DNA of 64,000 nt from a virus. Its lineage: Duplodnaviria > Caudoviricetes. Position 1 is the stretch's first letter. Each line of letters begins with the position of its first letter. Of the stretch, positions 1-64,000 are shown piece after piece. The position numbers were made by a program, and so were the translations under genes. Below the pieces are notes generated by a model, which saw only the letters and a program-made list of their open reading frames with translations, did not search any database and was not told the DNA's origin. The stretch lies in the IMG/VR virus record IMGVR_UViG_3300027983_002389; one strand, given 5' to 3'.

Positions 1-111
1 ACGTAAAACGTAGAACTGGTCTTGTGGCTTTTTGCGTGTTTCGGTAGAATCCGGCGAGTTTCAGAAATGTGCCAAAGCTGGCACCCATCACGTCCAAAAA
101 GGAGTTAGCCG

Positions 112-297
112 ATGTTGGTTCTAAGTCGGAAAAAAAACGAGTCGATTGTCATTGGGGAAAATATCCGAATCGTCGTCGTCGAAGTTCGTGGCGACAAAGT
201 ACGATTGGGCATTGAAGCGCCTACCGATATTCCTGTTCACCGACAGGAGGTATATGACGCTATCAAGGAGGAAGACAACCCTGATGGGAAACCCTAG
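112..297 (+). CDS. csrA: Carbon storage regulator CsrA/RsmA
   Basis: MLVLSRKKNESIVIG...DKVRLGIEAP...VHRQEVY signature; AGGAG RBS. Confidence 0.95.
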   Translation: MLVLSRKKNESIVIGENIRIVVVEVRGDKVRLGIEAPTDIPVHRQEVYDAIKEEDNPDGKP

Positions 298-517
298 AAT
301 ATGCCCTCATTGTCATTTGGATATTCCCACGGATCGAGATTTTTCTTTTGATGAAAAGTTGAATCTTATTTGTGGGAATTGTGGCAATATAGCTTTTCCA
401 ACAACTTCGGAAGCAGAACTCGCCTTCTCGCAGCCGGGACCGAGACAGTCGGTGTCTAAACACGACCAGATCAAACACAAATCTGGTCTCCAACACGAAG
501 ATATTCCAGAAGGATAA
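284..517 (+). CDS. Small zinc-ribbon hypothetical protein
   Basis: CPHC...CGNC; start moved to ATG 284 (AGGAGG RBS). Confidence 0.65.
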   Translation: MGNPRICPHCHLDIPTDRDFSFDEKLNLICGNCGNIAFPTTSEAELAFSQPGPRQSVSKHDQIKHKSGLQHEDIPEG

Positions 518-522
518 ATCAT

Positions 523-1197
523 ATGGAGAACAAACCTACAAACCTGATTGCTGAATTGGAGCGTATTTTCGACGTTCTAAATCAAGCGTTATTTGGTGGT
601 AAACTGGAGCCAGTGAATTTCGCCCTTCAGCCAAAAAAGAAGGTTTCTCTACGATGGATGCCAGATATTGAAGGCATGGTCGTCGGAGCAGACTTCTCCA
701 AGTTAGAATATGGTGAAATTCTTGCGGCAATGCTACATGAAATGATCCATGTCGCAAATCAGCAGAAGGGCTTGCCTGACGTTACCACGAATCAATATCA
801 CAACAAGAATTTCCTTCAGGCAGCACTTGAAGTGGGACTTGTGGTAATCAAGCATAAAACTCAAGGCTGGGCAATTACTTCGACCGTATATCCGAGAAAT
901 GTGGTCGAACGGGTTTTCATCAAGCGTCCCAATAAAGACGCTGTTCGGCGAAGAAACGACGCCTTTGACTCCATTACGATGGACAAGGCGATTTTAAAAG
1001 CAGGACGTGCCGATATACGGGAGCGAATTAAAAGCCAAAAGCCGACAAAGACATATTTCCTCAAATATCAGTGCAATTGTCAGCCCCCTCACAACAGTAT
1101 CCGATCAGGCCGACGACCAGATGGCCCCAACGCCTTGAATATTCAATGCTTAAACTGTCGGTCGCAGTTTGAGTGTGTCACCGAACTGGACGAATGA
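523..1197 (+). CDS. SprT-like zinc metalloprotease
   Basis: HEMIH, YHNKNF third-ligand segment, C-terminal CxC...CxxC. Confidence 0.8.
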   Translation: MENKPTNLIAELERIFDVLNQALFGGKLEPVNFALQPKKKVSLRWMPDIEGMVVGADFSKLEYGEILAAMLHEMIHVANQQKGLPDVTTNQYHNKNFLQAALEVGLVVIKHKTQGWAITSTVYPRNVVERVFIKRPNKDAVRRRNDAFDSITMDKAILKAGRADIRERIKSQKPTKTYFLKYQCNCQPPHNSIRSGRRPDGPNALNIQCLNCRSQFECVTELDE

Positions 1198-1466
1198 CAA
1201 GGAGTCAAATGGAGAAGAAGTCTCTTGCAAGCCAACTTCAAGGTGTGTTGAAGGAATGCCCTCATGTCAGAGGGTATCAATTGTCGGTGTTGGAACTTTC
1301 CGAGTCAGTCGTGATTGGAGGAACCGTCAAATGCTACTACCACAAGCAGATGGCACAAGAGTCCATTCGCATTTATCTCAAGACGCAGCCAGGACTTACG
1401 GTGACGATGACGTTGACAAACAACATTGTGGTCAGATCATCACCGGCTAGGACCGAAACCGAATAA
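1194..1466 (+). CDS. BON-domain-like protein
   Basis: VVIGGTVKCYYHKQMAQE...NNIVV, typical of planctomycete BON proteins. Confidence 0.65.
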   Translation: MTRSQMEKKSLASQLQGVLKECPHVRGYQLSVLELSESVVIGGTVKCYYHKQMAQESIRIYLKTQPGLTVTMTLTNNIVVRSSPARTETE

Positions 1467-1480
1467 AGTTTCGGCCTGAT

Positions 1481-1509
1481 TTTACACAAAACGGTTTGCG
1501 TGGTAGAAT
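1481..1509 (+). promoter_or_regulatory. Sigma-70-type promoter (class I)
   Basis: TTTACA-N17-TAGAAT with GTGG extended -10. Confidence 0.8.
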
Positions 1510-1553
1510 CCACTCAAACCGTTTTGTCGTCTTTTCTGATGGGGAGAATGCTC

Positions 1554-2216
1554 GTGGCCGTTAAGATCATTTATCCTCCCCGGCCCAAAAGCAAGATGCT
1601 CCCAAAAGATTTGAGGTATTACGAAAGCACGGGAAAGTGGCTCGCTCAACGAAAGTTTCGTGGAAGCCGAGCCGTCATCAATATTTCCCCGGCTGGGGAA
1701 ATTACGCTTGGCAACCGTCACGGGACTTCTTTTGCCCGTTTTTCTCTTGATCGCAAATATCGAGAAGAAATTCTGTCTGGACTACGCTTCCAGAAAGGCG
1801 TCGAATATTGGTTGGATGGCGAACTCATGAACAAGGACGAGAACGCCACCAATGAGATCATCCTCTTCGACGTACTCCATGTTGGTAAATATTTATTCGG
1901 TTCTCCCAATCAAGTTGAGCGACTGAAAATGCTCAATGATATTTGTGGCAGTCCGAAGGAATATTGTCCGAGTGGCATTGCTCTACAGGTTACTCCCCGC
2001 ATTTGGATGGCCGAGACGTTTGCTTCGGATTTTACCAAACGCTTTGAAGAGGCGTTGCCTGTCGTTCAACTTGAAGGTTTGGTTCTTCGCAAGAAAACTT
2101 CATCGTTGGATCATTTCGGTCATTCCGAATATGAAACAAACAACATTATCCGGTGTCGGAAACCATTCGCATCTGAAACGCCAAAGGCCCAGCGTTCGGG
2201 CGGATATGAATTCTAG
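1554..2216 (+). CDS. ATP-dependent ligase/capping-type nucleotidyltransferase domain protein
   Basis: Motifs QRKFRGSR, WLDGELM, ILFDVL, EGLVLRK; no OB domain. Confidence 0.75.
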   Translation: MAVKIIYPPRPKSKMLPKDLRYYESTGKWLAQRKFRGSRAVINISPAGEITLGNRHGTSFARFSLDRKYREEILSGLRFQKGVEYWLDGELMNKDENATNEIILFDVLHVGKYLFGSPNQVERLKMLNDICGSPKEYCPSGIALQVTPRIWMAETFASDFTKRFEEALPVVQLEGLVLRKKTSSLDHFGHSEYETNNIIRCRKPFASETPKAQRSGGYEF

Positions 2217-2218
2217 TC

Positions 2219-2246
2219 TTGACACCAGGGGGACAATATGTAGACT
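2219..2246 (+). promoter_or_regulatory. Sigma-70-type promoter
   Basis: TTGACA-N16-TAGACT with TG extension. Confidence 0.65.
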
Positions 2247-2270
2247 CTCGCACGACTGTTCGACTCAACC

Positions 2271-2298
2271 TATACCCTATACCCTATACCCTATACCC
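2271..2298 (+). repeat. (TATACCC)x4 tandem repeat in 5' UTR
   Basis: Four exact copies just upstream of the AGGAG RBS. Confidence 0.95.
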
Positions 2299-2313
2299 AA
2301 CCAGGAGTTACTG

Positions 2314-3639
2314 ATGAGCAAGATTGAATCCTTCCCGATGAATCGCATCCCGGAAGGCTGCAAGCATCTTTATGGTGCTTTGTTCGCCGTTCCGTTCGCT
2401 TCGTTGCGGACCCCCGATGTAGACGACGATGAGTCGAACACGGAATATCGGTTTAAGAATCCCAGGCTTCACACCGAGAAGGGACAAAGGGAGTTGCTGG
2501 ACAAGCGACTCTCTGCTGAACTGCGGGAGAGCATCAAGAGCCGCACTTTGCTGAACCCGTTGGTGTGTCGATGGGTCCAAGATGGGGAACAATACTTTCC
2601 ACAACTGGTTGGCGGTGATCGTCGGCATCGTGCCTTGGACTTCCTCATTCGCAAGAAAGAGATCGTCACCGACCCCAGCAGCTTGCAATTGAACGACAAG
2701 GGCGAGTGGATTTACATTCAATGCCCTGCCGATCAAGCCTACGCAACGATTCCGTGTCAGGTGTTCGCAGTCAACAACGACCTGGATGCCTTGGCTTTGG
2801 CTTGGGCTGAAAACAAAGGTCGCATCAACCTGACTGAAGGACACGAGATTGCCGAAGTCATCAAGTTGAGGAAGGTTGGGGCTTCTGACGAGAAGATTCT
2901 CGAAATCCTTCAACGTGATGAGAAGTGGCTCGCCGAGTCTGATTCGCTGATCGGTAATCTTGATGCCGATACGCTTGCTGACTTATTGGAAAATCGGCTC
3001 GACCGAGAATCTGCTTGTGAACTATGCAACATCGAAGACGAGCAGATGCGCAGCAAAGTTCGCATTGCCGCCAACGAAGCGTCTAAGGAAGCCTGCAATC
3101 GTAAGATTAAGCGGCTCCAACGTCAGGTTGAATCGGCGCTTGATCGGAAGGAAATCGCCGAAGGCTCTGTCGCAGATGCCGAATACCACAACGACGATGA
3201 TGGCATCGAAGACGCTAAAACCGAATTGGCTGACGCCGAGAAGAAGGTCGCTCGTTCTGTCAAAGAACGTGATGAAACCACTCCAGTCACGACCATCAAG
3301 GACGTGAAGAAGGCTGAAATCGAATCGGGTGCCAAGCCTCCGAAAGAGCCTCGAAATGAGGATGATCGACCCCTCCGAATTCTTTCCTCGAAGAAGATTC
3401 AGGATGGTGTCGATTATTTGGATGGCGTCATCGCCAACGGCGGCAAGTGCCTTGAAGGTACTTATATCGGTGGTCCTGGTCTTGCAAATGCTCTGGCGCT
3501 GTGTAGGAAGTTGTTCAACAACAACATCTTGGCAAACGAGCCGGACTTCGGGGCGACGATCAAGCGTCACTTGGAATCTATCCGAAAGCTGAAAGAGGGT
3601 TCTCAACCTCAGCGGGTTGAGACTGAAGAAGGCCAATAA
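2314..3639 (+). CDS. ParB-like N-terminal-domain protein with coiled-coil C-terminus
   Basis: NPR, ELRESIK..LLNPLV, GDRRHRAL, AENKGRINL; start at ATG 2314 after RBS. Confidence 0.75.
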   Translation: MSKIESFPMNRIPEGCKHLYGALFAVPFASLRTPDVDDDESNTEYRFKNPRLHTEKGQRELLDKRLSAELRESIKSRTLLNPLVCRWVQDGEQYFPQLVGGDRRHRALDFLIRKKEIVTDPSSLQLNDKGEWIYIQCPADQAYATIPCQVFAVNNDLDALALAWAENKGRINLTEGHEIAEVIKLRKVGASDEKILEILQRDEKWLAESDSLIGNLDADTLADLLENRLDRESACELCNIEDEQMRSKVRIAANEASKEACNRKIKRLQRQVESALDRKEIAEGSVADAEYHNDDDGIEDAKTELADAEKKVARSVKERDETTPVTTIKDVKKAEIESGAKPPKEPRNEDDRPLRILSSKKIQDGVDYLDGVIANGGKCLEGTYIGGPGLANALALCRKLFNNNILANEPDFGATIKRHLESIRKLKEGSQPQRVETEEGQ

Positions 3640-3688
3640 TCTTCCCTAAGCAACGGGGAAGTGGTGGAGGGCGGCATAAGTTGCCCCT

Positions 3689-3726
3689 AACCTCGCCAAG
3701 AGAAATCTTGGCGAGGTTTTTATTTT
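3689..3726 (+). terminator. Rho-independent terminator
   Basis: CCTCGCCAAGA-GAAA-TCTTGGCGAGG followed by T-tract. Confidence 0.85.
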
Positions 3727-3732
3727 GACAGG

Positions 3733-3740
3733 CATAAATA
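3733..3740 (+). promoter_or_regulatory. T4-late-like box (class III)
   Basis: CATAAATA 5 nt before ATG 3746. Confidence 0.55.
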
Positions 3741-3745
3741 AAACA

Positions 3746-4054
3746 ATGATACAAGCCTGTCCAAATTGCGGTCATACTCTTCAGCGTGAATTGAAGGATG
3801 GCCTTACACATTGTTCTCATTGCAATCAAGTTTTTGATTCAAGCGATTTGAATCGTCTTTTATCAGCGGCTTGGCAAATACGCAGGGAACATTTGTCATT
3901 AGAGCAAGTTAAGTGGCAACTCAAATTGGGAGATGATTATTCCATTTTGATATACACTTTTGTTAGTGAATACGGCTATGCTCACGATGAACTCATCAAA
4001 TTGTTGAGAAAACTCGGCGTAGCAAATAAAGCCTATATCGACTTCTCAGCCTAG
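3746..4054 (+). CDS. Zinc-ribbon hypothetical protein
   Basis: CPNC...CSHC. Confidence 0.7.
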   Translation: MIQACPNCGHTLQRELKDGLTHCSHCNQVFDSSDLNRLLSAAWQIRREHLSLEQVKWQLKLGDDYSILIYTFVSEYGYAHDELIKLLRKLGVANKAYIDFSA

Positions 4055-4100
4055 ATCGAGCATTGCAGCTTTGGTATCCTCTTATATCTGGAGGATAAAC

Positions 4101-4604
4101 ATGAAACTGCAAATTTTAGTTGGCATGATCGCATCTGGCAAATCCACATATTGTCGATCTGCTGCTCAACAAGGCGTTATTTGCATGAATGACGACGCCA
4201 TTGTCAATATGCTTCATGCCGATGACTACACTCTCTACAACACTAACCTAAAGGTGTTGTATAAATCAATCGAAAATCATGTTATTGGAACTGCCCTTGC
4301 GATGGGTCGTTCTGTCATTGTTGACCGGGGACTAAACGTGAGTCTCGCCGGTCGTCGTCGTTGGATTGCCCTGGCCCGTAGTTTTGATGTTTCAATCACA
4401 GCCGTTGTTTTCAAAAACGATGGACCCGAAGAACATGCTAGACGCCGCACCAATTCTGATGGCCGAGGTCATCCTTATGAATATTGGCTCAGGGTTGCAG
4501 AGTTTCATAATTCTTTGTATATTCCACCTATTGTAGAAGAAGGGTTTGATGCCGTCTACGATATTGGGTTCGCTGAAATACAGCAAGGCAAAGTCTTTCT
4601 TTAA
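4101..4604 (+). CDS. P-loop kinase, AAA_33/polynucleotide-kinase-like
   Basis: GMIASGKST Walker A, VIVD, EEGFD; GGAGG RBS. Confidence 0.8.
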   Translation: MKLQILVGMIASGKSTYCRSAAQQGVICMNDDAIVNMLHADDYTLYNTNLKVLYKSIENHVIGTALAMGRSVIVDRGLNVSLAGRRRWIALARSFDVSITAVVFKNDGPEEHARRRTNSDGRGHPYEYWLRVAEFHNSLYIPPIVEEGFDAVYDIGFAEIQQGKVFL

Positions 4605-4615
4605 GGGGACTGGTA

Positions 4616-5512
4616 ATGGATTGTAGGCTCATTGATGGCAATGCCATTGCCGCCGATATTCGTAGAGAATTGCGGCAACGGGTGACTGAATACAAAACCT
4701 CTACAGGCATCACCCCAACTCTGGTTGCTTTGATGGTGGGAAGCAATCCAGCCAGTCAGATTTATGTTAAAAAGAAAATAGCCGCTTGTGATGAAGTTGG
4801 CATATTGGCTTATCGAGTCGAAGCAGATGAAGATGAAGACGATCTGCTGAAACAGATTCGTCGCTTGAATAATGACGATTCGGTGCATGGGTATATCATG
4901 CAATTGCCTTTACCACCGGGTTGGAAGCCAGATAGATATTTTTCTGAGTTCAATCCCTACAAAGACGTAGATGTATTCCACCCGGAAAATGTTGGTCTTT
5001 TGGTCCAAGGCAGACCAAGATTTCGTCCATGTACGCCACATGGAATTCAGGTGATGTTGCATCGTAGTGGCATTAAAGTTGCCGGGAAAAAAGTCGCAGT
5101 CATCAATCGCAGCAACGTGGTGGGCAAACCCTTGTCTTCGATGCTCATTCAAGAATGTGACGATTACGCCAATGCCACGGTGACGGTCTGTCATGATCGA
5201 ACACCGCCCGATCTTCTCAAAAGTGTGACGCAGACTGCCGACATTGTGATTGTTGCTGTGGGTAAACCTGGATTTTTAACAGCGGATATGGTTCGTCCTG
5301 GCTCAACAGTGATTGATGTTGGTATAACGAGGATCGGCAATAGGGTAGTTGGAGACGTGGATTTTGAAAATGTCAGTAAAATTGCCGGTGCAATATCGCC
5401 GGTTCCTGGTGGTTGCGGGCCGATGACGGTTGCCATGCTTTTGGAAAATACTTTGGCTGCTGCCCAACTTCAAAGCCAGAGGCTTTACAACCACAACTAT
5501 TCTGTGGTATAA
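4616..5512 (+). CDS. folD: Methylenetetrahydrofolate dehydrogenase/cyclohydrolase
   Basis: YVKKK, QLPLP, KDVD, PCTP, RSNVVGKP, DVGI, PVPGGCGPMTVAML. Confidence 0.97.
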   Translation: MDCRLIDGNAIAADIRRELRQRVTEYKTSTGITPTLVALMVGSNPASQIYVKKKIAACDEVGILAYRVEADEDEDDLLKQIRRLNNDDSVHGYIMQLPLPPGWKPDRYFSEFNPYKDVDVFHPENVGLLVQGRPRFRPCTPHGIQVMLHRSGIKVAGKKVAVINRSNVVGKPLSSMLIQECDDYANATVTVCHDRTPPDLLKSVTQTADIVIVAVGKPGFLTADMVRPGSTVIDVGITRIGNRVVGDVDFENVSKIAGAISPVPGGCGPMTVAMLLENTLAAAQLQSQRLYNHNYSVV

Positions 5513-5513
5513 T
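5484..5513 (+). promoter_or_regulatory. Sigma-70-type promoter overlapping the folD stop
   Basis: TTTACA-N18-TATAAT with TGTGG. Confidence 0.7.
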
Positions 5514-5538
5514 CCTTCACCAGAAAAGGAGCTTTACT

Positions 5539-6546
5539 TTGAACGATTTGCGTATTTTCGGCCTTGGGTCAAGTGTTGAATACACGGATCAGGTGTGCAA
5601 AGCGTTGTCGCTGAAGCGATCTGACCACAAAGAAACTTGGCAAGACGACGATGAGCCGTATGTTCTCTCACAAGAGAACGTCCGAGGCTGTGACGTATTC
5701 ATCGTGCAGAGTTTGTATTCTTGCCAAAAGGAACGTCTGGCAGATAAGTTCCTGAAGCTCCTGTTGTTCGCTCGTTCTCTTCGTGACGCATCGGCACGAC
5801 GCATCACGTTGGTATTGCCGTATCTTGCTTTCCAAAGGCAAGATCGAAAAACTGAGTCCAGAGCGCCAGTGTATACCAAATACATTCCTGAAATTATCGA
5901 AGGACTACTTCGTCCCGACGACCGAATTTTGACTATCGACGCCCACAATCTGAGCGCCTATCAATCAGGCTTTCGCCTGATGCTCGATCACTTGGAAGCC
6001 AAGCCGGTCGTCTGCGACTGGTTCAGTAATTCTGCCAGTCGATTGTGGCCTGAACTCAATTTGGACAATTTGTGTTTTGCATCACCCGACGAAGGTGGCG
6101 TGAAGCGGGTTGGGTTTTATCGAAAACGTGTTCAATCTCAAATGAAGATCGAGATCAGCACGGCATCGATTTACAAAACCCATGAAGGAAAAGAAATTGA
6201 GGCTCATGGTGTGATGGGTCACGTCGAGGGTAAAGACGTGTTTTTGATTGACGATATGATCTCGTCTGGAACCACTTTGGTAAAAGCAACCGACGCCATT
6301 GAGAAGGAAGGCGGGAAGGTTCGAGCCGCCATTGCTACTCACGGTTTGTTCGTCGGTAATGCCAATGAGCGTATAGGGTTACTGCAAGAACGTGGCATCA
6401 AAGTTATCGTCACCGATACAGTTCACACCAATAAATTAGACCCGAAATTGCAGAAGAAATTGGTGGTTATTCGGACAGCGCCATTGCTTGGTGAAGCTAT
6501 TCGGTGTATCCACAATGAAGAATCTGTCAGTAAGTTGCTTTCCTGA
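5539..6546 (+). CDS. prs: Ribose-phosphate pyrophosphokinase (PRPP synthetase family)
   Basis: ENVRGCDVFIVQS, PYLAFQRQDRK, SPDEGG, IDDMISSGTT, ATHGLF; TTG start after AGGAG. Confidence 0.92.
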   Translation: MNDLRIFGLGSSVEYTDQVCKALSLKRSDHKETWQDDDEPYVLSQENVRGCDVFIVQSLYSCQKERLADKFLKLLLFARSLRDASARRITLVLPYLAFQRQDRKTESRAPVYTKYIPEIIEGLLRPDDRILTIDAHNLSAYQSGFRLMLDHLEAKPVVCDWFSNSASRLWPELNLDNLCFASPDEGGVKRVGFYRKRVQSQMKIEISTASIYKTHEGKEIEAHGVMGHVEGKDVFLIDDMISSGTTLVKATDAIEKEGGKVRAAIATHGLFVGNANERIGLLQERGIKVIVTDTVHTNKLDPKLQKKLVVIRTAPLLGEAIRCIHNEESVSKLLS

Positions 6547-6596
6547 AAATATGGTTGTCAAGACCATTTCCCCAAGTATAATCCACGGAGGTTCCA

Positions 6597-7190
6597 GTGG
6601 CTCTCAAGAGTTGTCCTGTCTGTCAGAAACAAGTCGGACCCAGGACAAAAAAATGTGATTGTGGTCATGAATTTGCAACAACCATAGCAGCGGTTCCGGC
6701 CAGTGGTCAGTCAATGGTGCTTGATCCTTTGGACAAGCGCATTGCTGCATCTGTGGATTCCGTCCGTGACATTATTTCGAGAGTTGAAAATCGCCCTGCC
6801 TCAGCGGGTCCAGTTTCAACCCCTGTCATCTGTGATATTGATGATGTAGATCAATCGCCTCGACGCACGACTATTATACGTCCTCAAACTCAAAGATTTT
6901 TTGGTGGTGGTGAAAGAGTCTCCACCCCAGCGGGTGAATGTCCTGTTAAACCTAAAGGCTACAAAGACAAATGGCCTGATGGACCAGCCTCAGATGAGGT
7001 TGTTCAGGATTGGGCTGTGGACGTATACAATCATGGACAAGGTAGATACGCCATTGATGCGGTCATCTACTTCGCTCGTTATTTTTGGGACATTAACGGA
7101 CAAGAATATCCTCGGATTCGTGATCGGATCGTGAAAACCTTGCAGCCTTCACGTCCATCCGATCACGAATCCGAGAATGATATTACTTAG
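6597..7190 (+). CDS. Hypothetical protein with N-terminal zinc ribbon
   Basis: CPVC...CDCGHEF; GGAGG RBS; TTGTCA-N16-TATAAT upstream. Confidence 0.7.
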   Translation: MALKSCPVCQKQVGPRTKKCDCGHEFATTIAAVPASGQSMVLDPLDKRIAASVDSVRDIISRVENRPASAGPVSTPVICDIDDVDQSPRRTTIIRPQTQRFFGGGERVSTPAGECPVKPKGYKDKWPDGPASDEVVQDWAVDVYNHGQGRYAIDAVIYFARYFWDINGQEYPRIRDRIVKTLQPSRPSDHESENDIT

Positions 7191-7411
7191 GCGCTCTCAG
7201 CGGACAACTGTTCGATGGGAGATCGAATAGTTTCTACTTCAATACCTTCAGTTGTCAGTTCAGATCGCAATACTGTGATTTTCTTATCAGCTTCGATGCC
7301 GATGCGGACCTTATTGCGGTTATCAATACGGACGACAGTAATCCTAATGTCTTCCATATTTGGACCCTTGAGAATGATTGTCTCATCTATCTTACGACTT
7401 AGTACGAGCAT
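7187..7411 (-). CDS. csrA: Second CsrA-family protein
   Basis: MLVLSRKIDETI...KVRIGIEA...VLRSEL. Confidence 0.85.
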   Translation of the reverse strand: MLVLSRKIDETIILKGPNMEDIRITVVRIDNRNKVRIGIEADKKITVLRSELTTEGIEVETIRSPIEQLSAESA

Positions 7412-7665
7412 GGTTATTCCTTTCTTAGCTAGTAGCTTGTTTGCTTGCGTGCTTTGCGATTACGCTTATCCGTTATTAAGTGAGTGCATACACAGATTTT
7501 CTGCGAAAGACGGAAAAATTTTTAGGCTCGCATCTTTACACTCAGAATATTTGACGTAATATCTGTGTAGAGAGATGCGTTTTCGGTAATTACGATAGTC
7601 AGCGTGATGCACAGTCCCAGCACACGCCACCTACAAGAACCTGGGACTGTTTGTGGAGAAATCCG

Positions 7666-8178
7666 ATGGCACAAGTGACGAAGTACGACGATCAATTGGA
7701 AAGCAAGCTGAAAGAGGCCGAATTGCTCCAGGAGCAAATCGGCCTGTTGCAGCGAGTTCGAGAAATCGAACTGGAAATTACTGGTAGTATCACAGCACCA
7801 GTTGCAGTAGTTGCTGTGAAAGCCACCGTGAAGGTTGCTCAGGCGGTTGCTCAGACAGCACCAGTCAATGGTGAAGTTAAGCGTCGTGGTCGTCCCAAGG
7901 GATCGACCAATGCACCCAAGGTGGCTGCAACGGGTGTTGTAACCGACGATGGTAAGTCGGTTGATCTTCCGTCTCTGTTGGAGACGATTGCTCAACAGGT
8001 CAATCGTCCACTTCTGTTGACAGATTTTGTCACGCTGGCTCGTGAGGCTGGTTACACGACGAAGGCCAAGGACTTCAGCAATATGGTCTACCAATCCGTG
8101 CTGAAGCTGGTCAAGAAGGGCAAGTTCAAGAAGAACGAAGAGACTCGTGCTTACGAGTATGTCGGCAAAGCTGCCTAA
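7666..8178 (+). CDS. Putative nucleoid-associated DNA-binding protein (coiled coil, AT-hook, winged-helix-like end)
   Basis: KRRGRPKGS AT-hook; GGAG RBS. Confidence 0.6.
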   Translation: MAQVTKYDDQLESKLKEAELLQEQIGLLQRVREIELEITGSITAPVAVVAVKATVKVAQAVAQTAPVNGEVKRRGRPKGSTNAPKVAATGVVTDDGKSVDLPSLLETIAQQVNRPLLLTDFVTLAREAGYTTKAKDFSNMVYQSVLKLVKKGKFKKNEETRAYEYVGKAA

Positions 8179-8233
8179 CCGACAACAACAGGGGTCCGTG
8201 TTTGTTTGCGGACCTTTGATTTTGTGTTCCGAC

Positions 8234-8262
8234 TTTACAACCCTACTAAAACAGGGTAACAT
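8234..8262 (+). promoter_or_regulatory. Sigma-70-type promoter
   Basis: TTTACA-N17-TAACAT. Confidence 0.6.
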
Positions 8263-8279
8263 CCTCAAGGAGAAATTCG

Positions 8280-8714
8280 ATGGCTACGACTGAACAACCA
8301 CGGGTCAACAAGACCGCATTCGTTCGCAATGTCCTGAAGGAGATTGGTGCAATCACTGCCAATCCACCGGAAGGATGGCGACAGAAGGTCGAGGAGGTGC
8401 TGGCAAAATCAAATTTGCAAATGCACCAAGTCACCATCTACCAGATTCGCCAGAAGGCGATCAAGGAAAAGGAAAAGGAAGCGGAAGCGGAAGGGACGCC
8501 AGCAAAGGCTCAGGGAAAGCCCAAGGGTCGCCCAAAGGCTCAGGCTGCTCAGGCTGCTCAGGCTCCCAAATACCCTGCCGCTCCCGCCAAGGTCAATGGC
8601 AATGCCGCCCTGACCGTCGCCGATCTGCAAGCAGTGCAGGAATTCGCCAAGAAGTTTGGTGGATTGGATGGTTTGAACGATGCCGTCAGTGCAATCAAGT
8701 CTTTCAAAAGCTAA
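8280..8714 (+). CDS. Small basic Lys/Ala-rich protein, possibly nucleoid-associated
   Basis: VNKTAFVR N-terminus, KGRPK, LQAVQEFAKKFGGLDGL C-terminus. Confidence 0.65.
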   Translation: MATTEQPRVNKTAFVRNVLKEIGAITANPPEGWRQKVEEVLAKSNLQMHQVTIYQIRQKAIKEKEKEAEAEGTPAKAQGKPKGRPKAQAAQAAQAPKYPAAPAKVNGNAALTVADLQAVQEFAKKFGGLDGLNDAVSAIKSFKS

Positions 8715-8803
8715 TTGCATCCAATTGGCACGACATGGGAAAGCATTAAACGGGCATCCGAGACTTCTATCGGATGCTTGTTTGGTTTTTATTGAGAGAA
8801 AAT

Positions 8804-9457
8804 ATGGAATCGCCATTTTTGTTACACACTCTATTTCAGCCGAAGAATATGGATTCTCTTGCTGCTGATTTAGGATCAGATGATCCTGTGTATAAAAAAC
8901 ACAAGTTAATGGAATCTGAATTCAGCGATCTTGTTGATGTGATGAGGCAAAATAAGTGGTTGCCATTGCCATCCATCAATGCCTTGATGACGCTATTGTG
9001 GCGTGTTGTAGGCAACCACATTGCGCCGGTCGCCATAAATCCTAACGTGCCAACGCTCAGTTTTTGGTGCGAATTTCGCAGTGTCGATCCAATCGCTAGT
9101 CTTGCAGTAATCATGATTCCTGATAACTGGCATGATATGTTAGTCGAAGATGCCCATATGCAAATGGGTGCTATGGTTTTTGCTGCCTCTCAAGCCAAAG
9201 ACTATTGGAACCATAAGTTCTCGCCACCAAATGCAAAAAAAGAAATTCATGATCGAGCGTGGTCTTCTGAAGCCGAGTTGCTTCACTATTTTGCTCATAC
9301 TGCTCCTGACTTCAAGCCAAACGATTATCAAAATAAGATTATGGATAAATACCCAAAAGGTATTGCATCCATAGAGGCTCATTATGTGGGTCGTGAATAC
9401 GATGGTGTGTTCCCACCGTTTCCACCGTTTCCAGTTGATGTCAACTCATTCAGATAG
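8804..9457 (+). CDS. Hypothetical protein
   Basis: Long ORF on the coding strand. Confidence 0.7.
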   Translation: MESPFLLHTLFQPKNMDSLAADLGSDDPVYKKHKLMESEFSDLVDVMRQNKWLPLPSINALMTLLWRVVGNHIAPVAINPNVPTLSFWCEFRSVDPIASLAVIMIPDNWHDMLVEDAHMQMGAMVFAASQAKDYWNHKFSPPNAKKEIHDRAWSSEAELLHYFAHTAPDFKPNDYQNKIMDKYPKGIASIEAHYVGREYDGVFPPFPPFPVDVNSFR

Positions 9458-9546
9458 GTAGCCGTTCACCGTCCAGAACCGATTTCATGGATTGACGAAA
9501 TCGTCTCGGATAAGCTGGGACAAAAGAAAGGTAAAAATATCAATGC

Positions 9547-9620
9547 GGGGCCGTAGCTCAATCGGTTAGAGCAGCGAACTCATAATTCGTTGGTTCTCGG
9601 TTCAAGTCCGAGCGGCCCCA
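9547..9620 (+). tRNA. tRNA with CAT anticodon (Ile2 or elongator Met), no encoded CCA
   Basis: GGGGCCG/CGGCCCC-A acceptor, GCTC/GAGC D stem, GCGAA-CTCATAA-TTCGT, CTCGG-TTCAAGT-CCGAG. Confidence 0.93.
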
Positions 9621-9658
9621 TTTTGTAGCCACGTTACATGAACCACTTGTGTTGACTT

Positions 9659-9698
9659 AAACGAAAACACCTGGGATCGCTCCCAAGTGTTTTCGTTT
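9659..9698. terminator. Bidirectional terminator between convergent units
   Basis: AAACGAAAACAC...GTGTTTTCGTTT inverted repeat. Confidence 0.75.
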
Positions 9699-9763
9699 AT
9701 ATCCCTTTGGTGGACTCCATTAAAGCTCGTTTATATCCCTTTGGTGGACTCCATTAAAGCTCG
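9693..9763. repeat. Exact 34-bp tandem duplication spanning a stop codon
   Basis: TCGTTTATATCCCTTTGGTGGACTCCATTAAAGC x2 followed by TCG. Confidence 0.95.
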
Positions 9764-10300
9764 CACATTATCTTTGCAAAAACCAAATTCTTGTCTTTCA
9801 ATGAACTCATAAATAACGCCAGTCAATTCTGAAGGCTTGGTGAACACTTGAGTTAAGCCGGGACACTTCATTGGCTCGGTGGATGTGAATTCAGCATATC
9901 CAGCCGTTTGCCATTGCTTCATTGTTTTCTCGACGCTTTCGACTTGATAGGCAATGTGGTGAATGCCTCCAATGCCATTGCGAGCCGCAACCCAATTTGC
10001 GACAATGGACCCAGGAGTACCGTCGCTGACAAAGATTTCAGGTGCCATATGGTATTCCAGAGATCTATGCCAAGCAGGAACAGAATGACCATTCTGTTCA
10101 ATGTTTGGAACTCCTTCTAAAATCCACGGTAAACTAGCCACTTTCTTTTCGGGCGGCTCCAGTGCAATGCACTGCGCTGTTTGTCCATCTCCGAAGTCGA
10201 TGGCAAACTCCTGTTGGACGTGATAGCCCAAGGCGTTGATAAAGAAATTCGCTGTTTTCCAGCGGTCGTTCACACGATATGCAATGTGGTCTAAACGCAT
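9731..10300 (-). CDS. VOC/glyoxalase-superfamily protein (HPPD/epimerase-like)
   Basis: MRLDHIAYRV, GGIHHIAYQV, LTQVFTKP...YEFIER...GF; start at 10300 after AAGGAG. Confidence 0.8.
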   Translation of the reverse strand: MRLDHIAYRVNDRWKTANFFINALGYHVQQEFAIDFGDGQTAQCIALEPPEKKVASLPWILEGVPNIEQNGHSVPAWHRSLEYHMAPEIFVSDGTPGSIVANWVAARNGIGGIHHIAYQVESVEKTMKQWQTAGYAEFTSTEPMKCPGLTQVFTKPSELTGVIYEFIERQEFGFCKDNVRALMESTKGI

Positions 10301-10565
10301 AATGATGTTCTCCTTACTCATATAAGAGTAAGCAGATTTCTCATTGCCGCCGTCAATCTGCGGCAGGGAAGGAGATTTACGCTCTGCACCTTGGCCTTGT
10401 GCATCATTTTGAGAATCAAACAATCAAGAATTTGGATGATTCTCATGCCTGTTGTGCCAGTTTTGCAGGCAATCACGCTCTACTTAAAACTCGCTGGGAA
10501 GATAAGATTGCCGTAAGTCGTTAAAATCAAAAGACTTACAGGGAAAACTCTTGTGGTAAGTTCGA

Positions 10566-10594
10566 TTTACACGCAGTAAAAACTGCGGTATAAT
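10566..10594 (+). promoter_or_regulatory. Sigma-70-type promoter of clpX
   Basis: TTTACA-N17-TATAAT; 6-bp inverted repeat in the spacer. Confidence 0.8.
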
Positions 10595-10649
10595 GAACTT
10601 AGGAAATTACAACGCTCAACATTTGACTTCAGATCAACGGGATGGCTAT

Positions 10650-11969
10650 ATGGCAAAAAGGACGACGAATAGTCCAGTATGTGACTACTGTGGAAAATCG
10701 AGCAAAGAGGCAGGGCTTTTGGTTGAAAGCCCCGTTGTTGATCGAGAGCAAAATGGTCGTCCGGCTGGCTCACGAGTGTTTATCTGCTCTGCATGTGTGG
10801 AGCTATGTCAAACGATGGTGAAGCAGAAGAATCAAAAGAAGAAGACTTCGGCATCCTTGCCGAAGGATGTTCCTACACCACGAGAGATTGTGGGTTATTT
10901 GGACCAGTACATTATTGGCCAAGATCAAGCCAAGAGAACATTGGCTGTCGCTGTCTCGAATCACTACAAGCGATTACGAGATGATGTTTCTCGCTTGGAA
11001 GAATTTGATCTTAACGATGAACTGGCTGATACCACCATCGAAAAGAGCAACATCCTTCTTATCGGGCCAACTGGATCGGGCAAGACATTGCTTGCTAAGA
11101 CTTTGGCAAAGATTCTCCAGGTTCCGTTTGCCATTGGAGACGCAACTACGTTGACCGAGGCTGGCTATGTTGGCGAAGACGTGGAGAATTTGGTTCTGAA
11201 ACTGCTCAGAGAAGCAGAGTTCGACGTTGAAGTGGCGCAAACTGGCATCATTTACCTTGACGAAGTGGACAAAATCGGAAAGACGAGCCAGAATGTAAGC
11301 ATCACCCGTGATGTGTCTGGCGAAGGTGTGCAGCAGGCGTTGCTGAAGATGCTTGAGGGAACCACCTGTAATGTCCCACCGACTGGTGGGCGAAAACATC
11401 CAGAGCAGCAATACATTCCCGTGGACACCACCAATATCTTGTTTATTGTCGGAGGAACCTTTGTTGGTCTTGAAGATATCATCAACAAGCGAATTGGTCG
11501 CAAGTCAATTGGATTCGGAGCCGGTGCCGGTGCCGGTCGCACTGAGGCACAGGAAGCTGAAACAGAATGGATTCTTGAGCATGTAACGGAAGACGATTTG
11601 GTTCACTTTGGGCTGATTCCTGAATTGATTGGTCGTTTGCCGGTCATCACTCCACTCAAGGGGCTTGATGAGGACGCATTGGTTCAAGTTTTGACTGAAC
11701 CAAAGGACGCCTTGGTCAAGCAATACAAGAAGCTGTTCCGATATGACAAGGTTGGTCTGGAGTTTACGCCTGAAGCACTCAAGGAAATTGCCAAGGCTGC
11801 TGCAAAGAAGGGAACTGGCGCTCGTGGACTTCGCAGTGTTATCGAAGGTTTCATGATGGGTGTGATGTTTGATTTGCCAGAACACAGTGGCAAAGTCGTC
11901 ACGATCACCGATAAGATCGTTCGTGGCGAGGAAACTGTAGTGTTCCCGACCAGTAATAAGGCGGCGTAA
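10650..11969 (+). CDS. clpX: ATP-dependent Clp protease ATPase subunit ClpX
   Basis: C4 zinc domain, [36 protein letters not shown] loop, GARGLR. Confidence 0.97.
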
Positions 11970-12025
11970 CACTCATTTAAGTTAGGGAATGAATTGCTCA
12001 TTCCCTAACCATTGCGGAGAAAAGA

Positions 12026-12676
12026 ATGACAGGTCCATATCTTCGATTGATCGGTGACGTTCACGGCAAAATGGAAGAGTATATTCCACTTGCAGAGCAA
12101 GCCGAATATACTATCCAGCTTGGTGATTTGGGATTTTCGTACAATGCCTTGTCGAAATTTCTGAACCCGGATAAGCATCGGGTATTAGGTGGAAATCATG
12201 ACAACTATGAAGTGTTAGATGGTCGCTTTCACAAGCAACCGCCGCACTTCTTGGGCGATTATGGAGTTCACAACATTCCTGGTATTGGGGAATTCTTTTT
12301 CGTTCGAGGCGGAAATAGCATTGATAAGGCGGGACGCACTGAGGGGTTTGATTGGTTCCCTGGAGAGCAACTTTCCTATGTCGATGCTGCAAAGGCGTTA
12401 GAAGAATACACAAAAGTCAGGCCAGCCCTGATGTTGTCCCATGAATGCCCAACCAGCATCATTGATATGCTTGCTGGTTTCAAAACATGGGACGGTGAAC
12501 TAATTCGTCCCAGCATGACTGCCAATGTCCTCGAACAAATGTTTGAGGAACACAAGCCGTTGTTGTGGGTGTTTGGTCATCACCATAAACATTTTAACAT
12601 GGTTGTTGAAGGCACACGATTCATTTGTTTGCCTGAATTAGCTTGTCTCGATTTTGACCGTAAAGAGGCCGAATGA
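12026..12676 (+). CDS. Calcineurin-like metallophosphoesterase
   Basis: GDVHG, QLGD, GNHD, SHECP, FGHHH. Confidence 0.9.
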   Translation: MTGPYLRLIGDVHGKMEEYIPLAEQAEYTIQLGDLGFSYNALSKFLNPDKHRVLGGNHDNYEVLDGRFHKQPPHFLGDYGVHNIPGIGEFFFVRGGNSIDKAGRTEGFDWFPGEQLSYVDAAKALEEYTKVRPALMLSHECPTSIIDMLAGFKTWDGELIRPSMTANVLEQMFEEHKPLLWVFGHHHKHFNMVVEGTRFICLPELACLDFDRKEAE

Positions 12677-13269
12677 GTTACGTTGTAGCAACATATATGA
12701 ATATTGATGCCTGGAATAAAACAGGCGTCAATTGGCTGCGAAAAGCAAAGTCCGCAGGATTGACGGGCTTTATTGTCGGTGATGGCTTGCCACCCGAAGC
12801 CGACATAAAAGCAAAAGAATTAGCCTTTAAGGTGGTCCCCATTATTGTCAAGTTCGGCGACGAACGTGACAAGTATAGGACGGTTGCCGAAGAGATAAAG
12901 AAAGGGCAGCGGTGCCTTTTCGTGAATCATAACATTACCCCAAAGGGAGGTTTGTCAGAGGCAAGAGAAATTACATGCAATCGAGACGAGTCGCTTGATT
13001 TACTCGAAGTGGTGTCCCTCATTAGAAATCTACAAGATCGAGCTAAAGCGGTCGAGTTGATTCGGGATAAAATCATTAGCGTGCATCAAGGCTTGCTCTC
13101 CACAAAAAGCGTTTTGGGAACGTGGGATTTCTGGAATAGTCTTAGCGCATTCTATGATTACCTGCAAGAAATAAATTACCTTGATCGCAGGGCTTCATAT
13201 AACGAGTTGGCATTTAACCTTTATGTGGCACTGGCAGAGTCGATCTCCCTAGAGGTTTGCAATGATTAA
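12673..13269 (+). CDS. Hypothetical protein
   Basis: ATGA-coupled ORF. Confidence 0.65.
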   Translation: MSYVVATYMNIDAWNKTGVNWLRKAKSAGLTGFIVGDGLPPEADIKAKELAFKVVPIIVKFGDERDKYRTVAEEIKKGQRCLFVNHNITPKGGLSEAREITCNRDESLDLLEVVSLIRNLQDRAKAVELIRDKIISVHQGLLSTKSVLGTWDFWNSLSAFYDYLQEINYLDRRASYNELAFNLYVALAESISLEVCND

Positions 13270-13507
13270 AGCACCACGGAATATTCCGTATTTTTATAAC
13301 CGTGCATCTGCGATTCAATTGAATCGTCTGCGAAAGACGTTCCAGCACTTTGGTGTAATTAGACATCAAACCTTGGTTGGCGAAAGTCTTCTTAGGCTTG
13401 GTCAACACATCAAAGAAAGCACGATTTGTCAATTGCCCACTGATGCTCCTGGCAAGGCTTTATTCCGAATGTATAAATATTACGATTCTTTGGAATTCCA
13501 AGAATAG
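13262..13507 (+). CDS. Hypothetical protein
   Basis: Overlap-coupled ORF with GAGG RBS. Confidence 0.55.
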   Translation: MIKAPRNIPYFYNRASAIQLNRLRKTFQHFGVIRHQTLVGESLLRLGQHIKESTICQLPTDAPGKALFRMYKYYDSLEFQE

Positions 13508-13533
13508 AGCCTTCTCACTCTAACCCATGTTTG

Positions 13534-13573
13534 ACCGCCCGGCGAAATACTTTCGTCAGGGCGGTTTTCTTTT
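13534..13573 (+). terminator. Rho-independent terminator
   Basis: ACCGCCC...GGGCGGT stem followed by T-tract. Confidence 0.7.
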
Positions 13574-13639
13574 GTATTTCTGTATTATCCTCGCTACTTT
13601 AATTTATACTTCAACCTACAAATCAAGTGAGGAAAAAAC

Positions 13640-14071
13640 ATGGGTAAACATTTAGTGTTTGTATATGGAACTTTGAAGCGAGGCTTCAGCCGTGGCAACG
13701 CATTGCGTGAGCAGCGTTATATTGGCATTGCTAGAACAGAGCCAAAATACGGCATGTATGGATATGGAGGCTTTCCAGCCCTCGTAGATGAAACATTGGC
13801 CGAGGCATCTGGACTCGATGCCAGCAAACGCATATTCGGCGAATTATACGAAGTAGATGATGCGTGTGTAATGGAACTCGATAAAATCGAAGGCACGGAT
13901 CGTGGCTTATTTGAACGTCGTGATGTCGCCTTGAGTGAGATCACAATGACCTCTTTGCCCACCGACGACGCAGTTTGGGGCGGTTTAACTCGCAAGGTAG
14001 CACAAGGCTACTTTTTCAAGAAGAAGTTGACCGGGGCTGGTGATTGTGGACCTCTCTGGGTTCAGAAGTAA
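13640..14071 (+). CDS. Gamma-glutamylcyclotransferase (AIG2/GGACT family)
   Basis: VFVYGTLKRG, GELYEV, LDKIEG. Confidence 0.9.
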   Translation: MGKHLVFVYGTLKRGFSRGNALREQRYIGIARTEPKYGMYGYGGFPALVDETLAEASGLDASKRIFGELYEVDDACVMELDKIEGTDRGLFERRDVALSEITMTSLPTDDAVWGGLTRKVAQGYFFKKKLTGAGDCGPLWVQK

Positions 14072-14078
14072 ACTTTGA

Positions 14079-14107
14079 TTTACAGCAGAAAAAAAATGTG
14101 GTAGAAT
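14079..14107 (+). promoter_or_regulatory. Sigma-70-type promoter, probably leaderless transcript
   Basis: TTTACA-N17-TAGAAT; ATG 7 nt downstream. Confidence 0.8.
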
Positions 14108-14113
14108 CCCTCC

Positions 14114-14695
14114 ATGATGAATACAGAGGCGGTTCTACAAGGGTTGTTGAAACATGCCCGCTCTGAAATCCTGAAAGAATTCAGAGCGGATTCATGTATC
14201 GCATCTACTGCGGTTGGGCTTGATATTCTCACCCATTTCGGCATTCTTGCCGAACCCCTCCCCGTTCGCACGTTAATCTTCAATGAACCCTTTGTGACTC
14301 GTATCGAAAACGAAGGTTGGCCGACTGGACAGCAAGTCCAAAATTGGTCGGAACAAGATGGGTCTTATAGCGTTGGTATTGGTATTGGGCCACAACAGCC
14401 CAATAAATGGGCGGGTCACTTGGTTATATTGATCGAGAAGCGATTACTTCTTGATTTGTCAATTGACCAAGCAACTCGTCCTCAGTACAACATGCTATTG
14501 GACCCATTGTGTATTGAAGTAGACGAACAGTTTCTATCTGGTTCACCCAAAGTCTTCAAGGTCAACCAATGCGTAGTTCGTGTTGACGCCTTGAAGGGGA
14601 ATGATGGATATGCTTCATCGCCAGATTGGATGTTTCTAGGACGTAGAAAGAAGATAGTCGCCAACACCTTACGACTCATTCAGGGAGATTTGTGA
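14114..14695 (+). CDS. Hypothetical protein (possible Cys-His-Asp transglutaminase-like fold)
   Basis: SCIAST...GHLV...LLDLS. Confidence 0.65.
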   Translation: MMNTEAVLQGLLKHARSEILKEFRADSCIASTAVGLDILTHFGILAEPLPVRTLIFNEPFVTRIENEGWPTGQQVQNWSEQDGSYSVGIGIGPQQPNKWAGHLVILIEKRLLLDLSIDQATRPQYNMLLDPLCIEVDEQFLSGSPKVFKVNQCVVRVDALKGNDGYASSPDWMFLGRRKKIVANTLRLIQGDL

Positions 14696-15126
14696 TGGAC
14701 CCGATTTATGTTTGGTCAATCTTGGGAACGACCATTATTGTTCTAGCCGCATCTTGCGCCTACCTTGGCCGTTTGTCGCTATCTCAGCGACATAAGCTAA
14801 AAGAGTTCACGACTGCTCGCAGGCACTCGATAATGGAAGACCTGGAGCTTGCCACTGGCGAACAATTGCTTGGTGAATTGAGAAAGCGTCCTGGCTCGCC
14901 ATACTTGATGTTGTCCCCAATTCAGGACGCAGATTCGTCTGGACTCATTATTGAAATTCACAATATACCGCCAATTCCATGCCTTCAGATGCTGCACATG
15001 GCGACCAGCTTGACGTTTCATGAACTCAAGAAACGTGGCGTTGAAATTCCCGATTTCCCAGGCGGTGGTCCTGACCAAGATGACCAAGATGACCAAGATG
15101 GTGAAGAGTGGAAGCAACAGGATTGA
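14692..15126 (+). CDS. Hypothetical membrane-anchored protein
   Basis: N-terminal hydrophobic helix; DQD repeat tail. Confidence 0.65.
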   Translation: MMDPIYVWSILGTTIIVLAASCAYLGRLSLSQRHKLKEFTTARRHSIMEDLELATGEQLLGELRKRPGSPYLMLSPIQDADSSGLIIEIHNIPPIPCLQMLHMATSLTFHELKKRGVEIPDFPGGGPDQDDQDDQDGEEWKQQD

Positions 15127-15146
15127 TTAAGGATTGATTAAGGATT
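15120..15146. repeat. 11-bp tandem duplication over a stop codon
   Basis: GGATTGATTAA x2 followed by GGATT. Confidence 0.85.
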
Positions 15147-15165
15147 TTTCAGGAAAGAGTCAGTG

Positions 15166-15414
15166 ATGGATGGCATAGAACAAAAAGTCAAACAAGTAAT
15201 TGCTGAATGTCTATGTTTTGAGTTGGAAGAGATCGCCGATAATTCAATCTGCCTGAATAATCTTCAGGCAGATTCACTCGACTTTATCAATCTCGAATAT
15301 CAACTCGATAAAGCGTTCGATGGCAAGTTCAGTTCAGAAATGAACGTCGGAGTAAAAACAACGATCCAAGACGTGATTGATTTTGTGACGAAGGAAATCG
15401 GGTCGGTAGCTTAG
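15166..15414 (+). CDS. acpP: Acyl carrier protein
   Basis: KVKQVIAE...LQADSLD (phosphopantetheine Ser)...TIQDVIDFV. Confidence 0.85.
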   Translation: MDGIEQKVKQVIAECLCFELEEIADNSICLNNLQADSLDFINLEYQLDKAFDGKFSSEMNVGVKTTIQDVIDFVTKEIGSVA

Positions 15415-15715
15415 ATCCTAATCATTGTTGTTACTTTACGGTTGCAATTCCCGATGGATATTCTTCAATCGGAGATGATCCTAATCATTGTTGTTACTTT
15501 ACCGATGGCTTCAAATGTGTTTTCAGCATTGAAGAACAGCCTTTTGGCTGGAGTAGACACCTTTCAATATCGGTGGCAGCAATCGACAAGATGCCACATA
15601 TTGAGGCAGTCAAATTACTTATGCTAGAATTCGGCATCGACAAACCATTAGAAGAATGCCAAATCTATATCGAGGAAGGATTTCCGAAGTCGGTCAATAT
15701 TATTTCTCCAATATA
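15414..15715 (+). pseudogene. Startless gene fragment with a 26-bp direct repeat
   Basis: Frame GDDPNHCCYFTDGFKCVFSIEEQPFGWSRHLSISV...SPI* has no upstream start; repeat at 15414-15439 and 15477-15502. Confidence 0.55.
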
Positions 15716-15788
15716 GTTGAATAGTCTGGATCGAGCTTTACAGCCCGGATATAATTTGCCCTATCAACCCCGATAGGAGGTATATCTG

Positions 15789-16727
15789 ATGGCCCAGACT
15801 AATGAGACGCAACAGCGAGCGGAGAAGTTGTTGGACACAAAGCTGCGAATATTTTCTCATCCAATGTTTGATGAACTCAAACAAAAGAAGAATATCATCG
15901 CAGATATACCCGGTGCCGAGAAGTTTCAAATAGACGGAAATAAGGTCCAGAAGTTGCGAACCAGTAAAATCGCTCCTGAAATGCGACCTTGTTACGAGGC
16001 TCCGTTGTTGAATTTTGAGCAGGAACAACACTTGTTCCGCAAAATGAATTACTTCAAGTATCGGGCGAAGAAATTGATGGAAGGGATGAACCCAAAACGG
16101 GTTACTGAAAAAAGAGTCAAGAACATTGAGGAACATTTGGCTATTGCTGCTGCGATTCGCAATCAAATTGCTGAGTCAAATTTTCGGCTGGCAACGCAAA
16201 TCCTCAAGGGGCAGATTACTTTTTATCGGGAACACAGCTTGACAGATGCGTTGCTCAGTGATGGGTATTTTGATGTGTTAAAGGCCGTTGATTATTTCGA
16301 TTGGACGAAGGGTTATCGGTTCAGCACATACGCAACCTGGGTCGTAAAGAAGAACTTTTTCCGAGACTCCAAGCAGAAGATCACATATGCCGAAAGGTTC
16401 ACCTATTTGGATGAATCTCGTGCTGAAATGCTCAACTCAAGGGGTGAAGGATATGAAGAAGAAAAACAATATACTGACCGACAGGTGTTGGTCAAGAAGT
16501 TGTTGAAATTGTTGTCTGAAGGGGATGACAGCACAGATCGTAGCCGACAGGTGCGTGTGCTTGAGCATTACTTTGGCGTCAACGGCAATGATCGACAAAC
16601 TCTTGAACAGATCAGTGAAGAGATCGGCGTCACAAAAGAACGGGTGCGACAACTCAAAGAAAAAGGTTTGCTTTGGATTAAGCAAAAAGTCGAAGAGTTG
16701 GGCATTCGATACGAAGAAACGGAATAA
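15789..16727 (+). CDS. RNA polymerase sigma-70-family factor
   Basis: AESNFRL, AVDYFDWTKGYRFSTYATW (region 2), TLEQISEEIGVTKERVRQL (region 4). Confidence 0.92.
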   Translation: MAQTNETQQRAEKLLDTKLRIFSHPMFDELKQKKNIIADIPGAEKFQIDGNKVQKLRTSKIAPEMRPCYEAPLLNFEQEQHLFRKMNYFKYRAKKLMEGMNPKRVTEKRVKNIEEHLAIAAAIRNQIAESNFRLATQILKGQITFYREHSLTDALLSDGYFDVLKAVDYFDWTKGYRFSTYATWVVKKNFFRDSKQKITYAERFTYLDESRAEMLNSRGEGYEEEKQYTDRQVLVKKLLKLLSEGDDSTDRSRQVRVLEHYFGVNGNDRQTLEQISEEIGVTKERVRQLKEKGLLWIKQKVEELGIRYEETE

Positions 16728-16830
16728 TTGTTTTTTGGCATTAAAGCAATTTGTGACGGCGCAGCACATAAGTTGAGTGGTGCTGTTGATATGCTAATTG
16801 CTTTTCTGGACTCCATCAAGGTTACGTCCG

Positions 16831-17883
16831 ATGAAACCTGATCCTCGGTACACGTTGAATCCGTTCAATCATGAGCCAAGAATTCAACTTATTGATGGCG
16901 ACGGTAGCCTGATTCAAATGATTAGCCAGATTGAGGCTTTTCATTTGTTGCGGCATGGCTTTTGTGAATTATTGATGATTAAACCTCCCACCTTGCAGTT
17001 CCAGTTGGATCGCAAGCATTGGGATGTTCGCTTTATGCGATTGAAACCACCCCGTTGGTTTCGAGATAGTGGTCAATATCTTGAGGCTCGAAAGAGCGTC
17101 ATGTATGGCAACTTTCACATTCAGTCGCCTGACGGCAATGATATGTTCCATTGTAATTCACAAAAGGCATTGTGGTATTTGAATCGAGACATTGCCGATA
17201 TTGTGTGCAGCAATCCCCCTACGTTGAAATTGAAGTTTGTTCCTGGAGGCTTAGGTCACGTTGGCGACACCTATTATCTTACTGAGAAATTGAATAGGTG
17301 TGTGGTTTGTGCCAGTGAGCGAAACTTAAATCGCCATCATGTTATGCCTCGTGTGTTCCGGCGTCACTTGCCAGAATCCATTAAGGACCACAATTATCAT
17401 GATGTATTGCTCATGTGCATTGATTGTCACGAACAATACGAACAAGAGGCGGATAAATTCAAGCAGGAAATCTGTAGGGAATTAGATTTCGACATCAACA
17501 ATGGCGCTGGTCAAATCTATTTGCCTGAGATTGGCAATGCTGTGAAAGCCGCTCGTGCGTTGTTCCACTACGAAAATGTAATTCCAGAGCCTCGTAAATC
17601 TCTATTGCTCAATACGCTCAGAGAGTATTTGAAAAAAGAAGAAGTAACTCGCCAAGACTTGGAAGAAGTGTCCTCGCATTTTTCTTGGCATCGACCTGAT
17701 GGCTACCAGAACTACGGAGAGTTCGTAATTAGCAAGATTGGCGACATTCAAGAATTCACAGAGCGATGGCGGCAACACTTTATTGACGTGATGAAGCCGA
17801 AATACTTGCCAGCGTATTGGGATGTGCAAAAGCCTTTGATTCGTGATCGTGTGAGAAATAAAATACAGGTCGAACCAAAATGA
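16831..17883 (+). CDS. HNH-like nuclease resembling the C-terminal domain of eukaryotic EXD2
   Basis: SPDG..C..KALWYL, EKLNRCVVC, RHHVMP..FRRHLP..KDHNYHDVLLMCIDCH, RWRQHF...PKYLP. Confidence 0.75.
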   Translation: MKPDPRYTLNPFNHEPRIQLIDGDGSLIQMISQIEAFHLLRHGFCELLMIKPPTLQFQLDRKHWDVRFMRLKPPRWFRDSGQYLEARKSVMYGNFHIQSPDGNDMFHCNSQKALWYLNRDIADIVCSNPPTLKLKFVPGGLGHVGDTYYLTEKLNRCVVCASERNLNRHHVMPRVFRRHLPESIKDHNYHDVLLMCIDCHEQYEQEADKFKQEICRELDFDINNGAGQIYLPEIGNAVKAARALFHYENVIPEPRKSLLLNTLREYLKKEEVTRQDLEEVSSHFSWHRPDGYQNYGEFVISKIGDIQEFTERWRQHFIDVMKPKYLPAYWDVQKPLIRDRVRNKIQVEPK

Positions 17884-17899
17884 CTTTTTGCTCTCTAGG
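17867..17899 (+). promoter_or_regulatory. GGTCGAACCAAA-N11-CTCTCT element (class II, ECF-like)
   Basis: Exact motif; ATG at 17908. Confidence 0.8.
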
Positions 17900-17907
17900 T
17901 TGTCATC

Positions 17908-18567
17908 ATGAACAATTTACGAAAATACCCTCGAACGTATCATTTTCCGTGGAGTCCTGGCACGACTTCCGATGATCGCATATTGCCCAATGTGAAACAT
18001 TTTGAGGGCATGGAAGTTGTGGTGACTGAGAAGCTGGACGGTGAAAATACGTCTATGTATCTCGATCATATTCATGCCCGATCTTTGGACTCAAAGCATC
18101 ACCCTTCTCGAACCTGGGCCAAGGTATTGCACGGTCAGATTCGTCACGAAATTCCTCTTGGTTGGAGAATTTGTGGTGAAAATGTCTATGCCTTGCATTC
18201 CATTTCATACAACAGCTTAGAAGCCTATTTCTACGTTTTCGGAATTTACGACGACAACAATCAATGTTTGTCGTGGGACGAAACCGTAGTTTACGCCACA
18301 ATGTTTGGACTGCGAACAGTGCCAGTTCTTTATCGTGGACCGTGGAACGAGTCGAAGGTCAAAGCCTGTTGGACAGGCATTTCGACTGCATCCCCAGGCG
18401 ATCAACAAGAAGGATATGTCCTGCGAGTAGCGCAGGCTTTCCCGTATGATGCTCAAGATGACGGGTTGTTTTCTCAATACACTGCCAAATATGTCCGGGA
18501 GAACCACGTTCAAACGGATCAGCATTGGCTTGAAAAACCTGTAGTCCCTAACTTGCTAAGGAAATAA
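17908..18567 (+). CDS. ATP-dependent RNA ligase (Rnl2-like family)
   Basis: KYPRTYH, TEKLDGEN, ICGEN, EGYVLR, AKYVR. Confidence 0.88.
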   Translation: MNNLRKYPRTYHFPWSPGTTSDDRILPNVKHFEGMEVVVTEKLDGENTSMYLDHIHARSLDSKHHPSRTWAKVLHGQIRHEIPLGWRICGENVYALHSISYNSLEAYFYVFGIYDDNNQCLSWDETVVYATMFGLRTVPVLYRGPWNESKVKACWTGISTASPGDQQEGYVLRVAQAFPYDAQDDGLFSQYTAKYVRENHVQTDQHWLEKPVVPNLLRK

Positions 18568-18630
18568 CATGGGAGTTGCTGCGATTCATTACGTCCTGGG
18601 AATTAACGAACTGAACACAGATGGTTTTTT

Positions 18631-18843
18631 CTAGCTGATATTTGACTTATCGTGGTTTCTGCCTAAAGTAATGTTTATTTGTAGGCGAACTTCTTTATTT
18701 TCAAAGCTCCAACATTCGCCAGTGTTATCTATAAATACAACCCAAACTAAGTTGTGTTCTTGGGAGTAGTCAATGACAAGATGGGCGTACCCCTTGCCTT
18801 TAGGAGTTTCTAGTGGTATTGGGGGATTTAGCTGTATAATCAT
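18631..18843 (-). CDS. Hypothetical phage protein
   Basis: MIIQLNPPIPLETPKGKGYAHLVIDY; CTAAATA box 4 nt upstream. Confidence 0.7.
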   Translation of the reverse strand: MIIQLNPPIPLETPKGKGYAHLVIDYSQEHNLVWVVFIDNTGECWSFENKEVRLQINITLGRNHDKSNIS

Positions 18844-18973
18844 ATTGTATTTAGTATCAACTTTAGCCGAAATCTGACGACTTGGGGGGAATTGAGAGCA
18901 GCCGCAAAGTCGATGAAGCCCTGGGAACCAAGTTTGTCTGGATGCCAGAATAATTATTTTCACACATTGGCAT

Positions 18974-19007
18974 TAGGTCGAACCAAAAGCCAACTTCCCT
19001 CTCTAGG
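18974..19007 (+). promoter_or_regulatory. Class II element
   Basis: TAGGTCGAACCAAA-N11-CTCTCTAGG; ATG at 19013. Confidence 0.8.
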
Positions 19008-19012
19008 TTTTT

Positions 19013-19279
19013 ATGCACTACGTCATACTTATTCCTAAAACATATAAGGATAGACCTTACGTTTACGGGCCATTTGAACACAGCTACTTTGAATTGGGTG
19101 GTTGGATTGGCGACCAAGGACTGGCCATGCAGTATATGGCTCTTGGGAAAATTCTTGGTTTGTGGCAAGTTATGCACCCCGGAATGATCCTGAACGTGAA
19201 TGATCCGGCTCAAAAGCAATTGGCCGATCAAATGGCAGGAGCGGGAATGGTATCAATCTTGGGCAACAAGAAACCTTAA
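19013..19279 (+). CDS. Hypothetical protein
   Basis: ORF directly after a class II element. Confidence 0.65.
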   Translation: MHYVILIPKTYKDRPYVYGPFEHSYFELGGWIGDQGLAMQYMALGKILGLWQVMHPGMILNVNDPAQKQLADQMAGAGMVSILGNKKP

Positions 19280-19280
19280 C

Positions 19281-19309
19281 TTTACAACCATACTTTTTTG
19301 TGGTAAAAT
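19281..19309 (+). promoter_or_regulatory. Sigma-70-type promoter of the PARP-like gene
   Basis: TTTACA-N17-TAAAAT with TGTGG. Confidence 0.75.
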
Positions 19310-19414
19310 ATCACATCAAAAGCCGGATATTCGATATATTCGGCTAAAGTTTGATTGTGGTCTGCCGATATAACTAACAACTACAAACCACTTTCGCCGA
19401 ACTGGAAAACACTC

Positions 19415-21034
19415 ATGTCAAAGAAACTTGGAAAATCCAGCTATCCTGCTGGTCACGGAGCAAGCGATTTTCAATGTTTTGGTCCCCCTGCTCTGGAAGA
19501 TGGCAATTTTGACACCTGCAAGATCGCCGATATGGGATCATTCTCACAGGAAGAAAAGGACTCGAATAAGTATTACCACGCAGCCGTGGTGAAGTCCAAA
19601 ATCTCCAACGCATTCTACACATATTTCGAGTGGGGCCGTGTCGGCGCATCGTCGCCACAGTTCCAGATGATTGAATGTGCCAACGAAGCTGAATCGCAGC
19701 GTGAATTCGCCGCTCAGTGCCACGATAAAAACGACAAGCGTGGCGTGTGGTCTACTGTCGCTGGTCTTCGTACTCTGACAGCTAAACCCGGCAAGGACGT
19801 ATATTTGGTTCGTCAATTGACAACTCGCAGCACTGGTCTGCCTGACGCCAAGACAATCAAATATATTGATCCTAATACTCCGAAAAAGCCTGATCCCAAG
19901 GCGGTATCTGGTTCGGTCGTCAAGAAGTCTTCAAAGAAAGCCGATGCGCATACGAGTCGTTTATTGTCCGATTTGATCGGCGGCACGATTAAGTACACCC
20001 GTTCGGCGATGGCTGATGATAGCCTACCTACTCAGACGGCTATTGACCAAGCCCGCACCATTATCACTGAGGCGCAGAAGCGTGTTGGTGCTGTGGGTGA
20101 TGATTTGGACGATCAAATTGCAGATAAAGAGCTTCGGGTATATTCGTCCGAATTGTATCGGCGTATTCCGAAGGTCAAAGCTGTCGGCACACCTGATAGT
20201 GTGTGGATTCTGAGTGGCAACAACATCCTGTCTTGGCAACAGGACTTAGACGCCTTTGAGTCTGCTCTGACGGGACAGGCCCAGGTCGAAAACGATAGTG
20301 ATTCCGATCCGTTCCACGGTCTGCCGCTTCACATGGAGTGGATTGACCCCAAGACTGATCTTGGTAAATTCCTCACCTTTTGGTGGCCAAAGGCGACGGC
20401 AAATCGTCACGGCCATATTGGGTCGATGAAAATTAAGAATCTGTGGAAGGTGGATCGTCACGGTGACGACGAAAAGTTCACCAAGACACAGGATAAGATT
20501 TATTCTGAAATTGCCGGGGCCAAACTTAGTGAGTCCCCATTGTTTCAGCCCAGCGAACGGCACGATGTTGATCCAAAGCGTCGTGAAGTATTCAGTGGTT
20601 CCAATACTGCTCTATTGTTTCACGGAACTCGTTCAGTTAACGTGAAGGGCATCTTGGAGACAAATTTCCGTCTGCCAAAACAATTGGTCGGAGTGCCAAT
20701 TGCCGGTGCTATGTTTGGCCCGTTGCACTATGAAGCTGATGATTGGAAAAAATCAGCCGGATATACGTCGCTTCGGGGTTCAATCTGGTCTGGCGGTAGC
20801 GGTAGCGTTGCTGGGCGGTCTGCCTTTATGTTTGCTAACGATGTTGTTTTGGGAGAACCATATGTTGCTCCTGGACCTCATGGTTATCAGAATGCACCGA
20901 AAGGAACTCATTGCATTTTTGGTATGGGCAAAAACCACGGCAAGAATCGTAATAGTGGAGTTGAAAACAACGAGTGGGTTGTTCCTGATATTTCGCAAGT
21001 TCGCATCAGATACTTGGCAGAATTTGATTCTTGA
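19415..21034 (+). CDS. PARP-like ADP-ribosyltransferase (WGR, helical and catalytic domains)
   Basis: NKYY...EWGRVG; LLFHGTRS.N..GIL, GAMFG..HYEAD..KSAGY, NNEWVV...IRYL (H-Y-E triad). Confidence 0.85.
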   Translation: MSKKLGKSSYPAGHGASDFQCFGPPALEDGNFDTCKIADMGSFSQEEKDSNKYYHAAVVKSKISNAFYTYFEWGRVGASSPQFQMIECANEAESQREFAAQCHDKNDKRGVWSTVAGLRTLTAKPGKDVYLVRQLTTRSTGLPDAKTIKYIDPNTPKKPDPKAVSGSVVKKSSKKADAHTSRLLSDLIGGTIKYTRSAMADDSLPTQTAIDQARTIITEAQKRVGAVGDDLDDQIADKELRVYSSELYRRIPKVKAVGTPDSVWILSGNNILSWQQDLDAFESALTGQAQVENDSDSDPFHGLPLHMEWIDPKTDLGKFLTFWWPKATANRHGHIGSMKIKNLWKVDRHGDDEKFTKTQDKIYSEIAGAKLSESPLFQPSERHDVDPKRREVFSGSNTALLFHGTRSVNVKGILETNFRLPKQLVGVPIAGAMFGPLHYEADDWKKSAGYTSLRGSIWSGGSGSVAGRSAFMFANDVVLGEPYVAPGPHGYQNAPKGTHCIFGMGKNHGKNRNSGVENNEWVVPDISQVRIRYLAEFDS

Positions 21035-21042
21035 AATACTAT

Positions 21043-21086
21043 AATACTCTAGTCGTCTTTCATTGTGTGACGATGATTGGAGTATT
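21043..21086 (+). promoter_or_regulatory. Hairpin sequestering the RBS of the endonuclease gene
   Basis: AATACTCTAGTC pairs with GATTGGAGTATT, which contains GGAG. Confidence 0.6.
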
Positions 21087-21092
21087 TATATT

Positions 21093-21905
21093 ATGCCAAG
21101 AGGAAGACCGCCAACTCACCAAAAACTATTGGACCGAGAGTTTTTGTGCGAAAAGTATCTGACTGAAAAGTGGTCCACAGTAAAGATAGCGAAACTTGTT
21201 GGCTGCGACCCAAAAGCAGTTAATTACAAGTTGAGAAAATATGGAATTGTCCCTCGAAATTTCAGCGAATCGCACCGGATTGACAAATGGTCATTCACTG
21301 GAGACAAAAGTGTTCTTTACGGGTCATTGCTTGGTGATGGCTCGTTATTGCGGCGGAATAAACAAACTGGCCAAGGTCAAGCCAGTTTTAGCAAAAAGAA
21401 TGTGGGTTACGATCATGTTTGTTTTGTTGGATGGAAATTGCTTATGAGTGATCCAACGGAGAGAATAACCGAATATCACCCAGAAAAAGGTAGGACACAA
21501 TTTAAGTTTACAACAAGAAATTGTGTCGAGTTTTTGGACGAATACCAAAGGTGGTATCCATCAGGGGATAAAGTCGTTCCTCATGATTTAATCCTCGACC
21601 AAAAAATTCTCCTTCATTGGTTTTTGGATGATGGTCATTGCTGTTGGAAAAATGAAAAGAAGACACGAACTCACATTGGGTTTTCAACAGAATCTTTTTC
21701 AAAAGAGAATTGTGAATATCTGTGTGCAGAATTCGGTCGCCTGGGGTGTGCGGCGCATCTTGGAAAAAGTCATGCTGGTCATGGGCATGTTATTGCGTTA
21801 CGGGCGAAATCGCATCGAGATTTTTTCGATTTGATTGGCCCGTGTCCTGCGGAGATTCCCAGTATGATATATAAATGGAAAATTCCTTGTGAGGAAACGA
21901 AGTGA
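21093..21905 (+). mobile_element. Free-standing LAGLIDADG homing endonuclease with N-terminal HTH
   Basis: YGSLLGDGSL, HWFLDDG, STESFS, MIYKW. Confidence 0.85.
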
Positions 21906-22008
21906 TGATGTGGCAACTGGATATTGGTATTTTCTAATGAGCAATTCGAGTTTAGTCCCGGTCGTTTAGACGGTCGGGTTGACGACTGAATTCGAGACGT
22001 AAGAGAAT

Positions 22009-22137
22009 AGCCCCGGCTGCTAGAGTTCATAGCGGGATACTCCCGTGGTCGGGTCGATCTCTTATAAAGATTGGGATAGGGTTCGATTCCCGTAGACAAA
22101 ATGCCTGATTATGGCCACCGAAACAGCCGGGGTTTTT
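22009..22137 (+). ncRNA. Structured tRNA-like RNA enclosed by a long-range stem
   Basis: CCCCGGCTG/CAGCCGGGG closing stem, CGATCT-CTTATAA-AGATTG arm, GGG-TTCGATT-CCC T-arm. Confidence 0.5.
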
Positions 22138-22143
22138 ACGAAT

Positions 22144-22177
22144 TAGGTCGAACCAAAATCAACTGTTGCTCTCTTGG
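22144..22177 (+). promoter_or_regulatory. Class II element
   Basis: TAGGTCGAACCAAA-N11-CTCTCTTGG. Confidence 0.8.
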
Positions 22178-22200
22178 TGATTGCGACAGTTGATTGATGC

Positions 22201-22225
22201 AAACCAAACCAAACCAAACCAAACC
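22201..22225 (+). repeat. (AAACC)x5 in 5' UTR
   Basis: Five exact copies before the AAGGA RBS. Confidence 0.95.
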
Positions 22226-22241
22226 CAAAGGAATTTCCAAA

Positions 22242-23081
22242 ATGAACAATGCAAGTCTTGTCCCGGTTATCGAAACAGTCGTGGACGAAAAGGTTCAAGC
22301 CGGTGAATTGTTCACCGCCCATGATGTGACTATTGAGGTCCGCAGTCGAGGTCATCGAACTGGTCATGGTGAAGTCCGTGATGCCGTTCATGACTATTAT
22401 GGTCGAGGCGGTTTGGGTGTTGCCTATACTCGCACCAATATCTCGGTGCTGGGCGGCAACCCATATTTGTACCATCGTGGTGCAGATGACGTTTCGACTT
22501 ACCATAATGTTCGTGGTGGCGGAAACAACCCAACGCCGGTCGTCACTCACTATGTTGCTGGAGGGCAAAAGAATTCAACGATTCAAGTTCCTCCGGTTGG
22601 TCAGAGTGGCGATGATGACGATGGCGATGGCGCTGCTGCCGGACAAACTGTGACCATTCCTTCGATTCTTTTGGGCAGTCTTTTGGACAGTCTGTCTTCA
22701 GTGCCTCAGAATTCCGTAGCTGGCATTGCAATTTCAGGCACAAACGGTCATGCTCGCAATAGTTCGACACGCACCAGCAATAAACCGGGCAATACCAAGG
22801 CTCGCACTGTTGATGGTCGTGGGACGCTGAGTATCCCTGCTCCGATTATTCGGCAGCTTGGATTTAAGCCTCGCCAAAAAGTATACGCAGTGGCGGCGAC
22901 TAATGGCGTGGATATTGTTGCCACGCAGCCTCCGGCATCTGCCGTATATTCAACCTTCACGGTTGACGATCACGAACAAGTTCGTCTGACACAGGCGTTG
23001 TTGCAGCGTGCCGGTATTGCTGGCACGCAATATGATGTCGAACAATTGACCAATAAGGTGGTAGTCAAACTTTCCAAGTAG
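22242..23081 (+). CDS. Hypothetical protein with AbrB/MraZ-like C-terminal repeats
   Basis: TVDGRGTLSIPAPIIRQLG and TVDDHEQVRLTQALLQRAG. Confidence 0.6.
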   Translation: MNNASLVPVIETVVDEKVQAGELFTAHDVTIEVRSRGHRTGHGEVRDAVHDYYGRGGLGVAYTRTNISVLGGNPYLYHRGADDVSTYHNVRGGGNNPTPVVTHYVAGGQKNSTIQVPPVGQSGDDDDGDGAAAGQTVTIPSILLGSLLDSLSSVPQNSVAGIAISGTNGHARNSSTRTSNKPGNTKARTVDGRGTLSIPAPIIRQLGFKPRQKVYAVAATNGVDIVATQPPASAVYSTFTVDDHEQVRLTQALLQRAGIAGTQYDVEQLTNKVVVKLSK

Positions 23082-23083
23082 AC

Positions 23084-23112
23084 TTTACACCATTGAAAAT
23101 CAGTGGTATAAT
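23084..23112 (+). promoter_or_regulatory. Sigma-70-type promoter
   Basis: TTTACA-N17-TATAAT. Confidence 0.8.
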
Positions 23113-23191
23113 CTTGCCACTGAAGTTTAGTAAACCCGAACCGAAACTTTTCAACCGACTAAAACCTGACTCTGATAAAAAGGGATTATCC

Positions 23192-24859
23192 ATGAGCGAT
23201 GAAGTCATCACGCTGTCGAGAGACGAATTTGAGGAAATCAAGGGGCAATTGGTGTTCCTTGACGCCGAACTTTCTCGGCTGCTTGCTCAACCTTTGGTTT
23301 ATGCCACGGTTGTCAAGGCCGACAACAAGTTCAATCTGGAAGTCTTCGAGCAGGGCGACCGAATGCTCGTTATTGACAAGGAACTTCGCAAGCAGAAGAA
23401 GTTCTACGGCAAGATTGCATCTGCCGGTGTCGATGAAGACGGCTGGGTGATTTTGGAATATCCTCATGGTGGTCGTGATCGACTGAACATCGGACTCAAG
23501 ACGGAACTACCCCAGGTAAAGTTGTTGGGTAAAGATGACGGCATGAACATCGTCATCACCTTCGACGGAAAGCTGTTTGAAGTTCACGGTCTGCCGGGCG
23601 TCTTCTTCAAGCCTTCCGAAAACGTGAAGGTCGATATGGAGACGAAGCAGATTCACTCCAGTACGGGCGTCAGCAGCGCCGGTGACGTGGTTTACATCAA
23701 GTCCATTGTGGACGAAAACCACGTTGAAGTTGAGAGCAACGGCAACAACCGTGTGGTGATCTTCGGCCTCGATCAGAAGATCGAACCGAGTGATCGTGTA
23801 ATGTTGGATAATTCCAACACGGTTGTTCTTCGAGTGTTGGAGCGTGACGGAAAGGATCGCTTCAACTTGACGGAAACTTCCGATACGAAGTGGGAAGACA
23901 TTGCCGGGTTGGAAGACGCCAAGGAACAACTGATCGAAGCGTTGGAAACTCCGTATCAGCACCCGGAAATTTACAAGTTCTACAATATGACTCCTCCCAA
24001 GGGTGTCCTGTTGTATGGACCACAAGGTTGTGGGAAGACGCTGACTGCCAAGGCAGCGGCAGCTTCTCTGGCTCGTACACACGGGTCGGAAAACTTCCAG
24101 TCGGGATTCATTTACGTCAAGGGGCCGGAACTACTGTCTAAGTGGGTTGGTCAGACCGAACAAGAAATTCGTGGTCTGTTCACCCGTGGTCGGGAACACT
24201 TCCAAAAGCATGGCTATCCTGCCTTGCTGTTCATTGACGAAGCTGATGCCCTTCTGCCGATGAGAGGGACTGGCAAGAGCAGCGACGTGGAAAACACCAT
24301 CGTCCCTCAGTTCTTGTCGGAAATGGATGGATTGGAAACGTCAGGCGTGATGGTTTTGTTGGCTACAAACCAACCGAAGCGTTTGGACCCCGCTATTGTT
24401 CGTGAAGGTCGTATTGACCGTCACGTCAAGATCAGCCGACCAACCGCAAAGAATGCTATTGAATACTTCCGAATTCACATGAGGGGTATGCCACTGGCGA
24501 AGGGCGTGGAGCCGGATGAAGTAGCGACACTTGCTGCTGCTGAACTCTTCCATGCTCAACGAGCATTGTACCGTGTGACTCATCGACAGACGGCGGAAAT
24601 TTTCCGTCTGGCTGATGCTGTGACGGGGGCGATGATTGCCGGAGTCGTGGCACAAGCCAAGTCCATCGCTATGAAGCGGGATTTGGCAAAGGGCGGCAAG
24701 CCGAAGGGCGTGTTGCCAGATGACTTCGCTGTTTCGGTGAACAATCACCATATTCAGCACGCTGATCTGAACGCTACGTTCGATCTGGAAGATTTCTGTG
24801 ATCGCCTTGGCTTCGACCGCAAGGCAGTCAATGTTGAAAAGTTGGCTGTTGCCAAGTAA
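23192..24859 (+). CDS. ARC/Mpa-like proteasomal AAA+ ATPase
   Basis: Coiled coil and OB-like N-terminus, KGVLLYGPQGCGKT, KGPELLSKWVG, IVPQFLSEMDG, GAMIAGVV..AK..A.KR. Confidence 0.85.
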   Translation: MSDEVITLSRDEFEEIKGQLVFLDAELSRLLAQPLVYATVVKADNKFNLEVFEQGDRMLVIDKELRKQKKFYGKIASAGVDEDGWVILEYPHGGRDRLNIGLKTELPQVKLLGKDDGMNIVITFDGKLFEVHGLPGVFFKPSENVKVDMETKQIHSSTGVSSAGDVVYIKSIVDENHVEVESNGNNRVVIFGLDQKIEPSDRVMLDNSNTVVLRVLERDGKDRFNLTETSDTKWEDIAGLEDAKEQLIEALETPYQHPEIYKFYNMTPPKGVLLYGPQGCGKTLTAKAAAASLARTHGSENFQSGFIYVKGPELLSKWVGQTEQEIRGLFTRGREHFQKHGYPALLFIDEADALLPMRGTGKSSDVENTIVPQFLSEMDGLETSGVMVLLATNQPKRLDPAIVREGRIDRHVKISRPTAKNAIEYFRIHMRGMPLAKGVEPDEVATLAAAELFHAQRALYRVTHRQTAEIFRLADAVTGAMIAGVVAQAKSIAMKRDLAKGGKPKGVLPDDFAVSVNNHHIQHADLNATFDLEDFCDRLGFDRKAVNVEKLAVAK

Positions 24860-24890
24860 TTGGTGCAGTAAAAACTTAAAGGTTACACTG

Positions 24891-24930
24891 CTGCCCGGTC
24901 ATCGTGGGGATGACCGGGCAGTTTGTGTTT
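24891..24930 (+). terminator. Rho-independent terminator
   Basis: CTGCCCGGTCATC/GATGACCGGGCAG followed by a T-rich tail. Confidence 0.8.
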
Positions 24931-24956
24931 ACAGAACACGTCAAATGGGGTAGAAT
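24928..24956 (+). promoter_or_regulatory. Sigma-70-type promoter
   Basis: TTTACA-N17-TAGAAT. Confidence 0.75.
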
Positions 24957-24964
24957 CATCCATC

Positions 24965-26371
24965 ATGTTTACTCTAATGGAAGCATACGAAGCACTGAAT
25001 GGTCACGACGAATTTGCCGTAAAGGTTTACGACGGCAAAGTTTCGTTTGATTACATCGTTATTTTTCCGGGGTCTTTTGATGCCACCGAGGACGAAATTC
25101 GGCATCGTGCTTATCTCCTGTGGGAGCAAGCTGGTGGTCCGGTTATAGACGCTGCACAATTCTGGCTACAAGCAGAACGAGATATTAAGCATTTTGCTCA
25201 CCTTCGTCGTAATTTTCGTGGCGTTACTTTTGACGTAGCAACCGGCGAAATGATTTCGTTGCCACTCCATAAGTTTTTTAACGTCAACCAAATTCCAGAA
25301 ACTCAATATGATGTTATCAAGCATCATGATGCTGTTATCTATGAGAAGATGGATGGGACGATGATTCACTTCTTCCTGCATAACGGGAAGTTGGAGGCTG
25401 CAACCTGTCGTTCGACGCATCACCCATTGGCACATGAAGCCTTGGCCTTGGCTAAGAAGAATGGCATTGATGGAATGATTGTCGATACCATCAAGAATGG
25501 TTGGACGCCAATCTTTGAATTTGTTGCTCCGCATAATCAAGTTGTGGTGCAATATGCTGAACTACGTTTGGTGCATCTGGTATCTCGTGAACGCAAATCA
25601 GGGAAATATCATTACGATAATTCTTTTCCTGATAAGGCACGGCGTTTTGAATTTAAGTTTGGTCAGGTTTTCAATAACCTAGATCATACTGAGTTCGAGG
25701 GATATGTTTGTCATTTGCCAAATATGGTTGTCAAAGCAAAGACTCCCTGGTACATGGAACGTCACCGGGCTGTAGACGCTTTGATGCGCCCGGCATACAA
25801 ACTGTACAGAATCGTATTCGATGGTCTGATGGACGACTTGATCGCCATTGCCACCGAGCCTTACAAGCCAGCACTTCGTAAGGTTTACGAAGAGGCGCAA
25901 CGTGATCTTCTTAATGAGAAGCGGCGAGTCGAGGCAGAATTTGCCGAGGTTGAGGAACTTTCTGAAAAATCTTTGACTCTAACGGACGAACCAAATCCGT
26001 TGACCGATTTGGAGAAAGAAGTCAATCTCCTGAAGGATCAAGACAAGCGTTTGGGCGCAATCAAGCGGGTTCGTGAATTCACTGGACTTGGCTTGAACGA
26101 GTCGAAGGCTTATGTTGAGCGTGGTGTGTGGCCACACGGTTTCATTCGTCGTGATGAACAAGAATTTGAGGCACGTCGGCTGATTCGCAACAAGGGTGGC
26201 TTTGCTGATCTTGTTCGAGAAAAGTATCTGGACGACTTCAATCTCATCATGGCCTTGTATCAAGGGCGTGATCCTAGCGATGGGATCAAAGAACGGCTGA
26301 TGGAGGTTTATCGTGCCAAATACCCCCAAAAACTCTACGCCAAACTTGAGGATAAGAATGAAGATGGGTAA
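24965..26371 (+). CDS. T4 Rnl1-family RNA ligase with DUF2934-like and L7/L12-CTD-like inserts
   Basis: RGVTF, HKFFNVN, YEKMDGTMI, IFEFVAP.NQVVV.Y, EGYV, VKAKTPWY. Confidence 0.85.
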   Translation: MFTLMEAYEALNGHDEFAVKVYDGKVSFDYIVIFPGSFDATEDEIRHRAYLLWEQAGGPVIDAAQFWLQAERDIKHFAHLRRNFRGVTFDVATGEMISLPLHKFFNVNQIPETQYDVIKHHDAVIYEKMDGTMIHFFLHNGKLEAATCRSTHHPLAHEALALAKKNGIDGMIVDTIKNGWTPIFEFVAPHNQVVVQYAELRLVHLVSRERKSGKYHYDNSFPDKARRFEFKFGQVFNNLDHTEFEGYVCHLPNMVVKAKTPWYMERHRAVDALMRPAYKLYRIVFDGLMDDLIAIATEPYKPALRKVYEEAQRDLLNEKRRVEAEFAEVEELSEKSLTLTDEPNPLTDLEKEVNLLKDQDKRLGAIKRVREFTGLGLNESKAYVERGVWPHGFIRRDEQEFEARRLIRNKGGFADLVREKYLDDFNLIMALYQGRDPSDGIKERLMEVYRAKYPQKLYAKLEDKNEDG

Positions 26372-26397
26372 CATGGAAGGCACTCATAAGGAGCGAT

Positions 26398-26667
26398 ATG
26401 CCAAAGTTTAAGGTGATGAGCGGCGAGTTTGAGGTCGTGGTCAACGAGAAGACGCTCCGATCGGCTGGCGACTTGGCGGTTCAGCTTCACAACAAGAGCA
26501 ATCATCCCAGCAAGCTGGGAGAGTTGACCTTGGTGGAAAAGCTGAACCGCCAGAGCCAACCCACCGGGGATCATATCTTTATTTCCACTCAAATTTTGCT
26601 GGATGAAAATACTGCGGGTTTAGGTGGAGATACAGGTCAATACTCTCGAATTGAGGAAGAAGAATGA
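26398..26667 (+). CDS. Hypothetical protein
   Basis: AGGAG RBS. Confidence 0.7.
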   Translation: MPKFKVMSGEFEVVVNEKTLRSAGDLAVQLHNKSNHPSKLGELTLVEKLNRQSQPTGDHIFISTQILLDENTAGLGGDTGQYSRIEEEE

Positions 26668-27317
26668 TTCAGATCAATGGCGTGTCAAAAGTAACTGATT
26701 TCAAGTGGCTCAATCTGTATGACGTGGATTTTACCACGAGAGACGGAAAGCAAGGACACTGGACATTTGCTAGTCGCAAGACGCCACAACCAGCAGGATC
26801 ACCACTCGTCGCCGACGCTGTTGTGATTATTCCACTGCTCAAAGACGGTCGCAAACGGAAGCTGGTCAGCATTAAGGAATTTCGTATTCCCCTGGGCGAC
26901 TACGAATATGGTTTTCCGGCTGGTCTATATGACCACAAGGAAACAGCCGAGGCCGTTGCCAAGCGTGAGTTGAAAGAGGAAACGGGACTCAAGCTGACGA
27001 AGGTTCTTTATGTCAGCCCTGCTTGTGTTTCTTCGGCTGGTCTTTCTGATGAATCTGTGGTGTATGTCGTTTGTGAATGCACTGGAGAGGTCAGCAATGC
27101 TGGCAATGAGGGTTCAGAAGATATTGCAGTTCAACTTCTCGATATTGATGGTGTTCGAGCGCTCCGTCAATCTCCCAACAAGATTTCTGCCAAAGCCATT
27201 ACTTTCCTGTTGATGTTCGACGCCATGAATAAGATCGCTTGGCCAAAACATCTTCGTCAGGAACAGCCAAAAAAGGCGAAGAAAGAAACTCTACAAACGG
27301 CTGATCCTGTGGTATGA
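26664..27317 (+). CDS. Nudix hydrolase, ADP-ribose pyrophosphatase-like
   Basis: EFRIP...FPAGLYD..E....AKRELKEETG Nudix box, SSAGLSDE. Confidence 0.9.
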   Translation: MIQINGVSKVTDFKWLNLYDVDFTTRDGKQGHWTFASRKTPQPAGSPLVADAVVIIPLLKDGRKRKLVSIKEFRIPLGDYEYGFPAGLYDHKETAEAVAKRELKEETGLKLTKVLYVSPACVSSAGLSDESVVYVVCECTGEVSNAGNEGSEDIAVQLLDIDGVRALRQSPNKISAKAITFLLMFDAMNKIAWPKHLRQEQPKKAKKETLQTADPVV

Positions 27318-27342
27318 TATAACCACGAAAGGTGGTGATATC

Positions 27343-27720
27343 ATGTCTTGTTTAACTGATGACAAAAACACATTGGGACTGGTTCGAGTCGAAACCGACA
27401 AGGTTATTCTCGCTTGCAACAAGATGCTGAAAAGCATTTACGATTATCGTTCAGATGCTCGTCGAGAGTATTGCCGACAATGGTTGACCGCTGCCACCAA
27501 AAGGTGGCAGCGGTTTTGGCGTTTTTTTGGGTTTCGCAAACCCGTGTTGAGAGATGCTTTGGAAAACTTTTATGGCGGGCAATTTCCTACATCTTTTGAT
27601 GTGAGTATAAAATTCGGTCTTCAAGAGCGAAATTGCAAAGATTTGCTTCGAGCCGCCAAAGCAACAAACAACTCAACAATGTGGATTTCTACCGAAGGTG
27701 TAAGAACCTGTAGGCTGTAA
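27343..27720 (+). CDS. Hypothetical protein
   Basis: AAGGTGG RBS; TCTACA-N17-TATGAT upstream. Confidence 0.65.
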   Translation: MSCLTDDKNTLGLVRVETDKVILACNKMLKSIYDYRSDARREYCRQWLTAATKRWQRFWRFFGFRKPVLRDALENFYGGQFPTSFDVSIKFGLQERNCKDLLRAAKATNNSTMWISTEGVRTCRL

Positions 27721-27721
27721 T

Positions 27722-28210
27722 ATGAATCAAATTGATGAACTAGAGACTGCTGTGCATCATGCAATTCAATCTGATTCTAATGCGATAGAATCTAGCTATA
27801 AACCTATTAAAGTTGGTGATATTGTTCGCATTGAATCTCGCAAACAAAATGGATCGCTGACGGCAACTGGTTATTGGCGTGTATTGGATTTATATCCACA
27901 ATATTTTTCTCAAAAACGCCTAGACGAAATTGCTGCCGATGTTGAATACTTTCGCTCAAGTGATAGACCAAGAGACAAAAAGTGGGCAGAAATTTTAATC
28001 ACATGCTATGGAGATAAGGTGGTTGGCGATAAAGACTCGCCACACTTATGGTGTGAAAAAGTAATGTCTGAGAACTATGTTGTGATTCAACGAAAAATAC
28101 GTCAGCAATTTGAATCTACAGATTGCACTAAAGTCACACGCATGTTTGTTTCTGAGCTTTATCAAGATACGATAGCCAAATTGGAATTTTTGTTGCCAGA
28201 TAGCGAGTAA
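27722..28210 (+). CDS. Hypothetical protein
   Basis: Operon-packed ORF. Confidence 0.65.
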   Translation: MNQIDELETAVHHAIQSDSNAIESSYKPIKVGDIVRIESRKQNGSLTATGYWRVLDLYPQYFSQKRLDEIAADVEYFRSSDRPRDKKWAEILITCYGDKVVGDKDSPHLWCEKVMSENYVVIQRKIRQQFESTDCTKVTRMFVSELYQDTIAKLEFLLPDSE

Positions 28211-28213
28211 ACC

Positions 28214-28774
28214 ATGTTGGATAAACTGCATGAGGCATTGGAGCTATTGCCCTCGATACTCACCAATCGAGAAGCCTGGGACAGCCTTATTGTAAACCGT
28301 AGGAAGCCGTACACCTACAGAGTGTTCACAACTCTGCCAAACGGTCTTCGGCTTTGTCTTCACAAATTCGATCCGTGTCATACACACGAAGCATTTGCTC
28401 ATCCTCATCCGTGGCCTGGGTCATTTGCAATACTTCAGGGCAAATACAAGATGAGTGTTGGGTATTCCTGCAACGGGCGTGAAGATTCCACGCCTGCTGA
28501 AGTGGCAACATTTATTCTTGGCAAGCATTCTTGTTATGAGATCATCAATCCGTTGACATGGCACGCTGTCATTCCACTGGAGCCAACCTACACGGTGATG
28601 GTCAATGGTTCGCCGTGGGATACCGAGACGTTTGCCCACAAGGACGTAAGGACGACCAAGGGAAAAGACTTGGATAAAATGCCTGAGCCGGAGTTGTTTG
28701 AACATTTGGGCATTTTCAAACGGCTTGTGGCTGATTGGCTTGATTCGCAATGTCTGAACACAAGAATCAGTTGA
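28214..28774 (+). CDS. Cupin-like hypothetical protein
   Basis: LCLHKF, HPHPWP, WHAV. Confidence 0.65.
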   Translation: MLDKLHEALELLPSILTNREAWDSLIVNRRKPYTYRVFTTLPNGLRLCLHKFDPCHTHEAFAHPHPWPGSFAILQGKYKMSVGYSCNGREDSTPAEVATFILGKHSCYEIINPLTWHAVIPLEPTYTVMVNGSPWDTETFAHKDVRTTKGKDLDKMPEPELFEHLGIFKRLVADWLDSQCLNTRIS

Positions 28775-28781
28775 GGACAAC

Positions 28782-29306
28782 ATGAGTCTGCCAGTTCTCA
28801 ACGACACAATTGAATGTGATTGCACCAAATGTATTTCGGCTTGCAAAAAGAAGCCGGGTTGGTTCTTGCAAGAAGAAATTAAGCCTGCTGCTGAATTGCT
28901 TGGTTTGACCGAACAGGAATTATTTAATCAATACCTGTCGGTTGATTATTATTATGTCGATCCGAGTTCATTGCTGTTTGTATTGTCCCCAGCAACCCTA
29001 AATACCACGCCAGGAAAAGAGTTCCCATTGGACCCTAGTGGGCAATGTGTCTTCCTTACTGAAGAGGGTAAGTGTTTAATTCATGCTGCCAAGCCGTATG
29101 AATGCAAATCATACGATCACAGAAAGAAAGACGAAGATCGAGACGAAGCATCTGGTCAACATCTAGCCGTTGCTGAGTCTTGGGTTCCTCATAAAGACTA
29201 TATTGCCAATCTATTGAGTCGAGAGCCAGAAGTGGCAACACCGAACCCATTGGAGATGTTGCAATTCTCTTTGACACTCTTTGGCACATTGTTGGGCAAA
29301 ATATGA
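28782..29306 (+). CDS. YkgJ/CxxCxxCC-like zinc- or iron-chelating protein
   Basis: CDCTKCISAC..PGW, CVFL...CLIH..KPYEC. Confidence 0.75.
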   Translation: MSLPVLNDTIECDCTKCISACKKKPGWFLQEEIKPAAELLGLTEQELFNQYLSVDYYYVDPSSLLFVLSPATLNTTPGKEFPLDPSGQCVFLTEEGKCLIHAAKPYECKSYDHRKKDEDRDEASGQHLAVAESWVPHKDYIANLLSREPEVATPNPLEMLQFSLTLFGTLLGKI

Positions 29307-29713
29307 AACTTTCAGAGACTAAGTTTCGAGTAATGTTCAATGAGCATTTGCTCAATTTACTCGAACTTAAAAAAGAACAAATTGCTTGGATCGCTCGTGA
29401 AGCGGCCAATATGATGACCACGGACAAGTGGGAGTCCAATGTCGAAGCCCAATTGATGGACGAAGAGTTGGATTGTTGGAAGCATGATATAGTCACACGA
29501 GACGGTGGCACCATTCTTCTTGAAGGCGTGCCATATCCGAAAGGCTTTTTGGTATTGTGGACGCCAGATCATTTTCAGACGTTACCACAACCAGGAAATC
29601 CTGAAACAAAATACATGGATTTTCCAGATGACTTTGTTGATTTGCTTGACAAGGATCGAAAAGAGCTAGGCGTGTTCAGACTAGGCGAAGGCGTTGATTA
29701 TGGTCGAAAATAA
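29303..29713 (+). CDS. Hypothetical protein
   Basis: ATGA-coupled ORF. Confidence 0.65.
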   Translation: MKLSETKFRVMFNEHLLNLLELKKEQIAWIAREAANMMTTDKWESNVEAQLMDEELDCWKHDIVTRDGGTILLEGVPYPKGFLVLWTPDHFQTLPQPGNPETKYMDFPDDFVDLLDKDRKELGVFRLGEGVDYGRK

Positions 29714-29918
29714 ACCCTGCAAGCCTGATCACAATGGCGAGTGTCTAGTGTGTGATTGCTGGTTGACAGAATGCGCACTAGACAGATTGCGAGTGGGCGA
29801 CTTCAAGTATGAAACCTTGGACGAACTCTTGGCAATGTTCAAGGATCACTTAACAGAAGACGAAGTTCGCAATTTGCGAAATACGGGACAAACAAATGAG
29901 CAAGATCACACTGCATGA
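29700..29918 (+). CDS. Small Cys-rich hypothetical protein
   Basis: CKPDHNGECLVCDCWLTEC. Confidence 0.6.
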   Translation: MVENKPCKPDHNGECLVCDCWLTECALDRLRVGDFKYETLDELLAMFKDHLTEDEVRNLRNTGQTNEQDHTA

Positions 29919-30906
29919 TAAAGTTCGGGGTAATTTCTTGGGTGTCGCTATTGGCGATGCTTTAGGCAAGCCCGTCGAAATGTGCAAGCCTGCATATATC
30001 GCCGATAAATATGGTCGAATCACAGATTACTTGGACTGCTCCAGTCACAAGTATTTTGAGAACGACCACAAAGGCACTACAACCGATGACTGGCAGCTTA
30101 CCAAGGCCGTCGCTCGTGCCATGATTACGACTGGCAAGTTCGATCTGGACGAAATTGCCGTTGAGCATGGCAAGGAATTCGCCATTAGCGTTCGTGGTTG
30201 GGGCGGATCGACGAGAGAGGCCGTGGCTCGTATTGTTGAAGGAATTCACTGGAAGGAAGCTGGCAAGACCACCGAGAAGAATCGTGGCCTGGGCAATGGC
30301 GTTTCCATGAAGGCATCACCAGCAGGGCTTTATATGGCTCTGACAAATCCCAATTGTGATAATCCTCCTTGGGATGAGCATGTTAAAAATATCGTTGATA
30401 TGGCGATCATGACGCACTACACCAGTATTGCTGTGACCAGTGGGTTGGCTCACGCATTTGCCACGTTGAAATGTTTTTGCTCCACTCCTGAAACCTTTGA
30501 TCCTAAAGCCTTTGTGAATATCATTATTGGCGCTTCTCAGTTGGGACGACAGCATTGTCCTGGCACTCTCAATGACGATATGCAGAATCGTTTTGAGCGT
30601 TTGAAGAAGCCATATTCTCCTCAGAGTATTATAGACCCTGAAGAGTTTGGTGGCGGCTCTTGCTATGTTTATGACAGTTTGCCGTTTACATACGCATGGT
30701 TCCTTCGTGATCCTCAAAGCATTGAGAGTCTATACGACTGTGTAAGCGCCGGTGGCGATGCCGATAGCAACGGGTCGATGCTTGCCGGGCTGTTGGGTGC
30801 ATTGCACGGAGCCAGTATTTTTCCTCAGCATTTGGTCGATGGATTGAAGAACAAAGACGAAGTTCTGGAAATCGCCGACCAGTTCTATGCCAAATTCACC
30901 AAATAG
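29896..30906 (+). CDS. ADP-ribosylglycohydrolase (DraG/ARH family)
   Basis: GDALG.PVE, TTDD, GNG..M, TH, GGDADSNGSM.AGLLGA.HG. Confidence 0.92.
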   Translation: MSKITLHDKVRGNFLGVAIGDALGKPVEMCKPAYIADKYGRITDYLDCSSHKYFENDHKGTTTDDWQLTKAVARAMITTGKFDLDEIAVEHGKEFAISVRGWGGSTREAVARIVEGIHWKEAGKTTEKNRGLGNGVSMKASPAGLYMALTNPNCDNPPWDEHVKNIVDMAIMTHYTSIAVTSGLAHAFATLKCFCSTPETFDPKAFVNIIIGASQLGRQHCPGTLNDDMQNRFERLKKPYSPQSIIDPEEFGGGSCYVYDSLPFTYAWFLRDPQSIESLYDCVSAGGDADSNGSMLAGLLGALHGASIFPQHLVDGLKNKDEVLEIADQFYAKFTK

Positions 30907-30982
30907 GTCGAACCAAATGCCAAGATTGCTCTCTATGCCAAATTCACCAAATAGGTCGAACCAAATGCCAAGATTGCTCTCT
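30884..30982 (+). repeat. Exact 48-bp tandem duplication containing a stop codon and two class II elements
   Basis: Period 48; class II elements at 30904 and 30952. Confidence 0.95.
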
Positions 30983-31004
30983 TAGCATTTGTAACGAGTT
31001 GGAC

Positions 31005-31033
31005 TTTACAACCCGACAAAGACGTGGTAGAAT
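31005..31033 (+). promoter_or_regulatory. Sigma-70-type promoter
   Basis: TTTACA-N17-TAGAAT. Confidence 0.8.
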
Positions 31034-31139
31034 CAATCATTCATCGGGAAATGAGATTGTTGGCCCGGCCTCGCAATGAGCGGTAAGGTCCGGTAAATTT
31101 GTCAACTGTTTCGTTCCCACTGCTGGAGTTGTGAATAAA

Positions 31140-32045
31140 ATGGCTGTTTCCAAATCGACGACTGGACGAAACAAGAATGCTGGTGCTGCTGCTAGGGTGT
31201 TGGGCGCACTGGCCGCTCTCGCACCGACCACGGCAAAGCCCAAGGCTGGCAAACCCACGAAATGGGAAATGGAACTTACTCCCGAAGCCCGTGCCGACGC
31301 CGAGCGTTGGGTCAACGGTAAGACGGTGTTGGAACCCGTTGAGAAGCGTGTTGAAAACGCCAAGAATGACTTCATCGAGTATGCTCTCGACGTGATGGCC
31401 GACAAGCTGTTCACGAACAAGACCAAGGCGAGCAACCCGCTCGTGATCTTGAAGAAGGAAGATGGGAAGACTGTCGATCATCAGTTCCAAGTGACGATGA
31501 CCGACAAGTTCAAGTATCGGTTCCCGGACGTGGCAGAAGGCACCGACCCTCGTGACCACTTCGTCGAAGTTTTTCAGAATGTCGGCCTGCATCCGAACGA
31601 TGCTGAGAATCTGGTTGATACCGAACTGGACTTCAACCCGATCACTGGCTTCCGCACGTTGACAGAATTGTTGGAAGGGCGATACGGCGAAGGTCGTGAG
31701 TGGATTGACTCGTCTGCCGAAGACAAGACCGCAGGTGGCAAATTCGCTGCTCTGCTCATGTGGGACGGCACTGGCGATGCCCCGGAAGCCCTTTCTCTCG
31801 AAGAGAAGATGCTGGTTATTCAGAGAAGCCCTGGCTTGACGGTCAAGGCAGGGTTCTACGACCGAGTGGCAACCTATTGCCAGAACAAGGACCAACTGCT
31901 GGGTGTATTCAAGGTGATTCAGCCGATCATCTACCCGGCTTATGCAAAGTTTGCCCTGAACGACACGGAGACGGACAAGACTCGTCGCAAGATCGAAGCT
32001 GCCGCCGACATTCTCGGAACGGTTACGTCCGACAGCGACGAATAA
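31140..32045 (+). CDS. Hypothetical protein
   Basis: Long ORF with codon bias like highly expressed neighbours; start may be GTG 31131. Confidence 0.75.
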   Translation: MAVSKSTTGRNKNAGAAARVLGALAALAPTTAKPKAGKPTKWEMELTPEARADAERWVNGKTVLEPVEKRVENAKNDFIEYALDVMADKLFTNKTKASNPLVILKKEDGKTVDHQFQVTMTDKFKYRFPDVAEGTDPRDHFVEVFQNVGLHPNDAENLVDTELDFNPITGFRTLTELLEGRYGEGREWIDSSAEDKTAGGKFAALLMWDGTGDAPEALSLEEKMLVIQRSPGLTVKAGFYDRVATYCQNKDQLLGVFKVIQPIIYPAYAKFALNDTETDKTRRKIEAAADILGTVTSDSDE

Positions 32046-32078
32046 CGATGTTCGTGTTTTGAGTGAACTGAGTTTAGG

Positions 32079-32118
32079 CCCCCGGTCAAGTGAAATTGAC
32101 CGGGGTTTTTTATTTATT
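32079..32118 (+). terminator. Rho-independent terminator
   Basis: CCCCGGTCAA/TTGACCGGGG followed by TTTTTT. Confidence 0.85.
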
Positions 32119-32245
32119 GCACAAGACATAAATAGGAGAACAATTCAAGTTTATAATTACTGTAGGGGGGCAGACGCCTATGACGGTTAAGAAATGTGCC
32201 TTCCATTGGCGCACAGTGCCAATTAAAACCCTATTGGAGATAATT

Positions 32246-32806
32246 ATGGGCTTATTCAAAAGTCGTAACATATTGCGAATCTCGCCAACAGATCGGCGAG
32301 ACAACTACATCTGTAACAAAATTGCGCCGGGCGAAAACGTCAACATCGAACTTGAAGACGGACCTTATGGTGAACAATTGGTCATTACAGCCAATAAAAG
32401 CCAGGGTCGCAAGGTTCGAGTCTTAACGGAAAGTGGAGTGGTAAATTCTGATGAGTATTTAGTTTTGGTTGATGCCAGCAAAAATCATGTGGCGGTTACG
32501 TTGCCGCCAACTCATGATTACCTGGGTCAACTACACATTGTCTGCGTAGACCCTAGCAATGGTATTGAGCTAATTCCAAATGGCTCAACATCTAACGTCA
32601 TTTTTGATTTAAGCAATGTGACGTTCAATGCTAAGGGAGACGCATTAACCCTAGTCAGTGACCGAGGTAAGTCGCTACCACCTGTGGACCCCGATGAAGA
32701 CCTCTCTGATGTAGCATTGGCTGCATTGAGTGTTGAATTCATCGAGACGATTACGCCGGGAACATGGTATGTGGTTGGGCGATATGCCGCTTTGTGGTAT
32801 GCTTAA
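32246..32806 (+). CDS. Hypothetical protein, possibly virion-associated
   Basis: GGAG RBS; VDAS...VTLP beta-rich motif; CATAAATA box at 32127. Confidence 0.6.
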   Translation: MGLFKSRNILRISPTDRRDNYICNKIAPGENVNIELEDGPYGEQLVITANKSQGRKVRVLTESGVVNSDEYLVLVDASKNHVAVTLPPTHDYLGQLHIVCVDPSNGIELIPNGSTSNVIFDLSNVTFNAKGDALTLVSDRGKSLPPVDPDEDLSDVALAALSVEFIETITPGTWYVVGRYAALWYA

Positions 32807-32808
32807 AA

Positions 32809-33465
32809 ATGAAGTGGTATCCGAAGATGTTCGGGACGTACAGTGAAGATACGCCTTGGGGCGACCATTGTATTGCTTTCAACAAACTCGATGGTTCCAA
32901 TCTCCGATTCGAGTGGAATCGGAAACAAGGTTGGTATAAGTTCGGTACTCGAAACCGAATGTTCGACCGTAGCGACAAAGAATATGGTCATGCTATTGAC
33001 ATATTCTTAAACAAATACGGCGAGGGTTTGTCCAAGGTAATGCAGGACAAATTTGCCAAGGTCGAATCAGCTATTGCTTATGCTGAATACCTGGGTCCAG
33101 TTAGCTTTGGCGGTCTACATGACGCTCTCTATATGCACCAAATTGGGCATCTGGCAGAAGTTGTCTCGAACGATCCTAAAGACGTTGTGTTGTTCGATTT
33201 CAATCCTCACAAACGAGGGTTTCTATCACCTGTTGAATTCGTTAAACACTTCTCTCATTTGCATATCCCCGCAATCATATACGAAGGCAGATTCACGAAA
33301 GAATTTGTGGAAGACATTCGAGCGGGTCAATATCCAGTATACGAAGGCATTGTCGCCAAGGGCGGCGAAGGCCATAAACTCTGGATGAGAAAAGTCAAAA
33401 CAAATGCTTATCTGACTGAAATTCGACGTGTGTTCAGCACTGGCTGGCAAGACCATTGGGAATGA
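32809..33465 (+). CDS. RNA ligase-like nucleotidyltransferase
   Basis: YPK, AFNKLDGSN, AEYLG, LFD, EGIVAK, KVKT. Confidence 0.75.
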   Translation: MKWYPKMFGTYSEDTPWGDHCIAFNKLDGSNLRFEWNRKQGWYKFGTRNRMFDRSDKEYGHAIDIFLNKYGEGLSKVMQDKFAKVESAIAYAEYLGPVSFGGLHDALYMHQIGHLAEVVSNDPKDVVLFDFNPHKRGFLSPVEFVKHFSHLHIPAIIYEGRFTKEFVEDIRAGQYPVYEGIVAKGGEGHKLWMRKVKTNAYLTEIRRVFSTGWQDHWE

Positions 33466-33470
33466 TCGGC

Positions 33471-33499
33471 TTTACAGCACAATTTATTTGTGGTATATT
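33471..33499 (+). promoter_or_regulatory. Sigma-70-type promoter
   Basis: TTTACA-N17-TATATT with TGTGG. Confidence 0.7.
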
Positions 33500-33530
33500 G
33501 TGATTGAGGTTTTTACGAAGGAGATTTGAC

Positions 33531-33792
33531 ATGATTGAAGCAGGGCAACAGTACGTGTTGCGGAACGGGATGATTACTTCGCCCCGAACTCCCTTTTGCC
33601 ATTCTCACCTATGGGCTGGGTGATATGTTCACTGGACTGTTTGCCCTAAAGTGCAACTATGTAAAGTGGCAAGGCTCTTTGGGCAAAGTCCAGTTGTATA
33701 TCCGTCATAATTTGACAGATGAACGATTGAAGCAATTTTTGCTATCCAACTCCGACTACAACATTCAACAGAAGGTGTCAACCTTATCATGA
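33531..33792 (+). pseudogene. Out-of-frame chimera of two gene pieces (probable deletion scar)
   Basis: RBS-led MIEAGQQYVLRNGMITSP stops at 33623; another frame FAILTYGLGDMF...STLS* runs to 33792. Confidence 0.45.
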
Positions 33793-34406
33793 TTGAAACA
33801 GCACTCAGTCAGGCAATAGCTGCGGCAGTGGACTATAAAGCCAAGGCGCAGGTCGTATGGGACCACTATCTTAGTCGTCAATTGCCACCGGCCACGATTG
33901 ATCCTGTTGTTGGTACTCTCGAACCGGACTGGATTCATGGTGGATATGAATTCGTTCATAAGTTTGTTTCTAAAAAGTTGGACGCCTACGGACTTGAATT
34001 GGTCGCTCAAATTATCGCCAGTCATTCTCTCAAAGATGGACAAACTGTACCGGCGTTCCCAGGTCAGCCAAAAAGTCCGATGCGGATTATCCATGATGGT
34101 TGGAAAGCTGGTACGCCGACTTGGATATTCATGGGTCGTGCGTTGACCCCGAAGAGTGTCGTTCATTTAGGTGGTGGTTGGGTCGCAGTGCAGCGAACTA
34201 TTCCTGACGACTTCTATAAGGACATGGACCAGCAAGCCGCTCCTGCAACGTTGTGGATGGCGTATAAGAGGGATAGGCAAATGGGCGTTACAGCTTTGAC
34301 TTCCAATGTCATAGGCCCGGCAATATCATTTAATCAACTTTGGGAAGCCGTGGTTGCCGAACACGGTCCTTTGTATAAGACCGGAGCCAACGAAGAATAC
34401 GCCTAG
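33789..34406 (+). CDS. Hypothetical protein
   Basis: Long ORF on the coding strand. Confidence 0.7.
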   Translation: MIETALSQAIAAAVDYKAKAQVVWDHYLSRQLPPATIDPVVGTLEPDWIHGGYEFVHKFVSKKLDAYGLELVAQIIASHSLKDGQTVPAFPGQPKSPMRIIHDGWKAGTPTWIFMGRALTPKSVVHLGGGWVAVQRTIPDDFYKDMDQQAAPATLWMAYKRDRQMGVTALTSNVIGPAISFNQLWEAVVAEHGPLYKTGANEEYA

Positions 34407-34470
34407 CCGAACCCAGATGGTTTCGGTGCGTCTTTGTCATTATGGTTCATGAGGTTATTTATTCAGATAA

Positions 34471-34499
34471 TTTACAAAGTCATTGATGCGTGGTAGAAT
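34471..34499 (+). promoter_or_regulatory. Sigma-70-type promoter, probably leaderless transcript
   Basis: TTTACA-N17-TAGAAT; ATG at 34506. Confidence 0.8.
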
Positions 34500-34505
34500 C
34501 AGGAC

Positions 34506-35138
34506 ATGATTCAGCATTTGCGACTTTCCGGTGATCTCAAATTTGGACAGTACAAGGGAATATCTTGTGCTGTCCACCTTCAAGTTGACATTCACGAAGA
34601 CGATGAGTGGGCCGAGCCGGACCCCAACTACAATCCAGCCAACTACATCGATGGCGTTCGTGTCACTGGCGAGTTTTATTTTGACACTTCACCACTTGGT
34701 TGGAACGATAAGCATCCGGTTGAACCCAACGCCATTGGTGAATTGTTTGTTCGTGATGGCGAGGAAAGTTCCAAGTTGAATATCCTTGTCACAGAGAAGT
34801 CTGGTGAGTCTGATCTTATTCCAAAGAAACTGAAACGCTATTTTTGGCAGTTCTTCGTTGTCGGTAAGCCCTCTTGGGATAAACTCAAGATATTTCCAGA
34901 GAACTACCGAGGCGCAAACATGAACCGTCTATATGCTTGCACCGACTTTCGAGGTTATTGGCCGGTTGGAGTCGCTTCTGTTATTGTTGCCACCGATAAA
35001 CGTGAGGCTAGACGATTGCTCAATCAGAAACTCGAAGAGGCAGGCATCCCAATTGAAAGTGGCGTCGATTTCAATTTGACTGAAATCAATCTTCAAGATA
35101 AAGGCGCTGTTATCCTCAATAATGGCGACTGGAAATAG
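34506..35138 (+). CDS. Hypothetical protein (possibly two genes fused at ATG 34920)
   Basis: C-terminal MNRLYACTDFRGYWPVGVASVIVA reads like a stand-alone small protein. Confidence 0.65.
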   Translation: MIQHLRLSGDLKFGQYKGISCAVHLQVDIHEDDEWAEPDPNYNPANYIDGVRVTGEFYFDTSPLGWNDKHPVEPNAIGELFVRDGEESSKLNILVTEKSGESDLIPKKLKRYFWQFFVVGKPSWDKLKIFPENYRGANMNRLYACTDFRGYWPVGVASVIVATDKREARRLLNQKLEEAGIPIESGVDFNLTEINLQDKGAVILNNGDWK

Positions 35139-35241
35139 CATGGACCCAAAGGTGCGACCGGCATTTTACGTCATTGTTTTCTTTCTGCCAAGCACAATAA
35201 TACATGGACCACAATAATACACCCGTTCTTTAATCTAAGGA

Positions 35242-35307
35242 ATTCCCAATGAGTAGAGCGGCGAACTCTAAATTTGCTGGTTGTGGGTTCGATTCCCATC
35301 GGGAACG
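35242..35307 (+). pseudogene. Degenerate tRNA with CTA anticodon
   Basis: GCGAA-CTCTAAA-TTTGC and GTGGG-TTCGATT-CCCAT arms intact; 5' D-stem strand missing and acceptor mismatched. Confidence 0.7.
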
Positions 35308-35312
35308 CTTTA

Positions 35313-35383
35313 GCTCCGTTGGTATAGAGGTTGTGCCGGGAACTCTAAATTCCCAGAGGCAGGTTCAAGTCCTGTACGGAGCA
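35313..35383 (+). tRNA. Amber suppressor tRNA (anticodon CUA), no encoded CCA
   Basis: GCTCCGT/ACGGAGC-A acceptor, GTAT/GTGC D stem, GGGAA-CTCTAAA-TTCCC, 4-nt variable loop, GCAGG-TTCAAGT-CCTGT. Confidence 0.88.
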
Positions 35384-35401
35384 TTTTTTCAAGGTGATGA
35401 C

Positions 35402-35773
35402 ATGCAAGTAAATGTAAACGGCAAATCGTTCAATGTTCGTGATGGTGCCAATATCAGCATTACCAATAACGTCTTGTACGTTGATGGTCAAGAATATGTT
35501 GGCGATGGCTACGATTCCAAAGAATTCAAAATCGAGATAACTGGTGGCGTTGCCAATGTCAAAGTCGAGCGTGGAAGCGTAGTTGTTCACGGTGACGCAG
35601 GACCAGTCAATGCTGGTGGTAATGTCACCTGTGGCAACATATTTGGTGGGATTGATGCTGGTGGTAATGTCACCTGTGGCAATGTTGCTAATACAATTGA
35701 TGCTGGTGGCAATATTACCTGTGGCTCGGTCGGTGGCAATGTTGTCGCCGGTGGCAATGTTCATCACCAGTAG
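35402..35773 (+). CDS. Gly-rich beta-helical repeat protein
   Basis: Repeats of AGGNVTCGN; start is ATG 35402, downstream of the tRNAs. Confidence 0.75.
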   Translation: MQVNVNGKSFNVRDGANISITNNVLYVDGQEYVGDGYDSKEFKIEITGGVANVKVERGSVVVHGDAGPVNAGGNVTCGNIFGGIDAGGNVTCGNVANTIDAGGNITCGSVGGNVVAGGNVHHQ

Positions 35774-35784
35774 GAGATTTTCAA

Positions 35785-36117
35785 ATGAGAAACGGAAACG
35801 GGTTCACGCTGATCGAGTTGTTGGTTGTGCTTTGCATAATCGCAGTCCTTGTTTCTCTTGTCATTGGTGCAGTCGGCGGTATCACCGGCAGAACCTTTGA
35901 AGCCGAGGTTACTGACAAGTGGACCGATCTTGATCTTGATGACAACAGGATTTACCGAATTCGGACTGTCTCGCCCCAAGGCGATATTGACACTTGGAAT
36001 TCATATTGGTGTCACGACGACATTCATCAAGGCGTATCGTATCAATTCCAGGCTACTGGCAGTGTGATTCGCAAATCCAACAGACTGGCTTTGCAGCCAG
36101 TGAAAATTCAAAATTAA
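35785..36117 (+). CDS. Prepilin-type N-terminal cleavage/methylation protein
   Basis: MRNGNG-FTLIELLVVLCIIAVLVSL. Confidence 0.85.
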   Translation: MRNGNGFTLIELLVVLCIIAVLVSLVIGAVGGITGRTFEAEVTDKWTDLDLDDNRIYRIRTVSPQGDIDTWNSYWCHDDIHQGVSYQFQATGSVIRKSNRLALQPVKIQN

Positions 36118-36126
36118 GGGTTCACA

Positions 36127-36399
36127 ATGGTTCCAGTTGATGGAGTGGACGGCACGCCTGACCTAAAGATCGACGCTCTTTATGCCTATCTTGCTCAAGG
36201 CAAAGAGGGCGAAGGCGTTATGGGAATGTCTGTTCCCATCAATGGTCAAATGATGATGCTGCCTATGGTTGGAGCAGACATTGATCGGATTAAATCCCTT
36301 CTGCCCCTCGCTACGCAAATTGCTCAGGCAAGCGGAATCACATTTAGAATCTATCGTTTCGACAACAAGGTGGATATCACCGAGGAAATCGAACTCTAA
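36127..36399 (+). CDS. Hypothetical protein
   Basis: Operon-packed ORF. Confidence 0.65.
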   Translation: MVPVDGVDGTPDLKIDALYAYLAQGKEGEGVMGMSVPINGQMMMLPMVGADIDRIKSLLPLATQIAQASGITFRIYRFDNKVDITEEIEL

Positions 36400-36404
36400 A
36401 ATGG

Positions 36405-36433
36405 TTTACAAAAACCTAGTTTCGTGGTAGATT
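36405..36433 (+). promoter_or_regulatory. Sigma-70-type promoter
   Basis: TTTACA-N17-TAGATT. Confidence 0.75.
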
Positions 36434-36449
36434 ACATAGGGAGTACACC

Positions 36450-37196
36450 ATGTACAAGCATAAGCTGTTGATTGCCAATCCGATGATTAACGACCCTGTA
36501 TTTGCAGGGAGCGTTGTGTTTATTTTTGAACACACCAAAAAGGGCGCACAAGGCGTCATTCTCAACTCCAGAGAAGTTGGGAAAGTTGGTTTTGGGCATA
36601 TGAAAGATGTGTTCAATGCGCCACCCGGCAACTTCAATGAAGCCAAAGACATGATCCTCAATGGCAAGTTGCAATCTGTCCCGCTCTATTTAGGTGGACC
36701 GTGCCAGACGCCGGGCGTATTTTTCCTTCATGGATATGAGGAACTTCTCAACATTCACGAAGGACAAGAACAGGGGTCGGAATACGACCTGGGAATTCCA
36801 GCCAGCTTTAATCTTTACGATGAAGATGAACAGCCCGCCTACAAAGATGATATTCCCAGCCCATTCGCCAAGTTGACCGTAACCGAAGGGTTGTATTTTG
36901 GCTCGCCATACACCTTCGGTCACTTGGTTGAAAACGGCAAATTGGACGAAGACAAGTTCAGGTTTTTTACTGGATTATCCGCATGGAGTGCAGGCCAGTT
37001 GGAATATGAAATCCAAAGTGGAGCTTGGACTGTTGCTGAATCGACTCCTGAATTGTTCTTCAATGTCGAAGAGTTGAATAAACTTGCACAATCAGTCGGC
37101 AGTAAACGGCATGAGCCTGAACCTGCGTCAAACCCAAAACCAAAACATCCTTGGCTTCCCGAAACGAAACAAGGGTTCGACCCGTCTTGGAACTAA
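36450..37196 (+). CDS. YqgE/AlgH (DUF179) family protein
   Basis: LLIANP..DPVFAGSVV..EH...GAQGVILN, GGP, RFFTG.SAW..GQLE.EI..GAW. Confidence 0.88.
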   Translation: MYKHKLLIANPMINDPVFAGSVVFIFEHTKKGAQGVILNSREVGKVGFGHMKDVFNAPPGNFNEAKDMILNGKLQSVPLYLGGPCQTPGVFFLHGYEELLNIHEGQEQGSEYDLGIPASFNLYDEDEQPAYKDDIPSPFAKLTVTEGLYFGSPYTFGHLVENGKLDEDKFRFFTGLSAWSAGQLEYEIQSGAWTVAESTPELFFNVEELNKLAQSVGSKRHEPEPASNPKPKHPWLPETKQGFDPSWN

Positions 37197-37199
37197 AAC

Positions 37200-37943
37200 A
37201 TGGCCAACCATAGCGAGATCGTAGAAAAATTCAGTACACGTCAACCAAACAAGCGGCATCAAGGCCAAGTTGTTTGGCGTGGCAGTCGTGTGTATTGCTC
37301 AGCCGATCTGATCTTCAGCTATGGTAGTCATTTCCCAATGGCGAAGCATCTTGGAGAACGAGACAACAAACCGTTCTTCATTAGAAATGATGATAAGTAC
37401 AGCAGTTCAACTAGCGCTCATCAAAGCAAAGTGAGACAACATTGTCCCGGCCCTGATGTGTCACGACGTAAGCTGTCAAAGCACATTCATTTTGAAGACC
37501 TGGAAATGGTGCATATTCACTTATGGCGTCCTGGTTTGTTCAAGCATATGTGGCAGGATACTCAGACTGGTTTGTTCTACGATGATGCTGATTATCGTAG
37601 ACTTGAGCCAAATGATCCCGATCCTACTGATCCGTTTAAGTCGCTCGATCAAGAGGCTGACGTGAGTGATTTCAGCAGGGCATTCAGAGTAGTGAACCTT
37701 CAGCGTCGAGTGTATGTTTTTGTCAAGCCATGTAAACTGTCACGTTTTGGCTCGTTCAAAGCGTATAAGAGGAGCAACGAGCGATTTCAGCAGGGCATTT
37801 ATTCTGTGGAGCAGATACTTGTTTTGAAGATCAAGGACAAGTATCTTTTGTCCACAAACGGCAATATAGTTGAGCTTGTTGGAGAGCCAAAAACAATTGC
37901 TCAATCGATGAAGATGAAACATAAAGTAGTAGTAGTAACCTAA
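37200..37943 (+). CDS. Hypothetical phage protein
   Basis: FSYGSHFP...YSSSTSAHQS pattern. Confidence 0.7.
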   Translation: MANHSEIVEKFSTRQPNKRHQGQVVWRGSRVYCSADLIFSYGSHFPMAKHLGERDNKPFFIRNDDKYSSSTSAHQSKVRQHCPGPDVSRRKLSKHIHFEDLEMVHIHLWRPGLFKHMWQDTQTGLFYDDADYRRLEPNDPDPTDPFKSLDQEADVSDFSRAFRVVNLQRRVYVFVKPCKLSRFGSFKAYKRSNERFQQGIYSVEQILVLKIKDKYLLSTNGNIVELVGEPKTIAQSMKMKHKVVVVT

Positions 37944-37955
37944 CTGGAGAAATAA

Positions 37956-38264
37956 ATGCAATCAGTAACGTCTCAGACATTCGATCAAGAAGTCACACAG
38001 TCCGCAGTGCCAGTCATTGTGGACTTTTGGGCTACATGGTGCGGTCCTTGCCGTACTTTGAAGCCTGTGTTGGAATCCATGAACGGTGAAGCCAATGGTC
38101 AATTCAAGGTCGTCACCGTTGACGTTGACGCTGAGGCTGATCTTGCGTCGAAATATGGAATCAGCCATATCCCAACCCTCTTGATTTTCAAGAATGGCGA
38201 AGTATCCGAACGCATTGTTGGCATGAAGTCTAAGAAAGATTTACTGGAAGCGGTGGCACGATGA
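37956..38264 (+). CDS. trxA: Thioredoxin
   Basis: VDFWATWCGPC, IPTL. Confidence 0.95.
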   Translation: MQSVTSQTFDQEVTQSAVPVIVDFWATWCGPCRTLKPVLESMNGEANGQFKVVTVDVDAEADLASKYGISHIPTLLIFKNGEVSERIVGMKSKKDLLEAVAR

Positions 38265-38626
38265 ACTGGCACGGGCAAATACTAACGACTTATCTGGACC
38301 TGTTGCGAGAAGTCGCTAGGGTTGGCTCGCCAGAAGAGGCGCATGAGTTTCTATCTGCATACCGGCAGGTAAACCCTCATGCTGATTCAAACATCGGTTG
38401 GATGATTGGCGACGTGGATCGGGACGTGGGCAGACGAATCATTGAATGGTTCGGCTGTTCACATCCTGTATTTGGCACGACGTTCCCGACAGTCGAGGAG
38501 GCTCTACGGAAGGGCATGGAAATGGGAGAAGCAATGAAAAATGGCGGCATTGACGCCGTTCATAGGATTCTTCCACGATACAACCCTAACCCTTGGTTTC
38601 TCGGCGCACTCGATGACCAGGAGTGA
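38261..38626 (+). CDS. Hypothetical protein ending NPWFLGALDD
   Basis: ATGA-coupled ORF. Confidence 0.7.
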   Translation: MNWHGQILTTYLDLLREVARVGSPEEAHEFLSAYRQVNPHADSNIGWMIGDVDRDVGRRIIEWFGCSHPVFGTTFPTVEEALRKGMEMGEAMKNGGIDAVHRILPRYNPNPWFLGALDDQE

Positions 38627-39075
38627 TCGTGTATTTTTCGTACTCATTATTTCGTCACAATCCAACGACCGATCAATGGATTGAACTTGCGGAAGTTGAA
38701 TCATTGCAAGAAATGATTCGACTTATCGAAAGTTACTTTGACATTATTGAGCCTGTATCGGCGAATTGGTTGCCGAGAGACTATGAAACTGCATTCAAAG
38801 ATGAAAACGGGCATGTTTATGCCATTTATCGGATGGATGAGCGATATAGTCGGCATGGTTATGATGATTACGAATCGGAATGTCAGTACAATGACTACTA
38901 CGACGACATTGACAGGCAAACCGATAGTTATTACGCTCAACAACGACGAGGAGTGGAGAAGTGGGAATATGTTTTCAACAATCCAGAATTGTTGATGAAG
39001 AGATATTTCCCACAACCGGAGTTGAGCATTGCGAGCCGCCAAAATGAATGGTATGTTGGTGCGTTGCATGATTGA
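38623..39075 (+). CDS. Hypothetical protein ending NEWYVGALHD
   Basis: GTGA-coupled ORF. Confidence 0.65.
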   Translation: MIVYFSYSLFRHNPTTDQWIELAEVESLQEMIRLIESYFDIIEPVSANWLPRDYETAFKDENGHVYAIYRMDERYSRHGYDDYESECQYNDYYDDIDRQTDSYYAQQRRGVEKWEYVFNNPELLMKRYFPQPELSIASRQNEWYVGALHD

Positions 39076-39295
39076 ATTTGACGTTAAAAACGATCAGTTG
39101 TACGCTTGCTACAACGATGGTTCTTTTCCTGCATTCTTTGCACACGTTTCTTTGCCTATTGTTCTAACGGCGTTTCCAGATTCAAATAACGAATGGTTCA
39201 TCGGGGCATTGAGGGATAATCATGAAGATTCGACATCATCAGGACAGACAACAGGATGGTCTAGTAGTCCTAGAATCAGAGCCACAACTCCGTAG
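39068..39295 (+). CDS. Hypothetical protein containing NEWFIGALRD
   Basis: Overlap-coupled ORF. Confidence 0.55.
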   Translation: MIEFDVKNDQLYACYNDGSFPAFFAHVSLPIVLTAFPDSNNEWFIGALRDNHEDSTSSGQTTGWSSSPRIRATTP

Positions 39296-39902
39296 CATCT
39301 TCGTGTATAGCCAGACCCGCAACAATATACGGGTTCCATTGCCGTACATTCTTTTCACAATTCGATATGTAAAACTATCTTCAGGGAAGTTTACATATCC
39401 TGGCATTTATGGATCAGGACTCCACGTCTATGGAAACTTAAAGCCGTTGTCTGATTTTTCAGACAAAGTGGTTTATCTTCCAACTGATTATGCCAACTAT
39501 AAGGGCTTGGTTTGCACCGATCACGGATCAGACAACAAAAAGTTTGACTCGGTGCCACAATTGGTCAACTATGTGGTGACACATTGGTGGAGTCATATGC
39601 ACTATATTGACTATCAACCATTCGGAGCCACGGCTTGGCATGAAGCAAAATTAACCGATATTCCAAATGGCAAGTGGGAAAAAGCGGGAAATTTTCGTCA
39701 AGCTCTTTTGTTGGGTAAGTGTTACGGAGTATCTGAGCAGCGATTCATTCCCGATGAAGCCAAAGTTTTGGACCTGCAATGGCCCGCTACGCTTGAAATC
39801 AAGCCGTTTGAAGGCGTGGAACATTCCGTTAACTACCTGAGTTCGTGGCCTGTCCCAATCGGGTGTCAGTGTGGAGATTGTCGTGCTGCCAGAGGCGAAT
39901 AA
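39222..39902 (+). CDS. Hypothetical protein, weakly like prokaryotic E2 family D
   Basis: VPLPYILF...LHVY...PL...LP...GLVC. Confidence 0.55.
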   Translation: MKIRHHQDRQQDGLVVLESEPQLRSIFVYSQTRNNIRVPLPYILFTIRYVKLSSGKFTYPGIYGSGLHVYGNLKPLSDFSDKVVYLPTDYANYKGLVCTDHGSDNKKFDSVPQLVNYVVTHWWSHMHYIDYQPFGATAWHEAKLTDIPNGKWEKAGNFRQALLLGKCYGVSEQRFIPDEAKVLDLQWPATLEIKPFEGVEHSVNYLSSWPVPIGCQCGDCRAARGE

Positions 39903-39917
39903 AATTTCGCAACCAGC

Positions 39918-39946
39918 TTTACAAAGCCGAAAACCGATGGTAGAAT
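39918..39946 (+). promoter_or_regulatory. Sigma-70-type promoter of the Pth2-like gene
   Basis: TTTACA-N17-TAGAAT. Confidence 0.8.
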
Positions 39947-40001
39947 GATTGCAGTAAAGAATAGATAACTCGAATTAACCCTCAAATTTTGGAGATTGAC
40001 C

Positions 40002-40460
40002 ATGACTCTTTAGGTATCAGCCCCGACCCGTAAAAGCCACGTTTACATTTTTGTACGTCGTGACCTACCGCCTGCACAGATTGTTGTGCAGGCTTCGCAC
40101 GCTGCTTTTGAAGCAGCCTCTCTTCATACCCCTGAACTCGACCACCCGCACATCGTCTTACTTGGTTTTCGTGACCAAAGAGAACTTGAGCGTGCGCTTC
40201 GGAGAGTTCAATCTTCGGGGTTTCAGGTCTGCCCATTTTTCGAGGCCGACCGTGGTGACGAACTTACTGCTTTCGCCACCCAGCCCATTTCTAAATCTCA
40301 GCGTTCGTTTTTTCGCAGATATAACTGCTTGAGCGACGATTTGCTGTTCTCTGGATTCACAAAGGGCAAATCAAAAAATATATCCTCAGCCGAAGGTCCG
40401 TCCATTGTGGACGCTGATCCCGGAGAGGGTGCGAAACAATTACAGGAAGCATATACATGA
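40002..40460 (+). CDS. Peptidyl-tRNA hydrolase 2-like protein with in-frame TAG at codon 4
   Basis: GGAG RBS, then MTL*VSAPTRKSHVYIFVRRDLPPAQIVVQASHAA...IVLLG...EL...FFEAD...LTAFATQP. Confidence 0.8.
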
Positions 40461-40672
40461 CAGAACCATATAGGCATATTCACGTCTCTACATTTGAGGC
40501 ATTCTTCAAGAGTGAAGACTGGCGAAGGAATTGGATCGCCACCAATCGTCCAGAGAAAGAATTAGAGGTTCATGATAAACGAATGTCCGTGACGAAAAGA
40601 GAAAGAAATTCAGGGAACGATTTCCGTTCACGGCAATTCTCCAAGGGGCATATCCAGAACACGATTTTGTGA
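40457..40672 (+). CDS. Hypothetical protein
   Basis: ATGA-coupled ORF, AGGA RBS. Confidence 0.5.
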   Translation: MTEPYRHIHVSTFEAFFKSEDWRRNWIATNRPEKELEVHDKRMSVTKRERNSGNDFRSRQFSKGHIQNTIL

Positions 40673-40705
40673 GTCGTTGGTGTTGGCAGTCGTTGGTGTT
40701 GGCAG
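40672..40705. repeat. 16-bp tandem duplication at a stop codon
   Basis: AGTCGTTGGTGTTGGC x2 followed by AG. Confidence 0.9.
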
Positions 40706-40717
40706 AACATTGGTCCG

Positions 40718-41512
40718 ATGCAATGTGAAGAGTGCCATGAATCGTCATCGGAATATCCCGGTTGTCCACTGGTACTAGCAACCGAGTATATCCAAACAGG
40801 CTGGTATTTAACCAATACTGGCAAGCGGGTGTATTGGTCCAATAAGGCTTACATCGAAGAGAAGGTGCCAAAACACAGCCACGAGGGAACGTGGATTGCT
40901 TTCTGGTTAGGGAAGACCGGATACGACTATGGTTTAAGTGAGTATTACTTTCAGAATGAATCAGATCGGGATAGGTTTCTCGCCGCAACCCCGATCTTTA
41001 CCCTTGGCGAGAAGTACGAAAAGGAAAATGATATGACGACAATGACCGCAGAAAAGGCCGTTCACCAAAGCAAATGGGGACACCACCCCATCAGCCGTGA
41101 GGCGAGCCAGAAGCTCCGTTTCATCAATGGAGTTTATGCAAAGGCCCAGCACTTGGCTGGTGCTTGGGAGCGTTGGGAACGTAAATTGCCTGAGAACCGT
41201 GTGGTGAGAAGGGCAGTGAAGGACGACAAAGGAATGAAGATCGGCACAGAGATCGTCAAGGATGCCGCTGGCAATCCTGTGGCGTGGCTTGAACCGGGAA
41301 TCTGCCCTTTGTTCCACGAGAAGGTTCCTGGCCACATTAAGTATGGTAGCTATGTCCGTGGCGTTGCCAAGGATAATGGCTTCGGCGACAAGATTCTCTT
41401 TGCCTCTCGTCAGGCACGGACTCCTCAGCCGACCCCGGAAGAAGTTCTGTCCTTCCCCTTCACTGAGGAAGAGATTGACCGTCTTTATGAGACGGTCAAG
41501 GCTTGGGAATAG
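40718..41512 (+). CDS. Hypothetical protein (probable in-frame fusion; internal RBS and ATG at 41033)
   Basis: AAGGA-N7-ATG inside the ORF. Confidence 0.65.
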   Translation: MQCEECHESSSEYPGCPLVLATEYIQTGWYLTNTGKRVYWSNKAYIEEKVPKHSHEGTWIAFWLGKTGYDYGLSEYYFQNESDRDRFLAATPIFTLGEKYEKENDMTTMTAEKAVHQSKWGHHPISREASQKLRFINGVYAKAQHLAGAWERWERKLPENRVVRRAVKDDKGMKIGTEIVKDAAGNPVAWLEPGICPLFHEKVPGHIKYGSYVRGVAKDNGFGDKILFASRQARTPQPTPEEVLSFPFTEEEIDRLYETVKAWE

Positions 41513-41609
41513 TTGAATTTGGCGCTGGACGCCAATACCGAATTGCAGATTAACTTTCACAGGTTTATCGGCAAGATTGGAAGTCAAACAGTCAGATATA
41601 TCTGATTGT

Positions 41610-41649
41610 AAAGCCCACTGGTCGATATAACCAGTGGGCTTTTTTGTTT
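41610..41649 (+). terminator. Rho-independent terminator
   Basis: AAAGCCCACTGGT/ACCAGTGGGCTTTTTT. Confidence 0.85.
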
Positions 41650-41716
41650 ATCTGACTTGATCGACCCCGATATTTTGGAGATATTGCCTATATCCAGCCC
41701 ATATCGGAGGTTTATC

Positions 41717-42004
41717 ATGAATTTGTTTCTTCCAGTTGTGAAACCAGAAATCGGCGGCTCTCTTGAAAGGGAGATGACCGAAAAAGCAAATGATCTTAAA
41801 TACATCAAAGAACAATTGCGTCGTCTTGATACAGAAAATCCCACGGTTGCATATTTCATTCGTAATTTTGCGAAGACCACCAAAGACAAAATGGGCGCAG
41901 CATATTGTGGACTGATTGTATATCGGTTGTTGGAGAGCCAAGCAGAAGCCAATCTAATGCTTCATGAAGAACTTGAAGCTGAACAATCGGTAATGAAACA
42001 GTAG
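41717..42004 (+). CDS. Hypothetical protein
   Basis: GGAGG RBS. Confidence 0.7.
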   Translation: MNLFLPVVKPEIGGSLEREMTEKANDLKYIKEQLRRLDTENPTVAYFIRNFAKTTKDKMGAAYCGLIVYRLLESQAEANLMLHEELEAEQSVMKQ

Positions 42005-42042
42005 ATAGGTTATGTGAAACTTAATGACCATCAAGGAGCCAA

Positions 42043-42474
42043 ATGGAAGCAGACGAGCGTACATTCGGAGAAAGAGTAAGCGATACTGTCGCTAAATTTG
42101 GTGGCTCTTGGTGGTTCATTATCACAGGAGCCGTAGTGATCGCACTTTGGGTGACGATCAATATAGTTCCATTTTTAGGTTGGATTAGATGGGACAATTA
42201 TCCATTTATCCTTCTGAACCTTTTCCTTTCGCTAATCGCTGCGTTTCAAGCACCATTTATTTTGATGGCGCAACGCCGGTGCGAAATAAAACAAGATATG
42301 ATATACCGGAGTCTATTCCGGGAAATCAAAGAACTTGTGGAGGCTGATTTGAGCCTGGAACACGAGATCATCGAAAAAAACATAAGCCTTGAGGCTGAAT
42401 TGCAGACTGTCCGTAGAGAACTCCGGTCGGTCAAAAGGATGCTTCGTAGACTGATAAAGGAGAAGGGGGTCTAG
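42043..42474 (+). CDS. DUF1003 family membrane protein
   Basis: TFGERVSD.VAKFGGSW.FI, YPFILLNLFLS..AAFQAP.ILMAQ. Confidence 0.9.
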   Translation: MEADERTFGERVSDTVAKFGGSWWFIITGAVVIALWVTINIVPFLGWIRWDNYPFILLNLFLSLIAAFQAPFILMAQRRCEIKQDMIYRSLFREIKELVEADLSLEHEIIEKNISLEAELQTVRRELRSVKRMLRRLIKEKGV

Positions 42475-42523
42475 GGTTACTGCAACGATTGTAATTTTTC
42501 ATTGCGGTAGGTCTATATAAGGC

Positions 42524-43288
42524 ATGAGAAAAAAATATACGACACAATACATTGCTGATTTTTTTGCAAAAGAAGGCTACACCTTAACAACAAGTGATGA
42601 ATTCGTAAATAGTCATCAATATTTTGAATACATCTGCCCTGCGGGTCATTCTGGTAAAGTGCAATGGCACCATTTCAAAAACGGTGGAAGATGCGCCAAG
42701 TGTAAAGGGAACGCCAAAATAACCCAACAAGAAGCTGAAAAATATTTCAGCGACAACGGTTGTGAGCTTGTCGATATTTATGTTTCAAGCCAACTTCCTT
42801 TACAGTACAAGTGTTCTTGTGGTAGAATATCGCAGATACGCTGGTATGACTTCAAAGCAGGAAAAAGATGCAATGGTTGCAGACCAGAAAGACAATCTGG
42901 TCCAGCACATCCACGCTGGAACAGGGAGAAAGTTGAAATTACCAAAAAATTAGCCAACGCTTCTCACACGGCTTTGAAGACGACTTTCAAATATCTTGGA
43001 GTGAAAAAAGAAGCAAGAACTTATTTGCTTCTAGGCTACAATGGAGAACAACTAAGAAGTTGGATCGAGCAACATCCTAATTGGAAAAATGTGAAAGATG
43101 GAAGTTGGTCTTTGGATCACGTTTTTCCAATTAAAGCCTTTGTGGATTATGGCATTGTTGATGTTCGCTTAATCAATTCACTAGATAATTTACAACCATT
43201 GATTTTGAAGGAAAATCAATCAAAAAGTAAAGCCTACTCAAAGGAGGATTTTATGAAATGGCTTAAAGGCAAGGGCTATGCGTTTTAG
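42524..43288 (+). mobile_element. HNH homing endonuclease with zinc-ribbon repeats
   Basis: Two C..GH/CSCG...G.RC..C repeats; WSLDHVFP...NLQPL...EN..K; CTATATA box 4 nt upstream. Confidence 0.8.
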
Positions 43289-44234
43289 GGCGACTGCGAC
43301 GATTGTGTGGGACACACAATTGCCGCATAACGAAGCCCAGGAGCTTGCGAATAAGCACCTGGGAGAATTTCCTAACCAGGATGGACTCAACGACTTACGA
43401 CTTGTAGTTCGCTTAGACAAACTCAAGGAGAAGGTCGAGAAGGTCAAACTTGGGGAATTCAAAATCGAAGAAGTTATCCCTTTCATCACCAAAGAAGACG
43501 GAAAGCGAGAATACGAGTACGAGGGAGTCAAGCACGCAGTCAGGATGAATTCTCACAGGTATTTCATATTCCGTGAGTGCATGACCTGTGTGGCGTGTGG
43601 ATTGCCTGGGACTCGGATGTTTTTGGAATGTCATCCAGCGGATAAAAGCCCTCATTTTAACCTATACGGTGAAGAAGATGGCAAGCTGATATTGATGACC
43701 AAGGACCATATTCACGCTAAGGCATTTGGCGGCGAAGATAGACACTCCAATTATCAGACCATGTGCCTAGTTTGCAATAACCTGAAAGGGCATTCTAATT
43801 TGACTTTGGAAGGCGTTCGTGAACTGCGAATTGTCTATAATGAGAATAAGACCAAAGCCACCAAAAAGAAATTGCATTTGCTCATAGAAGAAACACGGTT
43901 GAGGCTGGAACAGCCCTGGCCTAGCATGAAATTGTCCGAGACTCAGCGAAGGAAGCGGTTGGCGAAGATAAAGGCTACTGCCGATGCAGTAATGACTGCT
44001 TGCGACATTAACCTATATTCTGGTCAAGACATAGAGATATATGGCAGGTCCGTTTATGACGCAATTGACAATGAGCATAAGCACGTTGGCTGCATCAAAA
44101 AGGGAACTTGCCTGGAACCTCTGGTGGCGACTAAAGAAAAGGTTATGTGCAAGTTATTCAATCAGGATGTAGTGGTTTTACACCACAGTCTCGTTAAAGC
44201 AAACAAAGGAATAGGCTATGTCTATCTCGATTAG
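43278..44234 (+). CDS. HNH-domain protein
   Basis: CVACG...HFNLYG...MTKDHIHAKAFGG.D..SNYQTMC..CN..KG. Confidence 0.8.
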   Translation: MRFRATATIVWDTQLPHNEAQELANKHLGEFPNQDGLNDLRLVVRLDKLKEKVEKVKLGEFKIEEVIPFITKEDGKREYEYEGVKHAVRMNSHRYFIFRECMTCVACGLPGTRMFLECHPADKSPHFNLYGEEDGKLILMTKDHIHAKAFGGEDRHSNYQTMCLVCNNLKGHSNLTLEGVRELRIVYNENKTKATKKKLHLLIEETRLRLEQPWPSMKLSETQRRKRLAKIKATADAVMTACDINLYSGQDIEIYGRSVYDAIDNEHKHVGCIKKGTCLEPLVATKEKVMCKLFNQDVVVLHHSLVKANKGIGYVYLD

Positions 44235-44781
44235 AGGGGTCAGCGATCATTTGTTACTCAATGAACTGATAGTAATGCAGGACGATCTTCGTCATTGGGA
44301 CACCATAAAAGAAATGGTCGCCTTTGTAAAAGGAGGCGGTTTCTGGACACAGGAATATCTGGAAAAATATTCCAAGAAAAAGAAACTACCCAGGACTTCC
44401 CCTTTAATTGCCATTACTCAATTTGAGGATGGGCTAAGGTTTCTCCATGATGGACACCATCGGTGTGTGGCAACTTGGCTTGGTGGTCGGGAGTTTTTGA
44501 TCCCCGACGAATATCAGGTTAGTTCCTGGGTTTATGACGATTACCTGGAAATTGCACCACAAAACAATTGGTATACTCCATTTAATCCCAAAACTCACGT
44601 CCGCACCGCCGACTTTGGAAGATTCAAAGTCGAGGCCAAAGAACGCTTCCAGCAGGATCAAAAAGAAGCCGTCGATTGGCTCTACGATCATCTTGATGAT
44701 TTTCGTACAGTTCGCACTATTAAGAGTGTGCCGGAACTGGCTGCTATTATCAACAAACAAAAACGATTGGTGCCACGCTAA
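44218..44781 (+). CDS. Hypothetical protein with ParB/Srx-like motif
   Basis: FLHDGHHR. Confidence 0.6.
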   Translation: MSISIRGVSDHLLLNELIVMQDDLRHWDTIKEMVAFVKGGGFWTQEYLEKYSKKKKLPRTSPLIAITQFEDGLRFLHDGHHRCVATWLGGREFLIPDEYQVSSWVYDDYLEIAPQNNWYTPFNPKTHVRTADFGRFKVEAKERFQQDQKEAVDWLYDHLDDFRTVRTIKSVPELAAIINKQKRLVPR

Positions 44782-44811
44782 ATAAGAGTGCAAGACTACT
44801 AAAGGAGGAGT

Positions 44812-45393
44812 ATGGCACTCGAACAGTGGGAAGTTGACCTTCGCCGACAATTGGAAGGCAAAATAAACAACACCAAGCCGAAAGACCAAACTTGGGAAGA
44901 TAAACTGGTGGAAGATATTCAAACTACTCTGCCTCGCAGGGCAGAAAAGCCTAAAGATAACAACACAATTCTTATGATAGTGCTGTTGATTATTTTGGGT
45001 GGCGTTATGCTCTTTGCTTATGACTCTAAAAGTGGCGGCAAGGTTCAATCTAGCGAAGAAGCTGGCAGCGTTCAACCGACACCTTCAGTGAGCGGTCCAA
45101 ATAACTATGATGCTGAGATTGCATCTTTGCATACTGATATTCAGAGAGTAGACGCTGACAATAAAGCCAAATTGGATAAATTGACGACCAAAGTTCAATG
45201 GAACAATGATCGTCTTACCCTAATGGGCATGTTGTTGAATGAAAACTTTATGATCGTTCGCAACAACTACAATAAGGGTCATTTGGTATTCTTTAACCGT
45301 GACTGGACCCTCGATCAAATGCCGCACTATTTGGAACTATCGGACGACGACAAGGAATACTTGAAGAAGTTCGTAAAGCCAAGCGGTCAGTAA
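44812..45393 (+). CDS. Hypothetical single-pass membrane protein
   Basis: Hydrophobic helix then coiled coil; CTAAATA at 44778; GGAGGAG RBS. Confidence 0.7.
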   Translation: MALEQWEVDLRRQLEGKINNTKPKDQTWEDKLVEDIQTTLPRRAEKPKDNNTILMIVLLIILGGVMLFAYDSKSGGKVQSSEEAGSVQPTPSVSGPNNYDAEIASLHTDIQRVDADNKAKLDKLTTKVQWNNDRLTLMGMLLNENFMIVRNNYNKGHLVFFNRDWTLDQMPHYLELSDDDKEYLKKFVKPSGQ

Positions 45394-46082
45394 GACTTAT
45401 AGCTTTTGCTAGCGCTGAAGCTCTTGACACTCAACATATCTTTCACAGCAGAGGCGATATACACTGCTGTGAGTGTTGCCATGTCTTTGCAATTTCTCAA
45501 GTCATGCACAATCTCTATTTGCATAGAATGCACATCAGGATCAGGATACCATTTTCTGAATAACTGATTCATATTTGATCTAGCCCAACCACTCATCGGC
45601 CCGCCTTTTTTGCCTTCAAAGGCATTGATGCCAGCTTCATGCAATAAATGGCAAAGTAAATCTTTGTGCCATGTTTCGCATGTGTGACTATTCGGCGACC
45701 CTGCGCCATATCCAATCACCACATCCAGGTCGTCATCGCCAGCAATCTTGCGGTGTTTGTTTCCCATTCCATGAATATGGTAAACGTAAACCGATTCATA
45801 GTTTTGCAGGATTCTGTTCTTATATCGCAAAATTGGCTCTAAGAATTCTTCCTTGACCACATCTTCATGGCAGTGACGCACATCGTTGCAGTCGGCTTTG
45901 TCAAGCATGTAATCAACCGCATCGGCTCGCTCCCAGCCTCGATTGATGACTGCATAAGCATTGATACTTCTCGCAATATGCTCTGCTACGATTGATGTAT
46001 TTTCATCATTGCCATCAAAACCGTGAGGAGCCACTATGATAATGGGCAACTTTCCCGAAATGATAGATACTCTCTCGCTCAT
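45387..46082 (-). CDS. Zn-hydrolase, N-formylglutamate amidohydrolase-like
   Basis: VAPHG...DENT, HIHGM, MQIEI. Confidence 0.65.
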   Translation of the reverse strand: MSERVSIISGKLPIIIVAPHGFDGNDENTSIVAEHIARSINAYAVINRGWERADAVDYMLDKADCNDVRHCHEDVVKEEFLEPILRYKNRILQNYESVYVYHIHGMGNKHRKIAGDDDLDVVIGYGAGSPNSHTCETWHKDLLCHLLHEAGINAFEGKKGGPMSGWARSNMNQLFRKWYPDPDVHSMQIEIVHDLRNCKDMATLTAVYIASAVKDMLSVKSFSASKSYKSY

Positions 46083-46121
46083 TTTTCCTCCAAGGTAAGT
46101 GATAGAATTTCATCTGTTTCC

Positions 46122-46538
46122 TTATTGTTTGATAGTATTGTAATCTTTATCAAGCAGGATGGCATATTTTAACCAATCTGGTGGTAATAAAACATAGCCT
46201 TCAGGAGATATTGATCCAGGATTTTCATCTTCTGGCAAGAGGCCAGATTGTTTTGCTATAGAGCCGATTACGAGTCGAGCTTTTTGATCTCGAACTAAGT
46301 ATTCGTTGCTTCCTGGGATGGGTGCGATAAACTTGGCTTCATAGCCAACAAGTTTGTTCCAATCAAATCCACCTTTTGGATAGAACTCGGTTCAAAGGTC
46401 GATCATACCAATCTGTTGTCCAGGAAGGCATGGCAATTCAAGACCAGCCGCAATAAGCGCAGGACAGGGTATTGTCATGTTGTCACTTACTGAGAAGTGG
46501 GGTATCTCATCTAATCGTAACCAATTTTTGAACTTCAT
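46122..46538 (-). pseudogene. 139-codon gene split by an in-frame TGA at codon 49
   Basis: MKFKNWLRLDE...MIDL*TEFYPKGG...TIKQ*; frame stays open for 89 codons after the TGA. Confidence 0.7.
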
Positions 46539-46543
46539 ATGGT

Positions 46544-46576
46544 TATTTAGGGTTTTTGAGTTGAAATGTCTAAATA
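46544..46576. promoter_or_regulatory. Divergent pair of T4-late-like boxes
   Basis: CTAAATA on the minus strand (46544-46550) and plus strand (46570-46576). Confidence 0.6.
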
Positions 46577-46608
46577 ATAGTCCAACCCTAACAAGAGAAA
46601 GGTGGTTA

Positions 46609-46785
46609 ATGCAGAAAGGTTTAGTTAATAGTTCGATCCGTATAGATTTGTCCGACAAAGCACCGGATGAGATAGCTGAATATCTGCAAGCCCTTCTTGC
46701 CATTCGATATTCCCTGCACAAAAAGGGACTCAAGTTGAAAATTGAACGTCGTCGTCCAGCCAAGGTAAAAATTACTCAGGCATAG
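46609..46785 (+). CDS. Small hypothetical protein
   Basis: AAGGTGG RBS. Confidence 0.55.
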   Translation: MQKGLVNSSIRIDLSDKAPDEIAEYLQALLAIRYSLHKKGLKLKIERRRPAKVKITQA

Positions 46786-46816
46786 GTCGAACCAAACGCC
46801 TTTTTCACTCTCTAGG
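46783..46816 (+). promoter_or_regulatory. Class II element
   Basis: TAGGTCGAACCAAA-N11-CTCTCTAGG; its TAG is the upstream stop codon. Confidence 0.8.
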
Positions 46817-46869
46817 TTCGTGAACACCACTTTTCACAACTTTTCACAACTCATCGAGAGAGGCCCGCC

Positions 46870-47199
46870 ATGTCTACTGATCGTGATCGCTCTGTCCCGG
46901 AAGGCGGTATTAAGGTCGGTCAAGGTGCCGTTTTTGGCATCGGCAGTGATCGTTACCCATATACCGTGGTTGAAATTTCCAGTCCAACTCGTGTTGTGGT
47001 TCAGGCCGATAATTATCGGCGCACGGACCAGAATGGGATTTCGGAGGCTCAGACATACGAATACACCCCCAATTCTTCAGCCTGTCGTATTGTCGTGACT
47101 CGTCGTAAAGACGGGGCGTGGCGAAAGAAAGGCGACACCAAGGGCGGTGGAAGATTCTCATTCCACGGACGCCATGCTTATCAAGACCCCAGCTTCTAG
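46870..47199 (+). CDS. Hypothetical phage protein
   Basis: VGQGA...SDRYPYTVV...YQDPSF. Confidence 0.75.
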   Translation: MSTDRDRSVPEGGIKVGQGAVFGIGSDRYPYTVVEISSPTRVVVQADNYRRTDQNGISEAQTYEYTPNSSACRIVVTRRKDGAWRKKGDTKGGGRFSFHGRHAYQDPSF

Positions 47200-47224
47200 C
47201 GAATATTTTGGGAAACAAGAGAGG

Positions 47225-47257
47225 TAGGTCGAACCAAATTCGACTGTGCCTCTCTTG
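47225..47257 (+). promoter_or_regulatory. Class II element
   Basis: TAGGTCGAACCAAA-N11-CTCTCTTG. Confidence 0.8.
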
Positions 47258-47294
47258 TCTTTTGTAAACACAATACGCCAAAGAAAGCAATATC

Positions 47295-47750
47295 ATGTCG
47301 AATGTCACGAAGCAATTCGTCCTTGCGGGTCGCTCAATCTTCACTATTGAAATTGCTGAAGACTATCGGGCCAAGCACGATCTCAAACCTCATTACACGT
47401 TCCGAGTGGACCATAAGGCCCCTGAAGGCAAATGGAAGGAAACGTGGTTTGTTAAATACCTTACCGGGTCTGACAATACTCGTGACTATTCTTACGTTGG
47501 CACTCTTAATGCCGAGAATGGGCAGGTCCGCACCACCGCTAAGAGCAATCTGAATGACAATAGTATTGTCTTCAAGCTACTCACTCATACTCTTGCCCTA
47601 ATTTGGGGCAATGATGTGACGCCGATGACCGACAAGGGATTCGGACTTCACCATGAAGGTCGCTGTGGCAAGTGTGGTAAATTGCTTACCACTCCATCAT
47701 CAATTGCTATCGGCGTCGGACCAGAATGCTTAATTAGGCTCAACAGGTGA
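47295..47750 (+). CDS. DUF6011-like zinc-finger protein
   Basis: LTGSDN..DY.Y.G; HEGRCGKCGKLLTTPSSIAIGVGPEC. Confidence 0.8.
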   Translation: MSNVTKQFVLAGRSIFTIEIAEDYRAKHDLKPHYTFRVDHKAPEGKWKETWFVKYLTGSDNTRDYSYVGTLNAENGQVRTTAKSNLNDNSIVFKLLTHTLALIWGNDVTPMTDKGFGLHHEGRCGKCGKLLTTPSSIAIGVGPECLIRLNR

Positions 47751-47779
47751 GACCAATTCCTAATTTTGAACATTAGGAA

Positions 47780-47929
47780 TTGGTCCATGTTGCATATCAT
47801 TGTCACAAGACAAATAAACTGCGTAGTCTTCTTTGTTCAGCTTGCAACTTAGGATTGGGAAAATTTCAAGACGATCCAAATTTGTTGAAAGTTGCTCTTG
47901 CTTATCTGGAAAAACATAAAACTGACTGA
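47780..47929 (+). pseudogene. Relic of an endonuclease VII-family homing endonuclease
   Basis: HCHKTNKLRSLLCSACNLGLGKFQDDPNLLKVALAYL; N-terminal half and catalytic Asp absent. Confidence 0.7.
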
Positions 47930-48039
47930 AAAAGAAAAATGAGCAATTTGTATTTTGACACCTATACGAATTGGAATTCGGAAAAGGCAAACGAGGCTGT
48001 TCGGGATGAATATTTACGTCTTTCACGGGGATCGGAACA

Positions 48040-48555
48040 ATGACCGAAGATGATTATTACAACTTCAACAGTCCTTATTTTAGGTCTTTCAAGCCTGCTG
48101 TGATTCGCAACGAAGACTCAATACTTGACACCTGGAATTCGGAAAAGGCAAACAAGGAACGAGATATATTCGGCGAAAAAGAAAAAGGGTTATTCTACAA
48201 CTACTCCGACCGTCTTGAACAATGGGACTATGAAAAGACTCGGAGAGCCAACGAATATGCTCGGTTGGTTGCAGAGCCAAAAACCGCCAGATACTTTACA
48301 GCCATGTTGTCGTATTTCCACAATGGCAGCAAAGTCATTCTTCGACATATCATTGCTGGTTGTAATCGGTCCAACGGTTTTCCATATTTGGTTTATGGTT
48401 ACAAATATGAAGAAGATGCTGTTGAAGACCTCAAGAGACTGGCTGAATACGATGAACTGATTAAGGTTCGTTCTCAAGTGGTCGAACAAGCTGTCGAAGA
48501 TTTTGCCGCTAAATTTGACGAGACAATATCAGCGGTTTTGGAAAATATCAATTAG
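48040..48555 (+). CDS. Hypothetical phage protein
   Basis: YSDRLEQWD...CNRSNGFPY. Confidence 0.7.
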   Translation: MTEDDYYNFNSPYFRSFKPAVIRNEDSILDTWNSEKANKERDIFGEKEKGLFYNYSDRLEQWDYEKTRRANEYARLVAEPKTARYFTAMLSYFHNGSKVILRHIIAGCNRSNGFPYLVYGYKYEEDAVEDLKRLAEYDELIKVRSQVVEQAVEDFAAKFDETISAVLENIN

Positions 48556-48586
48556 GTCGAACCAAATTCACATTCTGCTCTCTTGG
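48553..48586 (+). promoter_or_regulatory. Class II element
   Basis: TAGGTCGAACCAAA-N11-CTCTCTTGG; its TAG is the upstream stop codon. Confidence 0.8.
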
Positions 48587-48628
48587 TTTTTGTAACGAAC
48601 AAACACAACACCCTTTTGGAGAATGGTC

Positions 48629-49747
48629 ATGTCGCAGCGAGTTGTTAATTATACGGCTGGTGAAAAGGTTGAAGAATTGGTTGCTCTTGGCGACATTACT
48701 GTCAGCCACAATCCTCGTGCTTCGCTTCGAGGCGTCCTCGATCTTTTCCATAGTGACGGCAGTTCGAGCCAATCACCGGAAACCCGGCAGGCATTCGTAT
48801 CGTATATGCTGGAGGAACACCCGGAGATTGATGGGCTTCGCAAGTCCATCGAACAGCACGGTTTGCTTCAGTCGCCAGTGGTGCGAGCCTTTCGTGCCAA
48901 GCAGGGCGATGAATATGTCCAGCGATATGGTATTGTGCTGGGCGAAGGTCGTATTTTGGCTCATGCTCTGATCGAAGCCACGACCGGCGTTGCTCAGAAA
49001 ATTCGTGTTCGCATCGAATCTCGGTTGGGTGTGGACGCTGCTTTTGAGCAGGGTTTGGCTGAAAACCTTGACCGAAACGACATGAACCCTGTCGATCTGG
49101 CGACGGCATTCCATGAGATGTTGACGATTCGTATCAATCCGGCTACAAAGTCCCCTGAAGTCAATGGGGAAGCCAACCCGCTGTATTCTTCCGACAGTCC
49201 GAAGGGTCGTCCGTATACGCTTCGAGAATTGGCCGAACGTGTCAATAAGACATATTGGTGGGTTCGAGATCACGAAGCGATTTCGTACCTTCCCGATAAC
49301 TTGCAGTCGCAGTGTATCAAGTCCTGGCAGTCGGGTAAGCGAAATGTTACTCGGTTCTGCAAGCTGGGTCTTCGATACAAGGCTCAAGTGACTGGACAAC
49401 CGGAAGAAACCGGGCTTGACAGCCAGACTGAAACAACCGATACTGTCGCAAATGATGGAACTTCGACGGAACTTGTCGGAACTTCGACGGAAACTGCCCA
49501 AGTTACGCAGCTTAACGTGGAAGCACCAATTTCCCTTGAACCTGCACAGCGACGGCGTGTCCTCAGTCTGAAGTCGGTGGTGGGATTGTTCGATGGAACG
49601 GCACTGGAAAACAGGGAGCGGCTGCTGACGCTGGCTGAAGTCATGGGAATCACTCTTGAAGAGGCTTTGACTGAACGAGATTTACGTCTTGCTCACCAAG
49701 CCGACACCCAGGCTCGCAAGCAACAGAAGAAAGTTGTAACTGTTTGA
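48629..49747 (+). CDS. ParB/RepB/Spo0J-like protein
   Basis: HNPR, LRKSIEQHGLLQSPVV, GEGRILA, AENLDRNDMNPVD.A, HTH TLRELAERVNKT. Confidence 0.8.
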   Translation: MSQRVVNYTAGEKVEELVALGDITVSHNPRASLRGVLDLFHSDGSSSQSPETRQAFVSYMLEEHPEIDGLRKSIEQHGLLQSPVVRAFRAKQGDEYVQRYGIVLGEGRILAHALIEATTGVAQKIRVRIESRLGVDAAFEQGLAENLDRNDMNPVDLATAFHEMLTIRINPATKSPEVNGEANPLYSSDSPKGRPYTLRELAERVNKTYWWVRDHEAISYLPDNLQSQCIKSWQSGKRNVTRFCKLGLRYKAQVTGQPEETGLDSQTETTDTVANDGTSTELVGTSTETAQVTQLNVEAPISLEPAQRRRVLSLKSVVGLFDGTALENRERLLTLAEVMGITLEEALTERDLRLAHQADTQARKQQKKVVTV

Positions 49748-49761
49748 AATAAATCAAGGTT

Positions 49762-49794
49762 TGGTCGAACCAAAAGCCGACCAAACTCTCTTGG
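49762..49794 (+). promoter_or_regulatory. Class II element
   Basis: GGTCGAACCAAA-N11-CTCTCTTGG. Confidence 0.8.
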
Positions 49795-49853
49795 TTTTTG
49801 TAGGAACGAACTTAATCAGGATGAACCCCAACACAACGTCGAAGGAGAAGATC

Positions 49854-50876
49854 GTGGACTTTCAAGAAATTCCTTACTTCAAACTGTCAGGCAACCAGAA
49901 ACAAAAAACCCTCGAAATTCTCGGTCGTGGCAATGTCCTCTTGAAGAAGTGGGCTGCGTTCTTCCCGCCCAAGAAGTACCGACAGTTCCGCAACTCCGTG
50001 ATGGATGGCAGCACGAATCCTCAGCACGAAGGCAAGACTGGAATTCCTTCCGACAAGTTGAAGGAATTCCACGCTGACCTACCTTTCATGACGGCAATTC
50101 GTCATGGCAAATATGACGATCTCGATGGTCGCTCGGTTGAGCAGACGGTACTTGAAGGCTTCAGCGCTCTTGCCAAGGGACATGCTCGCAAGTGGTCGTT
50201 GGAAGGTGATCCGGTTGGATTGACCAAGCAGGACTTCTTACAGGAAGCCTACATGCAGGTCATCGAAGCCATGTATTCATGGTTGCCAGAATTCAATGTC
50301 GAAATCTCGACATACATCTGGTGGGCATTGAAGAACCGGATGAGCAATGTCGTCAACCAACAGGGTCAGATGCTTTGTCCACTCACCAACTCCGATCTGG
50401 AACTGATGACTCGGTTTGAGCAGAAGAAGCGTGGAATGCCACAATACTTCACGTTCGATCAGATCATTGCTGAGTTGGGACTCTCTAATGAGGAAGGCAA
50501 GCATTTGAACACACTGTTGACTCGTGTGTTCGCTGAGAATCAGTTGGGCGGTCAACAGGATGGACACGACGATATGAGTGCTTCCGGCAATGACTACACC
50601 GGGCATCGTGTTGGCGTGGATCGGGAGTCGGAAACCGAAACTGTGTTGCAAGAGCAGCATGTCATTGACACCTTGAACCGGGCTGGTTTGAACACGTTGG
50701 AGCGACAAGTGATTGAAGCGGCAATGGAGCCGTACCACGGATGGCAGACGGAATTTGCCAAGACCCATACCAACCCAGCAACGGGCAAGCCATATTCTCG
50801 CATGAGAATCACACAGGTTCTCGAAATGGCACGAGAAAAGGTTGCCAAGACTTTGGAGCTACAAAAAGCGGCCTAA
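49854..50876 (+). CDS. Divergent sigma-70-family factor
   Basis: DFLQEAYMQVIEAM...ISTYIWWALKNRM (region 2); LNTLERQVI...SRMRITQVLEMAREKV (region 4); AAGGAG RBS. Confidence 0.75.
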   Translation: MDFQEIPYFKLSGNQKQKTLEILGRGNVLLKKWAAFFPPKKYRQFRNSVMDGSTNPQHEGKTGIPSDKLKEFHADLPFMTAIRHGKYDDLDGRSVEQTVLEGFSALAKGHARKWSLEGDPVGLTKQDFLQEAYMQVIEAMYSWLPEFNVEISTYIWWALKNRMSNVVNQQGQMLCPLTNSDLELMTRFEQKKRGMPQYFTFDQIIAELGLSNEEGKHLNTLLTRVFAENQLGGQQDGHDDMSASGNDYTGHRVGVDRESETETVLQEQHVIDTLNRAGLNTLERQVIEAAMEPYHGWQTEFAKTHTNPATGKPYSRMRITQVLEMAREKVAKTLELQKAA

Positions 50877-50893
50877 GCAATGACGGTCAACAG

Positions 50894-50924
50894 AAAAGCC
50901 GGGGTTTTATCCCCGGCTTTTTTT
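50894..50924 (+). terminator. Rho-independent terminator
   Basis: AAAAGCCGGGG/CCCCGGCTTTTTTT. Confidence 0.85.
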
Positions 50925-50957
50925 AGGTCGAACCAAAAGAGTATTTGACTCTCTAGG
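50924..50957 (+). promoter_or_regulatory. Class II element
   Basis: TAGGTCGAACCAAA-N11-CTCTCTAGG; ATG at 50966. Confidence 0.8.
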
Positions 50958-50965
50958 ATTTTACT

Positions 50966-51643
50966 ATGAACTACAAAATCATCACCGATGAACAAAAGCT
51001 GGATGAATTCATCAGCTTTCTGCCAGACATTGAAGACACGGAGGTTTATTATCTCTGTTTGTTCGGTCGGCACAAATATGCTGCCGAGTTTCCCAACACC
51101 AAGGACAGTGGGCAATTGGCTCGTATTGCTTCTCGTAAGGGCGACCTCAAAGAGAAGATTCGTCGGCTAGAAACCCCTGTGGGTTCTTACTCACGAGACG
51201 GTGCAGTGGCTCCCCAAGAGGCATTGGCTGTTTATATTGGGTTGAATCCTCGGTCATTGGCGAAGGCGAATAAGAAGCTGCTCATTGAGTTGGCGACTCG
51301 TATTTCCGAAGGCGATCTGAATTTCAATCCGATTTCAGCCGCCACCACCGAGATTCATCGAGCAACTTCTCGTAAGTTCTTTGTGGACTTCGACTACGAT
51401 CACGTTGATCCTGTTGAGCAACTTCCCAAAATCAAGGAAATTCTGCCTGATGGTGCCTATAAGGTGCTGAAGACACGGGGCGGTTTTCATTTGATTGTCG
51501 AATTGGCCAAGATGAATACGCCAAAACGCAAGGATTGGCACAAACAATTGGCTTCTTTACCAAATTGTGATGTTCGTGGGACCAATAATCTGACGCCGGT
51601 TCCTGGTTGTACTCAGGGAGGTTTTACACCCTATTTTCTATAG
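50966..51643 (+). CDS. Hypothetical protein with AEP/prim-pol-like motifs
   Basis: VDFDYD and KTRGGFHLIV. Confidence 0.6.
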   Translation: MNYKIITDEQKLDEFISFLPDIEDTEVYYLCLFGRHKYAAEFPNTKDSGQLARIASRKGDLKEKIRRLETPVGSYSRDGAVAPQEALAVYIGLNPRSLAKANKKLLIELATRISEGDLNFNPISAATTEIHRATSRKFFVDFDYDHVDPVEQLPKIKEILPDGAYKVLKTRGGFHLIVELAKMNTPKRKDWHKQLASLPNCDVRGTNNLTPVPGCTQGGFTPYFL

Positions 51644-51683
51644 GGTCGAACCAAAAGGGAACTTCACTCTCTTGGCATATATA
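51641..51683 (+). promoter_or_regulatory. Class II element followed by a late-like CATATATA box
   Basis: GGTCGAACCAAA-N11-CTCTCTTGG then CATATATA. Confidence 0.75.
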
Positions 51684-51688
51684 CCAGC

Positions 51689-52327
51689 ATGATGACATTC
51701 AAGGAATTTTTAATGGCCGACACTGTGAACCTTCGGGAAGTTTCCCTGTTTGACTCGACTTTTCTGTTCAATGAAATGGCTGTTCTGAATCAGAACTCCA
51801 TCACCAAGACTCAGACAGCGATGCAATTCATTCACAACAACAATATTCCCGGTGTCATCATTGGTGGTATTGCAGTGTCCAATTACACCCACGACAGGCC
51901 GCTCACCCCGGACGTGGATTTTTTGACTCCCAATATCGCCGGGTTGAAAACCCTGCTGCAACAGCAGAATATCGCTTTCCAGCCATTGGCTTCCAGTGGT
52001 GAGTTTGGTGGTATTTACGTTCCATCGCTTGATGCTGACTTTTTGGACGTGTCCGAGGGCAATGTCGGACTGAACCGATATATCATCCAGACTGCTACAA
52101 CTGCCAAGATCGGGGGCGTGTCCTTTCCAATTATTGACGCAGCGGTATTGACGATCATGAAGTTCATTATCGGTCGTGATAAAGATCAAACTGATGCCTT
52201 CAAATTGCTTCCGACCATCCCCAAGGCCACGCTCAAGCTCCACTTGAAAGCGTTGGGTCGATACCTGCCAGAAGACATGGATGCACAAACGATCTGGAGC
52301 TACGCCAAGGCAATGTCTCCGGGCTAA
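51689..52327 (+). CDS. Pol-beta-superfamily nucleotidyltransferase with MTFKEFL leader
   Basis: IIGGIAV...TPDVDF, DADF, MK...RDKDQTD. Confidence 0.75.
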   Translation: MMTFKEFLMADTVNLREVSLFDSTFLFNEMAVLNQNSITKTQTAMQFIHNNNIPGVIIGGIAVSNYTHDRPLTPDVDFLTPNIAGLKTLLQQQNIAFQPLASSGEFGGIYVPSLDADFLDVSEGNVGLNRYIIQTATTAKIGGVSFPIIDAAVLTIMKFIIGRDKDQTDAFKLLPTIPKATLKLHLKALGRYLPEDMDAQTIWSYAKAMSPG

Positions 52328-52328
52328 T

Positions 52329-52357
52329 TTTACAGTTCTCTTATATTGTGGTAGAAT
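52329..52357 (+). promoter_or_regulatory. Sigma-70-type promoter
   Basis: TTTACA-N17-TAGAAT. Confidence 0.8.
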
Positions 52358-52430
52358 CCGGTATGTCGCACGTTTGTGGTGTGTTGTGACACCTTCAACA
52401 TCACAACCGGCAAAGTTGTCGGTGCTTAAT

Positions 52431-52705
52431 TTGTGTTCACTGTTCACCGCCTGTCCTCGACGAAAGAAACTGAAATGCGTGGCTACGGATTACCTCGGAG
52501 ACTTAATATTGAATGTCCTAGCGTTTGGGACATCAAGAACTTTGGTTTGAACACTTCTGCCGGTGGAGACCTGTTCAAAAATAAGAATTCAAAAGCAGCA
52601 AGCCGACGCATATGGAAGAGGCTTGCTCGACGTGCTGGCAAAGCTGCTTGCAACTGCGACTAGACTTTGTGTTCACTGTTCACTGTTCACCACTTGTCCT
52701 CAACG
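52431..52705 (+). repeat. Imperfect direct repeats (TGTTCAC x2 and x3) flanking a small ORF
   Basis: Copies at 52431-52462 and 52667-52705. Confidence 0.8.
52475..52663 (+). CDS. Small basic hypothetical protein
   Basis: MRGYGLPR...RRIWKRLARRAGK. Confidence 0.6.
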   Translation: MRGYGLPRRLNIECPSVWDIKNFGLNTSAGGDLFKNKNSKAASRRIWKRLARRAGKAACNCD

Positions 52706-52743
52706 TGTCAACCCAATCTTTCACTCTCTTTTGAAAAAGACAA

Positions 52744-53337
52744 ATGCAGTCTATTCACATTAGCGACTTCGTGCGCCGTCAAACCCCCCAAAGCGGGTTC
52801 TCTCACTGGACTCTCAGTGATGAAGAGTTGCTGGCTCGCATTCAGAAGAATTTGGATAAAGCCAAGCCCGGTTATCGTGAAGGCGTCATCCTCGTCCCGG
52901 TTGAGCCTGATGGCTTCTTCAGCAGCACCGTATTGCTCCGTGAAGGCGACGTATTCGTTGGCGAGTATGTCGCTCGCAAGGCTGGCGAAGAACCTCGCAA
53001 GTCCACCTACGTTGTTTCTAACAAGCTAGGTGAGCCGGTGGAGAAGATCGAGGCTGTGAGTGTCGATATTGTCTTGTATGCTCACAACGTATTGGCTGAG
53101 AACGACGAGAACGACACTGACGCCGAATATGAAATCATCAGCGTCAACGCCAATGCTTCTGAGGAAGAGGCTCCGATTCCAACTGGCGCTCTAATTGCCA
53201 ATCATCTGCAATTGAGTGGCGGGACTGCCACGCACCTAAACAATGATGAGTTTGTAGAGCTTTTAAGAAAGAGTGTTTCTTATTGGAAAGACAAATCATT
53301 AGTCTGTCCTGAACATTTGCGCAACTTGCGCAACTAA
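52744..53337 (+). CDS. DUF3228-like protein
   Basis: FVRRQ, PGYR, Y.AR...EEP, DIVLY...L.E, IISVN, E.P...N.L...GGT. Confidence 0.7.
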   Translation: MQSIHISDFVRRQTPQSGFSHWTLSDEELLARIQKNLDKAKPGYREGVILVPVEPDGFFSSTVLLREGDVFVGEYVARKAGEEPRKSTYVVSNKLGEPVEKIEAVSVDIVLYAHNVLAENDENDTDAEYEIISVNANASEEEAPIPTGALIANHLQLSGGTATHLNNDEFVELLRKSVSYWKDKSLVCPEHLRNLRN

Positions 53338-53371
53338 CTGGGATGGCAACTTCTTGAGGAAAAGGGTTACG

Positions 53372-53578
53372 ATGCAATCTGACGACAGAATCAAGCGAAT
53401 CAATGGTTTCATGAAAGAATCCGTTGATCGTTCATATCAAAAAATTGAAAATCTGGGAACCCCGATTCGTGATGAACGTGGACGCCTTCTTCCTCAGCCG
53501 CAGAGTGACCGAGAGAAAGTAATTTTTCTTTCGGGTCAAATCAGCATGGCTTTGTTTGTTCAAGGAGCAACGTCGTGA
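53372..53578 (+). CDS. Hypothetical protein
   Basis: Short coupled ORF. Confidence 0.5.
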   Translation: MQSDDRIKRINGFMKESVDRSYQKIENLGTPIRDERGRLLPQPQSDREKVIFLSGQISMALFVQGATS

Positions 53579-54114
53579 ACTTCAAACTGCGAGCGGCGTG
53601 TAAAATAGCTTATGAATCATTGTCTAATCCCGACGTAGCCAAGCGGGATTACGATGCAGCACAAGCGGTCTTGTCTCAGCACGCAGCAGACATTTGGCGT
53701 TACATCTGTAAACAGTCAAAGCGAACACTTGGATGGGATTTGGCATCGGTTATTGGGCCAGAAGTGGTCAAGATACAAGGTGACTACAGCGAATTTGTCA
53801 CTGAGATTGGAGAATTCGAGACACGGGATAATCCTCACTACAAATATACTGAGGGATTTCCAACAGAGTTGTTGTTATCTGATGATTGGCAGTCCATTGT
53901 TGACAAGCATATTGTCGATGCTGTAGAAAATTACGCTGTGGAGAATCGAGAGAAGATAGAAGAAAAAAACAAAATCAAAAAGGCAAGCAAAGTCAGGCAG
54001 AAAGTAACCCGTCAGCGAACCGAAGAATTGCAAAGGTCGGTCTTGGAAAAGACCAAAGATGTTCTCACTGAAGAAGAGTACGAATTTCTTGTGAAAAACC
54101 TGTTTTCAAGGTAG
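53575..54114 (+). CDS. Hypothetical protein
   Basis: AAGGAG RBS, GTG start. Confidence 0.7.
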   Translation: MNFKLRAACKIAYESLSNPDVAKRDYDAAQAVLSQHAADIWRYICKQSKRTLGWDLASVIGPEVVKIQGDYSEFVTEIGEFETRDNPHYKYTEGFPTELLLSDDWQSIVDKHIVDAVENYAVENREKIEEKNKIKKASKVRQKVTRQRTEELQRSVLEKTKDVLTEEEYEFLVKNLFSR

Positions 54115-54118
54115 AACA

Positions 54119-54466
54119 ATGATTAAGCCAATCACTCCACGAGAGGTCATCGGCAAAAAGACAGAATTGATCCCTGATGCAGTTCTGCTGGCATTCAATG
54201 AAACAATTGCTCGCACCTATCACAACGGAGTTGCGACCTTTACTCAGGACGAAATTATTCTTCTGATTATCCAAAAGTTTGAGCAAGAAGTCAATAAGGG
54301 ATTGGGTGCTGAAGACTGGATTAAACAGTCTCGACAACAGGTTTTTGATAATCATTGGTTGGACGTTGAAGGCATTTATCGCAAAGCAGGCTGGATTGTC
54401 GAATATGACAAACCGGCATACAACGAGTCATATCCAGCCACTTTTACTTTTCGGGGCAAGCTATGA
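54119..54466 (+). CDS. Hypothetical phage protein
   Basis: WLDVE..YR..GW.VEYDKPAYNESY. Confidence 0.75.
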   Translation: MIKPITPREVIGKKTELIPDAVLLAFNETIARTYHNGVATFTQDEIILLIIQKFEQEVNKGLGAEDWIKQSRQQVFDNHWLDVEGIYRKAGWIVEYDKPAYNESYPATFTFRGKL

Positions 54467-54981
54467 CTGATTTCAGAACCATCCCAACTCGCATTATTGT
54501 CAATGGCGAAGAGAAAACCATTGACGCTGCTCCAAGGTTCACCTGCATTGTGCATCAGCAGGGCATTAGGGTCAATCTTCCTGATTTCGTGGAGATCAAT
54601 AGTCGCAACACTATTGACTGCATGGAGAAGATGAGCCAACGAGCCTGGGTGCATATTAGCGAAGGGAAATTGTTCCAGATTCTTTTCCGGGAATTCTTCC
54701 CTGAAGAAGATGGCAACGTGCCGATCCCAGGAACTATTGAACAACTAAATGCAGGAGACTTGGGAGTTGTTCATGCTGCTGGGATGATTGTGCTGGCTTG
54801 TGAGGCGATATTTGAAGGCAAGACTAGAATCTTCTTTCGTAACCCGGAAAATAACCTTCATCCAAAGGCTGAACGTCGCATTCACGGCATGTTCATGAAA
54901 ATGAGAGACTTGTTGGCTCCTGATGAAGAAGGTGGAGTGGCAACCGCCGTCGCACCAGAGCCAGAGCCTACAGAGGAATAG
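54463..54981 (+). CDS. Hypothetical protein; may extend to 55026 by amber read-through
   Basis: FFRNPENNLHP; ends PEPTEE*KPKQPRKPRKKKDT*. Confidence 0.7.
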   Translation: MTDFRTIPTRIIVNGEEKTIDAAPRFTCIVHQQGIRVNLPDFVEINSRNTIDCMEKMSQRAWVHISEGKLFQILFREFFPEEDGNVPIPGTIEQLNAGDLGVVHAAGMIVLACEAIFEGKTRIFFRNPENNLHPKAERRIHGMFMKMRDLLAPDEEGGVATAVAPEPEPTEE

Positions 54982-55030
54982 AAGCCTAAGCAGCCTCGCA
55001 AGCCTCGTAAAAAGAAGGATACATAGTGTT

Positions 55031-55909
55031 GTGGCAAATCAACAAGAAATCCGCAACGATCTTTCTAATCGGGTGCTAGAAGCACTCAAGGCAGGCTCAC
55101 CCCCTTGGCGGTCGAAGTACAACCGTGGTTTTCCTACGAACCCTCAAACGGGTCGCAAGTTCACAGGCATCAATCCGCTTGTGTTGGACGCCGTTGCTGA
55201 TCGACACCAGTACCGCAGTAAGTATTGGGCTACTTACCACCAATGGCATATACTAGGCATTCAAGTCCCTAAGCGACCAGCACATATTAGGGCTGGAGAT
55301 TTCGGCATTCATATTGTCAACTGGCAATCGTTCATCAAAACGGTTGATAGAGGCGACATTCTCCGAATGGACCGATTCCACTTGTTGCAAACACATTTGG
55401 TGTTTAATGCCGAACAGTGTTTTGGAAAGACCTGTGGAAAATATCTAATCCTAACTGAAAACAAACAAGAACCGGACTATACACAAGGCGAAGTCATTGT
55501 TGAGGCCACACGAGCAAACATCCGTGAACACGGCTCGGTTAAAATCCCTCGATATGATCGACCATCGGATCGCATTCTATTGCCGTCTCGAAAAAACTTC
55601 ATCAATGATGCCCAATATTGGGCCACTAAATTTCATGAAGTTTTTCATTGGGCAGAGGGTCGAATTGGATGGGTTGGCTCTGTCGATCAGGGCGAATTGA
55701 TCGCAGAAATTGCCACTGGCTATCTGGAGTCGGAACTCAATCTGCCACACGACATGGACACGGCCAACCATGACAAGTGGATGGCGACGTGGATCGAAAA
55801 CATTGAGAAGAATCCCAAATATCTCTTCGAGGCCGCAGCCCAAGCTGCTCGTGCCGTGGATTATGTCCTTGGCTTCACGAAAGTTCAGGAAAGAGAAGAT
55901 GCAGAATGA
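55031..55909 (+). CDS. ardC: ArdC-family antirestriction/ssDNA-binding protein with zincin domain
   Basis: PPWR, P.NP.TGR.F.GIN, WATY.QW, VFNAEQ, HEVFHW, ELIAE, AAAQA.RAVDY. Confidence 0.88.
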   Translation: MANQQEIRNDLSNRVLEALKAGSPPWRSKYNRGFPTNPQTGRKFTGINPLVLDAVADRHQYRSKYWATYHQWHILGIQVPKRPAHIRAGDFGIHIVNWQSFIKTVDRGDILRMDRFHLLQTHLVFNAEQCFGKTCGKYLILTENKQEPDYTQGEVIVEATRANIREHGSVKIPRYDRPSDRILLPSRKNFINDAQYWATKFHEVFHWAEGRIGWVGSVDQGELIAEIATGYLESELNLPHDMDTANHDKWMATWIENIEKNPKYLFEAAAQAARAVDYVLGFTKVQEREDAE

Positions 55910-55914
55910 TTGGT

Positions 55915-55943
55915 TTTACAACAGAGTTTTTCTGTGGTAGAAT
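55915..55943 (+). promoter_or_regulatory. Sigma-70-type promoter
   Basis: TTTACA-N17-TAGAAT. Confidence 0.8.
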
Positions 55944-55979
55944 TCACAGCAAATAGCAACTTGCATCTTAGGAGTATCT

Positions 55980-56738
55980 ATGACCACCAGAAATTTTGCG
56001 CCGATTTCGATTGAAGACCTTATTGTCAAGATCAAGGGACAGTTTTCATTTCCGTGGATTGACACACACGCCTTGCTACAACATTTAGGGTCTGACATTA
56101 AGGTTACTTTTGACCTTGAAAATGTCAGTGATTCACCCAAGGACTTCGGACCTAAAACCCTAATGGGCTTTCACACTGAAGCCAATGGTCTGACCTATTG
56201 CGGCATGTGTGCCGGTGGCGATTGGGAACATCCTGTATTCTTTTGTGTTTATTGGGATGGCAAGAAACTCCGTGGCTATGTTCCCACGGAAGGCAATCCT
56301 TGGAACACCACAACCAATACAGCGTATGGGAATGATGAAAAAGCCGATCTCAAGAACGCTCGTAAGCGATGGCCGGATAAATTTGGTGCTGACACGGAAG
56401 AAGTTGGCTCTGGTAAATTTGTACCAGATGTTATTGCTCTGGTGAACCGATTCAGGTCCATAGCGATTGACTTCGATCCAGAACTGATTCGTAAAGACAT
56501 TATTGAGCGACTTCTTCCCCAAGGTCAAAAGCCTCCAGGCAAGGTTAAAACCAGGAAGCCAGATAAGCTCCCGACGACTGACAAGCTCCCGCCGACGACT
56601 GAGTGGACCCATGCAGCAGAAGAGTGCATGAACGCATTGCTTGATGCTCACGAAAAGATGGATAAAGATGGATTGGGACGGGCATTGCAGGGAATGAGGA
56701 TTCTTTTGGGCAGGACGCCTGGGACAAAAACGAACTAA
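55980..56738 (+). CDS. Hypothetical phage protein
   Basis: AGGDWEHPV...YWDGKKLRGYVP..GN..N; AGGAG RBS. Confidence 0.75.
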   Translation: MTTRNFAPISIEDLIVKIKGQFSFPWIDTHALLQHLGSDIKVTFDLENVSDSPKDFGPKTLMGFHTEANGLTYCGMCAGGDWEHPVFFCVYWDGKKLRGYVPTEGNPWNTTTNTAYGNDEKADLKNARKRWPDKFGADTEEVGSGKFVPDVIALVNRFRSIAIDFDPELIRKDIIERLLPQGQKPPGKVKTRKPDKLPTTDKLPPTTEWTHAAEECMNALLDAHEKMDKDGLGRALQGMRILLGRTPGTKTN

Positions 56739-56814
56739 ACTCAAACCAAACAAGGTGTTTTGGGCAGGACGCCTGGGACAAAAACGAACTAAACTCAAAC
56801 CAAATAAGGTGTTT
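56704..56814. repeat. 54-bp tandem duplication (one mismatch) spanning a stop codon and the next RBS
   Basis: Period 54; C56751 versus T56805. Confidence 0.95.
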
Positions 56815-56816
56815 CG

Positions 56817-58103
56817 ATGAATGACATGCAGACCTGGGTTGATCTTGCCAAGAGCCAAAAGGCTTGGGCAGTAGATTGTACTAATCGTGGTGATATTTCG
56901 CCAATGGTTATTGTTGAACGTGACGGTGAAGTCCTGGCTATTGTAATCTCCCCGGAGATTGATAAGCGTTACGGGCTTCAAGCTGCTGCTATGTGTCAAG
57001 CTGGCTTTGATCCTGATGCTTTGACAATGGTGGTCGATGCTCACATTCATCAGGGCACGACGAAGGAAGGTCAAACGGTTGAAGAATCCGTTGATGAATA
57101 TCACAAGAAGTTCCCCAAGGGGATGCAACACGCTTGTGACAACGAAGGTGCTTGTGCTGTCGGTGAAATCTCTGATTGTCTGATTTGTCATCGAATCACT
57201 CGTGATGGCAAAATTACGTTGGTGACTTTACCCTATTCTTATCACGGCAAGGACGGCGGCGTGCCGTTCCAGTGGCTTGATACGGATGAACGATATAAGG
57301 ACATGGGAAATATGTCCGACAATGATGAAGGTGTTCGTCTGGAAGGTTTCATTCCTGACAGCCTTCGGGAGATCATGAAGGTTCCTTCTATTCTTGAGCA
57401 TATTCCTCAATTGAAGGAAATGTCCGAGGCTAATGATTTCAATCCTGAACGTGTTCGCTATCACACGGCACGGGCGATCATGGCGATGATGACCGCCAAT
57501 AAATTCATTGTGGCTGATTTTGTTTCAGGCAAACACCCGGAATGGACTGGTGCAAAGCAGACCGGCAATGAAATGATCTCGAAGATGATTGAAAGTGGTT
57601 TCTTTCCAAAAGAAGCATACGAGCCAATTAAAGAGATTATTGACAACTATATCGGCACACGAGCATTTGCCGAAAAGTTGACCGCATTGCTCACTGCCAA
57701 TTCGTATTGGTTGCCCGCCGAGATTCGTGAGGGTATTCCTAAGTTCGCCTCAGAACTCGAAAGTATTTGTATGTCTCCGGTTGTTCCGAAGGAATTCAGG
57801 GACGATGACGATGATGACGATGACGATGATGATGAAGCCGATGAAGAGATCGAGCCGAAGCGGGTTCGAGTGTGGAATGGCGATCAGAGCGAGTCTTTAG
57901 GTGAAGGTAACTATGTTGGCAACGTGGCAATCTATGCCATCGAAATGCCAGATGGTTCACTTCGATCTAATACGAACGCTGAGATTGAGCCTGAAGACGT
58001 GCCTGAAGGTGGAATCGTTCGTAAGATGGGCAACAATCCCAAGATCGTGCTGGACAACGGACAAACGGTTTATGGGTGCCAAGTTTGGTGGGAGCCGGTA
58101 TGA
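56817..58103 (+). CDS. Hypothetical protein with poly-Asp linker
   Basis: Long ORF; C-terminal NPKIVLDNG..VYGCQVWW module. Confidence 0.75.
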   Translation: MNDMQTWVDLAKSQKAWAVDCTNRGDISPMVIVERDGEVLAIVISPEIDKRYGLQAAAMCQAGFDPDALTMVVDAHIHQGTTKEGQTVEESVDEYHKKFPKGMQHACDNEGACAVGEISDCLICHRITRDGKITLVTLPYSYHGKDGGVPFQWLDTDERYKDMGNMSDNDEGVRLEGFIPDSLREIMKVPSILEHIPQLKEMSEANDFNPERVRYHTARAIMAMMTANKFIVADFVSGKHPEWTGAKQTGNEMISKMIESGFFPKEAYEPIKEIIDNYIGTRAFAEKLTALLTANSYWLPAEIREGIPKFASELESICMSPVVPKEFRDDDDDDDDDDDEADEEIEPKRVRVWNGDQSESLGEGNYVGNVAIYAIEMPDGSLRSNTNAEIEPEDVPEGGIVRKMGNNPKIVLDNGQTVYGCQVWWEPV

Positions 58104-58228
58104 ATCTGATTCTGCTAATCATTGCCTCAATCTGCATTGGCAATGGGGTCAATGCACTTACGGGTTGGGGCATTTTTATTCTTGGTGTCATCTTCCTGGG
58201 TGGCATCAAGATTGAATTCAGAGATTGA
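58100..58228 (+). CDS. 42-aa membrane peptide (below the ORF-track cutoff)
   Basis: MNLILLIIASICIGNGVNALTGWGIFILGVIFLGGIKIEFRD; ATGA-coupled, GGAG RBS. Confidence 0.55.
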   Translation: MNLILLIIASICIGNGVNALTGWGIFILGVIFLGGIKIEFRD

Positions 58229-58230
58229 AT

Positions 58231-58536
58231 ATGGAAATAGAAATCAAAGTCAGAAAAAACTGGGATGAAACCGAGCTTGCCAAACGTATTGCTCGAATTG
58301 TTTCATACAGCGATGCTTTTTGTCAGAAGAAGGAAAGTGGCTACAAGTGGTCGCTGAATTACCAAGGCAATGATTGGTGGATGAGTGGCATTGAAGAGGT
58401 CGAAGGTCGCCTTGGCTTCGACAGCCATAGACACGCCATCGTTAAAGTTTCATACCGTTATGGTCACGGTCATGAAAAGATGATGGAAGCACTCAAGGTC
58501 TTTTTGCAATGGGAGGTTGGGGTTCATGAAGATTGA
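58231..58536 (+). CDS. Hypothetical protein
   Basis: Operon-packed ORF. Confidence 0.6.
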   Translation: MEIEIKVRKNWDETELAKRIARIVSYSDAFCQKKESGYKWSLNYQGNDWWMSGIEEVEGRLGFDSHRHAIVKVSYRYGHGHEKMMEALKVFLQWEVGVHED

Positions 58537-58723
58537 ATACATCGTGATGGAAGGTGATCCTCGCAATGGCAAACAACGAGCATTTGATTTTTTGCCTATC
58601 GACAATGCCTTCACCACTGAGGAAGCAGCAGAAGCGGCTATCACTCACTATTTCGCCGACTTTGTCACGGGTCTAGGTCCGGTTTTGTTTGTCTTGAAGG
58701 TGTTTAACGGAAAAAACAACTAA
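58526..58723 (+). CDS. Hypothetical protein
   Basis: GGAGG RBS. Confidence 0.55.
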   Translation: MKIEYIVMEGDPRNGKQRAFDFLPIDNAFTTEEAAEAAITHYFADFVTGLGPVLFVLKVFNGKNN

Positions 58724-58780
58724 AGTTCGGTAACTTTCAGCCGATATAACTTTCAACCACTCACTAACAAGAACACTTTC

Positions 58781-59974
58781 ATGGCTAACGATCACGATCA
58801 ACAAAAACAACTGCTTATTCCCGAAACCATCAAGGTTGGGTATCAAAAACGAGACGACACATACACTGGCAAATTGGCCTATGTGATCTACACCGATCAT
58901 AAGGGCGTTTTGAGAAAAGCAACGTCCTGGGAAAGCTGGCGTGACAAGAAGATCACAGCCAGTGATTACAACAATGAACCAACTGATGGTTTTGTTCTCA
59001 ATCGTGGCGTTGGTGGCGCTCGTCGGTCATACGGCTGGAATGCTCGCAATGAGTATATTCGTGTCTACGATCCTCGTGGATTCGAGTTTGAGATTTCCAT
59101 CGCCAACCTTCTATTCATTCTCCGGGAAGGTGCCTGTAGTCCCGGCAAGGGTCTTGAAGGACAGTTTGTCTACGCTTGGGATGGCACGGAGCTAGTATTG
59201 CTCCCGGTTGCTTCGCAGGATTACCAAAACTGCAAGCAATTCACTGATCTGCAAAGTCAAGGCGTACATGCAAAAGACCTTGTTGATGGAGCCAGCTACA
59301 CCACCAAGAAGCAGGATGTTCTCACTTACCTTGGTAAGTTCGATTATTATTTCGTACTGGAAATGCAGCATCGTTCTGAATGGAATATTGGCAATCTCTC
59401 ATACACTCTTCAGCCAAGGACCAAAGCTGATACCAAGGGTCAGATTAAGCTGTATGTCTTTTGGAATGGTAAGGACTTTGTTTACTTAAAGGAACTCAAG
59501 TCACTGGCCGTTCGCAATGGCGATGCCATTGCCGATGACTATGCTAAGTTGGTTGACAAGTACAATAAGTCGGCCCACGGGTCCAAGGTCGTCAAATTGT
59601 TCCTGAAGGATGTTGCCGAGTCTAAAAAGGACAAAGAGGGATATTATTATCAAGATGATCCTTGGTACATTGAGTCAGAAGACGGTTCTTTCATTGAGTG
59701 TCGCACCAACTATGAAAGAAAGTGGAACGCCGCTACTGGCAAATACAATGACCACAAGATTTCTGGAGTATCGGCAGTTCATCGTTACTTCATCAATGAC
59801 GATGGGGTGTTCACTCAAGAGCCTTGCTCTATTGATTTACGCCCTGATGCAGTCAAAAAATCTACAACCCCTACACTCGCTCGTCTCTTTGTCGAGACGG
59901 AAAATGGTGGCAAGGTCCGTGTGGACAAGCTCGCTAACAGATACTACAAAAACGCTTTAACAAAGGACATTTAA
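58781..59974 (+). CDS. Hypothetical jumbo-phage protein
   Basis: IKVGYQ.R.DTYTGKLAYVIY...SW..WRD...RVYDPRGFEFEI. Confidence 0.8.
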   Translation: MANDHDQQKQLLIPETIKVGYQKRDDTYTGKLAYVIYTDHKGVLRKATSWESWRDKKITASDYNNEPTDGFVLNRGVGGARRSYGWNARNEYIRVYDPRGFEFEISIANLLFILREGACSPGKGLEGQFVYAWDGTELVLLPVASQDYQNCKQFTDLQSQGVHAKDLVDGASYTTKKQDVLTYLGKFDYYFVLEMQHRSEWNIGNLSYTLQPRTKADTKGQIKLYVFWNGKDFVYLKELKSLAVRNGDAIADDYAKLVDKYNKSAHGSKVVKLFLKDVAESKKDKEGYYYQDDPWYIESEDGSFIECRTNYERKWNAATGKYNDHKISGVSAVHRYFINDDGVFTQEPCSIDLRPDAVKKSTTPTLARLFVETENGGKVRVDKLANRYYKNALTKDI

Positions 59975-59978
59975 TCAA

Positions 59979-60422
59979 ATGGCAGCTACAGACAAAAAGA
60001 CTCTTGAATTGATTGGGCAGGTCAAGGCAAAGAAGGCAGCAATCGCCAAGGCTGAAAAACCCAGCTACAAAACCAATATGTCATTCTCGTATATCGAGGG
60101 AAACAAAAGTTCTGCCAGCAACTTGAATGTCGAATCGGACTTGAAAAGACTGATCTGCATTGCAGCTTTTCTCACCGAACGCAGTGCATCCTACACGTTG
60201 GTTGCCACCAAGGTTTTGGGGGTGGATAAGCCGCCTGAATTCACCTGGGACGGCTACACGGTTGATGATTGGATCGGCGACTTGAAGATGAGGATTACGA
60301 AAATCCAAATCGTCGCCGAAAAGAAGAAGCTGGAATCGTTGGAAGAACGGCTCAACAAGATTATCAGCCCTGAAAAGCGTGCTGAACTCGAACTTGAGGC
60401 TATTGCCAACGAGTTGGGATAA
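59979..60422 (+). CDS. Hypothetical coiled-coil protein
   Basis: TNMSF, W.GY...DWI.D, LE.LE.RL..IIS.E...ELEL. Confidence 0.75.
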   Translation: MAATDKKTLELIGQVKAKKAAIAKAEKPSYKTNMSFSYIEGNKSSASNLNVESDLKRLICIAAFLTERSASYTLVATKVLGVDKPPEFTWDGYTVDDWIGDLKMRITKIQIVAEKKKLESLEERLNKIISPEKRAELELEAIANELG

Positions 60423-60439
60423 TTTTCCTAATTATCACG

Positions 60440-60446
60440 CTAAATA
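60440..60446 (+). promoter_or_regulatory. T4-late-like box
   Basis: CTAAATA 5 nt before ATG. Confidence 0.6.
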
Positions 60447-60451
60447 ATGGT

Positions 60452-61810
60452 ATGAGATTCAGTTTCCGCAAATGGCTTGAAGCCGAAGATAACAACCCAC
60501 AAATCCAGTGGCGCAGTGATATTCCGACCTACCATCAAGGTTTGGTCCGGGCAGATCAGAAGCGTCCTGGATTTGTGCATGTTTATGATCCGAGTCATTA
60601 TGGTGCCGGAAACAGAAAAGTCTTCCATGACGAACATGGCGAAGTCGGATATTCTCTATTGCCCCAGGATTCTCCTTTACAAAACCATGTCAATCCAGGT
60701 AAAATAGAAATAGCTGGGGTTTACAACCACGGTGGAGATCGTACAAAAGGCTGGGGCGTTCATGCCATTAAACACGCTGTTCGACAGGGTGGCAATTACT
60801 TGGAAGCCTTTGAAGGGAACGATAGATTCTCTCTTCCTTTATATTATCATTCCCACTTAGGAGTCGAACCAGTTGGATATTTGCCTTGGGATAATCAATA
60901 TGCCCCAAAGCGGTGGAATGCAGAAAGAGATAACGAGCCTGGAATTGTCCAGATGCAAATCCCACCAGAGGCAATGGCAGATTTAGATGCTTGGTTGAGC
61001 GTTAGACATGACAACGATCAAGCTGTTTTTATGGCCAAGTTGAAAAGACTGAAACAACAAGCGGGTGTTCAGATGGAAGAAAACAAAAAACATAGCGGCG
61101 GTCACGATGCCAAGAAGCACAAGGATCATTGCGTATCTCCAGAAGAATATAATCGTTTGGTTGCCGGGGTTGACGACTTCTATTTTGGATCAGGAGATGA
61201 TGATCCTGTTCCTTCTCCCGATGACAAAATTGGTCGCTTCATTCACATGAAGGCTCACGAGTGGAATGTCAGCATCACTGAAGCGGCTGAACGCTCGATG
61301 GCACGTCTTTATGGGCAAATCAACAATAACGACAAGACAGTGATTATTGTCACGGCGTTTCGTCATGAAAATGACCTGAAGACCAATCGTCAATTGAATG
61401 TATCCCTGGGTTCTGACCTTCGTAAGTTGGGATGGGGATATACACCTGTTATGGGTGGCTTTGTCGAGAAAGGTGAGGGCGGCAAAGACGTTCACGTTCA
61501 AGAAGAATCGTTGTTCGTCAATGCAACTGGTGATTCGCACCAAGTTGTTAGAACTGTTCACGAGTTGCTGAAGAAATATCAGCAGCAAGCCGCATTGGTC
61601 AAGTTGCCAGACGATCCAATTGCTGTATTGTTGTGGGATGATGGTCACACCACACCAGCCGGTCAATGGCACGCCGATCCTCAGCAGATGGCTCAATACT
61701 ACACGCAAATGAGAAGCGGACCTCCGGGTCGTCAATTCAAGTTCGAGGCAGCAGGCGACGATTCGGTGATGACTCGCATGGCGGTCGAGAACTTCTTCAA
61801 AACTCGCTAG
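60452..61810 (+). CDS. Two-domain protein with FRKWLEAE leader, possible internal head protein
   Basis: GNAT-like N-terminal half; VTAFR...N...L..DLRKLG.GY..V.G.F.E C-terminal half. Confidence 0.7.
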   Translation: MRFSFRKWLEAEDNNPQIQWRSDIPTYHQGLVRADQKRPGFVHVYDPSHYGAGNRKVFHDEHGEVGYSLLPQDSPLQNHVNPGKIEIAGVYNHGGDRTKGWGVHAIKHAVRQGGNYLEAFEGNDRFSLPLYYHSHLGVEPVGYLPWDNQYAPKRWNAERDNEPGIVQMQIPPEAMADLDAWLSVRHDNDQAVFMAKLKRLKQQAGVQMEENKKHSGGHDAKKHKDHCVSPEEYNRLVAGVDDFYFGSGDDDPVPSPDDKIGRFIHMKAHEWNVSITEAAERSMARLYGQINNNDKTVIIVTAFRHENDLKTNRQLNVSLGSDLRKLGWGYTPVMGGFVEKGEGGKDVHVQEESLFVNATGDSHQVVRTVHELLKKYQQQAALVKLPDDPIAVLLWDDGHTTPAGQWHADPQQMAQYYTQMRSGPPGRQFKFEAAGDDSVMTRMAVENFFKTR

Positions 61811-61815
61811 TATGC

Positions 61816-61852
61816 TTTACAATGAGTGGATTTTACGGTAAAATCCACTCAT
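61816..61852 (+). promoter_or_regulatory. Sigma-70-type promoter overlapped by a perfect 15-bp inverted repeat
   Basis: TTTACA-N17-TAAAAT; ATGAGTGGATTTTAC-G-GTAAAATCCACTCAT. Confidence 0.8.
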
Positions 61853-62510
61853 GAAAGGCTACATCCTCCCCAACGAAAATGTCGATTACCTGGACCATCT
61901 GTTGCTCGCCAACGGACTTCTTCAGGTTCTTCCGGCACCTGTTCTTGCAGTCATTCCTCAACTCCATCTGAGTATTTGGGGAAATAAGCGAGGCGTATAT
62001 TGTTTTCCCACCACTGAACTAATTGAGTGGTTGCGAGATCAAGTTGCCGGTCGCAGTGCCATCGAAATATGTTCTGGCACAGGTGTTATTGGTCGGGCTT
62101 TGGGAATTCCCAGCACTGACTCGTATATCCAAACCACGCCGGAAATGATTGCCTATTACGCTCTGTACAATCAGAAACCCATCTTTCCGCCTCAAGACGT
62201 GCATAAGTTCGAGGCCATTGAAGCTGTCGATCACTTCAAGCCAGCCATTGTTCTTGGTTCTTACATCACGCAGAAATATCTGCCGGGTGATGAAGATGCC
62301 CAACCAAAGATTGGTTCTTCTTTTTATGGCGTTGACGAATTAGCTCTATTGCCCAAGGTTGAGACTTATATTGCCATTGGCAATAAGACTTCGCACGGCG
62401 ATAAGCGCATTCGTAAATTCCCTCACACAACCCATCAGTTTCCTTGGTTGTTTACCCGTTCGGTAAAGCCAGAGGAAAATGAAATCTCAGTTTGGAGCCG
62501 CAATGATTGA
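61851..62510 (+). CDS. Hypothetical protein with SAM-binding-like motif
   Basis: PT.ELIEWL...AIEICSGTGVIGRAL. Confidence 0.7.
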   Translation: MKGYILPNENVDYLDHLLLANGLLQVLPAPVLAVIPQLHLSIWGNKRGVYCFPTTELIEWLRDQVAGRSAIEICSGTGVIGRALGIPSTDSYIQTTPEMIAYYALYNQKPIFPPQDVHKFEAIEAVDHFKPAIVLGSYITQKYLPGDEDAQPKIGSSFYGVDELALLPKVETYIAIGNKTSHGDKRIRKFPHTTHQFPWLFTRSVKPEENEISVWSRND

Positions 62511-62639
62511 AGCCTTGAATTATGAACAACTTGAATGTCTGAATAGCTGGCCTGCGGTGTGTGGGCATCAGCCAGCTTGCTCAGGCTCTTGAAGAAATCT
62601 GGAGAAATCTGGAGGAATCCAGAGTTCCATGATGAACGA

Positions 62640-62897
62640 ATGCAACTGTTGATGTTGGGTGTATTTTTAGGGAATTGGTTGATCGTTCCATATTTCACCC
62701 GCACTAGGGATCGCAGGTTGAATCTGCTCGGTCCTAGCCGTGAAGATCACACTAAGGGATTTTTCATTGGTTTGATTGCTGCATTTCTTGTTTTTGTTTT
62801 CTATTGGCTTTTTGGTTGGGAAAGTTATGAAGCCATATTCATTGATGACACCAGAAGAACAACGAGCGGTTTGGTTACGATCCCGATATTCCGGTAG
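62640..62897 (+). CDS. Small membrane protein (start uncertain)
   Basis: Two hydrophobic segments. Confidence 0.4.
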   Translation: MQLLMLGVFLGNWLIVPYFTRTRDRRLNLLGPSREDHTKGFFIGLIAAFLVFVFYWLFGWESYEAIFIDDTRRTTSGLVTIPIFR

Positions 62898-63099
62898 ATA
62901 TTTGGGAATTGCAAACGTCGTTCACAAAAACACCAATTCAAAGTTTGATTTTTATTGGAAGCAGGGCAACAGAGTTGTAATTTGTTACTTAGGCTGTAAT
63001 GGCACTTGCTTGTCTGGAGGATACGATCCAGAAACTAAAACCCTCATAGGGTTGCCACAAGAATTTGCCGCACCCTTTTTTGAATTGCTTGAAAAATGA
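62827..63099 (+). CDS. Hypothetical protein
   Basis: MKPYSLMTPEEQR; coupled to the next gene. Confidence 0.55.
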   Translation: MKPYSLMTPEEQRAVWLRSRYSGRYLGIANVVHKNTNSKFDFYWKQGNRVVICYLGCNGTCLSGGYDPETKTLIGLPQEFAAPFFELLEK

Positions 63100-63707
63100 G
63101 AAATGTAGCCTTATTCGATCTCGATGGTTCCCTTGCTGATTATGTCGGAGCATTGGTTCGTGACATGAATTTATTGGCAAGTCCAGAAGACGAGCCAATC
63201 ACCGCCGATAACTTGTATTCGCTCGAAAAACAAGATCATATTCGCAATCGAATGAGGCTCATTAAGCTGCAACCAAATTGGTGGCTCGATTTACGTCCTA
63301 TCGAAATAGGTGTATGTGCCCTTGCCTGGGCAAAAGACATTGGATACGACATTCACGTTCTGACAAAAGGGCCTAAAAAGGCGTCTCTTGCTTGGAAGGA
63401 AAAACTCGAATGGTCCCAGCGACATCTTGGGATATATTGTGGCGACATTGATGTGCATATCACCAGCGACAAGGGACTTGTTTATGGCAAATTGTTATAT
63501 GACGATTATCCAGAATACATGGACGCATGGCTCAAACATCGTCCTCGTGGATTAGGCATTATGCCTGTCACTTCATATAACAAGGATTACACTCATCCCA
63601 ATGTGGTCAAGTGGGATGGCACAAACCTCGAAGAATTAACCACTGCGTTGAAACTAGCCTTTAATCGTCAGTCAGGAGAAGAATTGTGCTTTCCCGCAAA
63701 AAACTGA
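63096..63707 (+). CDS. HAD-family 5'(3')-deoxyribonucleotidase-like protein
   Basis: ALFDLDG, VLT, EK.EW, DK.LV.G..LYDD, YN. Confidence 0.8.
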   Translation: MRNVALFDLDGSLADYVGALVRDMNLLASPEDEPITADNLYSLEKQDHIRNRMRLIKLQPNWWLDLRPIEIGVCALAWAKDIGYDIHVLTKGPKKASLAWKEKLEWSQRHLGIYCGDIDVHITSDKGLVYGKLLYDDYPEYMDAWLKHRPRGLGIMPVTSYNKDYTHPNVVKWDGTNLEELTTALKLAFNRQSGEELCFPAKN

Positions 63708-64000
63708 AAGTAGAACAGCCTCTTAGTCCGTTCGCCAGCACTGAAAATCACAGCAGCAACGAACCGCTGTTAATTGATCCAGATGCCAGAGTGTCTTCTT
63801 TGGAATCGCTCAAAAGTGCTATTGGGGCTTTGAGTTTTTTACATGAATTGATTACAAAGGGAACGGCGACTATTGGCATTCGACACAATACGCTTGGTAT
63901 TTGTCGAGCGAAATTGGGACAACTTGATAAGTTTTTGGGAGCCAAGGACGATCTCAAGCAAGAAGAGGAATTGAAAAAGAATCTTCTTCGTCAAGCCAAT
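63686..64000 (+). CDS. Hypothetical protein, truncated by the window end
   Basis: AGGAG RBS, GTG start, open for 105 codons. Confidence 0.6.
   Translation, partial: MLSRKKLKVEQPLSPFASTENHSSNEPLLIDPDARVSSLESLKSAIGALSFLHELITKGTATIGIRHNTLGICRAKLGQLDKFLGAKDDLKQEEELKKNLLRQAN

What the first reader, a model, noticed from the sequence alone, without database searches (positions are those of the whole stretch)
35242..35383. Intact amber-suppressor tRNA plus a decayed second copy in a genome that still stops at TAG
35313-35383 folds into a full cloverleaf with CTA at 35345-35347. A dissimilar CUA tRNA just upstream has lost its 5' D-strand. Recognisable genes (csrA, ACP, ARH, DUF1003) end properly at TAG, so this is selective suppression rather than code 15. 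The GCTCCGT acceptor, U13-G22 pair and 4-nt variable loop resemble tRNA-Glu, and G1-C72 would disfavour GatCAB amidation, so Glu insertion is my guess. Two different CUA tRNAs suggest lasting selection for suppression.
Basis: partly seen in the sequence, partly recalled or inferred. Interest (0 to 1): 0.8.

Follow-up and report, generated by a model that had tools for sequence, protein, structure and literature searches.

The report
Phage amber-suppressor tRNA with decayed twin
A giant uncultured phage that uses the normal genetic code carries one working UAG-reading tRNA and the wreck of a second, and the working one most likely exists to read a deliberate UAG placed four codons into a nearby tRNA-hydrolase-like gene, which would explain the orphan suppressor tRNAs of large phages.

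Summary
35313-35383 is a sound tRNA with anticodon CUA ("type B"; Rfam 50.4 bits). 35242-35307 is a broken second CUA tRNA ("type A"; 22.7 bits), 7 nt short where the 5' D-stem strand should be. Its orthologue is intact in a 340-kb relative. An independent assembly has the identical tRNA region.

Type B is kept in three lineages, with all 21 pairs preserved, five of them through double changes. The window and the whole relative use the standard code: about 0.9 coding density, and TAG ends 22-25% of ORFs.

The best target is the Pth2-like gene at 40002-40460, whose codon 4 is TAG. No other start codon keeps its first beta-strand. This start-proximal TAG recurs in 36 of 58 IMG/VR homologues and in eight cultured phages or public phage genome records. 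36 of the 58 loci have a CUA tRNA within 10 kb. One locus has a TGA gate beside a UCA tRNA.

The Glu guess is not supported. Type B's body is closest to Bacillota tRNA-Trp, and type A resembles tRNA-Lys.

This scan has noted the suppressor/Pth2 pairing before on other DNA (36 notes, at least 33 genomes). I found no paper describing it. No expression or charging data exist.

The parts
35313..35383 (+). Type B tRNA(CUA), intact. G1-C72, A73, 7-nt D-loop, 4-nt variable loop, anticodon CTA at 35345-35347, no encoded CCA.
   Evidence: ARAGORN. Rfam 50.4 bits. Cloverleaf fold, z = -3.45. All 21 pairs kept and 5 double changes across 3 lineages. Identical in an independent assembly.
35242..35307 (+). 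Type A tRNA(CUA) pseudogene. Anticodon arm (CTA at 35268-35270) and T arm are intact. G1 has become A, about 7 nt covering U8, A9 and the 5' D-stem strand are missing, and the D-loop GG is altered.
   Evidence: Rfam 22.7 bits, below 29. Not called by ARAGORN. Intact orthologue in G001 at 182011-182084, 59.2 bits. 87% identical over 54 nt to Shenzhenvirus Sup-CTA tRNAs.
35308..35312 (+). 5-nt spacer (CTTTA) joining the two tRNAs. In G001 a 200-aa GRDP-like ORF lies here instead.
   Evidence: Sequence. G001 sequence and ORF L021:2098-2700.
35384..35389 (+). Run of six T directly after A73. Possible end of the tRNA transcript (inference only).
   Evidence: Sequence. The terminator scan found none.
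40002..40460 (+). Pth2-like (peptidyl-tRNA-hydrolase-2 family) gene that can be read in full only if the TAG at codon 4 is decoded. This is the proposed target of the suppressor.
   Evidence: SD GGAG plus ATG 40002. The first alternative start, GTG 40086, lies after the beta-1 strand. Pfam PTH2 E = 0.004-0.009. Family profile against PDB Pth2: 24bt_A 3.5e-7 and 2zv3_A 1.8e-6, aligned from beta-1.
40011..40013 (+). In-frame TAG, the 'gate', at codon 4 of the Pth2-like gene.
   Evidence: Conserved in the window, G001, L032 and L033 although codon 3 changes from CTT to CAC. The same start-proximal TAG is in LR756511, ME3, GAP32, BF, Arash, RsoM2USA, Xoo-sp13 and CM1, and in 36 of 58 IMG/VR loci.

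Best explanation
Type B (35313-35383) is a functional phage amber-suppressor tRNA in a huge phage that otherwise uses the standard code.

Its selected job is not to recode the genome. It decodes one programmed UAG, at codon 4 of the Pth2-like gene at 40002-40460. That enzyme is therefore made only when, and in proportion as, the charged phage tRNA(CUA) outcompetes RF1 at that codon.

Type A (35242-35307) is the dead remnant of a second, older suppressor of a different body type, which type B has made dispensable in this lineage.

Shown: tRNA integrity, structural selection on type B, decay of type A, standard code, conservation of the gate, and the gate/tRNA co-occurrence and linkage.

Inferred: transcription, processing, CCA addition, charging, the residue inserted, and the regulatory purpose. 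The residue is probably not critical, because it sits in a variable N-terminal tail. My rough odds are Lys 35%, Gln 20%, Trp 15%, Tyr 10%, Glu under 10%, with the remainder for any other residue.
For: 1. tRNA quality.

2. Selection on type B. Three distinct sequences keep 21/21 pairs. Five pairs change on both sides (three in the anticodon stem), while the loop CUCUAAA is invariant. Slid controls reach only 29-59% pairing.

3. Type A. It is intact in G001, broken here and absent in L032-L034.

4. Standard code. No in-frame TAG occurs in long ORFs. Density is 0.89-0.90 under code 11 in every 20-kb bin of the 340-kb relative, and TAG makes up 22-25% of stops.

5. The gate. ATG-ACT-CTT-TAG has a Shine-Dalgarno site and no start codon that would retain beta-1. 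The TAG is kept in 4 genomes of the clade while its neighbour codon changes. The Pth2 profile alignment begins at beta-1.

6. Cultured and public phages with the same gate each carry exactly one tRNA(CUA): ME3, GAP32, BF, Arash, RsoM2USA, LR756511, Xoo-sp13 and CM1. RaK2 has neither the gate nor a CUA tRNA.

7. IMG/VR, 58 non-duplicate homologue loci. 36 are TAG-gated. 36 have a CUA tRNA within 10 kb, at a median of 852 nt. 11 of the 12 loci with a single tRNA have CUA.

8. Locus L130 has the gate as TGA, with a tRNA(UCA) about 200 nt upstream.

9. A scan of G001 and the extended window for other start-proximal TAG gates found only this gene to be convincing.

10. Literature: the XacN1 authors found two CUA suppressor tRNAs and no target (PMC5852040).
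Against: - There are no expression, processing or aminoacylation data. CCA is not encoded.
- The tRNA is 4.6 kb from the gate here, not adjacent.
- TAG ends about a quarter of genes and is not followed by backup stops more often than other stops (p = 0.6). An efficient suppressor would therefore be costly, so efficiency must be low, timed or context-dependent.
- 7 of 16 ungated homologues also have a CUA tRNA within 1 kb, and 10 of 36 gated loci have none within 10 kb (Fisher p = 0.065). The tRNA-Pth2 tie is therefore more than the gate alone, or the contigs are incomplete.
- In L130 and ScoobyDoobyDoo a GTG follows the stop, so readthrough is not strictly required there.
- The phage also encodes an RF1-type factor that would oppose UAG suppression.
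Confidence: 0.68

Rival explanations
1. The tRNA(CUA) and the Pth2-like enzyme form a functional pair in which the tRNA is mainly the enzyme's substrate, partner or regulator. For example, the hydrolase could clear peptidyl- or mis-acylated suppressor tRNA, or the pair could counter a host tRNA- or translation-targeting defence. On this view the early stop codon is only a secondary tuning device.
For: Linkage is as tight in ungated homologues: 7 of 16 have a CUA tRNA within 184-972 nt. 36 of 58 loci overall have one within 10 kb, and 11 of 12 single-tRNA loci carry CUA. The family lacks the two-residue 'GK' segment of canonical Pth2 in the profile alignment, so its chemistry may differ.
Against: It does not explain why a matching stop codon sits at codons 2-7 in 36 of 58 homologues, nor why the gate codon and the anticodon switch together in L130. 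No biochemical data exist.
Confidence: 0.17
2. The suppressor serves partial code-15 recoding of late or structural genes that lie in the parts of this genome outside the window.
For: Phage-encoded CUA tRNAs, tRNA synthetases and release factors are the hallmark of recoded phages (bioRxiv 10.1101/2021.08.26.457843). About 235 kb of the 299.5-kb contig was not examined here.
Against: The 340-kb relative, which shares this locus, shows no bin where TAG read-through raises coding density, and it uses TAG for 22% of stops. The release factor is RF1-type (PxT motif), not the RF2 that the preprint reports in TAG-recoded phages. The window and flanks show no interrupted genes.
Confidence: 0.05
3. The TAG after three codons is a true stop. 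A tiny leader ORF (minigene) would regulate the hydrolase gene by termination, drop-off or re-initiation, and the CUA tRNA would have some other general role, such as low-level read-through of host or phage genes or insurance against nonsense mutations.
For: Short ORFs followed by a stop are known regulators, and lambda bar minigenes provoke peptidyl-tRNA drop-off (my own knowledge). Some homologues have a GTG or ATG soon after the stop (ME3 annotation, ScoobyDoobyDoo, L130, Xoo-sp13).
Against: In the window, G001, GAP32, BF, Arash and CM1 there is no ATG, GTG or TTG between the TAG and the conserved beta-1 strand. Re-initiation would then give a truncated fold. It leaves the genome-level co-occurrence with a matching suppressor unexplained.
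Confidence: 0.07
4. Both CUA tRNAs are decaying passengers, for example former sense tRNAs with anticodon mutations, and have no function.
For: Type A is plainly decaying here. The neighbourhood is indel-rich, with about 6 kb and a 200-aa ORF present in G001 but not here.
Against: Type B keeps every pair through five compensatory double changes, with an invariant CUA loop. It is syntenic in three lineages.
Confidence: 0.03

Closest known systems
Stop-codon-recoded phages (TAG read as Gln, 'code 15'; crAss-like, Lak, Agate, Jade) with phage-encoded suppressor tRNA, aaRS and release factor (Borges et al., bioRxiv 10.1101/2021.08.26.457843)
   Same: A phage-encoded tRNA(CUA) overrides a host stop codon. 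Translation-factor genes accompany it: an RF in this genome, and TyrRS plus a TrpRS-like gene in the relative G001. An in-frame stop delays or conditions expression of a gene.
   Different: Here only one gene carries the in-frame TAG. TAG remains a frequent true stop (22-25%). Coding density is normal under code 11. The factor is RF1-type rather than RF2.
Orphan CUA suppressor tRNAs of standard-code jumbo phages, e.g. Xanthomonas phage XacN1 (PMC5852040)
   Same: One or two CUA tRNAs in a standard-code jumbo phage that also encodes a peptidyl-tRNA hydrolase.
   Different: That paper read through the 18 TAG stops and found no target. Here the candidate target is a TAG placed after the start codon of the Pth2-like gene, a position that gene callers miss.
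prfB (RF2) autoregulation by an in-frame UGA with +1 frameshift
   Same: An in-frame stop early in a translation-factor gene makes output depend on how efficiently that stop is decoded. This phage's own RF1-like gene copies the device as CUU-UAG-C.
   Different: The Pth2 gate needs in-frame readthrough by a dedicated tRNA, not a frameshift. The CUU before the TAG is not conserved: it is CAC in G001 and L032.
Synthetic suppressor-tRNA feed-forward loop for leak-free expression (PMC7969014)
   Same: A gene with an early amber codon is expressed only when a co-encoded suppressor tRNA is present.
   Different: That system is engineered. This one is natural, and its inputs are unknown.
Shenzhenvirus (T5-like Aeromonas phages AhSzq-1, Akh-2, TS3) tRNA-Sup-CTA
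   Same: The type A remnant is 87% identical over 54 nt, from the D-stem 3' strand through the T arm, with the same CUA loop.
   Different: The acceptor stems differ. Those phages gave no Pth2-like match in my search. The window copy is broken.

Membership tests
tRNA (Rfam RF00005) | Full cloverleaf scoring at or above the 29-bit gathering threshold | tested here: met
   Type B scores 50.4 bits over model positions 1-71.
tRNA (Rfam RF00005), type A copy | Full cloverleaf scoring at or above the 29-bit gathering threshold | tested here: not met
   22.7 bits, local match to model 10-63, D-stem pairs flagged as non-standard. The orthologue in G001 scores 59.2 bits.
Functional (selected) tRNA gene | Base pairs maintained by compensatory change among relatives | tested here: met
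   21/21 pairs paired in 3 distinct sequences and 5 pairs changed on both sides. Only 6 of 500 shuffles reach this. The sample is small: three lineages.
Code-15 recoded phage | Many genes, especially late or structural ones, interrupted by in-frame TAG, with coding density rising when TAG is read as sense | tested here: not met
   Window 0.903 vs 0.902 and G001 0.890 vs 0.898. No bin rises except the tRNA-array bin. No long ORF has an internal TAG. The rest of this phage's own contig was not read.
Code-15 recoded phage | TAG rare or absent as a true stop, with RF2 rather than RF1 encoded | tested here: not met
   TAG ends 24/94 and 112/501 ORFs. The release factor has the PxT (RF1) motif and GGQ.
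   The D-arm motif scan returned tRNA-Gly and tRNA-Trp only. Identity to G001 tRNA-Glu is 12-35/57, against 45/57 to Bacillota tRNA-Trp. The tRNA has C2-G71, U11-G24 and A73. U13-G22, A46 and the 4-nt loop are present. The identity rules come from my own knowledge of E. coli.
tRNA-Pyl (ARAGORN's label) | 6-bp anticodon stem, 3-nt variable loop, 5-nt D-loop, one base between acceptor and D stems | tested here: not met
   The Rfam alignment shows a 5-bp anticodon stem, 4-nt variable loop, 7-nt D-loop and two linker bases. ARAGORN's label is only its name for anticodon CUA. I did not search for pylS.
Suppressor-gated Pth2-like module of large phages (scan-internal; no publication found) | Pth2-family gene with an in-frame stop 2-7 codons after its start, and no start codon that keeps the fold | tested here: met
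Suppressor-gated Pth2-like module of large phages (scan-internal; no publication found) | A tRNA with the matching anticodon in the same genome, usually on the same strand and near the gene | tested here: met
   Type B lies 4.6 kb upstream on the same strand. Relatives.
Suppressor-gated Pth2-like module of large phages (scan-internal; no publication found) | The tRNA is expressed and charged, and the gate is read through | not testable with these tools
   Needs tRNA-seq or northern blots and mass spectrometry.

The most novel reading that the evidence does not exclude
Type B is a tRNA-Trp-derived suppressor whose acceptor end has been rewritten to G1-C72/A73. This is the archaeal/eukaryotic-type Trp identity set, which bacterial TrpRS rejects. 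The phage's own shortened TrpRS-like enzyme would charge it; that enzyme is 265 aa in the relative and lacks most of the C-terminal anticodon-binding part. The result would be a natural orthogonal synthetase/suppressor pair. Together with the UAG-frameshift-gated RF1 and the UAG-gated Pth2-like gene, it would form a phage circuit that uses UAG decoding as its internal signal.
Probability: 0.08. Interest if true: 0.88.

Novelty: new variant of a known kind. Interest (0 to 1): 0.64.

Why it matters
Suppressor tRNAs turn up repeatedly in standard-code phages, and authors have said they could not find what these tRNAs read (XacN1, PMC5852040; phiKp24, PMC8386662).

This locus and its relatives point to a concrete, testable target: a single stop codion-gate, that is, one stop codon placed just after the start codon of a Pth2-like gene. 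That would be a natural one-gene translational switch built from a tRNA, distinct from genome-wide recoding.

The window adds three things to that picture:
- Turnover between two unrelated suppressor bodies, one dying and one under selection.
- Evidence that the inserted residue is probably not the point.
- Coexistence with an RF1-type gene that uses the same stop codon as a frameshift sensor.

It also has a practical consequence. Gene callers truncate or miss these gated genes (BF and GAP32 annotations).

Tried and rejected
- No whole genome is held for the window. The ENA record behind L008 cannot be searched.
- The exact type B sequence is not in IMG/VR. Shorter type A and type B patterns found only G001 and a T5-like phage.
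- A near-identity DNA search failed on query length. Distant blastn of the locus found only the tRNA-level match.
- blastn of type B alone gave only weak tRNA-Cys and tRNA-Lys hits in Streptomyces phages (E of 0.004 or higher), so it was not informative.
- Code 15 rejected.
- Glu identity rejected as unsupported.
- Other start-proximal TAG 'gates' in G001 were rejected because a normal ATG precedes the domain: the TPP enzyme at 29050 and the HNH gene at 126537. Three small ORFs have no evidence either way.
- An all-frame orthologue comparison for TAG/sense replacements was too noisy, because non-coding frames also align at about 80% DNA identity.
- A +1 frameshift at CUU-UAG in the Pth2 gene is rejected. 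CUU is not conserved and the homology is in frame 0.
- No enrichment of backup stops after TAG stops.
- No sigma-70-like promoter on the + strand and no terminator call near the tRNAs.
- The 12-member Pth2 alignment was too diverse for locus finding, so a 5-member one was used.
- I ran no structure prediction, complex prediction or large protein search.

Full report
WHAT IS THERE

ARAGORN finds two tRNAs in the window: tRNA-Met at 9547-9620 and a 71-nt tRNA with anticodon CTA at 35313-35383. Rfam's tRNA model scores the CTA tRNA 50.4 bits over its full length, against a 29-bit threshold. It folds as a cloverleaf at -29 kcal/mol, z = -3.45. I call it type B.

ARAGORN's label 'tRNA-Pyl' is only its name for the CUA anticodon. 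The Rfam alignment shows an ordinary class-I tRNA with two linker bases, a 7-nt D-loop, a 5-bp anticodon stem and a 4-nt variable loop.

Directly upstream, 35242-35307 holds a second CUA anticodon arm (CTA at 35268-35270), a T arm and a 5-bp acceptor remnant. It scores only 22.7 bits, as a local match, and ARAGORN does not call it. I call it type A. Five bases (CTTTA) separate the two, and six T follow type B.

WHERE THE WINDOW COMES FROM

The window is identical to part of a 299,534-bp ENA metagenome contig, at about 183-247 kb, and to several JGI contigs. Its genes are accessory genes typical of a huge phage: ClpX-like, PARP/WGR, AAA ATPases, RNA ligases, SAM lyase, ParB-like, thioredoxin and DUF1003.

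An independently assembled JGI contig is identical over all 263 nt between the flanking genes. The CTA anticodons and the truncation are therefore not assembly errors.

RELATIVES SETTLE THE 'DECAYED COPY' QUESTION

A 340-kb IMG/VR contig, G001, is syntenic at 70-90% protein identity. It has both CUA tRNAs intact: type A at 182011-182084 (59.2 bits) and type B at 182708-182778 (48.7 bits). A 200-aa GRDP-like ORF lies between them.

Against that orthologue, the window's type A has G1 changed to A. It has 7 nt instead of 14 between the 5' acceptor strand and the 3' D-stem strand, so U8, A9 and the 5' D-strand are gone. The D-loop GG is altered. From the 3' D-strand onward it is nearly identical. 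The intervening ORF and about 6 kb upstream are also absent here.

Three further contigs, L032-L034, have type B at the same place and no trace of type A.

Across the three distinct type B sequences all 21 pairs are kept. Three anticodon-stem pairs and two T-stem pairs change on both sides. The acceptor stem, D arm and the loop CUCUAAA are invariant. Sliding the partners drops pairing to 29-59%. Type B is under purifying selection as a CUA tRNA, and type A is being lost.

GENETIC CODE

No long ORF in the window has an internal TAG. TAGs sit at ORF ends. Under code 11, greedy ORF density is 0.90 in the window and 0.89 in G001. No 20-kb bin, apart from the tRNA array, gains from reading TAG as sense. 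TAG ends 24/94 and 112/501 ORFs.

This is not code 15. The caveat is that about 235 kb of this phage's own contig was not available to me.

TAG-terminated genes are not followed by backup stops more often than others (p = 0.6). The genome therefore shows no adaptation to strong global suppression.

THE LIKELY TARGET

The gene starts GGAG-N7-ATG (40002) ACT CTT TAG GTA. The next in-frame ATG, GTG or TTG is GTG at 40086. A profile of 12 family members matches solved Pth2 structures (24bt_A E = 3.5e-7, 2zv3_A 1.8e-6), with the alignment beginning at the strand 'Y-I-F-V-R-x-D'. That strand lies upstream of the GTG. Nine of the 12 members hit Pfam PTH2. A complete domain therefore needs the TAG to be read.

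The TAG is conserved in the window, G001, L032 and L033, while the codon before it changes from CTT to CAC. This also rules out a CUU-UAG frameshift.

G001 alone has a second in-frame TAG, at codon 121, where the window has AAG (Lys). All downstream indels are multiples of three. This is a weak hint that the tail is translated and that Lys is acceptable there.

THE SAME DESIGN IN OTHER PHAGES

Homologues with a TAG at codon 3-4:
- Acinetobacter phage ME3: M-T-TAG
- Cronobacter phage GAP32: M-A-Q-TAG
- Serratia phage BF: M-T-H-TAG
- Salmonella phage Arash: M-L-TAG
- Ralstonia phage RsoM2USA: M-L-TAG
- the 595-kb uncultured phage LR756511: M-T-H-TAG
- Xoo-sp13 (M-K-K-TAG) and CM1 (M-K-TAG), where the Pth2-like domain is fused behind an HD-like domain

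Each of these genomes has exactly one tRNA(CUA). In ME3 it is one of only five tRNAs and lies about 430 nt upstream of the gene. RaK2 starts the gene normally and has no CUA tRNA among its eight tRNAs.

In IMG/VR, 58 non-duplicate loci encode a homologue. Of these, 36 have the M-x(0-6)-TAG gate, and 26 of the 36 have a CUA tRNA within 10 kb. Overall 36 of 58 loci have a CUA tRNA within 10 kb, at a median of 852 nt, and in 29 of those 36 it lies upstream of the gene. Of the 12 loci that hold a single tRNA, 11 hold a CUA tRNA.

In L130 the gate is TGA (ATG GAA TCG TGA), and a tRNA(UCA) sits about 200 nt upstream.

Two observations temper the simple gate model. Seven of 16 ungated homologues also have a CUA tRNA within 1 kb, so the gated-versus-ungated contrast is weak (Fisher p = 0.065). 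And some homologues have a start codon right after the stop. The tRNA and the enzyme are therefore tied together by more than the gate.

A scan of G001 and the extended window for other start-proximal TAGs found nothing else convincing.

WHICH AMINO ACID

I scanned one genome for each of 185,579 species for type B's D-arm motif plus a T-loop, with the D-stem positions left free. The scan returned five tRNAs: three tRNA-Gly(UCC) and two Bacillota tRNA-Trp(CCA). The Trp tRNAs match type B at every wildcard position.

Type B's body (positions 8-64) shares 45/57 with those tRNA-Trp, against 37/57 with the Gly tRNA and at most 35/57 with any G001 tRNA, including its three tRNA-Glu. About 23 of those positions were fixed by my search pattern. 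The excess over Gly, 22 versus 14 of the free 34, is the fair measure.

The acceptor end differs from bacterial tRNA-Trp: G1-C72 and A73 rather than A1-U72 and G73.

Type A resembles G001's tRNA-Lys(CUU) (57/74) and the suppressors of Shenzhenvirus phages, LR756511 and BF (54-55/73).

Suppressors of different phages have different bodies and discriminators. The gate codon lies in a variable N-terminal tail. The residue is therefore probably not critical.

From my own knowledge of E. coli amber suppressors, U35 draws LysRS, especially with A73, and GlnRS, especially with G73. That is the basis for my odds of Lys over Gln over Trp over Tyr over Glu.

G001 encodes a bacterial-type TyrRS (tyrS, 260 bits). 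It also encodes a short TrpRS-like protein, 265 aa, scoring 107.7 bits against a 176.75-bit cutoff and matching only profile positions 6-222 of 328. This feeds the low-probability orthogonal-pair reading.

TWO CUA tRNAs

Eight of the 36 IMG/VR loci that have a CUA tRNA carry two or three of them, and the copies are mutually dissimilar (48-57 of about 73). This count includes G001 itself (L114). In L115, a 532-kb phage that is the closest outgroup, a type-B-like (A73) and a type-A-like (G73) tRNA lie 2 nt apart.

Keeping two different suppressor bodies is thus a recurrent design. This lineage has reduced it to one.

RELEASE FACTOR

About 9 kb before the window lies an RF1-type gene (PxT and GGQ motifs). 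Its catalytic frame has no start codon. It is reached from a short GTG-initiated frame that ends ...TGT CTT TAG C. This mirrors the prfB site but uses UAG, confirming note e1-5482733. G001 has CTT TAA C at the same place.

In this phage UAG is therefore a sensor codon in two translation genes. The suppressor and RF1 would act on both in opposite directions. This is inference.

LITERATURE

- The XacN1 authors found two CUA suppressor tRNAs, read through the 18 TAG stops and found no target (PMC5852040).
- The phiKp24 authors call the role of its suppressor tRNA open (PMC8386662).
- Recoding papers treat suppressor tRNAs as code-change tools.
- Four full-text searches found no description of a suppressor-gated Pth2 gene.
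- The scan's own notebook holds 36 notes of this pairing in at least 33 other genomes. Within the scan this is therefore a repeat.

VERDICT

What is specific to this window:
- the turnover from type A to type B
- the Trp-like body of type B with a non-bacterial-looking acceptor end
- the 4.6-kb spacing between the tRNA and the gate
- the companion UAG-gated RF1

Noticed in passing
L110:571-700 (about 9.4-9.5 kb before window position 1): The RF1-type release factor gene (PxT, GGQ) has its catalytic frame reachable only by a +1 slip at TGT CTT TAG C. The relative G001 has CTT TAA C at 129977.
   Followed up: partly
G001 187994-187996 (L021:7994-7996), aligned with window 40362-40364: G001's Pth2-like gene has a second in-frame TAG, at codon 121, where the window has AAG (Lys). 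Downstream indels are multiples of 3. G001 is also the genome with type A intact.
   Followed up: partly
L021:2098-2700 (G001 182098-182700): A 200-aa GRDP-like, His/Gly/Cys-rich ORF sits between the two CUA tRNAs in G001. It has been cleanly deleted in the window.
   Followed up: no
L130:9725-9801 and about 9976-9987: In a 172-kb IMG/VR phage the Pth2-like gate is TGA (ATG GAA TCG TGA) and a tRNA(UCA) lies about 200 nt upstream. GTG and TTG follow the stop.
   Followed up: partly
L041:1429-2226 and L040:1279-2379 (G001 76357-77154 and 301241-302341): The relative encodes a short TrpRS-like protein inside the tRNA array and a full bacterial-type TyrRS. The TrpRS-like protein is 265 aa, scores below the trpS cutoff and lacks the C-terminal third. 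ARAGORN finds no tRNA-Tyr in G001.
   Followed up: partly
L115:205-352: A 532-kb IMG/VR phage has a type-B-like (A73) and a type-A-like (G73) CUA tRNA only 2 nt apart. They are in the opposite order to the window.
   Followed up: partly
window 40718-41605: The 264-aa ORF ends at TAG 41510. The 30 codons after it stay in frame and are identical at the amino-acid level in L032 ('LNLALDANTELQ...'). This is a possible readthrough extension, but it could simply reflect DNA conservation.
   Followed up: no
G001 whole genome; window plus flanks: The base after TAG stops is A in only 10/94 cases in G001, against 102/338 after other stops. In the window genome it is 8/26 against 36/82, so the trend is not consistent. 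Most enterobacterial-phage gates are TAG-A.
   Followed up: no
L094:268-276 and 811-864 (Mycobacterium phage ScoobyDoobyDoo): The annotated peptidyl-tRNA hydrolase starts at a GTG directly preceded by GTG-TAG. A tRNA(CUA) lies 180 nt downstream, inside a tRNA array.
   Followed up: no
L098:9112-9186 (Stenotrophomonas phage CM1): ARAGORN calls an odd tRNA with anticodon UUA (ochre) in addition to the CUA tRNA. Its T-loop is unusual.
   Followed up: no
window 35402-35773: The gene immediately after type B encodes a repetitive Gly/Asn/Val-rich protein that resembles bactofilin by eye, with no Pfam hit. It follows type B in all three lineages.
   Followed up: no
window 19355-21034: A 559-aa protein with WGR and PARP catalytic domains.
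   Followed up: no

Follow-up and report, generated by a model that had tools for sequence, protein, structure and literature searches.

In the 64,000-nt stretch of phage DNA that we analysed (hereafter, the window), a gene encoding a protein with a predicted peptidyl-tRNA hydrolase 2 (Pth2) fold carries an in-frame amber stop, TAG, as its fourth codon, and this arrangement probably constitutes a translational gate that is opened by the phage's own amber-suppressor tRNA. Our reading builds on sequence comparison: the conservation of the gate, the match between its stop codon and the anticodon of the neighbouring suppressor, the linkage of gene and tRNA, the base context 3' of the stop, the coding constraint behind it and the lack of any other start. 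In the proposed mechanism the gene would be transcribed from a sigma-70-like promoter (39918–39946) and ribosomes would initiate at ATG 40002 behind a GGAG sequence; at codon 4 (UAG), release factor 1 and the phage tRNA-CUA (35313–35383) would then be in competition. Termination at UAG would yield fMet-Thr-Leu only, decoding of UAG would yield the whole 152-aa Pth2-fold protein, and the amount of enzyme would roughly follow the activity of the suppressor tRNA, with none made when that tRNA is inactive. The expression and charging of tRNA-CUA, as well as the amino acid that it would insert, are presumed parts of this reading.

The elements of the gene lie on the plus strand, and the promoter, GGAG, ATG, TAG, open frame and tRNA-CUA were all recovered at the coordinates given by the initial annotation. 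The putative promoter consists of TTTACA (39918–39923) and TAGAAT (39941–39946), separated by a 17-nt spacer with a TG; it is the top sigma-70-like match within 34900–41700 (10/12, TG present) and is near-invariant in the relatives L001, L003 and L007–L009. Direct reading places a Shine-Dalgarno GGAG, which is retained in relatives, at 39991–39994, 7 nt 5' of the ATG (40002–40004). The three-codon leader ATG ACT CTT and the gate codon TAG (40011–40013) together occupy 40002–40013, and are followed by the Pth2-fold ORF (VSAPTRKSHVYIFVRRDLPPAQIVVQASHAA...; 40014–40460), which ends with the stop TGA at 40458–40460. With the gate TAG read as a residue, the product is 152 aa long (P0001). The 12-mer AATTAACCCTCA (39974–39985), which we take to be reminiscent of a T3 promoter, shows no conservation in relatives and was dropped as a T3-like promoter.

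The initial annotation had held that the full enzyme can only be made by read-through, and the distribution of start codons bears this out. The first canonical start 3' of the gate is GTG 40086–40088, which lies behind the first conserved strand (strand 1), and there is no in-frame ATG, GTG or TTG between TAG 40011–40013 and this GTG. As the conserved family domain begins at residues 11–14 (HVYIF...), upstream of GTG 40086, a start at the GTG would mean the loss of strand 1 and of the R-x-D-L motif. Early nonsense codons in bacteria can permit restarts, and one could picture a gene without read-through in which the mini-ORF is finished and translation re-initiates just downstream at a non-canonical or weak start, with the leader serving as a coupling device. 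While a GTG or TTG is indeed found 1–5 codons before the conserved Arg in L018, L029, L032, L053 and L054, in most loci, including the window, the interval from the stop to strand 1 is free of ATG, GTG and TTG, and the codon that follows the stop shows no conservation as a near-cognate start. Furthermore, re-initiation would not require that the type of the stop equal the anticodon of the neighbouring suppressor (see below), and we regard it as distinctly unlikely. Gene callers start at GTG 40086, yielding a 124-aa product (P0002), and elsewhere in public protein collections the same gene is found shortened to the downstream GTG.

As judged from all sequences at hand, the gate TAG is neither a sequencing error nor a recent mutation. 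The codon is confirmed by three JGI samples, across which it is identical (L010–L012), and by an independent estuary run, in which a contig spanning 40006–40520 has 0 differences, TAG included; the contigs of runs X6 and X8 lie outside the gate. It is kept in L001–L013, L020–L022 and L170–L172 and in distant relatives, with codon 3 being CTT, CTC or CAC; relatives at 75–90% identity preserve ATG ACT C(T/A)C TAG GTA, with the neighbouring codons variable. A sense codon at this position, which the initial annotation had raised for close homologues, was found in none of the close relatives whose DNA was read: the DNA has TAG. Between the gate and GTG 40086 (19 codons), the ratios of synonymous to non-synonymous codon changes are 8:0, 5:1 and 6:0 relative to the three closest lineages, and, by this measure, the sequence behind the gate TAG is under purifying coding selection.

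Several records bear on how the gate appears in databases and elsewhere. Gln at the gate in the homologues P0003 and P0027 was rejected as a candidate sense codon, as these contigs had been called with TAG=Q and the DNA carries TAG; database proteins beginning MTHQ, MLQ or MGFTQ probably conceal the gate as a false Gln as well (TAG=Q, short contigs). A contig from a glacier metagenome (run X7) ends in ...ATGACT followed by TAGGTATC, at window 40005–40010; these 8 letters at the contig end suggest a variant without the CTT codon in which TAG is still in frame. A blastn search of the region against GenBank phages yielded no match, and a profile search of genome contigs with alignment A1 yielded no relative.

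We then consider the gate across the family. IMG/VR scans with three sub-alignments, together with metagenome loci, produced 167 loci, of which 99 are unique; these are mostly from IMG/VR, with the metagenome scan contributing only 8. In 66 of the 99 unique loci the gene has the same layout: a start codon, 0–7 codons, a stop, 8–15 codons (rarely more) and strand 1, with no ATG, GTG or TTG at least 6 codons before the conserved Arg. Clustering of these gated loci gives 51 clusters at 70% identity and 13 at 50%, and, on the strength of this comparison, the sharing of an early in-frame stop is far beyond chance. The conservation of the stop that the initial annotation had proposed for homologues is thus observed, as is its co-occurrence with suppressor tRNAs (49/66, see below). 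The gate is codon 3 (ATG-NNN-stop) in 32 of the 66 loci and ranges from codon 2 to codon 9. The leader peptides are unrelated (MT, ML, MGFT, MNDP, MKPDT and others), which argues for selection acting on a stop just after the start, rather than on a particular peptide or DNA motif. The base 3' of the gate TAGs is A in 26 cases, G in 33, C in 3 and T in 0; for the ordinary TAGs that end ORFs in these loci, the following base is a purine in 59% (Fisher 8.6e-10 for the comparison with gate TAGs). A 3' purine favours amber suppression.

The same evidence speaks to the view that the gene is dead or merely bears a tolerated nonsense mutation, or that a DNA motif has produced the TAG incidentally. In the window lineage the neighbouring gene is disrupted, and the sequence ACTCTTTAGG at the gate resembles, with one mismatch, the 3' half of a repeated element, GGTCGAACCAAA-N10-CTCTCTAGG. 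A dead gene, however, would not show purifying selection downstream of the stop, and neither a dead gene nor a motif sits well with a stop that is conserved over 51 clusters with unrelated leaders and without the motif. The upstream half of the element is absent at the gate, and about 1.7 such 10-mers are expected in the window by chance. We therefore judged the resemblance of the gate to a copy of this class II motif to be due to chance, or at most lineage-specific, and find the whole explanation hardly credible.

The repeated element is itself probably a phage-specific promoter, as its placement would indicate. Eleven exact copies of GGTCGAACCAAA are present on the plus strand (at 17868, 18976, 22146, 30906, 30954, 46785, 47227, 48555, 49763, 50926 and 51644), each followed by 10 nt and then (A/G/C)CTCTCT(A/T)(G)G; every copy is intergenic and in the coding-strand orientation, and those at 30906 and 30954 lie in a 48-nt tandem repeat. 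The GAAC-N16-TCTA spacing of the element is, we presume, reminiscent of ECF-sigma promoters.

Gated genes are also found in cultured phages. The gene of Acinetobacter phage vB_AbaM_ME3 (KU935715.1), located near 166.6–166.95 kb with ME3_tRNA4, opens with ATG ACT TAG and lies 450 nt downstream of a tRNA-CUA; that of Cronobacter phage GAP32 opens with ATG GCA CAA TAG, and a Sup-tRNA follows 3.1 kb downstream. The gene of Klebsiella phage RaK2, in contrast, lacks a gate, and no suppressor lies within 3 kb of it. Two further variations were seen among the loci. In L013, L014, L023, L025 and L170 a second in-frame TAG is located at the border between the Pth2 domain and the tail (..GF[TLG] TAG GKS..), followed by a conserved tail of about 30 aa (GKS...EGPS..DADPGEG); this position is AAG in the window (40362–40364) and a true Gln codon in L007. 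Suppression at the second TAG would give rise to short and long forms of the protein in these five loci. In L114 (~6440–7300) the gate (MSFT-TAG) is separated from the Pth2-like domain by an extra domain of about 180 aa; with initiation at the upstream ATG, the gate would still be codon 5, at the N-terminal end of the entire protein.

The type of the stop follows the anticodon of the tRNA next to it. Among the 66 gated loci, 62 have TAG, 3 have TGA and 1 has TAA, and a matching suppressor tRNA is found within 7.5 kb in 49 of the 66 (CUA in 45, UCA in 3, UUA in 1); no gated locus has only a non-matching suppressor. The TGA gates beside tRNA-UCA are those of L057, L085 and L112, and the TAA gate beside tRNA-UUA is that of L074; L039 and L060 are TGA cases with a possible internal start, located 80–96 nt from a tRNA-UCA. 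The initial annotation had named activity of tRNA-CUA as one way past the gate, and this co-variation of stop type with suppressor anticodon, with 0 mismatches, supports tRNA-CUA as the likely reader. The matching tRNAs lie at a median distance of 1 kb, 20 of 56 within 500 nt and nearly all on the same strand. In many gated loci the suppressor is the sole tRNA, so the linkage is not a mere consequence of co-location in tRNA arrays. No suppressor tRNA was found in the available sequence of 17 of the 66 gated loci, 9 of which have short flanks; L014 has full flanks. Finally, a suppressor tRNA also adjoins 21 of the 31 loci that have an in-frame start before strand 1, which suggests, at the level of gene neighbourhood, that enzyme and suppressor tRNA are functionally tied beyond the gate.

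In the window, the intact tRNA with anticodon CUA (35313–35383, plus strand; detected by ARAGORN, Rfam tRNA 50.4 bits) sits 4.6 kb upstream of the gated gene. It is 71 nt long, with a 4-nt variable loop, a U13-G22 pair and discriminator A, and CCA is not encoded; its orthologues adjoin the gated gene in L001, L004, L007, L010, L013 and L020. Directly 5' of it lies the remnant of a second, unrelated tRNA-CUA (35244–35310, plus strand; Rfam 22.7 bits, sub-threshold, model positions 10–63), in which the 5' acceptor and D strand are lost or replaced. The remnant aligns to intact tRNA-CUA copies in two relatives (L007:845–918 and L013:1378–1451), which implies that the lineage formerly had two different amber suppressors. 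Typing of the suppressors by the nearest non-suppressor among the 359 unique tRNAs of the loci gave mixed nearest types across all suppressors, with best identities of 0.64–0.78 to non-suppressor tRNAs for the window's two tRNA-CUA types.

The presence of a suppressor tRNA-CUA would also be expected if the phage were partly recoded (code 15) and the gene were just one of many with an in-frame TAG. In favour of this, code-15 gene callers have translated short contigs from relatives with TAG=Q, a new TAG is present in the neighbouring gene of a near-identical strain, and the contig extends to about 460 kb, of which the window represents no more than 64 kb. Against this, TAG terminates 26 of the 96 plus-strand ORFs in the window (~27%), where the coverage by standard-code (code 11) ORFs is 0.89; in the related loci it is 0.86–0.96 in most, and is lower only in the tRNA-rich L015 and L018. 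When all TAGs with coding-like sequence behind them were scanned, no other gene within the 64 kb proved to require TAG read-through: the other candidates have an ordinary start within a few codons, and several lie in the repeated intergenic motif. Moreover, the gate is always at codons 2–9, unlike scattered recoding. Partial recoding is, in our estimation, very unlikely, and we retain the gate in a standard-code phage as the preferred reading.

Standard use of TAG has a consequence for how the suppressor could operate. Back-up stops are not nearer after TAG-ending genes in the window, the median extension being 15.5 codons as compared to 9 codons for the others. Since about a quarter of the genes truly terminate at TAG, with no nearer back-ups, a strong suppressor should be costly, and suppression in the window phage is therefore probably weak, timed or restrained. 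A further amber candidate is the TAG that ends a 172-aa ORF (54463–54981) and is followed by a short open tail (window 54979–55026); the ORF has no Pfam match.

The initial annotation had identified the product as Pth2. The fold assignment stands, while the Pfam score and the missing GK lysine leave membership in Pth2 proper not established. In an AlphaFold model based on 90 family members (pLDDT 87) the core comprises residues 13–116 and strand 1 residues 13–19; on this model strand 1 is part of the folded core. As predicted, the protein has a Pth2 fold: the top 13 PDB matches in Foldseek are all Pth2 or Bit1 (E 3e-5, TM 0.65–0.73 by target), and the family profile matched peptidyl-tRNA hydrolase in the PDB at E 3e-7. 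The match to Pfam PTH2 (PF01981) reaches 16.6 bits (E 0.009), which is under the gathering cut-off of 23. Homology to Pth2 is, from these profile comparisons, likely but distant. An exhaustive search recovered a family of at least 1000 representatives at E ≤0.001, with the domain starting at query residues 11–14 (HVYIFVRRDL).

The fold is shared with the archaeal and eukaryotic Pth2 enzymes (MJ0051, 2zv3; AF2095, 3erj; S. solfataricus, 1xty; human Bit1/PTRH2, 1q7s), and the motif R-x-D-L ... Q-x-x-H-A is likewise common to these and the phage protein, as is an acidic residue at the position of the DAG motif. Throughout the family, Gln30 and His33 are invariant. Unlike Pth2, however, the phage protein lacks the GK insertion, has Glu for Asp and scores below the Pfam threshold, and its gene is stop-codon-gated and linked to a suppressor tRNA. 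Specifically, when aligned with 24bt_A and 2zv3_A, the family shows no two-residue GK insertion, and the lysine column is occupied by Gln or another residue, with Glu81 at the position of the DAG aspartate. The GK-motif lysine and the DAG-motif aspartate were reportedly catalytic in work on S. solfataricus Pth2; as the canonical GK lysine is absent, hydrolase activity is not assured, and we describe the protein as a probable tRNA-ester hydrolase. PTH2 has been reported in jumbo phages, with no mention of suppressors or gates (PMC7824862).

What would such an enzyme do behind a gate? Our preferred guess is that it would hydrolyse a tRNA ester in a manner tied to suppression: it might clear peptidyl-tRNA produced by read-through, or it might trim the charged suppressor tRNA itself. 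We put forward, tentatively and as a possibility that we would not expect to prove correct, a governor model in which the enzyme hydrolyses the aminoacyl or peptidyl ester of the suppressor tRNA; given that the enzyme can be made only through suppression, this would result in negative feedback on read-through. If true, read-through would be held low and safe in phages that still terminate with that stop. The model would also explain the ungated members beside suppressors (21/31) and the lack of extra back-up stops after TAG-ending genes.

A different kind of feedback can be imagined around the leader. The architecture of the lambda bar minigene is AUG AUA UAA, and by analogy, as in the fuller model of the initial annotation, a bar-like minigene could shed short peptidyl-tRNA, with the Pth-like enzyme being made when UAG termination fails, be it through low RF1 or an active suppressor, and the feedback matching recycling to load. 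The commonest form of the gate, ATG-NNN-stop (32/66), is compatible with the bar architecture, and the gated product has a peptidyl-tRNA hydrolase fold. The tRNA alone, however, accounts for the co-variation with the anticodon; the gate position shifts between codons 2 and 9, with no conservation of the leader peptides; and the Pth2 catalytic lysine is absent. We consider minigene feedback unlikely, and prefer a gate that is read by the suppressor tRNA.

The gated gene has a neighbour that would share its transcription unit. The start of the downstream gene (40457–41512, plus strand) overlaps the stop of the Pth2-like gene (ATGA, 40457–40460), and an intrinsic-terminator-like hairpin of 13 pairs followed by a T run, found by a sequence scan at 41610–41642 (plus strand), is probably the end of the unit. 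The downstream gene is one ORF of 350–353 aa in L001 and L007; in the window it is split by TGA 40670–40672, beside a 16-nt tandem duplication (GTCGTTGGTGTTGGCA twice, ~40673–40704), and the segment before the TGA and duplication has diverged. In P0039 and P0055 the C-terminal domain of this downstream protein forms a fusion with the Pth2-like domain, a hint that the two proteins share a function. Neither the downstream gene nor the neighbouring genes matched Pfam or PHROGs. In one strain (L010:11089–11091, window 41174–41176), which has 9 differences in 13 kb, TGG has changed to TAG inside the downstream gene: a fresh amber codon in a phage with an amber suppressor.

The gate has partial parallels in known systems. 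The gene for release factor 2, prfB, has an early in-frame UGA that is bypassed by a +1 frameshift and senses its own product. The gated gene likewise has an early in-frame stop in a translation-related gene, with synthesis depending on its decoding; it differs in that the frame is kept and the sensed factor would be a separate tRNA. The lambda bar minigenes (AUG AUA UAA/UGA) are free-standing and matter only in Pth-deficient hosts. Both bar and the gate leader are Shine-Dalgarno-led ORFs of two to few codons with a link to peptidyl-tRNA hydrolase; the mini-ORF at the gate, by contrast, is in frame with a hydrolase-like gene and has its stop matched to a suppressor tRNA.

Closest to our proposal are the recoded phages (code 15 or code 4), in which a phage tRNA reads an in-frame stop and stop read-through has been proposed to time protein production, with no mention of a hydrolase (bioRxiv 10.1101/2021.08.26.457843; PMC9523058). 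In those phages recoding extends over entire blocks of genes and the stop has mostly lost its use as a terminator, whereas the window is standard-code, with one gene carrying one early stop (at codons 2–9 across the family). The jumbo phage XacN1 is, like the window phage, standard-code with tRNA-CUA; its authors described two tRNA-CUA, considered read-through of 18 terminal TAGs and found no target (PMC5852040). The target that we propose lies at the beginning of a gene rather than at the ends of genes. XacN1 was not among the family matches in GenBank phage records, and full-text literature searches turned up no published description of the pairing of a gated Pth2-like gene with a suppressor tRNA.

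The analysis corrects GenBank annotation, in which ME3_195 and GAP32_397 begin too late and the gene is unannotated in fHe-Yen9, Serratia BF and several Erwinia phage records. The tRNA and gate pair is compact, and would be a ready-made orthogonal switch for synthetic biology. For the phages themselves, an early stop that matches the anticodon of a neighbouring suppressor would provide a concrete natural client for orphan suppressor tRNAs, and the first conserved target for the suppressor tRNAs that many standard-code phages carry, cultured jumbo phages among them. It would represent regulatory use of a stop codon without a reassigned genetic code, and the gated state may be a possible ancestor of fully recoded phages.
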